DNA of 64,000 nt from TPA_inf: Saccharomyces. Taxonomy: Eukaryota. Both the position numbers and the translations under genes were made by a program. Position 1 is the stretch's first letter. Every line of letters begins with the position of its first letter. Shown in pieces: positions 1 through 64,000 of the stretch. The notes beneath the pieces are model-generated. The model had not been told where the DNA came from, did no database searches, and saw only the letters and a program-made list of their open reading frames with translations. The stretch is taken from positions 544,001 to 608,000 of the forward strand of contig BK006943.2 in the NCBI GenBank assembly GCA_000146045.2, in the 5' to 3' direction.

Positions 1-61
1 CCAAGAAGTACGCTTCTAAACTAAATATGATTCATAGTGGACAGAAAGATCACCATTTTGA

Positions 62-712
62 ATGATGGGTCGTGGCAAATTAATACTGATAGAAGGATTG
101 GATAGGACTGGTAAAACCACGCAATGTAATATTCTTTACAAAAAATTGCAACCAAACTGTAAACTATTGAAGTTCCCCGAAAGGTCTACCCGAATCGGAG
201 GACTCATAAACGAATATTTGACGGATGATAGTTTCCAATTATCAGATCAGGCAATTCACCTCTTGTTTTCGGCAAATAGATGGGAAATAGTTGACAAGAT
301 AAAGAAAGATTTACTAGAAGGCAAGAACATTGTCATGGACAGATATGTTTATTCTGGAGTGGCATATTCTGCCGCTAAGGGGACAAATGGAATGGATTTG
401 GATTGGTGCTTGCAACCCGATGTAGGGTTGCTGAAACCGGATTTGACATTATTTTTAAGCACTCAAGATGTCGACAATAACGCCGAAAAATCTGGATTTG
501 GTGACGAAAGATACGAAACTGTTAAGTTTCAAGAAAAAGTGAAGCAAACTTTTATGAAGCTATTGGATAAAGAGATAAGGAAAGGCGATGAGTCAATCAC
601 GATTGTAGACGTTACTAATAAGGGCATTCAGGAAGTTGAAGCGCTTATTTGGCAAATCGTTGAGCCTGTTTTGAGTACGCATATTGATCATGATAAATTT
701 TCGTTCTTCTAG
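62..712 (+). CDS. CDC8: Thymidylate (dTMP) kinase, 216 aa
   Basis: ATG-initiated ORF; translation [21 protein letters not shown] carries the P-loop GLDRTGKTT; length matches yeast CDC8. Confidence 0.95.
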
Positions 713-731
713 GAGGATCTGTACATATATC

Positions 732-1175
732 CTAGTCTAGTCTATCTAAAATACTTAGTCTTTCTAACAGCATATCCTTTGAAATTTCTTGTATTTCCCC
801 TCCAATAAACATCTCGTCCATTATCATATAGACTTTGTAAAAGTTGAATACGATATCCAGTTCACAGACATTGCCGAAAAATGCATCTAGCACCTCCACA
901 AACAGATGGATGTGGCACAAATATATGGGTTCATCGTCAAGTAAGTCCACACCCATGACAAAATACAGACCCGCATACCTCCTGTATATGAGTTTCGTCG
1001 AATCGGAAAACTCTACGAAGTTACTCTGATGCTTATGATCTCTGGAAGATATGAGTCTATAAATCTGCGCAATGGCATCCTGGCTACGCTGAGGATCCGA
1101 ACTGTGTACATCGAACCATCTCACCAACCGCACCACACCCTGCTTATTAAAGCACAGTATAAACTGTACTGCCAT
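732..1175 (-). CDS. APS2: AP-2 clathrin adaptor sigma small subunit, 147 aa
   Basis: ORF translation MAVQFILCFNKQGVVRLVRWF is a typical adaptor sigma chain; convergent with CDC8, 19 bp between stop codons. Confidence 0.93.
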   Translation of the reverse strand: MAVQFILCFNKQGVVRLVRWFDVHSSDPQRSQDAIAQIYRLISSRDHKHQSNFVEFSDSTKLIYRRYAGLYFVMGVDLLDDEPIYLCHIHLFVEVLDAFFGNVCELDIVFNFYKVYMIMDEMFIGGEIQEISKDMLLERLSILDRLD

Positions 1176-1786
1176 TTTTTTTATCCCTTACAGCAAACAA
1201 GTCTCCGTTCTTCACAAAATAACAGCACCAAACGCTATCTCAAGGCAAACGTTCTTAATGTACCTACTGAATAAACCATTCCTCCCCGTTTGTATCAAAA
1301 GTATCCGAAACTGTTCTATGCGTGCAAAATGATATGTCTTGCAAAACTATTGGAAAGACCCTTCCACTACAGGTACAGTTTAGAAATGCCGGAGCTGCAA
1401 GTACTACGTGCCGGCAGCATGATAAACATACCCGCGTCCTATAGCCATTCAAGCCTACATATATGGTATATACAACATGAACGCTTTAGTACGGTCACCC
1501 CATCTACAAGCATAACCTCTTGGGCAAAGGCGCAAATAGTTGCCACGTGCGAGTGCGGTGCATGGGTGGCTGTCTTTTCGTCATTGGCACGACCCCTTGC
1601 AGGTGGGAGGTAGAACCAAATAATATCCGGTTGACGGTAAAAGCAGGTTTATATATAGTGTTAAAGAAAGGTATTGTCACATCCCGTCGCTACCCTTATC
1701 CAAACCACGATATCGCACGCACACCAGGAAAGTAAAGTTGTGTAAGCCGTAGCAGTTTTTTACAGGTTAACCGATTGAATAAGATA

Positions 1787-4243
1787 ATGGCGGGAAACGG
1801 TAAGGACAAAGAGGTAGATAAAAGTCCCTCTGTTAGTACTTTGAAACTATTGGGAAAACGCCTGTTTAATTCCAGCAGTCACACGGATAACTCTTCGTTA
1901 CTGCTTAGTGCCGAACAATTGGGCAATGGGAGAAGTTTAAGAAAAAGGCCAACGTCTCCGTCCATTAGTGGCAGTGGTAGCGGTGGTAATTCACCTTCGT
2001 CTTCTGCTGGGGCACGGCAGAGATCTGCTTCTTTACATAGAAGAAAAAACAATGCTTCTGTAGGATTTTCAAATGGGTCTGTGTCGTCACACAAGTCCTC
2101 TGTCGCATTGCAGGACTTAATTAAACATAATAATAACCCTTACTTGAACTCTCCCTCTGATATTCTGGGCACAGGTACTGGCATTGCCTCGACAAGAGAT
2201 AGGGATAGAGCAGTTTTGGATAGAGAAAAGGAAAAAGAAAGGGCGAGAAACAAAGAAAGAAATACTCATCACGCGGGCTTACCGCAAAGGTCTAATAGCA
2301 TGGCTAGTCACCATTTTCCCAACGAGAATATAGTTTATAATCCATACGGCATAAGCCCAAACCATGCTAGGCCAGATACTGCATTTGCAGACACTCTGAA
2401 TACGAATAAGGAGAACGATTTGAGTTTTTACATGCATGATGGTAACAGCAAGATACGGATGTTGCCCCTTCCAATTGCTAATCCGAACGATTTTTTGCCC
2501 GAAGATATGAAACAATATAGTGTCCATTTAACGGATAATTTCGTATTTGATACGGACAATAAACCTATTGGTTCGGGTGGGTCTAGTGAAGTTAGAAAGG
2601 TTAAATCAAGTTACAGGCAAAAGGATGTTTACGCTCTAAAAAAACTGAATATGATATACCACGAGTCACCCGAGAAGTTTTACAAGAGATGCTCCAAAGA
2701 ATTCATCATAGCTAAGCATTTAAGTCATAACGTTCACATCACGAATACTTTTTATCTTCTAAAAGTTCCCACGACCACATATACAACTCGTGGTTGGGGG
2801 TTTATTATGGAACTAGGTGTTAAGGACCTCTTCCAACTGATGGAAAGAACAGGCTGGAAGAACGTTCCCTTCAATGAAAAATATTGTCTTTTCAAACAAG
2901 TGGCCCAAGGTATTAAGTTTTGTCATGACAATGGTATTGCTCACCGTGATTTGAAGCCCGAAAATGTTTTAATTTCTAAAGAAGGTATATGCAAATTGAC
3001 GGATTTCGGTATTTCTGATTGGTACCATGTGATACCTCATGACTACACTAGTCCAGTGAAAACATGCCAAGGTATGATTGGCTCTCCACCATACACTCCG
3101 CCAGAGGTAATGTACTTCGATGCCAAGAAGCACTACCCCGAAAAGTTCCAAAAACCCTATAATCCGTTGGCCATGGATTCCTATGCCCTCGGAATCATGC
3201 TGATTACCATGATTAACAATATCATCCCCTTCATCGATTCTTGTAACACTGATGCGAGATTCAGGGAATTTGAAGTGTCATATGACAACTTCATCAATCA
3301 TCAAAACCCACATTTCAGGGACAAGGGCTGCCACAAGCCGGGTCCTGGTTCCGAATACTCTTTAGCAAGAAATTTCAAGAATACTGATGCCACGCGTATC
3401 GCATGGAGATTGGCTGACCCGAACCCTGCAACTAGATATACAATGGATGATTTATTTAATGATCCGTTTTTCCAACAAATTGAAACATGTGTCGAGCCAA
3501 ATGATGATGACTTAGTAAGGGTTCCTGAATTAAGGAAAAGTACTTCTACCAATGATTTTAGTGAAAATTCATTAGATGCACCCCATGATCAAGAGGTCAT
3601 TCACACGTCTAATCCATTCCTAAAAAAGGAAACGCTCACTTCTAAACCAAGATCGATGTTGGAAATTGCAGAATCTCCTTCCTTGAAACAAAAATCCAAG
3701 GTAAAAGATAGCGCAAAGACCAAAACACACGATGTTGGGGATGAAGGGGGGAATGAAAGCACCAAACCTAAGCAGCAAGATAAAAAGGAAAATTTGAAGA
3801 AAGATGAGGTCAAGAACGGCGACAAGGACAAAGTCATTGAAGAGGCTACCACGACTAATGTGGACAGCATATTGGAAAAACCAACACCAACCTCCACAAA
3901 AGTAGAGGACAACTTAAGCGAAGATGATTCCACAATGAAGGAATTAAAGTCGATGCTAAACTCCACCCCTACTACACCAACACATAATGGCCCCACTCCG
4001 CTCCCTGCAAAGGCTGGCACTCAATTAGATAAGCGTATGAGCGACCTATCACTCAAATCGGAAACACCGGCTTCTACAAAGAACTTTAGCGCACCGAATG
4101 TTTCGTCATCAAGCAATTCACTGAGAAGCCTCGGAAGTCCAAGCGTGTCATCCTCGAAAAAGAAGAAGGTAATTCACCACCACTTGGACATTACCAACAG
4201 CGTTACAAACATGTCATCCGTGAGCGCCTTTATCTCAAGATAG
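1787..4243 (+). CDS. PTK2: Ser/Thr protein kinase, 818 aa (polyamine transport / Pma1 regulation)
   Basis: Track ORF starts at a TTG at 1775; first ATG at 1787 gives MAGNGKDKEV; kinase motifs HRDLKPEN and LTDFGIS; S/N-rich tails. Confidence 0.92.
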   Translation: MAGNGKDKEVDKSPSVSTLKLLGKRLFNSSSHTDNSSLLLSAEQLGNGRSLRKRPTSPSISGSGSGGNSPSSSAGARQRSASLHRRKNNASVGFSNGSVSSHKSSVALQDLIKHNNNPYLNSPSDILGTGTGIASTRDRDRAVLDREKEKERARNKERNTHHAGLPQRSNSMASHHFPNENIVYNPYGISPNHARPDTAFADTLNTNKENDLSFYMHDGNSKIRMLPLPIANPNDFLPEDMKQYSVHLTDNFVFDTDNKPIGSGGSSEVRKVKSSYRQKDVYALKKLNMIYHESPEKFYKRCSKEFIIAKHLSHNVHITNTFYLLKVPTTTYTTRGWGFIMELGVKDLFQLMERTGWKNVPFNEKYCLFKQVAQGIKFCHDNGIAHRDLKPENVLISKEGICKLTDFGISDWYHVIPHDYTSPVKTCQGMIGSPPYTPPEVMYFDAKKHYPEKFQKPYNPLAMDSYALGIMLITMINNIIPFIDSCNTDARFREFEVSYDNFINHQNPHFRDKGCHKPGPGSEYSLARNFKNTDATRIAWRLADPNPATRYTMDDLFNDPFFQQIETCVEPNDDDLVRVPELRKSTSTNDFSENSLDAPHDQEVIHTSNPFLKKETLTSKPRSMLEIAESPSLKQKSKVKDSAKTKTHDVGDEGGNESTKPKQQDKKENLKKDEVKNGDKDKVIEEATTTNVDSILEKPTPTSTKVEDNLSEDDSTMKELKSMLNSTPTTPTHNGPTPLPAKAGTQLDKRMSDLSLKSETPASTKNFSAPNVSSSSNSLRSLGSPSVSSSKKKKVIHHHLDITNSVTNMSSVSAFISR

Positions 4244-4590
4244 ACGTTAGGACTTCTTTAATTCCCTCTTTTATGCTTTAGTATCGTCATATTCTTTCAT
4301 ACCCTTCCTTATAAGCTTTTTATATAAAATATCCCACCGGGAAAAGATAAAGAACGGAAGATAAATCAAACAATGAAATAAAGCACACACATATAAATCC
4401 ACATATGTACTTATATATTTTACTTCAAACAATAAACAAACATTTTATTATTTATTTTTCCCGTACATCGATGTACGTGATCGGTTTTTCTCATTCCTCT
4501 CGGATCCTTCGGGACCACCATGTCTCACCCACCAAGGTCAAAAAAAAAATAAAATCGGACGAGAAAAGTATTGGGCAAACAACAATTATC

Positions 4591-4596
4591 CACGTG
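4591..4596. promoter_or_regulatory. CACGTG E-box (Cbf1/Pho4/CDEI-type site) about -165 from CBF1's own ATG, with an adjacent TCACGTT half-match
   Basis: atccacgtgcttatcacgtt: palindromic CACGTG plus a one-mismatch TCACGTG-like copy 9 bp downstream. Confidence 0.4.
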
Positions 4597-4758
4597 CTTA
4601 TCACGTTTTTTTATTTAATGTAGAATGTAAACCATTATACCTTAAAGATAAACACTTTGTTAATTAATCATTTTAGTTGGCGGTCATTTTCATTTCTGCT
4701 ACAAGTACCAACATCAAGTGCTTAAAATATAATACGGTTTTCTACACTTTTATTAACG

Positions 4759-5814
4759 ATGAACTCTCTGGCAAATAATAATAAGCTTTCTACTGAGGAT
4801 GAGGAAATCCATTCGGCAAGAAAAAGAGGCTATAACGAGGAGCAGAACTACAGCGAGGCCAGGAAAAAGCAAAGAGATCAAGGCTTGTTGTCACAAGAGA
4901 GCAATGACGGAAATATTGACTCTGCTCTGTTGAGCGAAGGGGCTACGCTAAAAGGGACTCAAAGTCAGTATGAAAGCGGACTGACGTCTAACAAAGATGA
5001 GAAAGGAAGTGATGACGAAGATGCGTCAGTGGCTGAGGCTGCTGTTGCCGCTACCGTCAATTATACAGACTTAATCCAGGGCCAGGAAGATAGTTCTGAT
5101 GCCCACACATCTAATCAAACGAACGCGAATGGTGAGCACAAGGATTCCCTTAATGGGGAAAGAGCCATAACCCCATCAAATGAAGGAGTCAAGCCAAACA
5201 CCTCCCTGGAGGGAATGACGTCTTCACCAATGGAATCTACACAGCAATCTAAAAACGACATGCTCATACCATTGGCAGAACACGATCGTGGGCCAGAACA
5301 CCAACAGGATGATGAAGACAATGATGACGCTGACATTGATCTCAAAAAGGATATAAGCATGCAGCCGGGTCGTCGTGGAAGAAAACCTACTACTTTGGCC
5401 ACAACAGACGAGTGGAAAAAGCAAAGAAAAGACTCCCATAAAGAAGTCGAAAGGCGTCGCCGCGAAAACATCAACACTGCAATCAACGTTTTAAGCGACC
5501 TCCTGCCCGTGAGAGAATCAAGTAAGGCAGCAATATTGGCGTGTGCCGCTGAATACATTCAAAAATTGAAAGAAACCGATGAAGCAAACATCGAAAAGTG
5601 GACGTTACAAAAATTGCTTAGCGAGCAAAACGCATCGCAATTAGCCAGTGCAAATGAGAAACTGCAGGAAGAACTGGGAAATGCTTACAAAGAAATCGAG
5701 TACATGAAACGCGTTTTAAGGAAGGAGGGAATAGAATACGAGGATATGCACACTCACAAGAAACAAGAGAACGAAAGAAAAAGCACTAGGAGCGATAATC
5801 CACATGAGGCTTGA
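4759..5814 (+). CDS. CBF1: Centromere-binding factor 1, bHLH-zip, 351 aa
   Basis: MNSLANNNKLSTEDEE...; basic region KEVERRRRENIN followed by helix-loop-helix and leucine zipper at the C-terminus. Confidence 0.95.
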   Translation: MNSLANNNKLSTEDEEIHSARKRGYNEEQNYSEARKKQRDQGLLSQESNDGNIDSALLSEGATLKGTQSQYESGLTSNKDEKGSDDEDASVAEAAVAATVNYTDLIQGQEDSSDAHTSNQTNANGEHKDSLNGERAITPSNEGVKPNTSLEGMTSSPMESTQQSKNDMLIPLAEHDRGPEHQQDDEDNDDADIDLKKDISMQPGRRGRKPTTLATTDEWKKQRKDSHKEVERRRRENINTAINVLSDLLPVRESSKAAILACAAEYIQKLKETDEANIEKWTLQKLLSEQNASQLASANEKLQEELGNAYKEIEYMKRVLRKEGIEYEDMHTHKKQENERKSTRSDNPHEA

Positions 5815-6510
5815 GAGTTAAAAATAGATAGCTAAATGTATTTCGAGTCTCCCTATGTATCTGCGTCTCTGCCCCATAGCACCTCTGTTAAGTTTTTATC
5901 AATATTCCATCGGCATATTTGAAACCGCCCGGATGGTATTAGAGAATCACTCAGCCTCAAACTCAGCAAGTAAAAGAGGACGGGACGGACTTTCAAATAT
6001 GTCTTTGTACGTTATTGTTTTTCATCCCTAAATGGCTTAGTAAAAAAGTTTTGCCAAGAATTTTTTGACGTTCAATGGAAAAATCGCCAAGAGAAATACG
6101 CACAACCTCCGTTTTCCCGCCTTTTATCAAAAAATCTTAGTTTTCCCTTCCTTTTTTTTTTTTTGGGTCGCAGAAAAGAAAAAAGATAGTAGTGGAGAGG
6201 ATTACCTGAAAAAAACAGGCAAAAACGTCACATCCTTGAAGGTCCGCGACAATCACGGGCCTATTTCTACTTTGGGGCTTTGCTTGATTATTTAAGAAGA
6301 AACATTGGACGAAGATCAAGTAAGAGTGCACTTGTCTTTAGTCTGGCATTCCGCTATTTGTATCTTATATAGTTAACAACAACTGTTATTTACTTTCTGG
6401 AAAACAACCAACGTTTATTTTTATGAATTAGAATCATTGAGATTGTCTAAACGAGAGGAAGAGAAAGAAAGAGAGAAAGAGAAAAGAAAGCGAAGCAAGA
6501 TACAATTCCA

Positions 6511-9318
6511 ATGATGTTATCACTGCGCAGGTTCTCCATGTACGTTTTGAGATCTCTGCGGCTTCACTTTAAAAAGATAATCATTACTCTTCTAACTATC
6601 CAGTTACTATTCATTACCATATTTGTATTGGGCGGTCGCTCGTCGATTATTGACGGTAACTGGAAGTCATTCATGGCGCTCTTTTTCAAACCGCTTGCTT
6701 ACACTAACAGAAACAACAACCATGCTTCTTTCGATCTGAGATCAAAAGACAACGTAGCCAAACTTTACGAAAAAATGAATTTTGATACTTCAGGCAAATG
6801 GATCGACACGTACACCTTGAAGAATAATCTTCTCACTGTGAAAATGGGTCCTGAAAAAGGGCAAGTTCTTGATTCGGTAGATGAATTGAGATATTACGAT
6901 AACGACCCAAGGCTGGTATGGTCAGTTTTACTAGATCACTTATTAGAATCAGATTCCAATGAATACGCATTTTCGTGGTACGATTGGGCTAATTTTGACT
7001 CTACAAACAAACTCATTGCACTGAGACACACGAACATATCTTGCCAGTTCGTTTGCGAGGGTGCCTTTGATAAAAATGTGCTAGAAATGGTAGAGAGTGA
7101 AGTCCAAGAGCCTTTATTCGTCACAAATAGGAATAAATATGACGAATCGCTCTGGTACAACAGGGTAAGAAAGGTTGTCGATTCTAATTCTGTGCAGCAA
7201 GCCATACATGATCACTGCATGAATAATGACGCGTATTCCAATGGTACTCCCTTCGAATTGCCTTTTATCATAAGCGAAATTTCTGAAAGGTTGAGGCCAG
7301 AAGTGTATGACTTACAAGCCAAAAACCACTTGTTATATTCTAACTTTACTCCACTGTCATTAACCGTACTGGACAGCGATAAAGATGCATACAGAATCAA
7401 TTTGAAGACAACAGACTCTTCCAAATCAAATATAGTACAGACAAATCTACTACAGAATTACATTAAGAGGCACAGAAATGAAATGGTAAATGGCGACCTC
7501 ATTTTCAACCACACTTCCATGTTTGAAAAATTTTTACATCATGGATCCACTAAAAAAAGGAAACTTGACGTTGAAGCGTTGGATAAAACAATATACGCTG
7601 GAGAGTATCTAGAACTATCACCATCTGATTTCCAATTCAATGCAAAAGAGAGGATCATTGAATTAGAGACCAGGCTCAGGTCTGAAGGCCTACCATCTCA
7701 TGATACCCACTATTTACGAAGTTTAAAGACGTCCGTAAATACGTCCCCTGCATTACAGCAAAAGTATTTCGCAGAGGCCTCTGATATTACGGACGCGACT
7801 GCCGATGGTCATCATAGAGACAGGCGATTTTTCTCAATCGGACATAATCTCCTAAATGACCCTCAGGAGTTTGAAGCAAGATTGAATTCTTTGATCAGAA
7901 ATTTTCAGAAATTTGTTAAGGCTAACGGATTAATTTCCTGGCTATCGCATGGTACATTGTATGGATATCTATATGATGGTCTGAAGTTTCCCTGGGATGT
8001 CGACCATGATTTACAGATGCCCATTAAACATTTACATTACTTGAGTCAATATTTCAACCAATCCCTAATATTAGAAGATCCAAGAGAAGGTAATGGAAGA
8101 TTCTTACTAGATGTAGGAAGCGCAATTACGGTAGGAGTTCATGGGAACGGCGAAAACAATATTGATGCTCGTTTCATCGATATTGACTCAGGTATATACA
8201 TTGACATCACGGGACTTAGCGTTAGTTCCGATGCGGCTAAACAGTACATGTCCAAATTTGTAGAAGAAGAAAGCTCGGGCGAAAGCTTTTCTGCCCTTAT
8301 TGAAGACTATAAGTTTGACGAAAACGACTATTTTGACGAGGTGGATGGTAGAGAAGGTTTAGCTAAATATACCATACATGAATTAATGGAATGGGTTAAT
8401 TCTCATCCAGACGACTTTACGGATGCAGAAAAGAATTTAGTCACCAAAACATACAAGAAAGAGCTTGCAATTTCGAGAAGCGATTATGCTGAAAAAGACT
8501 TGTCTCCGAAACAAAGGTATTTGGTAAATGAGAAGTATAACCTTTACAATTGTAGAAACCAGCATTTTTCCAGTCTAAACATCATATCACCCTTGAGAAA
8601 TACAATGTTCAGCGGTGTGTCAGCATTTGTTCCTAATAGGCCCATAGCAACATTGAATAATGAGTATAAAGTTCCGGCAAAATACGGGCTTTTGTCATTC
8701 CAAGGTAAGGTGTATTTACCGGAATTCAGATACTGGTTCTCGTTTGCAGACATGAAGAAGTTTGCAAATTTGCAGCTGAAAGAACCCAAGATAACACGAC
8801 TGGAAAGTCCCTTAAATGATTTAAAATTCAGCGACATAAGCCTACTGATAACAAACATTTTAAAATGTGGGTTTCACTCCGTATTTGCCAGCTTATTTAA
8901 TTCTTTTGACAGTACTGTTTACAGACTCAAAGAGCTTGAAATACAGTATGATCCTAGCTTGAGTGAGGAAGAAAAAAGTAGTCTATTAAAAACTCTACGG
9001 CGAGGAATGTCAAAAAAAATAAAATCACCAGAAAAAGATCCGATCATATATATATACGAAAGAAAGTTATGGGAAAACGTGGAAAAGTTGTTGAATGCGT
9101 CAAACATCTACAACATTGCTTCACAAGTTGAGAAGGAAAAAGGTAAAGAGTTTGTTGAACGGTCCCAGCAAGTATATGAAAGAAACTTTGACGGCTTCAG
9201 ACTTCCCGATGGCGGCAACAGTAAGACTGTAAATGATCTGAATTCTAAGGGCTTAAATCTCTTTGGTGATAATAAGAAAACTTCAAACAATATATTTGGT
9301 TCAGACCAAAAATATTAA
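6511..9318 (+). CDS. YJR061W: Mnn4-like putative mannosylphosphorylation protein (LicD/fukutin-like), 935 aa
   Basis: N-terminal signal-anchor hydrophobic segment (IITLLTIQLLFITIFVLGG), long luminal domain; length matches the MNN4 paralog at this position. Confidence 0.85.
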   Translation: MMLSLRRFSMYVLRSLRLHFKKIIITLLTIQLLFITIFVLGGRSSIIDGNWKSFMALFFKPLAYTNRNNNHASFDLRSKDNVAKLYEKMNFDTSGKWIDTYTLKNNLLTVKMGPEKGQVLDSVDELRYYDNDPRLVWSVLLDHLLESDSNEYAFSWYDWANFDSTNKLIALRHTNISCQFVCEGAFDKNVLEMVESEVQEPLFVTNRNKYDESLWYNRVRKVVDSNSVQQAIHDHCMNNDAYSNGTPFELPFIISEISERLRPEVYDLQAKNHLLYSNFTPLSLTVLDSDKDAYRINLKTTDSSKSNIVQTNLLQNYIKRHRNEMVNGDLIFNHTSMFEKFLHHGSTKKRKLDVEALDKTIYAGEYLELSPSDFQFNAKERIIELETRLRSEGLPSHDTHYLRSLKTSVNTSPALQQKYFAEASDITDATADGHHRDRRFFSIGHNLLNDPQEFEARLNSLIRNFQKFVKANGLISWLSHGTLYGYLYDGLKFPWDVDHDLQMPIKHLHYLSQYFNQSLILEDPREGNGRFLLDVGSAITVGVHGNGENNIDARFIDIDSGIYIDITGLSVSSDAAKQYMSKFVEEESSGESFSALIEDYKFDENDYFDEVDGREGLAKYTIHELMEWVNSHPDDFTDAEKNLVTKTYKKELAISRSDYAEKDLSPKQRYLVNEKYNLYNCRNQHFSSLNIISPLRNTMFSGVSAFVPNRPIATLNNEYKVPAKYGLLSFQGKVYLPEFRYWFSFADMKKFANLQLKEPKITRLESPLNDLKFSDISLLITNILKCGFHSVFASLFNSFDSTVYRLKELEIQYDPSLSEEEKSSLLKTLRRGMSKKIKSPEKDPIIYIYERKLWENVEKLLNASNIYNIASQVEKEKGKEFVERSQQVYERNFDGFRLPDGGNSKTVNDLNSKGLNLFGDNKKTSNNIFGSDQKY

Positions 9319-9475
9319 AAAACGTTCCCTTATCCTTCGGAATAGGATAATAACAAAAACCATTATTTATTCATTCTTGCCTCACTTAAATTCGGCCCTT
9401 ACGGCGACATTTCAATAACATAAATATGCGTGTAACCTTATTAATTTATAATGTCTAATTTATTATAATATTCCT

Positions 9476-10849
9476 TCACCTAAACACTTCAAATTGGACC
9501 TCACGCAATATAGCGCCTTCTAGACCCTTGCCCAAATTACCCAGCAACTCTACGCTTTCATTGAGAGAATCAAGCGAACTCTCATCATCATCCTGTGAAC
9601 CTTTAGGTTTTTTACCGTTAAATTTATAAATGCCAGAACTTCCTGCAAAAATCGTGGTACCATCTTCAGTACCACATCTGTTAGCTAGCACCAAAATCGC
9701 ATTCTTTCCTTGGAACTTCCAAGGCTGTCCAAGGGAGGTTCCCAAAAATGTCTTTTCCAGTACTGTATCCTTTATCACTTCCTCAGAATCCAATAAGTCT
9801 ATTGTGTCCTCCTTGTGCTTTCCATCTTTATAATATTCATGATCTAGGGGCATTCTAGTTTTGCCCAAAATGCTTTCGATAAGAGATGAATTTTTAAACC
9901 AATTAATTCTGGATTTAAAGTACAAAAAAGGAAAAAATCGTAGAATCCAGTAGTTTACGTTTGACATATCTGGTTCATCCATATCCTTATATTCACTTGT
10001 ACTGTCGTCAGAAGGCACTCTGGGCGTACGTTGCGAATCACCAATTTTAAGCTGGTAAATTCCTTGAGATCCTGCCAAAGGCAACCCTTGCTCCTTTAAA
10101 GCGAAAGCTATTTTGTTCTTAGCGGCTTCTAATAATGAATTGTTATGTAACGTCTGTTTGTCTGTGATAGAAGTAGAGTTTAACCACGCCATTGGACATA
10201 GAATCAATTCAACATTATTGTCAACGCAAAAAGAAGAGAATTCAAAGTGATTAAAGGGGGCCATGAATTTGTAGGGACTTAAGTCCATACAAATACCTAT
10301 TGATGCTTTCAAAGTCACATCTCTGTTGTAAGAGTCCTCATTAGAAAGCTTAGCACACTTTGAAAAATCCATGGGAAACGTCTGAAATCCCTCTGGATTC
10401 TCCTCGCAATCCCAATTCATTTCTGTATCATAGAGAAAAGTCTTTCTGTAATTAAAGATCTGCTCCCCCTGCGGATTTACTACCAGGGCAGAATTGTATA
10501 GCTTCTGTTCATCATCATCTTCAGGATATCCTATTATAGTGTAGCATTGAAATTTCTCGGATATTGATTTAGCCAGTTCAAAAGAGGGCCCTTCATCTTT
10601 CTTAGTAACATAAGGTAAAATATCTTTTCTGGCATGAAAACTGTAACCTGTCAATGCAAATTCGGGGAATAGTATTATGTCTGGTTTCACATAGGTGGCA
10701 CTTTTCGTAACTTTATCCAATATTGACCATGTTCTCTTAATTGTTTGATCTACTTGCCCAATTTGCGGATTGAGTTGAATTACTAGTACCTTTAGTGATA
10801 CTAAAAGTTTTGTGCTCATCTTAGCACCATGAATTGCGTCTATTAGCAT
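9476..10849 (-). CDS. NTA1: N-terminal amidase (N-end rule), 457 aa
   Basis: MLIDAIHGAKMSTKLLVSLKVLVIQLNPQIG...; carbon-nitrogen hydrolase-like fold; expected neighbour of RPA12. Confidence 0.9.
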   Translation of the reverse strand: MLIDAIHGAKMSTKLLVSLKVLVIQLNPQIGQVDQTIKRTWSILDKVTKSATYVKPDIILFPEFALTGYSFHARKDILPYVTKKDEGPSFELAKSISEKFQCYTIIGYPEDDDEQKLYNSALVVNPQGEQIFNYRKTFLYDTEMNWDCEENPEGFQTFPMDFSKCAKLSNEDSYNRDVTLKASIGICMDLSPYKFMAPFNHFEFSSFCVDNNVELILCPMAWLNSTSITDKQTLHNNSLLEAAKNKIAFALKEQGLPLAGSQGIYQLKIGDSQRTPRVPSDDSTSEYKDMDEPDMSNVNYWILRFFPFLYFKSRINWFKNSSLIESILGKTRMPLDHEYYKDGKHKEDTIDLLDSEEVIKDTVLEKTFLGTSLGQPWKFQGKNAILVLANRCGTEDGTTIFAGSSGIYKFNGKKPKGSQDDDESSLDSLNESVELLGNLGKGLEGAILREVQFEVFR

Positions 10850-11194
10850 TCACTGAATGTCACGATAGAGTTATCGCTGTAAACTAGCACTTTTTAGCAT
10901 TGAAATGCTTAAAATGTGTGAAACTAAAGTGGTTTTATTTCCAAAGAAGGGTTATCCCTTACTAGGGCAACGAATGAATATCTATTAGGGCTATAAAACA
11001 AAAATAGTTAAGTGAGATATATACCCTCTTGAATGGTGCAGGGTAAATAATTATATATCGTTACGAACGAAAGATGAAAAATATGAAAAAAAAAAAAATC
11101 AAATTTATGTCAAGTGAAGGGCATTGCATGGCAAGTGTAAAGAATCCAAGAAGAAAAGAAAGGCTTAAAGCAATCCAGGTTAGTACTTATAAGA

Positions 11195-11572
11195 ATGTCT
11201 GTTGTAGGATCGTTAATTTTTTGCTTGGACTGTGGTGATCTCCTGGAAAATCCTAATGCCGTATTAGGCTCTAACGTTGAATGCAGCCAATGTAAAGCCA
11301 TATATCCCAAGTCACAATTCTCCAATTTAAAAGTCGTCACCACGACGGCAGACGATGCGTTTCCATCTTCTCTTAGAGCCAAGAAATCCGTGGTTAAAAC
11401 TTCTTTGAAGAAGAACGAACTGAAAGACGGCGCTACTATCAAGGAAAAGTGTCCTCAGTGTGGAAATGAAGAGATGAACTATCATACTTTACAGTTAAGA
11501 TCTGCAGATGAAGGTGCTACTGTCTTCTATACATGCACTTCCTGTGGTTACAAGTTCCGTACCAACAATTGA
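11195..11572 (+). CDS. RPA12: RNA polymerase I subunit A12.2, 125 aa
   Basis: Two C4 zinc ribbons: CLDCGD...CSQC and CPQCGN...CTSCGY. Confidence 0.93.
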   Translation: MSVVGSLIFCLDCGDLLENPNAVLGSNVECSQCKAIYPKSQFSNLKVVTTTADDAFPSSLRAKKSVVKTSLKKNELKDGATIKEKCPQCGNEEMNYHTLQLRSADEGATVFYTCTSCGYKFRTNN

Positions 11573-11727
11573 TTGGGTTGTGTTCGCACATATTACAATT
11601 TGTACATTAATATCATCCCCGCTTTCATCATGTGAACATCTATAGAACATCATTTATAAAAACAAAAAATCTATGTACTGACGATATAATAGCGTACATT
11701 ATCATATTATTCTTACTATTTATCATA

Positions 11728-11735
11728 CTCATCGC
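11728..11735 (-). promoter_or_regulatory. PAC-like motif (GCGATGAG on minus strand) about -180 from CCT5 ATG
   Basis: Plus strand actcatcgc is the reverse complement of GCGATGAGT; followed by the 12-bp perfect palindrome gttctcgagaac at about 11742-11753. Confidence 0.3.
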
Positions 11736-11913
11736 ATCTACTGTTCTCGAGAACGTGTAAAGTGATTTATGCCATTGAATGAAAAATTTTGTTAAGGAAC
11801 AACTAGAAATATAATAGTGTCTTGGTGGATGTGGCAAATGAGGTGTGCGTGATAAAGAGCTACAAACTCAAAGTAATAACAGCTATCATCCATTTTTATA
11901 GCAATATTTGAAA

Positions 11914-13602
11914 ATGGCTGCTCGTCCACAACAACCTCCTATGGAAATGCCGGATCTGTCGAACGCCATTGTGGCACAAGACGAGATGGGTAGACCCTTT
12001 ATTATCGTGAAGGATCAAGGTAACAAGAAGAGACAGCACGGATTAGAGGCCAAGAAATCACATATATTGGCTGCTAGATCAGTAGCTTCTATTATCAAAA
12101 CTTCGTTGGGTCCCCGTGGGTTAGATAAGATCTTGATTTCACCTGACGGTGAAATCACCATCACTAACGATGGTGCTACAATTTTGTCCCAAATGGAGCT
12201 AGATAATGAGATTGCAAAGTTGTTAGTACAACTTTCCAAATCTCAAGATGATGAAATTGGTGATGGTACTACTGGTGTTGTTGTTCTGGCAAGTGCGCTA
12301 CTTGACCAAGCATTGGAGTTAATTCAAAAGGGTATACATCCAATCAAAATCGCTAATGGATTTGATGAAGCCGCCAAATTAGCCATTTCCAAGTTAGAAG
12401 AAACATGTGACGACATTTCTGCGTCAAACGATGAATTGTTCAGGGACTTTTTATTGAGGGCCGCCAAAACTTCTTTGGGCTCCAAAATTGTTTCCAAGGA
12501 TCATGATAGATTTGCTGAAATGGCTGTGGAAGCCGTCATAAATGTCATGGACAAAGATCGTAAAGACGTGGATTTCGATTTAATCAAAATGCAAGGACGG
12601 GTTGGCGGATCTATAAGCGATTCAAAATTGATTAATGGTGTCATTTTGGATAAAGATTTTTCTCATCCACAAATGCCTAAATGTGTTTTACCAAAAGAGG
12701 GCTCTGATGGTGTTAAGTTAGCTATATTAACGTGTCCATTTGAACCTCCTAAACCAAAGACCAAGCATAAATTAGACATTTCTTCAGTAGAAGAATACCA
12801 AAAATTACAGACTTATGAACAAGATAAGTTCAAAGAAATGATAGACGATGTGAAGAAAGCGGGCGCAGATGTTGTTATATGCCAATGGGGGTTTGACGAT
12901 GAGGCCAATCATCTACTTCTACAGAATGATTTACCTGCCGTAAGATGGGTAGGTGGCCAAGAACTAGAACACATTGCCATTTCCACAAACGGTCGCATTG
13001 TTCCAAGATTTCAAGACTTGTCTAAGGATAAATTAGGTACATGTTCCAGAATTTACGAGCAGGAGTTTGGTACTACTAAGGATCGTATGCTGATTATCGA
13101 GCAAAGTAAAGAAACAAAAACTGTAACATGTTTTGTTCGCGGTTCCAATAAAATGATCGTGGATGAAGCTGAACGTGCATTGCATGACTCACTATGTGTG
13201 GTACGTAACTTGGTTAAAGACTCACGTGTAGTTTACGGTGGGGGAGCAGCCGAAGTGACTATGTCCCTGGCTGTCTCTGAGGAAGCTGATAAGCAACGTG
13301 GTATTGATCAGTATGCATTCCGTGGATTCGCCCAAGCGTTAGACACCATTCCAATGACTTTGGCTGAAAATTCTGGTCTTGATCCAATCGGAACTTTGTC
13401 TACATTGAAAAGTAAACAACTGAAAGAAAAGATTTCCAACATTGGTGTCGATTGCTTAGGTTACGGGTCTAATGACATGAAGGAACTATTTGTCGTTGAT
13501 CCATTTATTGGCAAAAAGCAGCAAATTCTTTTAGCTACTCAATTATGTAGAATGATTTTAAAGATTGATAACGTCATCATTAGTGGTAAAGATGAGTATT
13601 GA
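11914..13602 (+). CDS. CCT5: Chaperonin CCT/TRiC epsilon subunit, 562 aa
   Basis: Track start 11908 is a TTG; ATG at 11914 gives [15 protein letters not shown]; group II chaperonin signature [12 protein letters not shown]. Confidence 0.94.
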
Positions 13603-13808
13603 TTTTGTATAAATAAATAATAAAAGATAAGTTTTAATCACATATCCCACAATTTTTTTTCTCAGATCAGCATTTGGGGTTACTTGATTGTACATATACG
13701 TGTATATAATCAGTTGTATACGTATATTTAAATGAAGTGAGGGGCGTTTCAGTTATTTGCATTTGTTTTTGTACCTTTTTCCTTATAAGATGAGTCATGA
13801 CTCAATAA

Positions 13809-15158
13809 TCAAACCATGTTGAAAAGGCTGAAATTTCTAACAATTTCCGGACCATATTCCTCATAATCTTTCTTAGTGTGACAGTAGCCTTTGAATTCGG
13901 CTGTTTGTGCCAGCAGCGAGCCACCAAACCAGACAGCGTTTCTCTGCTTCCGATGAGAAATCACGGAAACATCTACACCAGTCGATTTAGTTCCACTTAA
14001 CAGCTCACTTTGTGCGATTCTGTTATTTACGATAGACTTTAGATCTCTTTGTAAACGACGTCCAAAATCTTTGAACATGGTAGACCCACCTGATAGTACA
14101 ATATTGTTGTATAAACCTTTACGGACGTCAATAGGGCAAGCCTGGATAGTTTGATCCACTACCGTGGGTAAAGGAGTCAAGAAGTCTGAGGATGCAATTT
14201 CTGGATTGAAGAAGATTTCAGGTGCTAAGAATCTTTCGTAACCAATATCTACGACTTTTCTCCTTGTCTTTTCTTGGTTTTCCACCACAAATTGGGCAAA
14301 TTTAGAAGGATCTTTATCGAATTTGTTAAACTCCTTTACAATATCTGGACAGACGTAACAGTATTCTTGCTTAATCTTTTCGGCAGTTCTCAAGGAAGTG
14401 TCTGCTTCACCACGTTCTCTTAGCAAGGATTGGATGAACAATGTGATGTCTCTACCGGCTATTGGAATGTTTTTAATTGCTGAGCCAATGACGTAACCTT
14501 CCGCCACTGGGATGACGTGGGTGACACCATCACCAGAATCTATAACAGTACCAGTTAATGATCTATCCGTGACTTTTGAAGAGGTCCATGACGCAGCCAG
14601 AGCCAAAACTGCTTGCACAGCAATATATAGACCAGCACAATTAAATGATTCAAAAAAAATCTCCGCCACTTGCTCTCTGTTTTCTGGAGGATTCAGTGGT
14701 GGTTCGGTCAATAGGAAAAAATGATCTTCAGGCTCTGTTCTTAAATACTTGAAGATGGAATTTTCCCAGAATCTTTCCATGTGATCCCAATTTTCCACTT
14801 GACCGTGTCTGATTGGATAGCTCAAAGAGTAAGAGGGTCCTTGGGATGCTACTAAAGCCTCATTTCCAATATAGAAATCCAAATCTTCTGTACCTCTTTT
14901 ACCGGATAAATTATTAGACAGCAAACCACCTGTTGCACCATTGAAATTGGTTGCAGAGGTGGAATTTCCAAAGTATGATGCTTCATTACTAACTGCTGAG
15001 GGCGCACCAACGCCCGAGGACTTCTTTGTATTTGAAGGTGCAGCTGTGGCTATTGCAGTAGGGAAGACCCAGGAGGGAGAATCATTACCGGCGAAACCGA
15101 GCTTGGTCAGCCCGGTACCATTGTCCATGACAACAGCGGGATTGTTTAAGTATGACAT
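13809..15158 (-). CDS. ARP3: Actin-related protein 3 (Arp2/3 complex), 449 aa
   Basis: [34 protein letters not shown]... actin fold with Arp3-specific inserts. Confidence 0.95.
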
Positions 15159-15415
15159 TGAATCCTAATTTCTTGCTCAATCGTGAGGCCTTACGGTAGG
15201 GCCAATTCTTGATTAAACTACTCTCATATATTTTTGTTTGAAACTTTTGAAAAGGGGTTCTCGCCATTTTGAAGCCGCGGACAGCCGGGTGACTACTGAA
15301 AGTCCTTATCGAAGGGTCTTCTTGAGCTTACGTTAAAAAAGAGCCATAGTAGCTTCACGAGAGAGTCATTGGTAAAGTGAAACATACATCAACCGGCTAG
15401 CAGGTTTGCATTGAT

Positions 15416-18400
15416 ATGGAACCGCATGAGGAGCAGATTTGGAAGAGTAAACTTTTGAAAGCGGCTAACAACGATATGGACATGGATAGAAATGTGCCGT
15501 TGGCACCGAATCTGAATGTGAATATGAACATGAAAATGAATGCGAGCAGGAACGGGGATGAATTCGGTCTGACTTCTAGTAGGTTTGATGGAGTGGTGAT
15601 TGGCAGTAATGGGGATGTAAATTTTAAGCCCATTTTGGAGAAAATTTTCCGCGAATTAACCAGTGATTACAAGGAGGAACGAAAATTGGCCAGTATTTCA
15701 TTATTTGATCTACTAGTATCCTTGGAACATGAATTGTCGATAGAAGAGTTCCAAGCAGTTTCAAATGACATAAACAATAAGATTTTGGAGCTGGTCCATA
15801 CAAAAAAAACGAGCACTAGGGTAGGGGCTGTTCTATCCATAGACACTTTGATTTCATTCTACGCATATACTGAAAGGTTGCCTAACGAAACTTCACGACT
15901 GGCTGGTTACCTTCGAGGGCTAATACCTTCTAATGATGTAGAGGTCATGAGACTCGCTGCAAAGACTCTGGGCAAGTTAGCCGTTCCAGGAGGTACATAT
16001 ACCTCTGATTTCGTGGAATTTGAGATAAAGTCTTGCTTAGAATGGCTTACTGCCTCCACGGAAAAGAATTCATTCTCGAGTTCGAAGCCAGACCATGCTA
16101 AACATGCTGCGCTTCTGATTATAACAGCGTTGGCAGAGAATTGTCCTTATTTACTCTACCAATACTTGAATTCCATACTAGATAACATTTGGAGAGCACT
16201 AAGAGACCCACATTTGGTGATCAGAATTGATGCGTCCATTACATTGGCCAAATGTCTTTCCACCCTACGAAATAGGGATCCTCAGTTAACTAGCCAGTGG
16301 GTGCAGAGATTGGCTACAAGTTGTGAATACGGATTTCAAGTAAACACATTAGAATGCATCCATGCAAGTTTGTTGGTTTATAAGGAAATCTTGTTTTTGA
16401 AGGATCCCTTTTTGAATCAAGTGTTCGACCAAATGTGTCTAAATTGCATAGCTTATGAAAATCATAAAGCGAAAATGATTAGAGAAAAGATTTACCAGAT
16501 TGTTCCCCTATTAGCATCGTTCAATCCTCAATTATTTGCTGGCAAATATTTGCACCAAATTATGGACAACTATTTAGAGATTTTAACCAATGCTCCAGCA
16601 AATAAAATACCACATCTCAAAGATGACAAACCACAGATTTTAATATCGATTGGTGATATTGCATATGAAGTCGGGCCCGATATCGCACCTTATGTGAAAC
16701 AAATTCTTGATTATATTGAACATGATTTACAGACGAAATTCAAATTCAGAAAGAAATTTGAAAATGAAATTTTCTACTGCATCGGAAGATTGGCAGTTCC
16801 CTTGGGCCCCGTTCTAGGTAAATTATTAAACAGAAATATACTGGACCTGATGTTCAAATGCCCTCTTTCCGACTATATGCAGGAAACGTTTCAAATTCTG
16901 ACTGAGAGAATACCATCACTAGGCCCCAAAATAAATGACGAGTTGCTTAACCTAGTCTGTTCAACCTTATCTGGAACACCATTTATCCAGCCAGGGTCAC
17001 CAATGGAGATACCATCGTTTTCGAGAGAAAGAGCAAGAGAATGGAGAAATAAAAACATCCTACAGAAAACTGGTGAAAGTAACGATGATAATAATGATAT
17101 AAAAATCATTATACAAGCTTTTAGAATGTTAAAAAATATCAAAAGCAGATTTTCGTTGGTGGAATTCGTGAGAATTGTTGCACTTTCTTACATTGAGCAT
17201 ACAGATCCCAGAGTAAGGAAACTAGCTGCGTTGACATCTTGTGAAATTTACGTCAAGGATAACATCTGCAAACAAACATCACTACACTCTCTGAACACTG
17301 TATCTGAAGTGTTATCAAAGCTTCTAGCCATTACGATTGCGGACCCTTTACAAGATATCCGTTTAGAAGTTTTAAAGAATCTTAATCCATGTTTCGATCC
17401 CCAGTTGGCACAACCAGATAATTTGAGACTCTTGTTTACTGCACTGCACGATGAGTCGTTCAATATTCAGTCAGTAGCAATGGAGCTTGTCGGTAGGTTG
17501 TCTTCCGTAAACCCTGCATACGTCATCCCATCGATAAGAAAAATACTACTGGAACTGCTAACAAAATTAAAATTCTCAACTTCTTCTCGAGAAAAGGAAG
17601 AAACTGCCAGTTTGTTATGTACTCTTATCAGGTCGAGTAAAGATGTTGCGAAACCTTATATCGAACCTCTTTTAAATGTTCTTTTACCAAAATTCCAAGA
17701 TACCTCTTCAACGGTTGCATCAACTGCACTGAGAACTATAGGTGAGCTATCTGTTGTAGGGGGCGAAGATATGAAGATATATCTTAAGGATTTGTTTCCT
17801 TTAATTATCAAAACATTTCAGGATCAATCAAACTCTTTCAAGAGAGAAGCTGCACTTAAGGCCCTTGGTCAACTTGCAGCCTCATCTGGTTACGTGATAG
17901 ATCCTTTACTCGACTATCCCGAATTATTGGGTATATTGGTGAATATATTGAAGACAGAAAACTCTCAAAATATTAGGAGACAAACAGTCACTTTGATAGG
18001 TATACTGGGAGCTATCGACCCATATCGCCAAAAAGAACGTGAGGTTACCTCTACTACCGATATATCTACAGAACAGAACGCCCCGCCTATCGACATTGCT
18101 CTTCTCATGCAGGGCATGTCTCCTTCGAATGATGAGTATTATACCACTGTTGTCATTCACTGCCTGCTAAAAATCCTAAAAGATCCATCCCTATCATCTT
18201 ACCACACTGCCGTGATCCAAGCGATTATGCATATTTTTCAAACCCTTGGTCTAAAATGTGTTTCATTCTTGGACCAGATCATCCCAACTATTTTGGACGT
18301 AATGCGTACATGCTCTCAGTCACTATTAGAATTTTACTTCCAACAGCTTTGCTCTTTGATTATTATCGTAAGGCAACACATAAGACCTCATGTCGATTCT

Positions 18401-21400
18401 ATATTCCAGGCTATCAAAGATTTTTCTTCGGTTGCTAAGCTACAAATAACGCTTGTAAGTGTTATTGAAGCAATATCAAAGGCTCTGGAGGGTGAATTCA
18501 AAAGATTGGTCCCTCTTACTCTGACCTTGTTCCTTGTAATTTTGGAGAATGACAAGTCTAGTGACAAGGTCCTCTCCAGAAGGGTATTGAGACTGTTAGA
18601 ATCGTTTGGTCCTAACTTAGAAGGTTATTCGCATTTGATTACACCCAAGATAGTTCAAATGGCAGAATTCACCAGCGGGAACCTACAAAGGTCTGCAATA
18701 ATTACTATTGGCAAACTGGCCAAGGATGTTGACCTTTTTGAGATGTCCTCAAGAATTGTTCACTCTTTACTTAGGGTACTAAGTTCAACAACGAGTGACG
18801 AACTCTCAAAAGTCATTATGAATACTTTAAGTCTACTGCTAATACAAATGGGCACATCCTTTGCTATCTTCATCCCTGTCATTAATGAAGTTTTAATGAA
18901 GAAACATATTCAACACACAATATATGATGACTTGACAAACAGAATATTAAACAATGATGTTTTACCCACAAAAATTCTTGAAGCAAATACAACGGATTAT
19001 AAGCCCGCGGAACAAATGGAGGCAGCAGATGCTGGGGTCGCAAAATTACCTATAAACCAATCAGTTTTGAAAAGTGCATGGAATTCTAGCCAACAAAGAA
19101 CTAAAGAAGATTGGCAGGAATGGAGCAAACGTCTATCCATTCAATTATTAAAAGAGTCACCCTCCCATGCTCTAAGAGCTTGTTCAAATCTTGCAAGCAT
19201 GTATTATCCACTAGCCAAAGAACTTTTTAATACCGCATTCGCATGTGTTTGGACCGAACTTTATAGCCAATATCAAGAAGATTTAATTGGGTCATTATGT
19301 ATAGCCTTATCTTCTCCCTTAAATCCACCAGAAATACATCAAACATTGTTAAACCTGGTAGAATTTATGGAACACGATGACAAGGCATTACCAATACCAA
19401 CTCAAAGCCTGGGCGAGTATGCTGAAAGATGTCACGCCTATGCCAAAGCGCTACATTATAAAGAGATTAAATTTATTAAAGAGCCTGAGAACTCAACTAT
19501 TGAATCATTGATCAGCATTAACAACCAGCTGAATCAAACGGATGCTGCAATTGGTATATTAAAGCATGCCCAACAACATCATTCACTTCAATTAAAGGAG
19601 ACATGGTTTGAAAAATTAGAGCGTTGGGAAGATGCACTACATGCTTATAATGAACGTGAAAAGGCAGGTGATACTTCCGTGAGCGTTACACTCGGTAAGA
19701 TGAGATCCCTTCATGCCCTTGGCGAATGGGAACAGTTGTCGCAATTGGCAGCTAGAAAGTGGAAAGTTTCGAAGCTACAAACTAAGAAGCTAATAGCTCC
19801 CTTGGCAGCTGGTGCTGCGTGGGGGTTGGGAGAGTGGGATATGCTTGAGCAATATATCAGCGTTATGAAACCTAAATCTCCAGATAAGGAATTTTTTGAT
19901 GCAATTTTATACTTGCACAAGAATGATTACGACAATGCTAGTAAGCATATATTAAACGCCAGAGATTTGCTTGTGACTGAAATTTCCGCGTTGATCAATG
20001 AAAGTTATAATAGAGCATATAGCGTTATTGTTAGAACTCAAATAATAACAGAGTTTGAGGAAATCATCAAGTATAAACAATTGCCACCTAATTCCGAGAA
20101 AAAACTTCACTATCAAAATCTTTGGACAAAAAGACTGCTGGGCTGCCAAAAAAATGTCGATTTATGGCAAAGAGTGCTTAGAGTAAGATCATTGGTAATA
20201 AAGCCCAAGCAAGACCTGCAAATATGGATAAAATTTGCAAATTTGTGCAGAAAATCTGGTAGAATGAGGCTAGCAAATAAGGCATTGAATATGCTACTAG
20301 AAGGAGGCAACGATCCTAGTTTACCAAATACGTTCAAAGCTCCTCCCCCAGTTGTTTACGCGCAACTAAAATATATTTGGGCTACAGGAGCTTATAAAGA
20401 AGCATTAAACCACTTGATAGGATTTACATCCAGGTTAGCGCATGATCTTGGTTTGGATCCGAATAATATGATCGCGCAAAGTGTCAAACTCTCAAGTGCA
20501 AGTACTGCTCCGTATGTTGAGGAATACACAAAATTATTAGCTCGATGTTTTTTAAAGCAAGGTGAGTGGAGAATAGCAACACAACCGAACTGGAGAAACA
20601 CAAATCCGGATGCAATTCTTGGTTCTTATCTATTGGCTACACATTTCGATAAAAATTGGTACAAGGCATGGCATAATTGGGCCTTAGCTAATTTTGAAGT
20701 AATATCCATGGTTCAGGAAGAGACTAAGCTCAACGGAGGTAAGAATGATGATGATGATGACACGGCAGTTAATAATGATAATGTGCGGATTGACGGTAGT
20801 ATCCTAGGAAGTGGTTCTTTGACTATTAATGGCAACAGATACCCGCTAGAGCTTATTCAAAGACATGTTGTTCCAGCGATCAAGGGCTTTTTTCATTCAA
20901 TATCTCTATTAGAAACAAGTTGTTTGCAAGACACGTTGAGGTTATTGACTCTTTTATTTAACTTTGGTGGTATTAAAGAAGTCTCACAAGCCATGTATGA
21001 AGGCTTCAATTTGATGAAAATAGAGAACTGGCTTGAAGTCTTACCACAGTTGATCTCTCGTATACATCAGCCAGATCCTACGGTGAGTAATTCCCTTTTG
21101 TCGTTGCTTTCTGATTTAGGGAAAGCTCATCCACAAGCTCTCGTGTATCCTTTAACTGTCGCGATCAAGTCTGAATCTGTTTCAAGACAAAAAGCGGCTC
21201 TTTCAATAATAGAGAAAATTAGGATTCATAGTCCAGTCCTGGTAAACCAGGCAGAATTAGTTAGTCACGAGTTGATCAGAGTAGCCGTTCTATGGCACGA
21301 ATTATGGTATGAAGGACTGGAAGATGCGAGCCGCCAATTTTTCGTTGAACATAACATAGAAAAAATGTTTTCTACTTTAGAACCTTTACATAAACACTTA

Positions 21401-22828
21401 GGCAATGAGCCTCAAACGTTAAGTGAGGTATCGTTTCAGAAATCATTTGGTAGAGATTTGAACGATGCCTACGAATGGTTGAATAACTACAAAAAGTCAA
21501 AAGACATCAATAATTTGAACCAAGCTTGGGATATTTATTATAACGTCTTCAGAAAAATAACACGTCAAATACCACAGTTACAAACCTTAGACTTACAGCA
21601 TGTTTCTCCCCAGCTTCTGGCTACTCATGATCTCGAATTGGCTGTTCCTGGGACATATTTCCCAGGAAAACCTACCATTAGAATAGCGAAGTTTGAGCCA
21701 TTATTTTCTGTGATCTCTTCGAAGCAAAGGCCAAGAAAATTCTCCATCAAGGGTAGCGACGGTAAAGATTATAAATACGTTTTAAAGGGACATGAAGATA
21801 TAAGACAAGATAGCCTTGTTATGCAATTATTTGGTCTAGTTAACACTTTGTTGAAGAATGATTCAGAGTGTTTCAAGAGACATTTGGATATCCAACAATA
21901 CCCGGCTATTCCATTGTCGCCTAAATCTGGTTTACTAGGATGGGTACCAAATAGTGACACATTCCACGTTTTGATCAGAGAACACCGTGATGCCAAAAAA
22001 ATTCCGTTGAACATTGAACATTGGGTTATGTTACAAATGGCCCCCGATTATGAGAATTTGACTCTTTTACAAAAAATTGAAGTATTCACGTACGCTTTAG
22101 ATAATACAAAAGGCCAAGACCTTTATAAAATATTATGGTTAAAGAGTAGGTCGTCAGAGACATGGCTAGAACGTAGAACAACTTATACGAGATCTTTAGC
22201 AGTTATGTCCATGACTGGTTATATTCTGGGACTAGGTGATCGCCATCCAAGCAACCTGATGCTAGATAGAATCACCGGTAAAGTTATCCACATTGATTTC
22301 GGCGATTGTTTTGAAGCTGCCATCTTAAGAGAAAAGTATCCAGAAAAAGTGCCATTTAGACTAACTAGGATGTTAACATACGCAATGGAAGTTAGTGGAA
22401 TTGAAGGCAGTTTCCGAATTACTTGTGAAAATGTCATGAGAGTCTTAAGAGATAATAAAGAATCATTAATGGCGATCTTGGAAGCTTTTGCGCTTGATCC
22501 TTTGATCCATTGGGGATTTGATTTACCGCCACAAAAACTTACTGAGCAAACTGGAATTCCTTTGCCGTTGATTAATCCTAGTGAATTATTAAGGAAGGGG
22601 GCAATTACTGTCGAAGAAGCGGCAAATATGGAAGCAGAACAACAAAATGAGACCAAAAACGCCAGAGCAATGCTTGTTTTGAGACGTATTACAGATAAAT
22701 TAACGGGCAATGATATCAAGAGGTTCAATGAATTAGACGTCCCTGAGCAGGTTGATAAACTGATCCAACAAGCCACTTCTATTGAAAGGTTATGTCAACA
22801 TTATATTGGATGGTGCCCATTCTGGTGA
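15416..22828 (+). CDS. TOR1: Target of rapamycin kinase 1 (PIKK), 2470 aa
   Basis: Single 7.4 kb ORF; HEAT/FAT repeats, FRB region ([25 protein letters not shown]), PI3K-like catalytic motifs [10 protein letters not shown] and HIDFGD, FATC tail ...GWCPFW. Confidence 0.97.
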
Positions 22829-23018
22829 CTGCGGTGTCATTTTTCATTTCGTGCTTTGTTTACTATTTATTTTTTTTGTATTACGCATTTGTATACGTGT
22901 GCAAGTATTGTGTATTATTATTATTATTATCATTATTTTTGTAATATCTCGTCATTATGTGAAATGAAGGATGATATAAGGTACATAAATTGTGAAATCA
23001 ACTCCATTTAAAACAACT

Positions 23019-23444
23019 TTATTGGATAGATGGCACATGGTACTTTTCACAATAGGTATTGGCAATATCAGTCCATTTTGTTATGAGCGGATGTTTTTCT
23101 TGCAAGTCAAAGTTTGGATCAAATATGGACTTACTAAGTACTTTGTTAATGCGTAATTCTTTTTGAGCATCAATATATGCCTTACTGAGGTCCTCATCTT
23201 CATCACCAAAACGTGTTCGTAGGCCAAGTAAAATCCCCATAATTATGCCAACTTGTTTCCCTAATTTAGCGCCCGTTGGGAAACCATCATTGAAACCCTC
23301 TTGCAGCTTTTCTTCTTTAGAACTCACTATTCCGTCCAAGTACCCCCTCTTGCTATGATTCTCTCTTAACTTCACTAAATCTGGAGATCGTTCAGTTTCG
23401 ACATCACTGTCTGATGCCCATACATCGTCCCAAGTATTCGACAT
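23019..23444 (-). CDS. YAE1: Yae1 (Lto1 partner, Fe-S delivery to Rli1), 141 aa
   Basis: MSNTWDDVWASDSD...; deca-GX3 motif region GFNDGFPTGAKLGKQVGIIMGILLGL; divergent from RFC2 with about 200 bp shared promoter. Confidence 0.9.
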   Translation of the reverse strand: MSNTWDDVWASDSDVETERSPDLVKLRENHSKRGYLDGIVSSKEEKLQEGFNDGFPTGAKLGKQVGIIMGILLGLRTRFGDEDEDLSKAYIDAQKELRINKVLSKSIFDPNFDLQEKHPLITKWTDIANTYCEKYHVPSIQ

Positions 23445-23527
23445 CTCTATATACTATTGTAACACTGTTCCTTTTTTGTTCTCTTCTATCAAAAACCTTT
23501 CTCATCGTTATTTTTCACTCTTTTACT

Positions 23528-23533
23528 TCGCGT
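23528..23533. promoter_or_regulatory. MCB-like CGCGT core (tCGCGTa) in the YAE1/RFC2 divergent promoter, about -110 from RFC2
   Basis: ttacttcgcgtatttc; 5 of 6 match to the MluI cell-cycle box ACGCGT, expected class of element for a replication gene. Confidence 0.25.
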
Positions 23534-23642
23534 ATTTCAAAGCAATCAGGAAGTAACTCAAGCGAACAAGTCAATGCTATAAGAGAAGTAAAATAGAGAG
23601 ACAGCGAGAAATACTGGGGGAAAGTATTGGCAATCACTTGAG

Positions 23643-24704
23643 ATGTTTGAAGGGTTTGGTCCAAATAAAAAGCGTAAGATATCAAAGTTAGCCGCAGAGC
23701 AATCATTGGCACAACAACCCTGGGTTGAGAAATACAGGCCCAAAAACCTAGATGAAGTGACAGCTCAAGATCATGCCGTTACTGTTTTGAAGAAAACCTT
23801 AAAGTCAGCTAATCTACCACATATGTTGTTTTATGGTCCCCCAGGAACTGGTAAAACGTCTACCATTTTAGCGCTAACAAAAGAATTATATGGACCCGAC
23901 TTGATGAAATCAAGAATATTGGAGTTGAACGCTTCTGACGAACGTGGTATCTCTATTGTAAGAGAAAAGGTAAAAAATTTTGCAAGATTGACTGTATCCA
24001 AGCCTAGCAAACATGACTTGGAGAACTATCCGTGCCCACCGTATAAGATCATTATTCTCGATGAGGCCGATTCAATGACTGCCGATGCACAGAGTGCATT
24101 ACGTAGAACAATGGAAACCTATTCAGGAGTAACAAGATTCTGTTTGATTTGTAATTATGTGACAAGAATTATTGACCCGCTAGCGTCCCGTTGTTCCAAA
24201 TTTAGATTCAAAGCCCTAGACGCAAGTAATGCCATTGACCGTTTGAGGTTTATCAGCGAACAAGAAAATGTTAAATGTGATGATGGAGTTTTGGAAAGGA
24301 TCTTGGACATTTCGGCAGGTGACTTGAGAAGAGGCATTACATTATTACAATCCGCTTCCAAGGGGGCGCAATACTTGGGTGATGGTAAAAACATAACTTC
24401 TACCCAAGTGGAAGAATTAGCTGGTGTGGTACCTCATGACATTCTAATAGAAATTGTTGAAAAAGTCAAAAGTGGTGATTTTGATGAGATTAAGAAATAC
24501 GTCAATACGTTTATGAAAAGCGGTTGGTCTGCTGCGTCAGTAGTTAACCAACTACATGAATATTACATCACCAACGATAACTTTGATACGAACTTCAAAA
24601 ATCAAATATCTTGGTTGCTGTTTACTACGGATTCCAGATTAAACAACGGAACGAACGAGCACATCCAATTATTAAACTTATTGGTTAAAATATCCCAACT
24701 CTAA
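23643..24704 (+). CDS. RFC2: Replication factor C subunit 2, 353 aa
   Basis: Walker A GPPGTGKTS, Walker B ILDEADSMT, SRC motif (LASRCSKF); my own base count puts the ATG one base earlier (23642), but I keep the track coordinates. Confidence 0.94.
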   Translation: MFEGFGPNKKRKISKLAAEQSLAQQPWVEKYRPKNLDEVTAQDHAVTVLKKTLKSANLPHMLFYGPPGTGKTSTILALTKELYGPDLMKSRILELNASDERGISIVREKVKNFARLTVSKPSKHDLENYPCPPYKIIILDEADSMTADAQSALRRTMETYSGVTRFCLICNYVTRIIDPLASRCSKFRFKALDASNAIDRLRFISEQENVKCDDGVLERILDISAGDLRRGITLLQSASKGAQYLGDGKNITSTQVEELAGVVPHDILIEIVEKVKSGDFDEIKKYVNTFMKSGWSAASVVNQLHEYYITNDNFDTNFKNQISWLLFTTDSRLNNGTNEHIQLLNLLVKISQL

Positions 24705-24805
24705 TATACAGGCATCTTTATATAATTGAATATAGAGGCGACATAAAGTAAGAATAAAAAAAAAAAAATCTATCCATAATTCCTCTTATCTTCTCAGCAC
24801 ATCAC

Positions 24806-25399
24806 CTAAAAGTCATTTTGATACAAGTACTCTTTAAACTGAGCGAAGGCTTTACCACGATGAGAAATAGCATTCTTTGCGTCTTTGCTCATCTCTGCGT
24901 AAGTCAGTCCATGACTATCAAAAGGTTCAAAAATTGAATCCCAGCCGAATGTAGTGGGTCCCCGGCTTGGAACGATCTTGCCTCTTGTAATACCTTGAAA
25001 GAAGTGATATTCACCCCGAGAATCAGCAAAACAAATGGTGGTAACTGCTTCAGCGTTTTTATTTTCAAAGGGTTCCAACATTTTCACAATTTTTTCCAAT
25101 CCCATGCTCTTTAAAAACCATTTTATATAAGCACCTGGTAGACCGTTAAATTCGTCAAATCTCAACGCAGTGTCTTCCACAAACACTGGCTTACCCTTAC
25201 CCAAGGCCGCAACAGCTTGCTTTCCCTTAGCTAACGCAATGGCATTCAGATCCGTGTCCTGCAATTCTTCCAGGTCTAAGGCCTCATTGATTAAGTGGAT
25301 GGTTTTGTTGTTGTTGTCGACCTCTTGAGTCAAAATCGACTGCACTTCCTTTAACTTGTTGGCATTGCCAGTGACAAATACAATTTCGTTGTTGCTCAT
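24806..25399 (-). CDS. HAM1: Inosine/non-canonical NTP pyrophosphatase, 197 aa
   Basis: MSNNEIVFVTGNANKLKEV... ITPase/Maf-Ham1 fold. Confidence 0.93.
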   Translation of the reverse strand: MSNNEIVFVTGNANKLKEVQSILTQEVDNNNKTIHLINEALDLEELQDTDLNAIALAKGKQAVAALGKGKPVFVEDTALRFDEFNGLPGAYIKWFLKSMGLEKIVKMLEPFENKNAEAVTTICFADSRGEYHFFQGITRGKIVPSRGPTTFGWDSIFEPFDSHGLTYAEMSKDAKNAISHRGKAFAQFKEYLYQNDF

Positions 25400-25620
25400 T
25401 CTGCTATCGTTCGTTTTTAGATATCTCTATGTGAGTGTTTCCTATGCTTTGAAGACCAGTGTTGAAAGCTGAAGCTCGAGAGAACGGTTTCGAAAATAAA
25501 TAATTTTTTTGCTATTTGATACATTTGTATATATAACGGAAATGGCGGGTTTTGAAAAGTATAAAATACAAGATTATACAATGATTATTGTTACTATCAT
25601 TATTGATGATGCTGATTCTT

Positions 25621-26598
25621 CTAATTAGCAGTTGGAGCATATTCTAGTTCGTTGCTGTTTTCGTAATCATACATATCTAGCGCAACGATACAAGATTCTC
25701 TGACGACATCGACTTCATCGTTGAGGTAAGATTTCAAGACGTCGACAACTTCTGGAGAAGCAATGGCACCCAAGGCTTCAGCAGCTTCATGCCTAACCAT
25801 TGGAGCTTCTTCCTTTCTGCCCAAAACTTCAATCAAACTTGGGACAGCAGCCGGACTACCTATTTGACCGAAGACGTAGGCGATTTCATGCTTGAAAAGG
25901 GAGGATTCTGCACTGAAACCAGTGGCCAAGGCCAGGATTGCTTCATCAGTACCGATATCTCTCAGTCTGAACATGGCTCTGTATCTTTGGAACAAAGGTT
26001 GCTTAGGATCATTCAATAAGGCCTGTAGTTCTGGGATGGTAGCATCCTTTTCTAATGGTAGAGGTGGGGCTGGGTCAATACTCGAGTATAGGGATTGTTG
26101 CAAGTTTTCCTTATCCTTGGCACCTCCATGGGTCCAGTTGATTCTGTTAATGGCCAGTTCACAGGTTTCTCTCACAGCAACGTGTGGATCCTCCTTAGCA
26201 GCCTTATTTAGGTCATCCAACGAATCCTTGTCACCTAGGGCACCCAAAGCCTCAGCGGCTTCGTGTCTCACCATTGGTTCTTGATTTTGATCTAACATAA
26301 CGTGTCTTAAAGTTGGAGCAGCGTCCAAGTTCTTGGTTTGACCCAACACGTAGGCCACTTCGTGCTTCAACAACTCAGACTTGTCATTGACGAAGGATTC
26401 GGCAATGTATTCGATGGCCTTTTTGGCTTCCTCTGGCTTAGTGGCAAATTCTTCAGCAACAGTCTTTAAGTTGAACAGAGCTCTAAATCTGTTGGCCAAA
26501 ACTGTTTTGCCGGACTTGTTGACTAAGATGTCCCTTAGTTGCTCTAGAGTGCATTCATCGACGTTTTCTTGGAAATGTTTTTCAAAGTTAGTAGACAT
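25621..26598 (-). CDS. LIA1: Deoxyhypusine hydroxylase, 325 aa
   Basis: Four HE motifs in HEAT-like repeats ([19 protein letters not shown] twice, HEIAYVFGQ). Confidence 0.93.
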
Positions 26599-26775
26599 GT
26601 TTTTTTTTTTCTTTCTTGCGTGGTATGTTAGAAGGACTACAGTTTATCCTAACCTAAACCTAGAGCTACCGTCAAATATACACGTGTATTCACTGGATTT
26701 GCCTTATGTAATTTATATGATAAAAACTTTTCAGCTCATCGAGAAAAATTTTCTTTCCTCCCACGCAGGATAGAG

Positions 26776-26799
26776 AAAAAAAAAAAATTTTTTTTTTTT
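26776..26799. repeat. Palindromic homopolymer A12T12 tract in the LIA1 promoter (likely nucleosome-depleted region)
   Basis: gag(a)12(t)12cttg; about 180 bp upstream of the LIA1 ATG. Confidence 0.85.
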
Positions 26800-26966
26800 C
26801 TTGTTTCTCACTGCATTCTACAGGGATTTCTGTGGAAGGATTACCTCTATTGTTCAAAAGATAATAAACGTGGGAGTTTATCTGACGTTCGTCTTTGCAA
26901 TTCCATTGTCTTTTTTTTTCTCTGCGGGTCGAATGATCGCCGAACCAAAGGACTATACGTAGTTAT

Positions 26967-28124
26967 TTAGTTTCTAATATACTTCGCGATATTTTCTGCA
27001 GTCTCGCTACTGGCCGTTTTCCCTACTTGTTGCATAGCTTCCTGATATCTCCTTTGTAGGTCTGGAGCAGAGTTCTCGTTGACCTCACCTTTTGTTCTTT
27101 CTTCGCCTGGGAACGTGTATTCTCTCTCAACGCCTTCGTCCTCATCCCTATCCACAAGACCATCATTGGCATCCTCTTCGAGGTCGCTAATGGCATCTAT
27201 GCTGTCGTTGTCGCTGGCTGCAGCGCTGCTCTTCTCGTTTAACCCTAGATCCTTCATCAGGCCATTCAATGATTTTTGCTTTCTCATCTCTTCCTTTTTC
27301 TTTTTTAGGTTCAATGCTTTTTCACGTTCTTGCTTATAGTATTGGTCGTATTCATCAACTTTCTTGTCTACGCATTGCATAAATTCGTCGAATCCGTCTC
27401 CGGTAAAACTGGAAACGCCCACGACGTCTAGCTGGGAATAGAATTCTTCAAGCATCAGTGACATAGAATTGACCAATGAGCTCATGTACCCGGAGCCCAG
27501 CCCATTGTCACCATTCAAGTCTTGATCTTCCTTGATTGCTGCTTGGAAACTCTCAAAATCCGTCATCCATTCCTTAGCAAAATCTGCCTTGCACACGTCG
27601 GTCTTGTTGAAAACGACAATCATGGGAAGTTTGGTCTTATACAGAATGGAGCAGGCGTACAGCATGTTACTCATGAATGTAGTTGGGGATGAGTTTCTAG
27701 GCGTATCCACGATATATGCAATCACTGTGGGAAAGCTGGAGGCAAAAGATTCCGTGATAATGGCACCCGACGCACTCCACACAAAACATTCGATTTGGCC
27801 TGGAGTGTCGATGATGCAGTTTTGGAACTTGTCCTTCTTCTGTTCCACCAACCTAATAACTTGATCAATCTTGGTGCTGAACAAATTCAAACTGGTGACA
27901 ATGGCACCGTTCGGACCTAGCTGGTAATTCTCCATCACTTTCTTGTATTTGATTGAGTCTCTGATATCGATGTTTGCACCATAGGGGACTCTCAATACTG
28001 CAGGATCAAGATTGATTACGTATGGTGGCGTTTTCTCTGCCCGCAAGTGGGAGTTTAACCTTTGCATGAAAGTTGTTTTACCGGATCCGGCCATACCAAT
28101 ACATATGATTGTGCTGAGACTCAT
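26967..28124 (-). CDS. NPA3: GPN-loop GTPase 1, 385 aa
   Basis: P-loop [12 protein letters not shown] motif (LGPNGAI), acidic C-terminal tail. Confidence 0.93.
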
Positions 28125-28314
28125 TCTTGCTGTGTCGTTATTGCGTTTTGTAGTTGTTTGTGTGCGCTAGATGCTCTCATTGTATTCCTTGTTAAATAGA
28201 GCATCGCATTAAAATTTTTTTTTTTCACTTTCGCGAAGAAATTGCTTATGGAGCTATATAGAAACGGTAATAGCATAGGCTTCTAACATTATAGAATATA
28301 TAGAAATAGAGCAC

Positions 28315-28935
28315 TTACATATTCTTTTTGGCCTTATCACGGTTAGCGTAGATCATGGCAGTAAAAGGTTCTTCCCAACGAAGAGCGATCTTGTACATGA
28401 AGTAAACTACGGCAGAAACAACCAGCCCCGCAGGCTTTCCTTTGTAAAGGGCTATGCCCAAGAAGGACAAAGTGGAACCCTGGTACATGGGGTTGTTGGA
28501 AACGTTGAAGGGGAAGCCGGTGACTCTCTCATCCATCAGGATGCCGAAATAGTCACCCAAGTACGTCCCTGTGATACCCAGCTTGTACATGGAACTCAAA
28601 ACAAGCACTTGCCCCAAACCAAAGAGAGCCACACCCAGCTTGGTCCAGTTCTCGCCCGTGATCAGAGAACACGTAGGCTGTTCACGCAATGCAGACTCGT
28701 ACACCATGTCTCTGACGATACCTAGCGAAAATATGGTCGCCGCCAACATGTAACAGCCCTTTCTGGCCCCACCACACATCTTGGTGAGAGAATGCTTGTG
28801 GTATTCCATTCTTGCAACGATGTTCCAAAAGATAGGATTGAACATCGTGCACACAATGGCCAGCTGGAACTTGGAAGACTGTAAATCGACACTGTGGATG
28901 AGTTGCTGGATGATCTCTTGGACTGACTCCTTCAT
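28315..28935 (-). CDS. OPI3: Phospholipid N-methyltransferase, 206 aa
   Basis: MKESVQEIIQQLIHSVDLQ...; multi-pass PEMT-family membrane protein. Confidence 0.92.
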   Translation of the reverse strand: MKESVQEIIQQLIHSVDLQSSKFQLAIVCTMFNPIFWNIVARMEYHKHSLTKMCGGARKGCYMLAATIFSLGIVRDMVYESALREQPTCSLITGENWTKLGVALFGLGQVLVLSSMYKLGITGTYLGDYFGILMDERVTGFPFNVSNNPMYQGSTLSFLGIALYKGKPAGLVVSAVVYFMYKIALRWEEPFTAMIYANRDKAKKNM

Positions 28936-29094
28936 CGCTTGACTTGCGCTATTCTTGTTGTCTTCAATTGCTGTTTATGGCTCTGTCCAAGAACGTTCAT
29001 GTTCTTCATATGTGTTCTCTTATAAAGACCCCTTATCCAGTGGTCATTGCAGTGGCAGTGGACAGAAACCAACGATGCATGTGTGGGTTTGCAT

Positions 29095-29751
29095 ATGAAG
29101 ATTGAAAAGGCTTCTCATATTTCACAACCGGTGCAACTTTCCACATGCACTCTCATTGACACCTACCCTGGTCATCAAGGAAGCATGAACAACAAGGAAG
29201 TCGAATTATACGGCGGCGCCATCACTACTGTCGTCCCACCTGGGTTTATAGACGCTTCTACTCTAAGAGAAGTCCCCGATACACAGGAGGTGTACGTCAA
29301 TTCCCGTCGCGATGAAGAAGAATTCGAAGATGGACTAGCCACCAATGAAAGCATTATCGTGGATCTCTTGGAGACGGTCGACAAGAGCGATCTGAAGGAG
29401 GCTTGGCAGTTCCACGTGGAAGACCTGACGGAGTTGAACGGGACCACCAAATGGGAAGCTTTACAAGAAGACACTGTTCAGCAAGGAACCAAGTTCACCG
29501 GACTCGTTATGGAAGTAGCAAATAAGTGGGGAAAACCAGATCTGGCACAGACCGTTGTCATCGGCGTAGCGTTGATCAGATTAACCCAGTTTGACACGGA
29601 TGTGGTCATCTCCATTAATGTACCTTTGACAAAGGAGGAGGCGTCGCAAGCAAGCAACAAAGAGTTGCCTGCAAGATGTCATGCTGTTTACCAATTGTTG
29701 CAAGAAATGGTACGGAAGTTTCACGTTGTGGACACGTCGCTGTTTGCTTAA
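29095..29751 (+). CDS. MOG1: Ran GTPase-binding nuclear import factor Mog1, 218 aa
   Basis: Track ORF starts at TTG 29047; first ATG at 29095 gives MKIEKASHISQPVQ..., 218 aa, matching Mog1. Confidence 0.88.
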   Translation: MKIEKASHISQPVQLSTCTLIDTYPGHQGSMNNKEVELYGGAITTVVPPGFIDASTLREVPDTQEVYVNSRRDEEEFEDGLATNESIIVDLLETVDKSDLKEAWQFHVEDLTELNGTTKWEALQEDTVQQGTKFTGLVMEVANKWGKPDLAQTVVIGVALIRLTQFDTDVVISINVPLTKEEASQASNKELPARCHAVYQLLQEMVRKFHVVDTSLFA

Positions 29752-29980
29752 TCTTTCAAATTTTAACCTTATGTTTATATTACCTTTTTATTTCTACTAT
29801 ATAGCGTATTACATGTTTTTTCCGATAAGTATAACGAAATTTCCCAGCAGCGAAGAAAGTGAAAAAATAACAGTGACCATAATGAACATTCCTCTCTTTC
29901 CATTTTGCACGTATTCTTGCAGAGAAGAGGCACTCTACTCGGAAGACAGCAGATAGATATATAGACTGTAGCGGTTAACG

Positions 29981-31171
29981 ATGGCCAAAACAACAAAAAG
30001 AGCCTCCAGTTTCAGGAGGTTGATGATATTCGCCATAATAGCCCTCATCTCATTAGCATTTGGAGTTAGATACCTATTTCACAATTCTAATGCTACTGAT
30101 TTACAAAAAATTCTGCAGAACTTGCCCAAAGAGATTTCCCAAAGCATTAATAGTGCCAACAATATTCAGAGTTCGGATTCTGATCTAGTTCAACATTTTG
30201 AGAGTTTGGCTCAGGAGATCAGACACCAACAGGAAGTTCAAGCAAAGCAATTTGATAAACAACGTAAGATCCTGGAAAAAAAAATCCAAGACTTGAAACA
30301 AACACCTCCGGAGGCCACCCTAAGAGAACGCATAGCTATGACTTTCCCCTACGATTCCCATGTCAAGTTCCCAGCATTTATTTGGCAAACTTGGTCCAAT
30401 GATGAAGGTCCCGAGCGTGTTCAAGATATAAAGGGCATGTGGGAAAGCAAGAATCCGGGCTTTGCGCACGAAGTGTTGAACCATGACGTGATAAACGCAC
30501 TAGTACACCACTACTTCTACTCCATACCGGAAATCCTAGAGACTTACGAAGCTCTGCCCTCCATCATCCTAAAGATAGATTTTTTCAAATACTTAATACT
30601 GTTAGTTCATGGAGGTGTTTATGCTGACATCGACACGTTCCCTGTTCAGCCAATTCCAAACTGGATTCCTGAAGAGTTGTCGCCATCCGACATTGGGTTG
30701 ATAGTTGGAGTTGAGGAAGACGCTCAAAGAGCTGACTGGAGAACCAAGTATATCAGAAGACTTCAGTTTGGTACTTGGATTATACAAGCAAAACCTGGTC
30801 ACCCTGTTTTGAGGGAAATCATTTCTCGAATTATTGAGACCACTTTACAGAGAAAGAGGGACGACCAACTAAACGTCAATCTAAGGAATGATCTGAATAT
30901 TATGAGTTGGACGGGTTCTGGGTTGTGGACTGACACTATTTTCACGTATTTCAATGACTTTATGAGAAGTGGTGTCAGGGAGAAGGTTACATGGAAATTA
31001 TTCCATAACCTAAATCAACCAAAATTGCTAAGTGATGTTCTGGTCTTTCCAAAATTCTCCTTTAACTGTCCAAACCAAATCGATAATGACGATCCACACA
31101 AGAAATTCTATTTCATTACTCATTTGGCATCACAATTTTGGAAAAATACTCCAAAGGTGGAGCAGAAATAA
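29981..31171 (+). CDS. HOC1: Alpha-1,6-mannosyltransferase (M-Pol II complex), 396 aa
   Basis: N-terminal signal anchor (LMIFAIIALISLAFGV), DXD-type motif YADIDTF; Och1 family. Confidence 0.93.
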   Translation: MAKTTKRASSFRRLMIFAIIALISLAFGVRYLFHNSNATDLQKILQNLPKEISQSINSANNIQSSDSDLVQHFESLAQEIRHQQEVQAKQFDKQRKILEKKIQDLKQTPPEATLRERIAMTFPYDSHVKFPAFIWQTWSNDEGPERVQDIKGMWESKNPGFAHEVLNHDVINALVHHYFYSIPEILETYEALPSIILKIDFFKYLILLVHGGVYADIDTFPVQPIPNWIPEELSPSDIGLIVGVEEDAQRADWRTKYIRRLQFGTWIIQAKPGHPVLREIISRIIETTLQRKRDDQLNVNLRNDLNIMSWTGSGLWTDTIFTYFNDFMRSGVREKVTWKLFHNLNQPKLLSDVLVFPKFSFNCPNQIDNDDPHKKFYFITHLASQFWKNTPKVEQK

Positions 31172-31353
31172 GTACTTCTACGCAGATATAATAAGGAACT
31201 TTTTTGTTAATTTTTTTTTGCTGATCGATATTAATACTTTTTAAGAATGAAGAAAAAAAAAAAATAATATACCAGATGTATTTACTTATATACAACACTC
31301 ACTCTTTATATATATAGAGAAAGAAGAAATAAGTGAGGAAGCCAAAAGCGGAC

Positions 31354-32601
31354 TCATTCTTCCTGTTTGATTTTCGCCTCTTTTTCCAACCTGGCTTCAA
31401 TTTCTCTTAATTCCTTTTCTCTTTGCAACAGTTCTTGTCTTTTCAACAGCAGTTCTTGCTGAACTCTCTCCTCAAATGCCTTTAGTCGCTCTTCTTCTAA
31501 CCGTATTTGCTCCTCACGTGTCATGTAGGTTTCGTTATTTTCGCCAGTGCTTTGCCCGTGCATATCGGATGCTGGGTTGAGAACATCGTTATTAATATTA
31601 TTACTTTGCTTGAAGGGATTTGTGTTTCTCCTTGTTGTGGTGGACGATGACGACGAACCATTCAATTTTGTCAGATTTGGACGTATGGATTCTGCCGCGA
31701 CAGATTCACCTGATAATGCCTCGGTTCTATATCTTTCATATAATATCTCATGTGTGTAGTTTTTCAAGTCATGTAAATGAGAGATCAATAACGCATTCCT
31801 TAAGATAACAAAATCAGAGATCGATGAATCTTCCACGTCCAGTATGCCCCATGGATACTTTCTGCCACGAATTGTCCCAACATCGCCGCCCATTTCGTAA
31901 ACTTCATTGGATCCAATAATAGCAAAAGGTAGAAGTGTACGTAGGTACATATTGGTTTCGTAATCTTCGTCTGATATTTCATCTTCATCGAAAGGGAAAT
32001 TATAAATTGGCAAGTTCCATCTGTCGATATCCTCCATGATCAATTTTTTATTCAGTTTCAGTTCATCTCTTGTCAAGGAATCTGATTTGCTGATCACAGG
32101 GATGATGTTAACTAAGGATCCCAACTGTCTGATGAATTCCACATCAATCTCTTTTAAACCGTGGCCAGTTGGGTTGATTAAGTAAAGACAACAATGAACT
32201 CTGCCGTCCTTAAATCTTGGGTTTCTTCTCACACGACTTTCTTCCAATAAGATTTCATCATATTGGTGGCGAATGTAGTCGGAAATGATTTCGAAAGATG
32301 GAGAATTGTCGAGAGAATCACCGAATCCCGGAGTATCGATGATATTAAGTTGAATCTTGACACCTTCATCATCTTCTAATTCGACCGTCTCCTCTCTCAA
32401 TTGTAAGTCTATTTCTGTGGACGTATCTGTGGGTAACAAGATTGTCGTCGAAGTGTCTACAACTTGCTGACCGCACAAAGTATTTATAAAAGTCGATCTA
32501 CCAGATCCGGACTGGCCCACGATCATCACAGTGAAGGTTATACCTCTTTTCAAATGCTTTCTTTTTCTTAATGCAGAAGATGCGTCAATTATTCCGGACA
32601 T
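31354..32601 (-). CDS. CDC11: Septin, 415 aa
   Basis: P-loop GQSGSGRST, septin G-domain, C-terminal coiled coil (EEERLKAFEERVQQELLLKRQELLQREKELREIEARLEKE). Confidence 0.95.
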   Translation of the reverse strand: MSGIIDASSALRKRKHLKRGITFTVMIVGQSGSGRSTFINTLCGQQVVDTSTTILLPTDTSTEIDLQLREETVELEDDEGVKIQLNIIDTPGFGDSLDNSPSFEIISDYIRHQYDEILLEESRVRRNPRFKDGRVHCCLYLINPTGHGLKEIDVEFIRQLGSLVNIIPVISKSDSLTRDELKLNKKLIMEDIDRWNLPIYNFPFDEDEISDEDYETNMYLRTLLPFAIIGSNEVYEMGGDVGTIRGRKYPWGILDVEDSSISDFVILRNALLISHLHDLKNYTHEILYERYRTEALSGESVAAESIRPNLTKLNGSSSSSTTTRRNTNPFKQSNNINNDVLNPASDMHGQSTGENNETYMTREEQIRLEEERLKAFEERVQQELLLKRQELLQREKELREIEARLEKEAKIKQEE

Positions 32602-33024
32602 GGCTGGTGGTTAGCAACTTTAGGCCTTGTGATGATTGACTTTCTAAACGGCTCCAGATCGGGTCGCCAATACGTGGTGTCTACCTATTTTACTTTTCGA
32701 TCAAATACTTTTTTGTTTATTTTTCTTTATGTTAGAAGGCGGAAAAATAAAGAATACTGGCGATCCTGCATGGTCGGGTAACGACCCACGAGCATTGTGT
32801 TGTGTAAATATAGCCATATTTAAGCTATATTTATCTGTATAACATATACGTGTCCGTATGTGCCCGACCAAATATGTTACTGCGATGAAATGGATTGAGA
32901 ACGATGTTTAAATGTTATGTTCCATGTTGTGTTTTCCACCAAAAAACCGTGAAGGACAATTCAATGAGCAAAGGGTTTAACGGAGCTATAACCTGCTTTT
33001 GTAGATGAAAAAATAGAAAATTCA

Positions 33025-33044
33025 AATATATATATATATATATA
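33025..33044. repeat. (AT)10 dinucleotide microsatellite in the CDC11 upstream / MIR1 downstream spacer
   Basis: atatatatatatatatatat. Confidence 0.85.
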
Positions 33045-33254
33045 TTTATAATAGCATGTTAATTTACAGATATTTGGACTTTTGCAAAGTCAGTAAATAC
33101 ATGGAATAAGAATACTAGTGATTGAATAGAGTACATTTAAACAGATTTATTTATTTCTTTCCTTTGTTGACTCTTTCTTAGAATATGAAAAAAAAAAGGG
33201 GCTCCGGTGGTGATGAGGAGAGAATATATATGCATGTATCAATCAAGACCATTT

Positions 33255-34190
33255 CTAATGACCACCACCACCAATTTCAATGGTTGGTGGGCAACCCAAA
33301 GTGCTCTTTAAAGAACCATAAATACCAAATTGCAAGGAGGTCAAGGTACCAACCATGACCAAACGAGTAGGCAACCCAGCAAAGGAACCGAAAAATCCTA
33401 ACTGTTTGGCCAACTGAGCCAACAAACCGACTGTGGATTGGCCAGGAGCCTTCTTAGTCTTGTTGACCTTGGACAACAGAGTGTCTGCTGGCTGGGAAAC
33501 AATGGCAGCGGCCAAACCAGCAGTCAAACCGGAAAGCAAATTCAACAAAGTAGTGGAAGTAGAGGACAATTTTTCTTTTGGACCGGCGAACCCGTAGTAG
33601 AACTCGGAGGCACGTTCAAAGACCAAGAATTTAGCAATGTTGTAAGGAATTTGCTTGAACAAAATTGGAGTGAACCCACTGTAGAAAGAGCCGATACCTT
33701 CTTCTTTCAAAATTCTGGAAAACCCTCCGACGAGTCCATTAGCGAACTGTGGTTGGGAGACCAATCTGATTCTAGTGGCTTCTAGGGGACACAAGGCAAT
33801 GTCTGCCAAGAATTCGGCCATGGCAGCAGAACCCATGTAAACAGAGTTCTTGTAGCGAGAGGCGGTATCGTAACCCAAGTTGTCAATGAAGAACTTCTTG
33901 AACACTTCGTAACCACCGAACTTGAAGGCACCTTGGATAGAGTAACCCAACAAAGTAGGACCAAACCCGGTCAACAACGCACCAGCACCTTCTCCGGCGA
34001 TGATTTGCTTGAAAGAGCCGACCATACCCTTGTTGTACACGGTAGGTTCCAGTTGGATTCTCGTCTTAACGACATCGATCGGGACCATACTGGAGTGAGT
34101 CGACCCGCACCCTATGGCGCCGGCTAGGGCGAATTTCATGTAGTCAGAGACAGAGTACTGTGGAATAGCAGGAGCAGCAGACACAGACAT
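33255..34190 (-). CDS. MIR1: Mitochondrial phosphate carrier, 311 aa
   Basis: Mitochondrial carrier family tripartite repeats; [29 protein letters not shown]... Confidence 0.94.
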
Positions 34191-34347
34191 GGTGAGATGA
34201 GACTTTTTGATCTTTGTAGTTCTTCTTCTTGCAGATCACTCTGTTCTTTGCGATGGTTCTTGTAGATAAAAAGATCGGGAGGATGGATCGCACTTAAAAA
34301 TCTTCTCGAAACGGGCCGCGGCCGGGCATGGGACCCGTTCTCGACGC

Positions 34348-34356
34348 TGATTGGCT
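34348..34356. promoter_or_regulatory. CCAAT box (Hap2/3/4/5-type, tgATTGGct) in the MIR1/BNA2 divergent promoter
   Basis: gctgattggctaac; lies about 160 bp upstream of the MIR1 ATG (a respiratory/mitochondrial carrier gene); a 10-bp GC palindrome ggccgcggcc sits at about 34312-34321. Confidence 0.35.
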
Positions 34357-34859
34357 AACGATGGTTGGGCAGAGTCTCAGCTGCTGCTTGCTCACATTCG
34401 ACAAAAGACTAGAGGAAAGCAGTACCATGCTGCGATACTGTTGCATCGCAGCATTCCGCTGTCCAAAAACAATACCTGTTGTATTGTTTGAGGCTGGCAG
34501 GCGCTTGGGTAGAAACAACACCCGATACTGGTGACAGGGCTATCTATAAATATTAAAACTTGACTCCGCAATTCGTCGTAAACTGCCTTAACCATCGTAA
34601 TGGACGCCGTGCAAATGCTTCGACTTTTCCCAGTAGTCAGGCATTGCGCCAGACACTTGTGCTGCTTAATTGTCGTAATGAAAACATATCGGTAGCGGCC
34701 TTTTTTTATTTTTTTTCTCTATGGGCTGACGCTGTCACTTTTCAACGTCGCTCCGAGGCAAAAAAGCCACCGTCAGAAATAATTACTGTCACACACACTA
34801 GATGTCCATGTATCTTTAGCATATATAAAGCGAAAATAAAAGAAAGAGTCAACGCCGAT

Positions 34860-36221
34860 ATGAACAACACTTCCATAACCGGACCACAAGTACTACATAG
34901 AACAAAAATGAGACCACTACCAGTGCTAGAAAAATACTGTATCTCGCCACATCATGGGTTTTTGGACGACCGGTTACCCTTGACCAGACTGAGCAGCAAG
35001 AAATATATGAAATGGGAAGAAATCGTTGCTGACCTGCCCTCTCTTTTGCAAGAGGATAACAAGGTGCGGAGCGTCATCGATGGGCTGGATGTCTTGGACT
35101 TGGATGAGACGATCTTGGGCGACGTCAGGGAGCTCAGAAGAGCATATTCCATTTTGGGGTTTATGGCGCACGCTTATATTTGGGCCAGCGGAACTCCCCG
35201 GGATGTATTACCGGAGTGTATTGCAAGGCCACTGTTGGAGACAGCACATATTTTGGGTGTGCCACCGTTAGCTACGTACTCCTCGTTGGTGTTATGGAAC
35301 TTCAAAGTGACCGACGAGTGCAAGAAAACGGAAACCGGGTGTTTGGACTTGGAAAATATTACAACGATAAACACATTTACGGGAACCGTTGACGAAAGTT
35401 GGTTTTATCTGGTCAGCGTGCGGTTTGAAAAAATCGGCAGCGCTTGTTTAAACCATGGGTTGCAGATATTGAGAGCCATTAGAAGCGGTGATAAAGGAGA
35501 CGCTAACGTGATAGACGGGTTGGAGGGCTTGGCTGCAACGATCGAAAGGTTATCGAAAGCCTTGATGGAAATGGAGCTTAAGTGTGAACCCAATGTATTT
35601 TATTTCAAGATAAGACCATTTTTGGCCGGGTGGACGAATATGTCGCATATGGGGTTACCACAGGGTGTTAGGTATGGAGCGGAAGGACAGTATCGGATCT
35701 TTTCTGGCGGGTCCAATGCGCAAAGCTCGTTGATACAGACACTGGACATCCTTTTGGGTGTGAAACACACTGCGAATGCTGCGCATTCTTCCCAAGGAGA
35801 CAGCAAGATCAATTATCTGGACGAAATGAAAAAATACATGCCAAGAGAACATCGTGAATTTCTTTACCATTTGGAATCGGTATGTAATATTCGCGAATAC
35901 GTTTCTCGTAACGCTTCTAACCGTGCATTGCAAGAGGCCTATGGACGTTGCATTTCCATGCTGAAAATATTTAGAGATAACCACATTCAAATTGTTACCA
36001 AGTACATTATTTTGCCCTCCAATTCAAAGCAACACGGCTCCAATAAGCCGAACGTACTAAGTCCAATCGAGCCCAATACCAAAGCAAGTGGTTGTTTAGG
36101 GCATAAAGTTGCCTCATCTAAGACTATCGGAACCGGTGGTACAAGATTAATGCCCTTCTTAAAGCAGTGCAGGGACGAGACTGTCGCCACTGCGGACATT
36201 AAAAATGAAGATAAAAATTGA
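34860..36221 (+). CDS. BNA2: Indoleamine/tryptophan 2,3-dioxygenase (de novo NAD+), 453 aa
   Basis: Track ORF begins at TTG 34560; the 100-codon in-frame leader has no ATG; first ATG at 34860 gives MNNTSITGPQVLHRT, 453 aa IDO-like. Confidence 0.9.
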   Translation: MNNTSITGPQVLHRTKMRPLPVLEKYCISPHHGFLDDRLPLTRLSSKKYMKWEEIVADLPSLLQEDNKVRSVIDGLDVLDLDETILGDVRELRRAYSILGFMAHAYIWASGTPRDVLPECIARPLLETAHILGVPPLATYSSLVLWNFKVTDECKKTETGCLDLENITTINTFTGTVDESWFYLVSVRFEKIGSACLNHGLQILRAIRSGDKGDANVIDGLEGLAATIERLSKALMEMELKCEPNVFYFKIRPFLAGWTNMSHMGLPQGVRYGAEGQYRIFSGGSNAQSSLIQTLDILLGVKHTANAAHSSQGDSKINYLDEMKKYMPREHREFLYHLESVCNIREYVSRNASNRALQEAYGRCISMLKIFRDNHIQIVTKYIILPSNSKQHGSNKPNVLSPIEPNTKASGCLGHKVASSKTIGTGGTRLMPFLKQCRDETVATADIKNEDKN

Positions 36222-37239
36222 CATTATACATTTTATTAACGCCCCCCCTTTTTTTTTTTTTTTTGTTGATGCAGAAGCCTCGCAACTTAAAGCTTTTCAG
36301 TTGTTTCTTCTTGGTCATATTTTTTATACATATATACATACATATATGCATGTGCTGTGTACTACATGCTGCCTTTCTTCAATTTTTATGTATAGACAAG
36401 GAGGCCAGAAAGATATTATAAACAATGTTTTTTATGTGAACTTCGAAGTACTTTGAAAATCAACCCTCCCATCTTGCGAGACGGTCGCAATAAACAGTGA
36501 GGGTCTGTTGGCAAGCTCAATGATCTTTGAATTTACATCGTTAGCCACTTGTTTCTCTAAATTGACACCGTTATCATTCACGTTGCTCTTCTTAACGTGG
36601 CCCTTGGACGTTAGTTTAGTTAGAATATTATCTTTGGATGTTGTCATTTCATGCGTTTGAATCAATATTGTTCTTGGACCTTTAATCTTCATAAAGTACG
36701 AGTCGACACCATAAATGTATCTTTTTTCGTACTGGTTACGGATCCAACTGCGCATTCTTTTGAAAAATTGAACAGTATGTCCGTAAGCAGATTTTAGCGT
36801 TTGGTTCTTAATGAATTTAGGTGCCACCGTATCATTACTTGAATCTCCGACGTACGCGCCTTCCACGTGTAACTCTTGTCTCTCCACTGAATTTGCAATA
36901 TCCAATTGACTTTGGCCGTTGATGGCCAAAATGTTTCTGGAATTAACCAGAATTTTGTCGCTTTCATCAATTAACTCAATTGAATATACCAACCCACCTC
37001 CACATACTAACACATTTCCTCTCCCATTCAGAATTTGAAATTTCCGTGGTAGTTGTGATTTTGATGAGTTCGAGACTAAAGACCTTGCAGAGGGAAAGAT
37101 AGGCGATTTGATTTCCAGACTGGAGTTCTGTTCAAATGCGATAATTGAATCCTTGCCAAATACATTCCAATCCTTTGTCCCGGTCAAATTCAGTACGGAC
37201 AAGCTTCTTGAAGAATCGAAAGGTCTTCTCGATGTTTGA
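36205..37239 (+). CDS. YJR079W: Putative intron-containing ORF of unknown function. Exon 1 starts at the ATG at 36205, overlapping the BNA2 stop. Exon 2 lies antisense inside AIM24. Exact exon junctions are not determined.
   Basis: ATG at 36205 (MKIKIDIIHF...) begins 17 nt before the BNA2 stop; branchpoint TACTAAC at 37006-37012 followed by CAG at 37029-37031 on the plus strand; I could not confidently place the 5' splice site; end coordinate recalled from the reference annotation, not derived. Confidence 0.25.
36242..36264. repeat. C7T16 homopolymer tract immediately 3' of BNA2, inside putative YJR079W exon 1
   Basis: g(c)7(t)16g; encodes PPFFFFF in the YJR079W frame; also a likely terminator/NDR for the BNA2-AIM24 convergent pair. 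Confidence 0.85.
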
Positions 37240-37616
37240 AAGTTTGGGGCAGCCAGAATTTCTAAAACGGAGGATCCAATAATTCTATGAAACAATGAAG
37301 ATTTGAATGAACGAAATTTAATCAGGTTTGACCAAAAATTCAGCCATTTATAGGAAAGGGATAAATGGTTCAAATTGTGAATGGAAACTAGGCAATCCTT
37401 TTTGATACAAATTGGAATATCTGGTTGAACAGTGATAGATGCAATTTTACCATTTTCGTCTACTAGCCTGAAACGGGAAGTCGCAATATCCTTGCTTAAG
37501 TTCTCGATATATGTCCTTTCTTTAGTTACGACATTACTCTCCGTCTTGGCCGCTTGTGGGCTCAAAAGAGAAATTGATCTCTGCCAAACTCGAGTATTCA
37601 CCCTTGGGCTTATCAT
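36432..37616 (-). CDS. AIM24: Mitochondrial inner-membrane protein Aim24, 394 aa
   Basis: MISPRVNTRVWQRSISLLSPQAAK... with an N-terminal presequence-like region. Confidence 0.9.
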   Translation of the reverse strand: MISPRVNTRVWQRSISLLSPQAAKTESNVVTKERTYIENLSKDIATSRFRLVDENGKIASITVQPDIPICIKKDCLVSIHNLNHLSLSYKWLNFWSNLIKFRSFKSSLFHRIIGSSVLEILAAPNFQTSRRPFDSSRSLSVLNLTGTKDWNVFGKDSIIAFEQNSSLEIKSPIFPSARSLVSNSSKSQLPRKFQILNGRGNVLVCGGGLVYSIELIDESDKILVNSRNILAINGQSQLDIANSVERQELHVEGAYVGDSSNDTVAPKFIKNQTLKSAYGHTVQFFKRMRSWIRNQYEKRYIYGVDSYFMKIKGPRTILIQTHEMTTSKDNILTKLTSKGHVKKSNVNDNGVNLEKQVANDVNSKIIELANRPSLFIATVSQDGRVDFQSTSKFT

Positions 37617-37913
37617 GATGGGTGGATATCCTTTTCTGTGCTTCTGTTTTGTTTATCTGTATCCGTTTATTCGCCAGCCAATAAAATGACTGGGAGCACG
37701 GGACCTTTGAAATTTTGCCCTTGTTAGTAAATCGTTATAAAAATACTTATATAGATATTTTATAGAAAATGAAAAATAAAAGAAATAGCCAATATGTAGG
37801 TATATCGAACTTAAAGGTCACCTGTCGAAATCATTTCCTTCTTCTCTCTTTTTCTTTTCAATCAGATGTTTTAGAGCGGTCAAGCAACGTAAATACCAAC
37901 GTGTGCTATCGCA

Positions 37914-38255
37914 TTAGTCGTTTTGTGATTGGCCATGCTGCTGCTTCACGTACGTAGCACTACTTAATGAAAAAATACGATCATTGTTATTGAATGCAGA
38001 ATCTGCATGGCTGTGGTGTGACTTGGAGAAGGTATCAAACCCTTTTATGATGTTACCAGAATAGTGTGATTTTGACCCATGGGCTCCCCCATGACCTGAA
38101 TGGTTGTTATTACTATTGTGTGAGAAATACTCGGTCTCTTTATCATATATCTCTTGTTGTAAGTTGTCAAAGGTATCTTCTTGCTCTCTTCTATCTTGGA
38201 GGGACTTTTTTAGTTCCGCTTTCAATGCTTCATAACTTTTCAGCTCATCAGTCAT
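37914..38255 (-). CDS. EAF6: NuA4/NuA3 histone acetyltransferase subunit, 113 aa
   Basis: MTDELKSYEALKAELKKSLQDRREQEDTFDNLQQEIYDKETEYF; coiled-coil Eaf6 fold; His-rich tail. Confidence 0.9.
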   Translation of the reverse strand: MTDELKSYEALKAELKKSLQDRREQEDTFDNLQQEIYDKETEYFSHNSNNNHSGHGGAHGSKSHYSGNIIKGFDTFSKSHHSHADSAFNNNDRIFSLSSATYVKQQHGQSQND

Positions 38256-38607
38256 TTTCTTCTAGGCGTAGGTTGGTAACAAACGGAAAGATGATGGAAA
38301 ATGGCTGTTCTCTAAAGATGTTTATCTTACGTATATTCTTTGCTTTCGTTGTGGCTTTACACACCTTTAATCATTAATTTAATGGCATAGTCGGCAAGTT
38401 GTTGAAGGACCTGGGTTAATCGCCTACATGTGAGGTTTTTTTAAAAATATCAATTACATTTAAAAAAGGAAAGCAGTAGTACCAAAAATCGGGCAAAAAA
38501 AATTTACCTAAATAAAGGAATGCATAAATGAAGCCGTTTAATCTTTGTATTTAATGAGAATATTACATATGAAGGTCTCTTGAGAAAGCATCAATAGTGG
38601 ACATTAG

Positions 38608-39537
38608 CTACCTTTTAAATAAATGAACGGGTATGTCACCCATGGGTTCAAACTCTTCATCATCCTCGTCTTCACTGCGTACTTCATCGTATTCGTAACC
38701 CAAATTTTCTTTTATGTAATAGTGATCTTTCTTACTTTTCCTCTTTTCCAAAAGGTCATCGAATTCGTCCTCTTCCATATTCATTTGATTGAATTTGTTA
38801 AGTATTCTTTGTAAGAATGGTGTGTTCTCCCCAGCAGTTGCCGTGGTATTAGCATTCTTCATAGTATTCCTTGGGGGTAGCAAGGGAGGACCCGATGTTG
38901 GAGTTGATTCTGAACTACGGCTTGGAGCAATATTTTGCATACGTTGTGACCGATTAGGCGGAGGGTTCGGTTTACGATTGGGTAGAGTGTTATTTATGTT
39001 GCTATTAACATTATTATTGGGCTTACTAAAAAAATCGTTTATACTCTTTTTTCCCTTGAGCATATTTGGTGAATTATTTACGTCCACAAATGTCTGTTGA
39101 ATTCTTTTGGTAAAAGTAGAGAGGTATTCACTTGGGTTCTGGTTACCTAATTTCTGTTGTCCATTTCGGGGCAGTGTATCTTTGAACTGTAACTCTAATT
39201 GTTTTAATTCTTTTTGGGCGACCTCTAATTTGAAACTAAGTTCATTGATTTCTCTGTGTTTTGCAGCTAATTTATATATTAAATCTTGGTCTGTTGAAAT
39301 CGGACTTGCGTGGTCGCTCACGGGTGACTGATTTGTCGTAGATCTTTGCGGACTTGATATAGGTATAGCAAGTCTTTTGGGCTTTAAAGGTGTCGTAACC
39401 CTTGGTGATTTTGATTCAGGCTGCACTTCATGTTGTTTTTGATGCGGCTGTTGCTGCTGTCCTTGGGAGTGTTTATCGACAATCGACAGCTTATGTAATT
39501 CAATTGGTTGACTAATTACACGCTGGTCTTCTGACAT
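38608..39537 (-). CDS. ACF4: Actin-cytoskeleton associated protein Acf4, 309 aa
   Basis: MSEDQRVISQPIELHKLSIVDKHSQGQQQQPHQKQHE...; low-complexity S/N/P-rich. Confidence 0.88.
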   Translation of the reverse strand: MSEDQRVISQPIELHKLSIVDKHSQGQQQQPHQKQHEVQPESKSPRVTTPLKPKRLAIPISSPQRSTTNQSPVSDHASPISTDQDLIYKLAAKHREINELSFKLEVAQKELKQLELQFKDTLPRNGQQKLGNQNPSEYLSTFTKRIQQTFVDVNNSPNMLKGKKSINDFFSKPNNNVNSNINNTLPNRKPNPPPNRSQRMQNIAPSRSSESTPTSGPPLLPPRNTMKNANTTATAGENTPFLQRILNKFNQMNMEEDEFDDLLEKRKSKKDHYYIKENLGYEYDEVRSEDEDDEEFEPMGDIPVHLFKR

Positions 39538-39732
39538 TACTTTAGGGCGTATGTATGGATGTATTTTGTATTGCTTTTGGCTAGTTAGTAGTATTCCTCA
39601 ATCGTATTGTTTTTGATTTTGAAAAAGCTAACGATAAAGGTCAGGAAAAAAAAAGAAAATTGTATGTAAAGGAATGTCTGGAGAGAGTTACACAGGAACA
39701 GAAAGGTCCAGCAACGGTTTCTACAACCAATC

Positions 39733-41004
39733 ATGGATGTTGATATAGGATGTTATTTTGAAGAGAAACGCTATGACGACAAACTGTTAGACTTCATCAG
39801 ATATGACGTTAAAACACCTAAAAAGACTAAATATATACTACAAAGGCCTACGGCGACAGATGAAGAGAGTGTACGATTACAAAGGTTTTACCAATTAGGA
39901 GTAGATCTAAAATTGAAGTATTCCAAGCGGAGGTCATTGAAGAAGCAAGGGCGGATCAAGAATGCTACTGAGGAATTGCTGCGATTAGCCAATGAACAGT
40001 TGAAACTTTTCAACAGAATAGTAGAAAGAGAAACCAATTGGATAATTTATCCGCTGTGGGTAATGGCTAAACAATTAATTCGTCTGGCAAACGAATCTAG
40101 TGAACTTAATAAAGACTCAATTGAGGAATGTGGACGCACTATCCATAGAAGCTTTACTATATGCCTCAATGATAGGAACCCAAGATTGAATGAAAATAAA
40201 AAAATCGGGTGTTATATGTTTGCTAATCTAGAGTTTTCCATCTACCATCGGTTAAGTAATAAAGATATGATTAAAAATTTAGTGAAAGTCCTCGAGAGCA
40301 GAGTGAACGCCCGGGATATACCACCGTTGAATAAAAGCCTGGCAATGGAACATAAGTCTCAAGTGGTGTTGTATAATTATTATCTAGGTCAATACTACGG
40401 ATGTCTGGAAAACGATCACGAACGCGGGTTCTTCCATTTAAATGAAGCATTATTGCAATGTCCAATGCTATATGTGGAATCTACCGGCAAGTTCGTCTTA
40501 CAGGGCCAAATGGAAAAGATAATGATACTGCTGGTTCCGCTTGCTCTTTTAACTAAAAGGTTGTACCCTCACTGGGATCATCCAGTAATCGCCGGAGTAA
40601 TTACTAGGAGTAAGCGCTTAAGTCAAGTTTATCCGACATTAGTGCGTAGCGTAATCTCAGGGAACCTGTCACTGTACGAGGCTACCGCAGCAAGCCATGA
40701 AAGATTTTTCCTTTCGCAAGGATTGCATGTCGTCATCACATTACTTCGAGAGGTGGTCTTCACTCGGTTGGTACAACGATGTTGGCAATGGGGGAATGAT
40801 CGGAAAAGTATCATGCCCTTGAAAATTCTTCTGGCAACAAAACAACACGATAGTTCTGCCAATGAGGACGAAGAGGAGCAGTTGGATGCCCTAGAATGCC
40901 GTCTAGCAAGTGCTATAGCAAGTGGGCTTTTGCGTGCTTATCTTTCTCACTCCAACCGCTGCATCGTTTTCAGTAAGAAGGAGCCCTTTCCCCATAGCAA
41001 ATGA
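39733..41004 (+). CDS. CSN12: PCI-domain protein (CSN-like / splicing factor), 423 aa
   Basis: MDVDIGCYFEEKRYDDKLLDFIRYD...; PCI domain in the C-terminal half. Confidence 0.88.
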   Translation: MDVDIGCYFEEKRYDDKLLDFIRYDVKTPKKTKYILQRPTATDEESVRLQRFYQLGVDLKLKYSKRRSLKKQGRIKNATEELLRLANEQLKLFNRIVERETNWIIYPLWVMAKQLIRLANESSELNKDSIEECGRTIHRSFTICLNDRNPRLNENKKIGCYMFANLEFSIYHRLSNKDMIKNLVKVLESRVNARDIPPLNKSLAMEHKSQVVLYNYYLGQYYGCLENDHERGFFHLNEALLQCPMLYVESTGKFVLQGQMEKIMILLVPLALLTKRLYPHWDHPVIAGVITRSKRLSQVYPTLVRSVISGNLSLYEATAASHERFFLSQGLHVVITLLREVVFTRLVQRCWQWGNDRKSIMPLKILLATKQHDSSANEDEEEQLDALECRLASAIASGLLRAYLSHSNRCIVFSKKEPFPHSK

Positions 41005-41119
41005 TAGAAAAATAGTCAATAATTGAACGAAGAAAAAAAAAAGAAAGTTTGTTCATAAAAGAATATCATATTATATATATATATAGGGTCGTATATATAT
41101 CGTGCGTCTTCTTCCTTCT

Positions 41120-41437
41120 CTAAGGGTAAAATTCCTTGTATTTGTTATAATAGTAGTAACTGCCGAGCCCACCCAAAGCTGTCAAAACGACAGGGACAGG
41201 TTTAGTGAACCTGGAAGGCATGCCTCTTATGACACCAGCACCAAGTAGTAAGGTCGATGCACCCAATGCCATTTCGAGCCCACCATCTCTATTCATATGT
41301 AGCAAGTAACCGGCAATCCCATATACACTACCGAATACTAAGCCAGATACTAGAGATGGAATGGAGCCCTTACGGTAGTATCCCATAAGGCCACCGGCTG
41401 TAGTCAAAAGACTCAATGTATATGCTGGATGTTCCAT
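41120..41437 (-). CDS. TMH11: TMEM14-family small membrane protein, 105 aa
   Basis: Four short hydrophobic helices, Gly-rich (MEHPAYTLSLLTTAGGLMGYYRKGSIPSLVSGLVFG...). Confidence 0.85.
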   Translation of the reverse strand: MEHPAYTLSLLTTAGGLMGYYRKGSIPSLVSGLVFGSVYGIAGYLLHMNRDGGLEMALGASTLLLGAGVIRGMPSRFTKPVPVVLTALGGLGSYYYYNKYKEFYP

Positions 41438-41950
41438 AGTGTGATCTGATGTTCCTTTCTCTCAAACTTCGTTTCTGTCTTGTCTCCCGCTGTTACCTAA
41501 TAACTTCATGTGATCTGCTCCCCCTTCTCGTTAAATACCACCTTTTCATCAACCCCGTAGGGCGCGACACGTCTAAAATATTAACCTCTGAATACTTATT
41601 GGGTCAAAATGAATGTTGATAACTTTCCTTTACAAAAAAAAAACTAATAGAGTATATGCATTTCGGTAGTGAAATATTCGTTAATGCTAATATGCTCAGT
41701 AGTGATCCTAGATTACCAGTTTTACTGCAGCCATCGTACAATTTTGGAACGAGTATAAAGAGAGAAATTAAAAACGACAAGAAATATTCGTACTAGCTTC
41801 TCTTCCGGCTTGATGACAGTCTTAATATCATCTGCAACTCTTGAAATCTTGCTTTATAGTCAAAATTTACGTACGCTTTTCACTATATAATATGATTTGT
41901 CAATGTGATGAGTGAATGTCTCCCTGTTACCCGGTTTTCATGTTGATTTT

Positions 41951-41957
41951 TGTTTCA
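41951..41957 (-). promoter_or_regulatory. Pheromone response element (Ste12 site TGAAACA), about -114 from STE18 ATG
   Basis: Plus strand tgtttca is the reverse complement of TGAAACA; a near-copy ggttttca lies about 25 bp upstream. Confidence 0.4.
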
Positions 41958-42067
41958 GGCTCTAAATGTTTGATGCAATATTTAACAAGGAGAACAGAAA
42001 TGTTTTGTGACAGCACCTGTCAATTTTAGGATAGTAGCAATCGCAAACGTTCTCAATAATTCTAAGA

Positions 42068-42400
42068 ATGACATCAGTTCAAAACTCTCCACGCTTACAA
42101 CAACCTCAGGAACAGCAACAGCAACAGCAACAGCTTTCCTTAAAGATAAAACAATTGAAGTTAAAAAGAATCAACGAACTTAACAATAAACTGAGGAAAG
42201 AACTCAGCCGTGAAAGAATTACTGCTTCAAATGCATGTCTTACAATAATAAACTATACCTCGAATACAAAAGATTATACATTACCAGAACTATGGGGCTA
42301 CCCCGTAGCAGGATCAAATCATTTTATAGAGGGTTTGAAAAATGCTCAAAAAAATAGCCAAATGTCAAACTCAAATAGTGTTTGTTGTACGCTTATGTAA
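42068..42400 (+). CDS. STE18: Pheromone-pathway G protein gamma subunit, 110 aa
   Basis: PolyQ tract (QQPQEQQQQQQQ), G-gamma coiled coil, C-terminal CCTLM (palmitoyl-Cys + CaaX farnesylation box). Confidence 0.95.
   Translation: MTSVQNSPRLQQPQEQQQQQQQLSLKIKQLKLKRINELNNKLRKELSRERITASNACLTIINYTSNTKDYTLPELWGYPVAGSNHFIEGLKNAQKNSQMSNSNSVCCTLM
42098..42133 (+). repeat. STE18: Coding CAA/CAG repeat in STE18 (polyQ)
   Basis: caacaacctcaggaacag(caacag)3...; translates to QQPQEQQQQQQQ. Confidence 0.9.
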
Positions 42401-42494
42401 TGATAGTAATAGAATCCAAAAAAAAAAAAAATATACATGCTTTTTCATATCCTCTCTCACCCTATCTTTTTTTTTCTTCTAATTTTGGCTCCGT

Positions 42495-43373
42495 TCATAT
42501 CTTATTCAAAATTAATTCAGCGGTAATCTTATCTTTATTGTTAGACTTCGCAGAAATTTCCTTTAGCTTCGATGCAGATAGTTTGATCAAGTCATTTTGT
42601 TTATTACGTCCCAGTTCGCGAGAAATGATGTTAACCAATGCCCACCCTTTTAGGTATAGTTCGCTAAGTTCAACGCTCCTCAAAGCATTCTTTAATGCCT
42701 TTTCCAAGAGCTCGGTCTTGGTTTGTTTCTTGCTACGTAGAGCCTCATAATACAGAGTCTCACTTAGCCTACCAAAACAAGCGTAATTGAATGGTGTAAT
42801 ACATAGGACCTGTTCCAAACAATAACAGGCTTTTTCAAATTGGCCCATTTCGAAATAAATCTCGCTGGCATACCACCACAATTCTGCATCAAGCGGGAAT
42901 TTATCTGTAAGAGCTACCACTTCTTTAAGAACACTTTCTTGGCTCAAGTTCTTGGAAGTTGTCTTGATAGCTATCAATTTCTTTGCAATAGAGACATAAG
43001 TAACGAAGTCCGTTTCATACTCCAGATCATCATTCAACAAATTTTCCAGATATTCAATAGCGCCTTTATCATTTCCGTTTATCTGCAATAAAGTGGCTTT
43101 CATGATTACCATTTTATACGAATTTTCACCAAGACGATCTCTTAATGTATTATAAACAACTTGCGCATCAACGTCTTGGTTTCGGTACACCAAAACATAG
43201 AAAAGCATTTCCATCAAGAAGAAATAGTTTCCTTCTGTTAGTGCAGAGTCTCCGCTTTTCATGTAAATTTTCATTTCATTTTCTAGTTGCAGTAATTGTT
43301 CTGGATTAAATTGAGTATACGCTTTGGTATTCATAATTGTCAAAAGCTTTTCTCTAACCAAATCCTTCAACAT
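42495..43373 (-). CDS. EMC2: ER membrane protein complex subunit 2 (TPR), 292 aa
   Basis: MLKDLVREKLLTIMNTKAYTQFNPEQLLQLENEMKIYMKSGD...; TPR repeats; convergent with STE18 (94 bp between stops). Confidence 0.9.
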   Translation of the reverse strand: MLKDLVREKLLTIMNTKAYTQFNPEQLLQLENEMKIYMKSGDSALTEGNYFFLMEMLFYVLVYRNQDVDAQVVYNTLRDRLGENSYKMVIMKATLLQINGNDKGAIEYLENLLNDDLEYETDFVTYVSIAKKLIAIKTTSKNLSQESVLKEVVALTDKFPLDAELWWYASEIYFEMGQFEKACYCLEQVLCITPFNYACFGRLSETLYYEALRSKKQTKTELLEKALKNALRSVELSELYLKGWALVNIISRELGRNKQNDLIKLSASKLKEISAKSNNKDKITAELILNKI

Positions 43374-43717
43374 TGTTTTATCTACTGCTTTCTATAATTT
43401 TCTCCGTTCCAATGCGATCCAATGCCTTTCATTCATACATAGTTATTTATTTCATTAACGATCCAAATCTCTTTACTTAACTTCACTAGTCAACGCTTCT
43501 AACACATCACGCGATACGAAGATTAACAGTTTAGTATAATATTGCAATACATACCCATTTCACACATCGGTCAAGGTCATCAAGCACTTTTAGTTATAGT
43601 GTGTCCTATAGTTCTTTCAGATTGATTGAGGTTTCATATTAGTGTTGAAAGCCTAGCTAAAGTTCTCTGGGCGTGCAACATTCGAGGACACATCGGTTGT
43701 TTATACCTCATGGGATT

Positions 43718-46582
43718 ATGGATGGTCAAATAGATAAAATGGAGAAGCGATATAGCATGACCAAACTGGAGAATAGGTTAAGGACTTTCCAAGATGGTGT
43801 TGCACTTGAAAAAAAAAAGTTAAAGTGGAGTTTTAAAGTTATTCCGTATCAGGCAATGGCCAAGCTTGGATTTTACTTTGATCCAGTGATCGATCCTAAG
43901 ACATCTAAACTGAAAAAAGACTCTGTAAGATGTTGCTATTGTCATCGTCAAACATACAATGTGAGAGACTGCAGATCCAAAAGAAAAGATGTTCTTGAGA
44001 CTCTAAGCAATATAATGAGGCAACATCTGACTGTTACTGATAACAAACAAGTTTGCCTCCTTATTTACTTGCGCAATAAGCTATTGACGGACTATAGCTT
44101 CCATATGGGGGTTTCGGACTGGAAAAATGACAAGTACTTCAGCAATCCAGATGATGAAAACGTGATAAACCTAAGAAAATTTACTTTTCAAGATAACTGG
44201 CCTCACAGTGGTTCTCAAAATGAACATCCGCTGGGTATAGAAAAGATGGTGAATGCAGGACTCATGCGATACGACTCCAGCATAGAAGGCTTAGGCGATC
44301 CAAGCATGGATAAAACACTTATGAACGATACCTGTTATTGTATTTATTGCAAACAGTTGTTACAAGGTTGGTCAATAAATGACGATCCGATGAGCCGACA
44401 TTATAAGGTTTCTCAAAATGGGAACTGTTATTTCTTTCAGACACGTAATCGATTTGAGAGAATAAAAAATGACAATGACAGTATCACGAAAAATTGCGAA
44501 GTCTCTCCAACTTTAGGCGAAAATGGGAAAAGAGAAGTGATCAACACGAAAACCGCTTCTCAAAGGCAGTGTCCTTTATTTGAGTCACCTCCATCTAGTA
44601 CTGGTCCTCAACTTGACGATTATAATGAGAAGACAGATATATCTGTTATTCAACATAATATAAGTGTGCTTGATGGAGCACAAGGCGAAAATGTAAAACG
44701 TAATAGTGTGGAAGAAAAAGAACAAATCAACATGGAAAATGGAAGCACTACATTAGAAGAGGGCAATATAAATCGTGATGTTTTAGCAGATAAGAAAGAA
44801 GTTATTTCGACACCAACTGCAAAAGAAATCAAACGTCCAAATGTCCAGCTAACCCAATCATCGTCACCTATAAAAAAGAAAAGAAAGTTTAAGAGAATAT
44901 CGCCTAGAAAAATCTTTGATGAGGAAGATAGCGAACACTCCCTTAATAATAATTCTGCCAACGGAGACAACAAAGATAAGGATTTGGTTATAGATTTTAC
45001 AAGCCATATCATAAAAAATAGAGATGTAGGGAGAAAGAATGCTATTTTAGATGACAGCACAGATGAATTCAGTTTCAGTAACCAAGGACATAACACATTT
45101 GACATACCTATACCAACCTCATCACATTTGCTCAAAGGTATAGATTCAGATAATGACAATGTTATACGAGAAGATGATACTGGCATAAATACAGACACAA
45201 AAGGAGCGTCTTCTAAACACGAAAAATTTTCTGTTAATTCTGAAGAAGATTTAAATTTCAGTGAAGTGAAACTCACAGGTAGAGACAGTAGTACTAATAT
45301 TCTTATAAGAACGCAAATTGTAGATCAGAATTTGGGTGATATCGACAGAGATAAGGTCCCCAATGGTGGATCCCCAGAAGTTCCAAAGACACATGAGTTA
45401 ATTAGAGATAACTCTGAAAAGAGGGAAGCACAAAACGGGGAATTTCGACATCAAAAAGATTCAACTGTACGGCAATCTCCAGATATATTACATTCTAATA
45501 AAAGTGGTGATAATTCCAGTAATATTACCGCAATACCCAAAGAGGAACAAAGGAGAGGCAATAGCAAAACATCCAGCATTCCCGCTGATATTCATCCTAA
45601 ACCAAGGAAAAACTTGCAAGAACCAAGAAGCCTATCAATAAGTGGAAAAGTTGTTCCAACAGAAAGAAAATTAGATAACATCAATATAGATCTAAATTTT
45701 TCGGCGTCCGATTTTTCACCATCATCACAATCTGAGCAATCATCAAAAAGCTCAAGCGTTATTTCAACGCCGGTAGCGAGCCCTAAAATTAATCTCACAC
45801 GCAGTTTGCATGCAGTCAAAGAGCTTTCTGGCCTCAAAAAAGAAACTGACGATGGTAAGTATTTTACTAATAAGCAGGAAACTATAAAAATACTGGAAGA
45901 TGTGTCTGTGAAGAATGAGACCCCAAATAATGAAATGTTACTTTTTGAGACTGGAACCCCGATCGCATCTCAAGAAAACAAGTCAAGAAAATTATTTGAT
46001 GAAGAGTTTTCTGGGAAGGAATTGGATATACCTATAGATTCATCAACTGTAGAAATAAAAAAGGTTATTAAACCCGAATTTGAGCCAGTCCCATCAGTTG
46101 CAAGGAATTTGGTGTCTGGAACCTCTTCATATCCACGGAATTCACGTTTAGAAGAACAAAGAAAGGAAACAAGCACAAGTTTGGCTGATAATTCTAAGAA
46201 AGGAAGTTCATTTAATGAGGGCAACAACGAAAAAGAACCGAATGCAGCAGAATGGTTTAAAATTGATGAAAATAGACACCTTGTAAAAAATTACTTCCAT
46301 GATTTGTTAAAATATATAAATAATAATGATGCTACGCTAGCTAATGACAAAGACGGTGATCTGGCTTTTTTGATTAAGCAAATGCCTGCAGAAGAGTTGG
46401 ACATGACATTCAACAATTGGGTGAACCTAAAAGTGCAATCTATTAAGCGCGAATTTATAGATGACTGTGATAAGAAATTGGACATATTGAGAAGGGATTA
46501 CTATACTGCCACAAATTTTATTGAAACTTTGGAAGATGACAATCAATTGATCGATATTGCTAAGAAAATGGGCATTTTATAG
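43718..46582 (+). CDS. BIR1: Survivin-like chromosomal passenger protein with two BIR zinc fingers, 954 aa
   Basis: Track ORF starts at GTG 43673; first ATG at 43718 gives MDGQIDKMEKRY; N-terminal BIR repeats (C-x2-C...H...C), long S/N/K-rich disordered middle, conserved C-terminus. Confidence 0.92.
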   Translation: MDGQIDKMEKRYSMTKLENRLRTFQDGVALEKKKLKWSFKVIPYQAMAKLGFYFDPVIDPKTSKLKKDSVRCCYCHRQTYNVRDCRSKRKDVLETLSNIMRQHLTVTDNKQVCLLIYLRNKLLTDYSFHMGVSDWKNDKYFSNPDDENVINLRKFTFQDNWPHSGSQNEHPLGIEKMVNAGLMRYDSSIEGLGDPSMDKTLMNDTCYCIYCKQLLQGWSINDDPMSRHYKVSQNGNCYFFQTRNRFERIKNDNDSITKNCEVSPTLGENGKREVINTKTASQRQCPLFESPPSSTGPQLDDYNEKTDISVIQHNISVLDGAQGENVKRNSVEEKEQINMENGSTTLEEGNINRDVLADKKEVISTPTAKEIKRPNVQLTQSSSPIKKKRKFKRISPRKIFDEEDSEHSLNNNSANGDNKDKDLVIDFTSHIIKNRDVGRKNAILDDSTDEFSFSNQGHNTFDIPIPTSSHLLKGIDSDNDNVIREDDTGINTDTKGASSKHEKFSVNSEEDLNFSEVKLTGRDSSTNILIRTQIVDQNLGDIDRDKVPNGGSPEVPKTHELIRDNSEKREAQNGEFRHQKDSTVRQSPDILHSNKSGDNSSNITAIPKEEQRRGNSKTSSIPADIHPKPRKNLQEPRSLSISGKVVPTERKLDNINIDLNFSASDFSPSSQSEQSSKSSSVISTPVASPKINLTRSLHAVKELSGLKKETDDGKYFTNKQETIKILEDVSVKNETPNNEMLLFETGTPIASQENKSRKLFDEEFSGKELDIPIDSSTVEIKKVIKPEFEPVPSVARNLVSGTSSYPRNSRLEEQRKETSTSLADNSKKGSSFNEGNNEKEPNAAEWFKIDENRHLVKNYFHDLLKYINNNDATLANDKDGDLAFLIKQMPAEELDMTFNNWVNLKVQSIKREFIDDCDKKLDILRRDYYTATNFIETLEDDNQLIDIAKKMGIL

Positions 46583-46871
46583 CTAACTAATTTGATAAAC
46601 AGGCTAAAGGTTTGTATTTTTTGTAGTTTTGAAACTGTGTATAGAATGTTTCGCCGCATCGCAGATATCTGCAGGGAACTGTTGACATAGCATCTTCTGT
46701 GGACGTGACAACGTTACGTATATTCGTTGATACCGCAAGTCTATAGCGTATACATGCTAAGGCAAAAAGTTTCAAAGTGAATGCATTATGTATTTATATG
46801 TAAATAAGTAAGAAAAGTGGGATTTTGAAAATAAAGGTGTAGTAGGACAGTAAGTATTCAATGAAATACAA

Positions 46872-49800
46872 TTATAACATATCTTCATCGGGCGTTCCTG
46901 ATGCTTCATCCATTTGAGAATCAATGGCAGTGTCAGGCATTGATTCGTCAATTGTGTTGTTGTTATTGTTCCTAACCATGTTCTGATTACGAAGTCCCAT
47001 TTGGAGATTCCTCATCTGGTCAGGTGATATTTGCATTCTATTGCCAAACTGACGCCAGAAATTTGGATTTTCTGTTTCATTGTCATCATTACCATTGTTA
47101 GTTTCATTGTTACTTGTATCGTTTGCCCCAGCATCCGATACAATATTCACTATGTTGTTGGCGTTCCGGTTGGCGTCATTGTCATTATTGTTATTCCATG
47201 CTGATCTTTGGTGGGCTATTAATAGTTCTCTTTGTCTGGTTAACAATGTTATGTTATCTTTTAAATATAGTCTCAAAACAACGGTGGAGAGCTTGTACTT
47301 CTGAACCACCATAATGAATTTGTCAATGAATAAAAGTCGCCATATTAAAAGCCCTTTTTGGTAATCTATGTTGCCCGATTCCTGAACCGTTTTTTGTACT
47401 AAACAAATTTGTCTGTTTAATTCAATCATTTGCATATAGGTTTGAGTCATTTCATGAAGTAAAAAACCAGTAAACTGAAACTGAACTCTTACCAAACTAG
47501 CAACATTCACCTCGAAATCATCAATATGATCATTTAACTCATGGAATTTTCTAACAATATGACACATTTCACTGTTAATTTCCCGGTTTACACCAGGTGC
47601 TACGACATAATCTTGATCATCGTCCACATCACTAAATGGATCTTCACAAAACGTCTTGTTTACTTGCAATAATAGTGAGTTAACTTCCTCCGAGCTCATC
47701 CTAATGCCATCAAAAGTATTGAGATACCAACTGAATACTTCATCTATTCGTTCAAAATTGATATTCTGGAAAAGAAAATCGTTATTTAGACCGTTGATTT
47801 GATTTAATCCTGTAGCAGCTATAATTGCAGCGGAATCTTGATTTAAATCAGTTATGATTCTCCTAAGAGCATCTTCAAGTGTTTCACCGTTAAATATCAA
47901 ATTCTTGGATCTAATATATTTTGTCAAAACATCATTTACATCGACATGTGGTCCAAAAGCGGGCGACGTTAAATTTACTAAATAATGGCGAAGTTTATGA
48001 ACACCTTTCCCTGAAAATACGCAGAATATTTGACGTTGATTTTCACTAAAGTCTGAGGGTGCAGGCCTGCAATACATCGTTATATCGGGGCGTAAAAATG
48101 ACGGAACAGCAGTCAAAGACAAATGTGAGAGCCTTGGGCAAGACATTAGAAGCTCATATATCGGATATATTGTTAAATTAGAACAGTAAGATAAATGTAC
48201 CCTTTCTAAAGTATCATTTCGGCCTCGCAAGGAAACCATATTCAACAAACCCTCGTCAGTCATTTGCGTACATTTGACAAGGCCAATTCTCTTTAATTTT
48301 GGTAAGTCTGCTAGTTCATAAAGAGTTCTATTGGTTAAATTCGTACAGCACGCAAAGTCCACATACTGTATTCTTGTACATGAATGAAAGAGTGCTCTTA
48401 CCCCGTTATCAGTTATATTGAAACAGTGCCCAAAATGCACTGTTTGCAAGTTTTTGCCCAGCTTCGATAATTGGAACAACGATGCATCTGTAATTCGGCT
48501 ACACTTGCCTAGAAAAACATTACGTAATTTAGGGGCTAAATTGACTATACTTTCTATAGTTTTATCTGTAATATTTTCACATCCAGAAAGATCAATCAAT
48601 CTTAAAGAGGGCATATCGTCAACTACTTTAGAAAGCTCCTGGAAAAGATTATCCGTAATATTCGTATTATGAGTTATTCTGAATTCCCTCAGCTGAACTA
48701 ACCTAGTGAGGAGTTTTAACAAACTAGAATCAGTGACATTTGGACTTAATGTTATATCGACCTCTACAAGCAAAGGGCATTTGTTGGCTAATAGTTCTAC
48801 TAATTCGTCATTCATGTTATTGTTTGCTGTGATTTTTATTCTTTTCAACATCGGGGAATGGACTATGAAATTCCGCAGTGAATCGAATGTTACATTCCTT
48901 GCCTGAGGAACATAAAAGCCCTGTACTCTGGGACAATATGTCGCTAAGGTATCAAATACGTCATCGGAAACGTCTCTTATTCCAGTGATATCCACACTTT
49001 GGAGAAATTTACATCCTCTCAAAACAGCCGATATTGGAACACTGGTTATATGCTTGCAAAATACTAAAGTTAGTCGCTCCAAATTCTTACATCCGACAAA
49101 ATAGTTAAGCTCTGTATCGTGCATGTAGTCACCAACAAATGAAAAATTTAATCTTTTGATCATTAAACGATAGTTGAATACAGTTTCTTCAGAAGTTAAC
49201 TTCATAGTCCTTAAAAACAAGTCTAATTGACTCTTTTTGTTGATGTGCGGTCTGTAATAAAGTATCTTCACAATTATTTCAGCCCAGAGTTTGGAAACGG
49301 TAAGGAATTTTACAATATCATATTTTTGGTTAAGTTTATCTAATATTAAGTGTAATATTTCCGAGGGTAGCATGTTTAGGGCAAACACAGGTGATCTTCG
49401 GGTGACACTCGTACATATGTTTTGATTTGATGGATTCGAAAGCACATTATTTATGAACTGCCTTGAATATCTCGAAAGATCTTGTAGCCCTTCTTTCAAG
49501 TCAGATGATTCAGTAGTATCTATGGAGTTTATCCAAATGATGAAATTATCTGTTGGATTTTCCACTTGTTGACCTCTTAGCTTGGAATGGCAGTATGCAT
49601 ATAATGACTTTTTGTACTCTTCTATAATTGTTAATATTTTTAGCCTTAAATTTCTAATTTCCATGTTTTCTGTCTCTAGCGCCCTAAGCCTCATTCTTTG
49701 TAATTTATGCAAATAACTAATTGCTTGTGGGGAGTTATCAATACGTAGCTCCTTTAGTTTAAGGTTGTCTAGCTCAATTTCGTTCAGTATTTTTTTTCTA

Positions 49801-50186
49801 CGTTTCTCTATAACAACCAGAAACTCTTGGATTTTTTTGCCCACTATTAGCTTGAATTCGTGGATTTGCTTCCGTTCTTCCTCTGGTAGGTTCGGTAACA
49901 ATCGATTAAGTTGATCTATTTGAACATTGACACCATTCATAAGGTTTGTGTTCACAGTGTTTATGTCAATCCCGTTCAGCGCATTTGTTTGCTGTTGTGG
50001 TTGAAATGTCAGCGAAAAGTTTTGATTTAGCGGTTGTCCGTTGTTGGTTGGCAAAAGCGTTTCCCGTTGAATACTATCGAACCTAAAGATATTATTTAGC
50101 GTTGCATCCCTAACCTCACTTGCATTTCTTTCCGAAGTTGCCGTTTCTCTAGTTCGTGATGGCATTTGTGGTCTTGTGCTATTATT

Positions 50187-50218
<32 letters not shown>

Positions 50219-50327
50219 CGTCAAAATCACCGCTACTATTCAGCCACAATTGAGGGCCCAAATTTGGATGTATATCAGGTGGGTGCAGCCTATTGCTGTC
50301 ATTGTGGTTGTTGTTATCCTGATCCAT
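46872..50327 (-). CDS. GRR1: SCF ubiquitin-ligase F-box/LRR protein, 1151 aa
   Basis: Track start at 50381 is a TTG; ATG at 50327 gives MDQDNNNHNDSNRLHPP; poly-Asn tract; F-box (LPSEILHLILDKL) followed by many leucine-rich repeats. Confidence 0.95.
50181..50219 (-). repeat. GRR1: Coding trinucleotide repeat (AAT)3(AAC)10 in GRR1 encoding a poly-Asn run
   Basis: Plus strand attattatt(gtt)10; translates to DDNNNNNNNNNNNNNST near the GRR1 N-terminus. Confidence 0.9.
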
Positions 50328-51060
50328 TATAGACCTTCTTAGTATAAAGGAAACCGCAAAACTGTTTAGCCTCACTACCAATGATAATTATTGTGCCGAA
50401 ATCAATGAGAAATTTCAAGATTTCACGCAGGTGTAAGCTTAAATGCAATGCCTTAATTTTTGGGCTTCCCTGCTAGTTGGACACAAGTACGATTTTGATA
50501 TTCAAAAACCGGGCTTCTAAGAGAACGATTAAATGAAAACGAATTATTGTGTAAAATCGAAAAACTGGTGAAGTATGGACAAAAGAAAGTAACACACAGG
50601 CACAGTTAAATTTGGTGTTATGTATTTTGCCACGCCTTTTTTGATAATCATATCACTAAATTTGTTAAAAGGCAAATTTTAAAACAAGTTCCTTTACCAA
50701 GGAAGGTCCATAGGCGGGTAACCTCAGTAGTAATGAAAGCCTAGTAATGATGACTATAAATGTTCATTAACACATCTGGGTAATAAATGATGATATTTTT
50801 AAAAACTGTATAAAACTTTATGGATTTATTTAATCATGATTAGGTGTAGAAAAAAAATTTGGCGATATGATGGCTTGAAAAAGACACGTCTTCCCAGTAA
50901 TGAAAATGCCCAAATTCTTCATTAGCTCGCTCATATTCTATTAGGATTTGAACCATAAAACCGTTGGGGGTAAATGAGATAGTTTTGAATGGATGCAGGT
51001 ATGAGAAGAAAACGGCGTGGTCTCCCAATGATGACGGAAATAAAAGAAAACATGGGGACG

Positions 51061-54000
51061 TCAGTTTGCAGAGTGTAAAGTCAGAGTTTCAAAAACGGTG
51101 TTATCGTCGTTATAGTTCGTGTTGTTATTATTGTTGTTGTTGTTCGTATGAGGTTGTGAGGAGCCAACATTGTTTACTAATTCCATAGTAGTGTTGTTAT
51201 GGTTAGTTAGGCTCAGTTGTGGCAACGATAAACGGGTTCCGTTATTAAAGTTTAGCATATCAAACTGGGAACTTAAGTCATCGTTGTTCATAGCATATCC
51301 ATTACTGGCGTTGCCTGAAAAGCCGCTGACAGGGAAGACGCCAGGATAACTAAAATAGCCCATTGAAGAATTAGAATTGGCATTCAATGGTTGGCCCGGG
51401 GATAATGTAGAGGCAGAAGAACCATTTGTAGTCGTGGTGTTCATTGTGGTATGTTTAGATCCACCACTTTTAACGCTAGAAACAGAAAGACCTCTCATGT
51501 GTTGTCCAGAAGTATCAGGAGTGGCGAACATGTGCGAAATGCTGCTGTTATGATGCTGCTGCTGTTGTTGTTTTGTCTTGTTATGAGTACTAGAGGGTGA
51601 TGCCAACCCGACTTCTTCCAATAAACGGCGGCTTGGTTGGATTTGAGTAGAATCCGTCAATACTTTTCTGACTTGTTTAATGATGTGGGCTCTTAAGTCA
51701 TCTTCTAATAATGGCATTGCTAAAACTTTATGGACAAAGGTTGGGCCATAATTTGTTTCACATAAAAGCTTTGTTAATTCCTTTGGTGGCGAAGAATCGT
51801 GTGCGTTCACGTTTCCAAATAGGGAATCTAGGATGATTTTTCTAGCGTTATCATCCCCTCTGTAATTCAAGACCTTCAAAATAGTCAAAGAAGCCAATCT
51901 GTGGCCACATAACTCTACAATTCTTTTCGTCAATCTTGGTGCCAAGATAGAATGTCTGTTGGGTAAAACACTAGTATCTAAAAACCACGTTACTAACAAC
52001 GCACCATTGCTATTAGTGCTTAGATATTCAGCATATGTAACGATCATTGCACTCAAAACTATTGATTGTTCAGGAGTTACAATGTCATGTGCCTCTAAAC
52101 AAGCTCTGACTGCCCTTGCACCATATCTATTCTGAACAATAACCCAAAAATTAGCTATTATACTTTCAAAAATAAACTGGTTCCAGGGGAATCCAAATTT
52201 CAAAACGCACTGTATGACATAATTTCCGAATTGGTCATTGATTAATGGAGTACAGTAGTCCTTGACCCCTTGCGTCACTTGCATGATTTGTCTCGGAGTA
52301 TGCGCCATAGTGATCATCTTCTGACAAGCCCATGTTCCGTTTTTGTGAACACCCATAGAGGTTAGGTATTTGCTTGTTTTCCTCAGCATGATGTCTTTAA
52401 TAATATCAGATGAATGTTCAAATAATTTTTGAACGATAGTGTTACCCAAGTAATCTGAACTCAATTCGGGCAATTCGTCAAGCATTGCAATAGCCAACTG
52501 TTCGATCTCTAAGTCGGAAAATGCGTTTGAATCGATTGATTTTCGCAATTCGCGTAATTTTGGTGGATCGAACTCCCTGCCAGACAATGGTTCTGGTAAA
52601 GGTCCAAAGTTTTGCGTATCGGAAGTGCCTTTGTGATTCAGCGATTTTTTTATCAACGAATTGATTTGGTATTCATCGGAATTTGCTTCAAAAAGTTCGA
52701 TGATCTCTCTTAACAAATCTTCCTTTTCGTTAACGTTAGGTGGTGGTAGAGGGAAAGGACATTGTTCTTTTTCATTTGCTGAGTTATTGTTGTTTCCGTG
52801 CATACTATTGTTATTATTATAACCATGGAGAACATTGCTAAAACCAGCAGAACCCGAACTATGGTTTTGGTGCTGCGATTGTTGTGATTGCTGGTTAAAT
52901 ACAGGTATAGAAACATTTCCTTGTTGTTGGAAAGTCACAGCTCCATTGAATAACTGCTCCTGTAATAAAGGCTGTGGTTGCAAATTGTTGTTTTCTAAAC
53001 CCAATGGCAAGCCTTGAGAATTGAGAAGAAATTGTGGGGGTTGTTGATGCATAGGTAAGATTTTGGCAAATGAAATTTTACTTGGTGCTCCAATCATAGA
53101 TACCTCCTTGCCCTGTAAACTATCTAAGGCTTTTACGGCACTTTCCACGGAAGAAAATTCAACTAAAGCCATGTTTAAATTCCTTAAAGTCCTAGCAGAT
53201 ATGACTTCACCATATTTGGAGCATAGGGTTGCCAAGGAAGTACTTGTTAAGTTTATCGCGTTATTTAATTGTGGCTGCTGGTGCTGTAGGGGAAAAACGT
53301 TGGAAATAGAAATGGTATTTGTGGGTAAAAGGTTCGATATTTGGTTTATTGATGGTACAGTGGGGTCCATTGTTACCCAATTGATGGATTGCGGATCTAT
53401 TTCATCAGCAATCAATGGAGATTCCTGTGTTGGAATAGTATAGTGCGATGAAATACTGGCACGAGCGGGCTGTTCGTACAGTGGAGCGTCGGTATATATG
53501 CTAGACGCGTTGGATTGAGATCTCTGTCTGGTATTTGACCAAACAGAGTTTGGGATAGCCAAGTTATTCGTATTCATCTTATTATCTGCCATTTGGCTTC
53601 CACTAGTAGATACCATGTTGTCAAAATATGCAGTTTTTGTCGAATAATCGTTGAGCGTGTTTGAATTAGTTGTATTATTGCTTGTCGTAGGTTGCAATTG
53701 TTGCAAAAGGTGCTGTTGCATGGGATCGTTCGCACTAGCATTTGAAGACCATATTCCGCTCGAAGTACGAGGCTTGGGGGCGATTGATGAAATGGAAGTT
53801 ATCTGAGAAGACATTGTGTTGTTTCTCGTCCTCGAGATCTGATGTGGCAAGTTAAACGAGTCGCTAGATCCTCGGGGGGCAGGAATTAAGAAGTTATTAC
53901 TCGAGTCAGGAAAATGCACCAATTTTTCCATGTCTTGAGGAGGGGTTAAACTGCCAGGTCTATCCATAGTTACACCGTCTATAGAACTTTCCATCATCTT

Positions 54001-54336
54001 ACTCCTGGAAGGGCTGGCCCTTGGTGTCTTGGACGCCACCGTAGATTGGGAACTGTTGTTGCTAGAGGAAAACTCAGCACCGTTCTTTCCGTGACTATTT
54101 TTCTTCGAATGGTGTAACTTGGCACTGATGGAGGGCAAAAGGTTACTCAATGTATTAGAAAATTTTCCTGCTCGCGACCTATATGATCCAAGCTTTTGGG
54201 GTTGTTGCTGCAGTTGGCTATTACTCTCTCCATTGTTCTCGTATTCTTCCTCGTATATTGGGATAGTGATGCCAGGGTCAATCACCTCGGGGATGTTGGA
54301 CAAGTTGTTGATGTTCATCTGCTTACTTTTATCCAT
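51061..54336 (-). CDS. JSN1: PUF-family RNA-binding protein, 1091 aa
   Basis: Track start 54387 is a TTG; ATG at 54336 gives MDKSKQMNINNL; N/Q/S-rich N-terminus, RRM-like region, C-terminal Pumilio repeats. Confidence 0.93.
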   Translation of the reverse strand: MDKSKQMNINNLSNIPEVIDPGITIPIYEEEYENNGESNSQLQQQPQKLGSYRSRAGKFSNTLSNLLPSISAKLHHSKKNSHGKNGAEFSSSNNSSQSTVASKTPRASPSRSKMMESSIDGVTMDRPGSLTPPQDMEKLVHFPDSSNNFLIPAPRGSSDSFNLPHQISRTRNNTMSSQITSISSIAPKPRTSSGIWSSNASANDPMQQHLLQQLQPTTSNNTTNSNTLNDYSTKTAYFDNMVSTSGSQMADNKMNTNNLAIPNSVWSNTRQRSQSNASSIYTDAPLYEQPARASISSHYTIPTQESPLIADEIDPQSINWVTMDPTVPSINQISNLLPTNTISISNVFPLQHQQPQLNNAINLTSTSLATLCSKYGEVISARTLRNLNMALVEFSSVESAVKALDSLQGKEVSMIGAPSKISFAKILPMHQQPPQFLLNSQGLPLGLENNNLQPQPLLQEQLFNGAVTFQQQGNVSIPVFNQQSQQSQHQNHSSGSAGFSNVLHGYNNNNSMHGNNNNSANEKEQCPFPLPPPNVNEKEDLLREIIELFEANSDEYQINSLIKKSLNHKGTSDTQNFGPLPEPLSGREFDPPKLRELRKSIDSNAFSDLEIEQLAIAMLDELPELSSDYLGNTIVQKLFEHSSDIIKDIMLRKTSKYLTSMGVHKNGTWACQKMITMAHTPRQIMQVTQGVKDYCTPLINDQFGNYVIQCVLKFGFPWNQFIFESIIANFWVIVQNRYGARAVRACLEAHDIVTPEQSIVLSAMIVTYAEYLSTNSNGALLVTWFLDTSVLPNRHSILAPRLTKRIVELCGHRLASLTILKVLNYRGDDNARKIILDSLFGNVNAHDSSPPKELTKLLCETNYGPTFVHKVLAMPLLEDDLRAHIIKQVRKVLTDSTQIQPSRRLLEEVGLASPSSTHNKTKQQQQQHHNSSISHMFATPDTSGQHMRGLSVSSVKSGGSKHTTMNTTTTNGSSASTLSPGQPLNANSNSSMGYFSYPGVFPVSGFSGNASNGYAMNNDDLSSQFDMLNFNNGTRLSLPQLSLTNHNNTTMELVNNVGSSQPHTNNNNNNNNTNYNDDNTVFETLTLHSAN

Positions 54337-54734
54337 CTTAAGAAGGAATAAATAGACGTTCACGCTCTTTCTCACACATACACACAAATCTCTCGAAGTG
54401 CCTCTTATTGTTTTAACTATTCATCTCTATGCGCCATTGGTCATCCTACGAGAAACGCCCCCCTTTGTCCCAATAATTGTCGGCGGGTAATTTGTCCAAA
54501 TGAAAAAGAGACATTGTCGCGAGGAACGAATAGATGACCCGATTTGGAAAAAGGTAAACAACAATGAAATATTCCTCGAGAAAACAATAATGTTTATTTA
54601 TGCAAAGGAAACACTTAGAAGGGAACATCTCCATTCACTAAACTTCGTTGGTTTGGTGTATATTTCTTTGATTCAGTCTGTGCAAGAAGAATTTTTTAGT
54701 TCATTAAATTATATAAAAACAAAAGTACAGAAGC

Positions 54735-57700
54735 ATGCACGACGCAGAGAGTACCGTAGATTCTCTACTGAAGGAGATAGACAATGAAATGGAACAAACA
54801 AAGTCTAATATCACGCAAAATGGTTCCGAAGATACACCACACAACTGGAAGCTTCCGCTGCAGGAAATAGGCGATGATACCATGGAAATGTTGGTCAAAC
54901 ACAATACTAGGTCGAATGCTACAGAAAATAGTAGAGGTCGATCACCTTCTAAGATGTCTACCATCTCAAATGAAAGCCTTAATTTGGGTCTCTTACGTGT
55001 AAATTCGGAACTTGAAGAGTCTCCAGCCGCTGTGCATCAGGAACGGATTAAAAACTCTGTTGCCAACGGGGCACTTGGTCATGCCAATTCTCCCAAAGTG
55101 CTTAATAATCTGAAAAATATGGCACAAGATATAGATAAACTAGCCCGTGATGAGGAAAAGCCCGTAAAACTTAGCAGCTCTCCCCTTAAATTTACTTTGA
55201 AATCGACTCAACCACTGCTGTCGTATCCAGAATCGCCCATCCACAGAAGTTCTATTGAAATTGAAACGAATTACGATGACGAAGATGAAGAGGAAGAAGA
55301 TGCATACACATGTTTAACACAGTCACCTCAAATATTACACTCTCCATCAAGGATTCCAATAACTAACGCAGTGTCGATTAATAAGCTCAATCTTGATTTC
55401 ACATTGAATCCCAACGAATCAGACAAAAGTCTAGTATCTGACACCTCAGTTGATAGCACAGGACGAGAACTAGATACGAAAACAATCCCAGAATTACCAT
55501 TTTGTATGTCATCAACGCCCGAAATGACGCCAGTCGATGAGAAATGTAACCTTCCAAGTAAATTGTTGAACACTAGTAACAATTCACATTCTGATTCAAG
55601 ATCGCCAACAGCCTCTGTGGAGGATTTAAACATTTCAACGAATCTGCCGGGTGCTGATTCCAGCCAAAATAATCCAGTCACTACTGATGCGGATGCGCTT
55701 ATTGAAAACGATGTTGTGCGGGACCTTCAACAGAATATGGAACATATCGATGATGCTTTTGATGAGAAAAAAGTTCTTGACGAAGGTTGCAGCAATGAGC
55801 CCGTTACCTTTTTGGGTGAAAATGACACTAGGTCCATAGTATACTCTAATAAAGGGACCAATGCTAATGTTCAAGAATTTTCACAGGAAGATTCTCTAGC
55901 GCACAGTGAACCCAAATTCAAAGATCTTAATGCTACATCGGATGACGTATGGAATGAAGACAAAGAAACAGACGCAAATATTTCAACATCTACAAAGTCA
56001 GAGGAAAGCTACATTGCTGACTATAAAGTAACGAGACAAGAAGACTGGGATACCAAAAAGCTTCATCAAGAAAGTGAACATGCAAATGAACAACCGGCAA
56101 TAATTCCTCAAAAGGATTCTTCAGAAGAAACATTCACTGAACTAAATAATGAAAGTGAATTCCAAAGGAACTTTAAGGATGGAGAGGAATACCGAATCGT
56201 TCAACACGAGGAGAGCCTGTATGGACAAAGAACAAAGAGTCCAGAAGAAAATATAATAAATGGCAGTGAAATTGGTGTCGACCATGGAGAGGCCGCTGAA
56301 GTGAATGAACCATTGGCAAAAACTTCTGCAGAAGAACATGATCTTTCATCATCATGTGAAGATCAGTCGGTGAGCGAGGCTCGTAATAAAGACAGAATTG
56401 AAGAGAAGGAAGTTGAAACTAAGGATGAGAACATTGAAACCGAGAAAGATGAAAGTGAGTACCATAAAGTCGAAGAAAATGAAGAGCCGGAACACGTTCC
56501 CCTCTTACCACCCCTGCCAAGATGGGAAGAAATTCAATTCAACGAGCCATTTATAGATGAAAATGATACCTCCAATGATTCCATCGATTTAACCAGATCC
56601 ATGAAACCATCAGATTACATTTCTATATGGCATATCCAAGAAGAGGAAATCAAATCCAATTCACCAGAATCCATTGCCAACTCCCAATTTTCACAACAAT
56701 CCTCGATTACCACTGCATCTACGGTCGATTCTAAGAAGGATAATGGATCAACTTCGTTCAAATTCAAACCTAGAATAGTGAGCAGGAGTAGGATTTACAA
56801 TCCAAAAAGCAGAGTATCCTCATTGAATTACTACGATAATGAAGATTACATTTTAAGCAACAGTGAATGGAATGCACTCGACCCTATGAGAAGAAATACA
56901 CTCATCTCTAAAAGGATTCAAGATAACATAAGAACTCAAAAGGGTCACGCTCCACTTATTAGGCCAAGCATCATGAAACTTAATGGCGAAGATTCTGGTT
57001 TTCAGAATCATTTCTTGGAGGTAGAACAACCGCAAGAACACGAAAATATCCCATTAAGTACGCACCTAAGCGAACAAGATATCACAACAAATGTAGGCCT
57101 CGATGAACAGAAATTACCAACCAATACCCAGGACGAAGCTGAAATTTCCATTCGGGAAATAGAGAGTGCGGGTGATATCACTTTTAATAGGGGCGATTTA
57201 CTATCTTTATCCTTTGATGAGGAATTGGGTCAGGATTTTGCTAATTTTCTAGACGCTTTGGATCATGACTCCACATCTTTCAATCATGGGCCGGATGATT
57301 CATCCAGTTTTCAAAGAGACAGTTCAAAGAAAAGCTTCAATTCTCTTTGGGAAAGCAGTTACGAACTAAAACCGCCACCTTCCATAAGAAAGCAACCTAT
57401 TGCCCCCGACGTCCTGCAAAAATTATTAGAATCAGATACTAAAGATGACGCAGATTTGGAAAAAATTAGAGAAGAGCGTATAACTGAACCAAGGACTGGT
57501 TTGGGGATTGGAATGCTGAAAACACCAGTTAAGGATGTTTCAATTGCGCTAGCTGCAAGCATTAAAGGATATGAGGCAAGTTTCAGCGATACTGACTCTC
57601 GTCCAGAGGGCATGAATAATAGTGATGCCATCACTTTGAACATGTTCGACGATTTCGAAGAAGATAAAATGACCCCTTCCACTCCAGTTCGTAGTATAAG

Positions 57701-59078
57701 TCCAATAAAACGGCATGTTAGCAGTCCTTTCAAGGTCGTGAAAGCTGGAAACAAACAAGAGAATAATGAAATAAACATTAAGGCTGAAGAGGAAATAGAG
57801 CCAATGACGCAGCAAGAAACCGATGGTTTGAAACAAGATATTCCTCCACTGCTAGCGCAGACAAAAGATAACGTCGAAGCAAAAGAAGAAACGATAACTC
57901 AACTTGAAGAACCACAAGACGTTGAACAAGAATTTCCGGATATGGGAACACTTTATTTAAGTATAAAGGCTATTTCCACGCTTGCATTATATGGAACTAA
58001 GAGTCATAGAGCAACATATGCTATTGTTTTTGACAATGGGGAAAATGTCGTTCAGACACCCTGGGAGTCGCTTCCGTATGACGGTAACATCAGGATCAAT
58101 AAGGAATTTGAATTGCCCATAGATTTTAAAGGAAAAGCCGAAACATCCTCCGCTTCTTCTGAAAGAGATAGCTACAAAAAATGTGTTATCACATTAAAAT
58201 GTAAATATGAAAAACCTCGACATGAATTGGTCGAAATAGTAGACAAGGTGCCGGTGGGTAAGAGTTTTTTTGGAAAGACAAAGTATAAATTTGAAAAGAA
58301 GTATGTACAGAAAAAACCTAAACAAGATGAGTGGGATTATCTATTTGCACAAGACGGTTCATTTGCTCGTTGTGAAATTGAAATTAATGAAGAGTTTTTG
58401 AAAAACGTGGCATTTAATACCAGTCATATGCATTACAATATGATTAACAAGTGGAGTAGAATCGCAGACAAAATTCACGGCTCAAAAAGGCTGTACGAGT
58501 TACCACGCAAGGCGCCTCACAAAGTGGCTTCGTTGGATGTGGAAGCATGTTTCTTAGAAAGAACTTCTGCCTTTGAACAATTTCCCAAACAATTTTCATT
58601 GGTCAATAAGATTGTTTCCAAATACAAGTTGCAACAAAATATCTATAAAGAAGGGTATTTATTGCAGGATGGTGGTGATCTGAAAGGAAAGATAGAAAAC
58701 AGGTTTTTCAAACTGCACGGCTCGCAACTTTCTGGTTATCATGAAATCTCTAGAAAGGCTAAGATCGATATTAATCTGTTGAAAGTCACGAAAGTCCTAC
58801 GTAATGAAGACATCCAGGCGGATAATGGAGGGCAAAGGAATTTTACAGATTGGGTACTCTTTAATGAATGCTTCCAGCTAGTATTTGACGATGGTGAAAG
58901 AATTACTTTCAACGCGGAATGCTCTAATGAGGAAAAAAGTGATTGGTACAATAAGCTCCAGGAAGTTGTTGAGTTGAATGTTTTCCATCAACCCTGGGTG
59001 AAAAAGTATTGTGAAAAGTTAGCTGAGGAGGAAAAGACTCGAACAACCGGTCATAATTTGAAGCAAGATTTTAATTAG
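54735..59078 (+). CDS. BUD4: Anillin-like bud-site selection protein with C-terminal PH domain, 1447 aa
   Basis: MHDAESTVDSLLKEIDNEMEQTK...; long acidic/S-rich disordered region; C-terminal PH-like domain; length matches Bud4. Confidence 0.93.
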   Translation: MHDAESTVDSLLKEIDNEMEQTKSNITQNGSEDTPHNWKLPLQEIGDDTMEMLVKHNTRSNATENSRGRSPSKMSTISNESLNLGLLRVNSELEESPAAVHQERIKNSVANGALGHANSPKVLNNLKNMAQDIDKLARDEEKPVKLSSSPLKFTLKSTQPLLSYPESPIHRSSIEIETNYDDEDEEEEDAYTCLTQSPQILHSPSRIPITNAVSINKLNLDFTLNPNESDKSLVSDTSVDSTGRELDTKTIPELPFCMSSTPEMTPVDEKCNLPSKLLNTSNNSHSDSRSPTASVEDLNISTNLPGADSSQNNPVTTDADALIENDVVRDLQQNMEHIDDAFDEKKVLDEGCSNEPVTFLGENDTRSIVYSNKGTNANVQEFSQEDSLAHSEPKFKDLNATSDDVWNEDKETDANISTSTKSEESYIADYKVTRQEDWDTKKLHQESEHANEQPAIIPQKDSSEETFTELNNESEFQRNFKDGEEYRIVQHEESLYGQRTKSPEENIINGSEIGVDHGEAAEVNEPLAKTSAEEHDLSSSCEDQSVSEARNKDRIEEKEVETKDENIETEKDESEYHKVEENEEPEHVPLLPPLPRWEEIQFNEPFIDENDTSNDSIDLTRSMKPSDYISIWHIQEEEIKSNSPESIANSQFSQQSSITTASTVDSKKDNGSTSFKFKPRIVSRSRIYNPKSRVSSLNYYDNEDYILSNSEWNALDPMRRNTLISKRIQDNIRTQKGHAPLIRPSIMKLNGEDSGFQNHFLEVEQPQEHENIPLSTHLSEQDITTNVGLDEQKLPTNTQDEAEISIREIESAGDITFNRGDLLSLSFDEELGQDFANFLDALDHDSTSFNHGPDDSSSFQRDSSKKSFNSLWESSYELKPPPSIRKQPIAPDVLQKLLESDTKDDADLEKIREERITEPRTGLGIGMLKTPVKDVSIALAASIKGYEASFSDTDSRPEGMNNSDAITLNMFDDFEEDKMTPSTPVRSISPIKRHVSSPFKVVKAGNKQENNEINIKAEEEIEPMTQQETDGLKQDIPPLLAQTKDNVEAKEETITQLEEPQDVEQEFPDMGTLYLSIKAISTLALYGTKSHRATYAIVFDNGENVVQTPWESLPYDGNIRINKEFELPIDFKGKAETSSASSERDSYKKCVITLKCKYEKPRHELVEIVDKVPVGKSFFGKTKYKFEKKYVQKKPKQDEWDYLFAQDGSFARCEIEINEEFLKNVAFNTSHMHYNMINKWSRIADKIHGSKRLYELPRKAPHKVASLDVEACFLERTSAFEQFPKQFSLVNKIVSKYKLQQNIYKEGYLLQDGGDLKGKIENRFFKLHGSQLSGYHEISRKAKIDINLLKVTKVLRNEDIQADNGGQRNFTDWVLFNECFQLVFDDGERITFNAECSNEEKSDWYNKLQEVVELNVFHQPWVKKYCEKLAEEEKTRTTGHNLKQDFN

Positions 59079-59219
59079 AAGGTGATTAATGGAATGAAAA
59101 CAGCATATAATCTGATGACTGAGAGGTCTTTAGTTTAAAGATTAATTAAATACACATAATAAGAGTAAATACGTGAATCATGGACGATATATTTTTATTT
59201 CAATTTCACAGATCCCCAT

Positions 59220-60203
59220 TCATTTCGAATTTTGATTTTGATTTTGATTAGGCTGTTGGTTCATGGGTGGCATCATACCTGGCATGGGGAATGGTGGAAA
59301 GCTACCAAACATAGGTAAGGGTGGGAAGCTTGGATGCATTGGTGGAGCGGGAGGGTTTGGTGTTCCAGACATACTATTACCCATATTACTGTTCAGATTA
59401 GACATATTTGCATTGTTTACGTTGTTGTTGTTATCAATTATATTACCGAGGTTTGAGTCTGTATCATTCGCGGAATTCAACTTCCCTTGCTGTTGGAGGG
59501 ATAATAGGCCCATTAGGATCCTCCTAGGATTATAATCTTGTTGTAGTTTTTCCTGTCTATGTAAATACTCCATCCAGGTAAATTCGTTAAAACCGTAATT
59601 GAAATAATCACTTAAGTTGGCCCCCGGTTGCCTCCAGGGTTTCTCCTTTAATACTTCAGGATCTATTGTCGTTATGCCAACACTATCAAAGATTCCCTCT
59701 TTATCCAGGTCTATAGAACCAGTCATTGCTTTCGGTACATTTCCATCGCTCTCTGTAGCTTTTACGGTCGTTGCCGTTACACCTTGATTTGCTTCTCCTT
59801 CTGTTATTAGTCTTTCATCTGATGTCTTTGTGATGGTATTGGATACATCTGTAGCTACGCTAATTACGTCTTTGCTTGAAGATGTCGCTGCGGTAGAATA
59901 AGAATCGAGTAGTTTTGCATCTAACCTAGTAGGGTCAGGACCCAGACTTATGATAACCTCTAGGTCAGAATCACTATCGTCATCTGAGGAGTCAGAGTAG
60001 ATATCTTCATCAGAACGATCATCTCTGGCAGTAGCTGGAGTTTCTTCCACGGGAGAGTCGAATTTTTGCCTTTTAACTATATCAGGATTACTGGACGCAC
60101 CTGCGTCTGCTTCATCATCTCTTGATCGTTTAGATGAAGGTAGTGCTAATTCGGAGTCGGAACCATACAAGAACTTGTCGTCTTCGTCTTCACTGGAGCT
60201 CAT
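59220..60203 (-). CDS. FIP1: Pre-mRNA polyadenylation factor Fip1, 327 aa
   Basis: MSSSEDEDDKFLYGSDSELALPSSKRSRDDE...; acidic N-terminus, conserved Fip1 motif region (PWRQPGANLSDYFNYGFNEFTW), Pro/Asn/Gln-rich C-terminus. Confidence 0.93.
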   Translation of the reverse strand: MSSSEDEDDKFLYGSDSELALPSSKRSRDDEADAGASSNPDIVKRQKFDSPVEETPATARDDRSDEDIYSDSSDDDSDSDLEVIISLGPDPTRLDAKLLDSYSTAATSSSKDVISVATDVSNTITKTSDERLITEGEANQGVTATTVKATESDGNVPKAMTGSIDLDKEGIFDSVGITTIDPEVLKEKPWRQPGANLSDYFNYGFNEFTWMEYLHRQEKLQQDYNPRRILMGLLSLQQQGKLNSANDTDSNLGNIIDNNNNVNNANMSNLNSNMGNSMSGTPNPPAPPMHPSFPPLPMFGSFPPFPMPGMMPPMNQQPNQNQNQNSK

Positions 60204-60568
60204 TTAGAGAAATGCTAATAATTTTAGTGTAGGCAAAAGGAATAAGAATGCAAAGCACGATGGTGCGGTTTAACAAAGTGAATTTGGTGATGTACTCTCT
60301 CAAGATTTATGTCGCATTATTCGCTACGAAGGTTTTTCAAGATTAAAACGAATCTCCTTTCCCATCGCGACATACGATAAGGCTAATAACGCTACGGTAT
60401 TATGTCATGGAGCTTGAGACATTGAATACATATATATACCTATATATAATATATATATATGCAAATACACAAATTCTTAGCAATTTGAGTGAGACAATGG
60501 AAATAAAGAAATGAGTGTGAATGGATATATTTTGAGGGAAGGGGGAAGATTGTAGTACTTTTCGAGAA

Positions 60569-61651
60569 TTAAGAATAGGTTTTACTAAACTTGTAGGATA
60601 TTTCTTGAAACCTGACCTTGTCATAATAATCTTGATCATTAGAACTGCTGAAGGAGTAAGCCGCAGCATATCTTGACAGTTTGGAGTTCAACTTTTTTAG
60701 GAATTCTAACTCTTTTGAATTTAATTTTTGTAGTGATGGCGGTGGTGATTTTTCAACGTCGAAGGCAATTTCTAATGGGTAATAGTAGGAGGGCACCTGA
60801 GGTTCATCTATAAATGGATCTGCCTCATATACATTATCGGAGGCGTTGTTATTATTGCTGGTATTATTATAGTAATTACAATTAGTGCTTTTATGGTTGC
60901 TATAGTGACGATTATTAAAGGAATGTATGTTATCAGTATGTGGTGGAAACTGATCTTGATATTGGGAGTATGAATCCGTGTTTTTTGAATTTATTGATTC
61001 ATGAATATTTGTGGGTTTTGAATAGGTATAATTAGTGGTATATGGGTAGAAGTCTTGTGTGTATGGGAATTCATTGAATTCAAAATTTTCTTGGAATATT
61101 TTGATATCTTTTTGTGCATTTGTATTAGTTTCATATTTTATTGTGTCACTAATATCGATATCATCTCCATTTCTGTTGCTCTTTTGAAAGTTATCATGGT
61201 TATTGAATGATGAGTGGAACGTAGATGCGGATTCATCATTAGAAAAAAGAGATGATAATGAAGAGGATCTGGTACTTTCAGAGCTCTTTTTTCCTCTTTC
61301 AGGACCAGTTGCCATTGTGCAGTCCTTCGTAGTTTTCGTTTCCTTGGAAATAGGCTGAGAATCAATATTTTCCAAATTCAGAAACTCTTCATTGAACAAT
61401 ATTTGAGGATTAATTAAATGAATTGGTTGTGTATGAACCAAGTTCTGCAGCTGAGATGAGGCAATTTTGTCAGACTTTTCAAAATGCCAACTTCTAGGGG
61501 AAATTGTAGATCCAAAAGAAAAACAAGGACGGTCTTCTTGATCGGTGGTTGTGTCATAATAAATGTTAGGTTGTTGTTGCTGTTCAAAAGGAAAGAGGAA
61601 GAAACCATCTTCTAAGGCAGCGTGAAGTTTTCCATGCATATCCGCTTGCAT
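60569..61651 (-). CDS. IME1: Master transcriptional activator of meiosis, 360 aa
   Basis: MQADMHGKLHAALEDGFFLFPFEQQQQPNIYYDTTTDQEDRPCFSF...; followed upstream (higher coordinates) by a gene-free control region of more than 2.3 kb, as expected for IME1. Confidence 0.95.
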   Translation of the reverse strand: MQADMHGKLHAALEDGFFLFPFEQQQQPNIYYDTTTDQEDRPCFSFGSTISPRSWHFEKSDKIASSQLQNLVHTQPIHLINPQILFNEEFLNLENIDSQPISKETKTTKDCTMATGPERGKKSSESTRSSSLSSLFSNDESASTFHSSFNNHDNFQKSNRNGDDIDISDTIKYETNTNAQKDIKIFQENFEFNEFPYTQDFYPYTTNYTYSKPTNIHESINSKNTDSYSQYQDQFPPHTDNIHSFNNRHYSNHKSTNCNYYNNTSNNNNASDNVYEADPFIDEPQVPSYYYPLEIAFDVEKSPPPSLQKLNSKELEFLKKLNSKLSRYAAAYSFSSSNDQDYYDKVRFQEISYKFSKTYS

Positions 61652-62407
61652 TTTGTTTGTGGGGAGAGGAATAGAAAAGCTTTTCTTTTATTATTTTTTT
61701 CCTTTTTCACCAGTAATGGGTGCCAGTAGGAATTTGTTTCTCTGTAGGTGACTAATGACAGTAGTATATTATGCTTTTAATCTTTAACAATACTACTGGT
61801 CGATTTATAATATGATAATGTAAAATAAATCGTAATAGGATAGTCGATGTTTGTATCTACTTCACGAAACAGTTATGGTATACGGTAGTTTAAATATCTG
61901 AAGAAGCAAAAATACCGAACTACAAGGGAAGCATTTTGAGAAAAATATTAAGATCAAAAGATAATTAATTTACCTTAAATACATAAAAGAGGAAAAGTAA
62001 TATACAAGGTAAACAACAGGCAAGGAACAAGATCAAAAACGTCCGACCCCAATTTAGTAGTAAATTACAGTAAGAGAAAAAGGTATTGGGGCTGATACAT
62101 ATTAATTGTGCGTTGTTGTTGTTGTTTAATTTTAGATTGGCTATTATGAGTACACACAAAACGTTGTAAACGCAATCACCCATGGATAAGCGCTCCCTTT
62201 AAAATGCACTACGAAATCATTGATCTACTAACTTTAAACCGGACTTAAACCATCAAAGGGTGCTCTAGATCTCATCGATGTATTCTGATGCAGCCAAAAT
62301 TGCGCAATCAATCACGTTTCCCGATATAGAAAACTAATTGGCTGTGTTACGTGGCTGGGGGTTCTGTAATTCCTTTCTTCCCCGGTGAATCATCAAGATT
62401 GGGCTAA

Positions 62408-62436
62408 GCGCCTTTGATCCTTTCCCTCGAAGACGG
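62408..62436. repeat. 29-bp direct repeat, copy A (IREu-like, IME1 upstream repeated element), about -760 to -785
   Basis: gcgcctttgatcctttccctcgaagacgg; 28/29 identical to copy B, which lies 365 bp further upstream. Confidence 0.7.
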
Positions 62437-62772
62437 AAATGGGGCCGCAGGATAAAAAATGGTGTGTCTGTAATTCCGATTTTTTGCTTATGTAATCATG
62501 TAACTTTCTTCTAGTCCCTTTGCAGACATGCATGACACTTCCTTACCCGAATAGTGAGTTAGATCTGTGTTAGGATGCAGGATGGGCAGTTCAAAGGCTT
62601 TTCTTATCGTATCTTTACCTTTTCCTGTAACTAAGAAGGTTTTTGAGTGCATGTAAAGGCACATAAATGAAACTTTAATTCCCTGCGTATTTAAGACCCA
62701 AGAAGCCACCATGACGCTTCCTTGATGTTGTATCTACCCCCAATCCTGGCGCCCCCTCCTGCGGGCACGCAT

Positions 62773-62801
62773 GCGCCTTTGATCCTTCCCCTCGAAGACG
62801 A
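62773..62801. repeat. 29-bp direct repeat, copy B (IREu-like), carrying an STRE CCCCT, about -1120 to -1150
   Basis: gcgcctttgatccttcccctcgaagacga; contains CCCCT (Msn2/4 stress-response element core); an additional CCCCCT lies at about 62752. Confidence 0.7.
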
Positions 62802-63597
62802 AAAGTAAACAAAGATACGCACTTTTTTTCTCCAACGCAGTATTGAAGGTACCATCACATGCTTACTCACTTTGCGGCTGCTATAACACCGTGGCAGTGT
62901 AACGTTTTACCGTTTGTCCTTTGCTACCGCATTTTAAAGTGGTACAAGATGTTGAGAGAAAAGATTTCCTGCAGCCATGATTAGGAGAGGTAATAGCGGA
63001 TGACATCAACGAATAAGCTTTATCCAGCGGCTTGTATAGTTCTGTGTACACAATTACTGCCGGGCTCTCTGAGCATTTGCGTTTCTCGGGCTAGCTTCAT
63101 TACTTAGTAACTTCAAATTAATGAAATATTTAATTATCATGATTCCAAACAAAACTACTTTAATTTCAATCACATTTTTGTTATCTGCCTGAAACGATAG
63201 CTGTACGGGTACGTTCTTGATAAATAAAACTCAGTGTTTAAAACTCTCTTTTTACATCTGTTCGCCGATGATTGCTTGCTCGGAGGTACTAGTCATCGGA
63301 ATTGAGGAAATTCCTTTTCTCCTTTGTTTTCTCTTTATCCCCGCGTAAATACGCGGAATGCCAATAATCAAGTACACATTCTTTCTCCAAGTTGGCCAAA
63401 AAATAGTTCAAATTCTTTAAACTAAGCGCTATTAATTATTATTAATTATATAAGTTTGAAAATATCAATGCAGGACCCTATTTCTTCACGAGGGTGTATC
63501 CAGAAACGGTTTCTTATATAGTGTTGGCGCTCACTTTTTTCCTACCCACGTCTATATATGCAACGCCTACTTGTTTTAATCAACATCACAATTTTAT

Positions 63598-63610
63598 GCT
63601 TTTGAGGTAC
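63598..63610 (-). promoter_or_regulatory. Rme1 response element (proximal), about -1950 from IME1 ATG
   Basis: Minus-strand GTACCTCAAAAGC (plus strand gcttttgaggtac); matches the Rme1 zinc-finger recognition core ACCTCAAAA. Confidence 0.6.
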
Positions 63611-63678
63611 AGCAGTTAGCCGTACGTTTTCGGCAGTCGCTAAAAATGTAAGCGCGGCATTTACTGCCATTTAGTGGA

Positions 63679-63691
63679 CTTCTTGAGGTTC
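63679..63691 (-). promoter_or_regulatory. Rme1 response element (distal), about -2035 from IME1 ATG
   Basis: Minus-strand GAACCTCAAGAAG (plus strand cttcttgaggttc); second copy of the ACCTCAA core, about 80 bp from the first. Confidence 0.6.
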
Positions 63692-64000
63692 TTTTGACAT
63701 CCGCATTCTTGCAGCAAATACACCCCCACCCTTCTTTTATTGAGAATATCTACTGAACCTCCGTGAGGGAATACATTAATCAAATTACTCCAACACCATA
63801 CGGGCCGTGGCGGAAAGAACAGCATGATATAGATAATATATGATATGAATTGATTTTTTTTTCTTTTTTTCTTGCGGCTGGTATGGTATTGTAAGGATGA
63901 TAGTGCATTCTATGAGTGATTTTTGTGACGGTGACGTACGATCTCTATACCTTTTTAGCCGCCCATCTTCTGCCTTTCATTTTTATGCCAACCCTCCATC

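Follow-up and report, generated by a model that had tools for sequence, protein, structure and literature searches.

The two ACCTCAA motifs at about -1950 and -2035 from the IME1 ATG are very probably (we put the probability at about 93%) the two Rme1 zinc-finger sites upstream of IME1, which serve as the UAS of IRT1, the lncRNA that silences IME1 in cis. For this reading, position, motif, clustering, and conservation were computed here, and Rme1 occupancy and the lncRNA mechanism come from the literature. The Rme1 sites upstream of IME1 are already known and thoroughly characterized and hold no new biology: an IME1 promoter harboring two Rme1p binding sites has been described (PMC6667471), and the sites have been placed within IRT2 and immediately 5' of IRT1 (PMC5823921). 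The initial annotation was right to call these elements known rather than novel.

Position, motif match, and clustering

All distances were counted from IME1 itself. The window (the whole 64-kb stretch of DNA that was analyzed) contains the IME1 open reading frame (ORF) on its minus strand, with FIP1-like and BUD4-like ORFs as neighbors, in synteny with FIP1 and BUD4. The encoded protein matches Ime1p throughout, which confirms the gene assignment made in the initial annotation, and the A of the ATG, at position 61651 (minus strand), served as the zero point for upstream distances.

60569 to 61651, minus strand: IME1 coding sequence, 360 aa (ORF, 100% identical to S. cerevisiae Ime1p)

Exact matching placed minus-strand GTACCTCAAAAGC at 63598 to 63610, corresponding to -1959 to -1947 from the IME1 ATG, and minus-strand GAACCTCAAGAAG at 63679 to 63691, corresponding to -2040 to -2028. 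Both 13-mers lie on the IME1 sense strand, 81 bp apart from start to start, and in the minus-strand read of 63400 to 64000 they occur in the contexts ...ctgctGTACCTCAAAAGCataaaat... and ...tcaaaaGAACCTCAAGAAGtccact... The 13-mers, strand, coordinates, and spacing of about 80 bp proposed earlier were thus recovered exactly, and the proposed distances of about -1950 and -2035 agree with those measured. The S. cerevisiae Rme1 motif is quoted as 5'-GWACCWCAADA-3' (PMC7718266); the 11-mers contained in the two sites, GTACCTCAAAA (63600 to 63610) in the proximal site and GAACCTCAAGA (63681 to 63691) in the distal site, fit it with 0 mismatches, and the match to an Rme1 motif that had been claimed for both therefore holds as well.

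63598 to 63610, minus strand: proximal Rme1 site GTACCTCAAAAGC (consensus match and conservation)
63679 to 63691, minus strand: distal Rme1 site GAACCTCAAGAAG (consensus match, conservation, and location within a published primer and a published ChIP amplicon)

The 9-mer core ACCTCAARA has 2 matches in the 64-kb window, only at the positions of GTACCTCAAAAGC and GAACCTCAAGAAG, and shuffled sequences lead one to expect 1.98, so the count alone is at chance level. It is the arrangement (same strand, 81 bp apart) that is above chance. For the window as a whole, the expected number of same-strand ACCTCAARA pairs no more than 100 bp apart is about 0.003, and the probability of at least 2 sense-strand copies in the 2,349-bp IME1 upstream region is about 6e-4, both of these clustering estimates being analytic and built on the motif rate obtained from shuffles. 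One-mismatch matches to GWACCTCAARA number 8, versus 5.5 expected, and the 6 of them located away from the two sites do not exceed chance. The ORFs that overlap the IME1 upstream region are all short (at most 54 aa), and an Rfam scan of the 2.35-kb region matched no family; on these grounds, a reading of the motifs as coding sequence or structured RNA was rejected.

The two motifs appear to be the same elements as the published Rme1 sites of IME1 and not relatives of them. Gene, strand, coordinates (about -1950 and about -2035), number (two), and motif (GWACCWCAADA) agree, and so, probably, does the placement within IRT2 and directly 5' of IRT1. No difference from the published sites was detected, the window sequence being reference-like and the sites identical in five other assemblies. 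Primers of the van Werven laboratory, taken from the oligonucleotide table of PMC5823921, were mapped to the window. Primer “IME1 -2050 fw” (ggatgtcaaaagaacctcaaga) maps to -2051 to -2030, with the distal motif inside it, and the Rme1-ChIP pair FW329/FW330 (“IME1 -2100”) spans approximately -2152 to -2014 and includes the distal site only. The amplicon “IME1 -2000”, used for IRT2 RT-qPCR, maps to -1996 to -1907 and overlaps the proximal motif, as do the scanning MNase primers FW2452 (gctgtacctcaaaagcataa) and FW1906 (PMC7816125). A Ume6 site has been reported at -2314 from the IME1 AUG, ~90 bp upstream of IRT2 (PMC5823921), and the string tgggcggcta of that site begins at exactly -2314 in our numbering (63956 to 63965); the published and present coordinate frames therefore coincide. 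A text search of the literature for the motif strings themselves matched only unrelated primer sequences. Shimizu et al., 1998, reportedly located the Rme1 sites near -2030 and -1950, which matches the present positions, and the primer name “IME1 -2050 fw” indirectly corroborates these coordinates.

Conservation of the sites and their surroundings

Seven species were compared: S. cerevisiae, S. paradoxus, a paradoxus-like lineage (P0003), S. kudriavzevii, S. arboricola, S. uvarum, and S. eubayanus. When up to 4 kb upstream of IME1 was considered, each of them (7/7) had exactly two ACCWCAA motifs, both in the sense orientation, 79 to 88 bp apart, and located between -1885 and -2088. In a MAFFT alignment of the seven promoters, 27% of the S. 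cerevisiae positions are invariant; ranked by conservation among 11-mers, the proximal site falls in the top 1% and the distal site in the top 2.3%. The proximal core ACCTCAAAAG and the distal core AACCTCAA are each invariant in 7/7 species. The distal site of S. uvarum and S. eubayanus has A rather than G as its first base (AAACCTCAAAA), which takes it off the strict consensus at position 1, and has A at position 10, which is allowed by the D of the consensus. Within S. cerevisiae, both sites are unchanged and at the same positions in 5 other assemblies, despite 7 to 24 other promoter differences from the window. Purifying selection of the kind expected of a functional element is thus seen at both sites, in their fixed number, orientation, and spacing and in their conservation rank. 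The initial annotation had described the cell-type control input as intact, and it is: both sites are intact in the five other S. cerevisiae assemblies and in the six other species.

Six invariant runs of at least 9 bp are present in the 2.35-kb promoter across the seven species. The proximal core and the URS1 core GCGGCTAAA are included among them; the four further runs, 9 to 13 bp in length, are candidate factor sites found in the seven-species alignment.

62801 to 62813 (-1162), minus strand: invariant run TTTGTTTACTTTT, candidate factor site
62193 to 62203 (-552), minus strand: invariant run TTTAAAGGGAG, candidate factor site
62181 to 62189 (-538), minus strand: invariant run TTATCCATG, candidate factor site
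62046 to 62057 (-406), minus strand: invariant run CTAAATTGGGGT, candidate factor site

Around the Rme1 sites, the Ume6 site lies upstream at -2314, the IRT2 qPCR amplicon (-1996 to -1907) lies over the proximal site, and a putative TATA element lies downstream at -1869. A conserved block separates the two sites, and the transcribed region of IRT2, as described in the literature, contains both of them.

63954 to 63965 (-2314 to -2303), minus strand: Ume6/URS1 site tgggcggctaaa, placed by its position in PMC5823921 and by conservation; Ime1-Ume6 input driving IRT2
63558 to 63875, minus strand: IRT2 transcribed region, ends approximate (literature)
63650 to 63663 (-2012 to -1999), minus strand: conserved block TAAATGCCGCGCTT between the Rme1 sites, 13/14 positions invariant in seven species
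63513 to 63520 (-1869 to -1862), minus strand: putative IRT1 TATA element TATATAAG, 78 bp downstream of the proximal Rme1 site

The TATATA core of TATATAAG is invariant in 7/7 species, and its flanks have diverged. This element is likely the core-promoter TATA of IRT1, an assignment inferred from the location of the Rme1 sites directly upstream of IRT1 (PMC5823921). Two activator sites 80 to 170 bp upstream of a conserved TATA represent a standard yeast promoter layout, which fits a role for the sites as the UAS of IRT1. The block TAAATGCCGCGCTT is conserved as strongly as the Rme1 sites themselves.

The window also carries differences of its own. A tight cluster of five SNPs distinguishes it from each of the five further S. 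cerevisiae assemblies that extend to this region, at 63508, 63476, 63458, 63442, and 63434 (-1857, -1825, -1807, -1791, and -1783, respectively), and this cluster adjoins the putative IRT1 TATA element on its downstream side. Two additional differences from other S. cerevisiae assemblies are found at 62584 (-933) and 62423 (-772). At -933, C is found only in the window, with T in all the other strains and in the six other species; the C is therefore the derived allele. It falls within the region reported in the literature to be bound by Tup1-Cyc8.

The URS1 core within the Ume6 site is invariant in 7/7 species. In PMC5823921 the Ume6 site is printed as tgggtggcta, and the window, the five other S. 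cerevisiae assemblies, and 5/6 other species have tgggCggcta. Upstream of its core, the site reads differently in S. uvarum (TAGGCGGCTA) and S. eubayanus (TGAGCGGCTA), yet the same C is kept. Given that C is present in the window, in the other assemblies, and in the other species, the printed T probably reflects a typographical error or a variant particular to one strain. IRT2 has been described as starting ~90 bp downstream of the Ume6 site, with a length of ~400 bp and TSSs spread over ~215 bp; the literature puts its start cluster from about -2224. Another block in the IRT2 start region, GCCACGGCCCGTAT (63795 to 63808, minus strand; approximately -2157 to -2144), is conserved in every species but S. 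uvarum and S. eubayanus (5/7).

The last base of the window corresponds to -2349 relative to IME1, 35 bp upstream of the Ume6 site. Since the IME1 promoter has been described by the Kassir laboratory as 2.1 kb, the end of the window probably lies upstream of UCS4 (the initial annotation had placed it inside) and within the IRT2 promoter. The two Rme1 sites, at about -2.0 kb, would fall inside a promoter of that length.

Activation of IRT1 and alternative readings

According to the literature, Rme1 binds both sites in cells with one mating type and activates the lncRNA IRT1, a sense transcript that crosses almost the entire IME1 promoter. IRT1 transcription is reported to establish Set2/Set3-dependent repressive chromatin, to exclude activators such as Pog1, and to silence IME1 in cis. 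In MATa/alpha diploids, RME1 is reported to be repressed by a1-alpha2, and Ime1-Ume6 at -2314 to drive IRT2 across both Rme1 sites. Transcription of IRT2 in turn assembles nucleosomes over the Rme1 sites, evicting residual Rme1 and preventing its recruitment. In haploids, low-level IRT2 transcription is reported to aid Rme1 binding instead, via H3K56ac.

These reports bear on the further claim that the motifs represent the published haploid-specific repression module of IME1. The identification stands, in that the literature and the mapped primers point to the same two sites. The functional label needs refining: recent work describes activating sites of IRT1, and “repression module” is a historical name. 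The IRT1 measurements proposed in the initial annotation were a partial acknowledgment of an activator role at IRT1.

The main rival to the IRT1 reading is the pre-2012 model, in which Rme1 binds the sites but represses IME1 directly at a distance, through activator exclusion or chromatin, and IRT1 transcription is not needed. [quoted passage not shown] 1998; both as cited in later work), and sequence alone cannot separate activation from repression. The lncRNA work contradicts this model, because in the literature Rme1 induces IRT1 and repression occurs in cis through IRT1 transcription; moreover, early termination (irt1-T) shortens IRT1 while Rme1 recruitment stays normal. Full de-repression of IME1 has been reported in haploids that carry an IRT1 terminator and have normal Rme1 occupancy. 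The conserved TATA ~80 bp downstream of the proximal site also suits a UAS-plus-core-promoter layout. We assign direct long-range repression by Rme1 only a small probability.

Lower still is the probability that the ACCTCAA motifs serve chiefly as targets of another factor and that their match to the Rme1 motif is coincidental. Conservation indicates constraint and does not name the binder, and the neighboring block TAAATGCCGCGCTT is equally conserved with no factor assigned to it. Against this, both sites fit the 11-bp Rme1 consensus, the published Rme1 ChIP signal was measured with an amplicon that covers the distal site and changes with IRT2 transcription, and the exactly two Rme1 sites of the literature have their counterpart in exactly two motifs in each species. 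Least probable of all is that the motifs are functionless chance matches, since two ACCTCAARA copies per 64 kb are indeed the expected number but a same-strand pair 81 bp apart (~0.003 expected) that keeps its position, orientation, and spacing in seven species, within a promoter with only 27% invariant positions, is not. Together, the conservation data and the mapping of the ChIP amplicon make both a non-Rme1 binder and chance very unlikely, and we retain the interpretation of the motifs as Rme1 sites that activate IRT1.

Related promoters and possible origin of the module

Rme1 has other targets in S. cerevisiae. Toone et al. reportedly described Rme1 as an activator at CLN2 in 1995. Activation of FLO11 by Rme1 has also been described (PMC5134742). 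The sites at CLN2 and FLO11 involve the same factor, presumably the same motif, and an activating output, as at IRT1. They differ in that CLN2 and FLO11 are protein-coding genes outside the window, whereas the transcript activated here is a lncRNA that represses the downstream gene.

In its architecture, the IME1 promoter resembles SRG1-SER3, which is a tandem lncRNA transcription-interference promoter in yeast. At both, sense noncoding transcription driven from an activator site upstream crosses the downstream promoter and represses it in cis; the activator, the signal (serine at SRG1-SER3 and cell type at IME1), and the scale are different. The IME1 promoter is more than 2 kb long, and a second lncRNA, IRT2, overlaps its activator sites. 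The tandem lncRNA transcription-interference class has been reviewed (PMC7470944).

Outside Saccharomyces, Torulaspora globosa and Zygosaccharomyces rouxii share the gene order RPL43-IME1-FIP1-BUD4. The RPL43-IME1 intergenic regions of these two species are short (0.9 to 1.3 kb) and contain no ACCWCAA, and a further relative (L018) likewise has a short RPL43-IME1 intergenic region with no ACCWCAA. Another relative (L017) has a match to the full consensus, GAACCTCAAAAG, at -194 in the antisense orientation, together with an ACCTCAA at -88, which is a promoter-proximal pair of mixed orientation.

About 4807 to 4818 and 4913 to 4919 in relative L017, mixed orientation: consensus match GAACCTCAAAAG and ACCTCAA

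The lack of ACCWCAA in T. globosa, Z. rouxii, and L018 supports a Saccharomyces-specific origin of the module, and the distal two-site arrangement may be specific to this genus, although the sampling behind this statement, seven closely related Saccharomyces species and four outgroups, is thin. We tentatively suggest, as a possibility that we consider rather less probable than its opposite, that the module as a whole (two sites ~80 bp apart, the block TAAATGCCGCGCTT, and the TATA ~80 bp downstream) is an innovation of the genus Saccharomyces that would have arisen with the long IME1 promoter and its lncRNAs and that may need a third factor. Such a factor would bind the block TAAATGCCGCGCTT and may, for example, position or deplete a nucleosome over the sites.

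What the present analysis adds to the known sites is modest: a seven-species footprint of fixed number, orientation, and spacing, a conserved block between the sites, and a conserved TATA downstream of them. The confirmed sites also anchor the window, the end of which, at -2349 from IME1, probably falls within the IRT2 promoter. The Rme1 sites are the cis-element that links mating type to meiotic entry in budding yeast, and the promoter that they control is a textbook case of lncRNA-mediated promoter repression.
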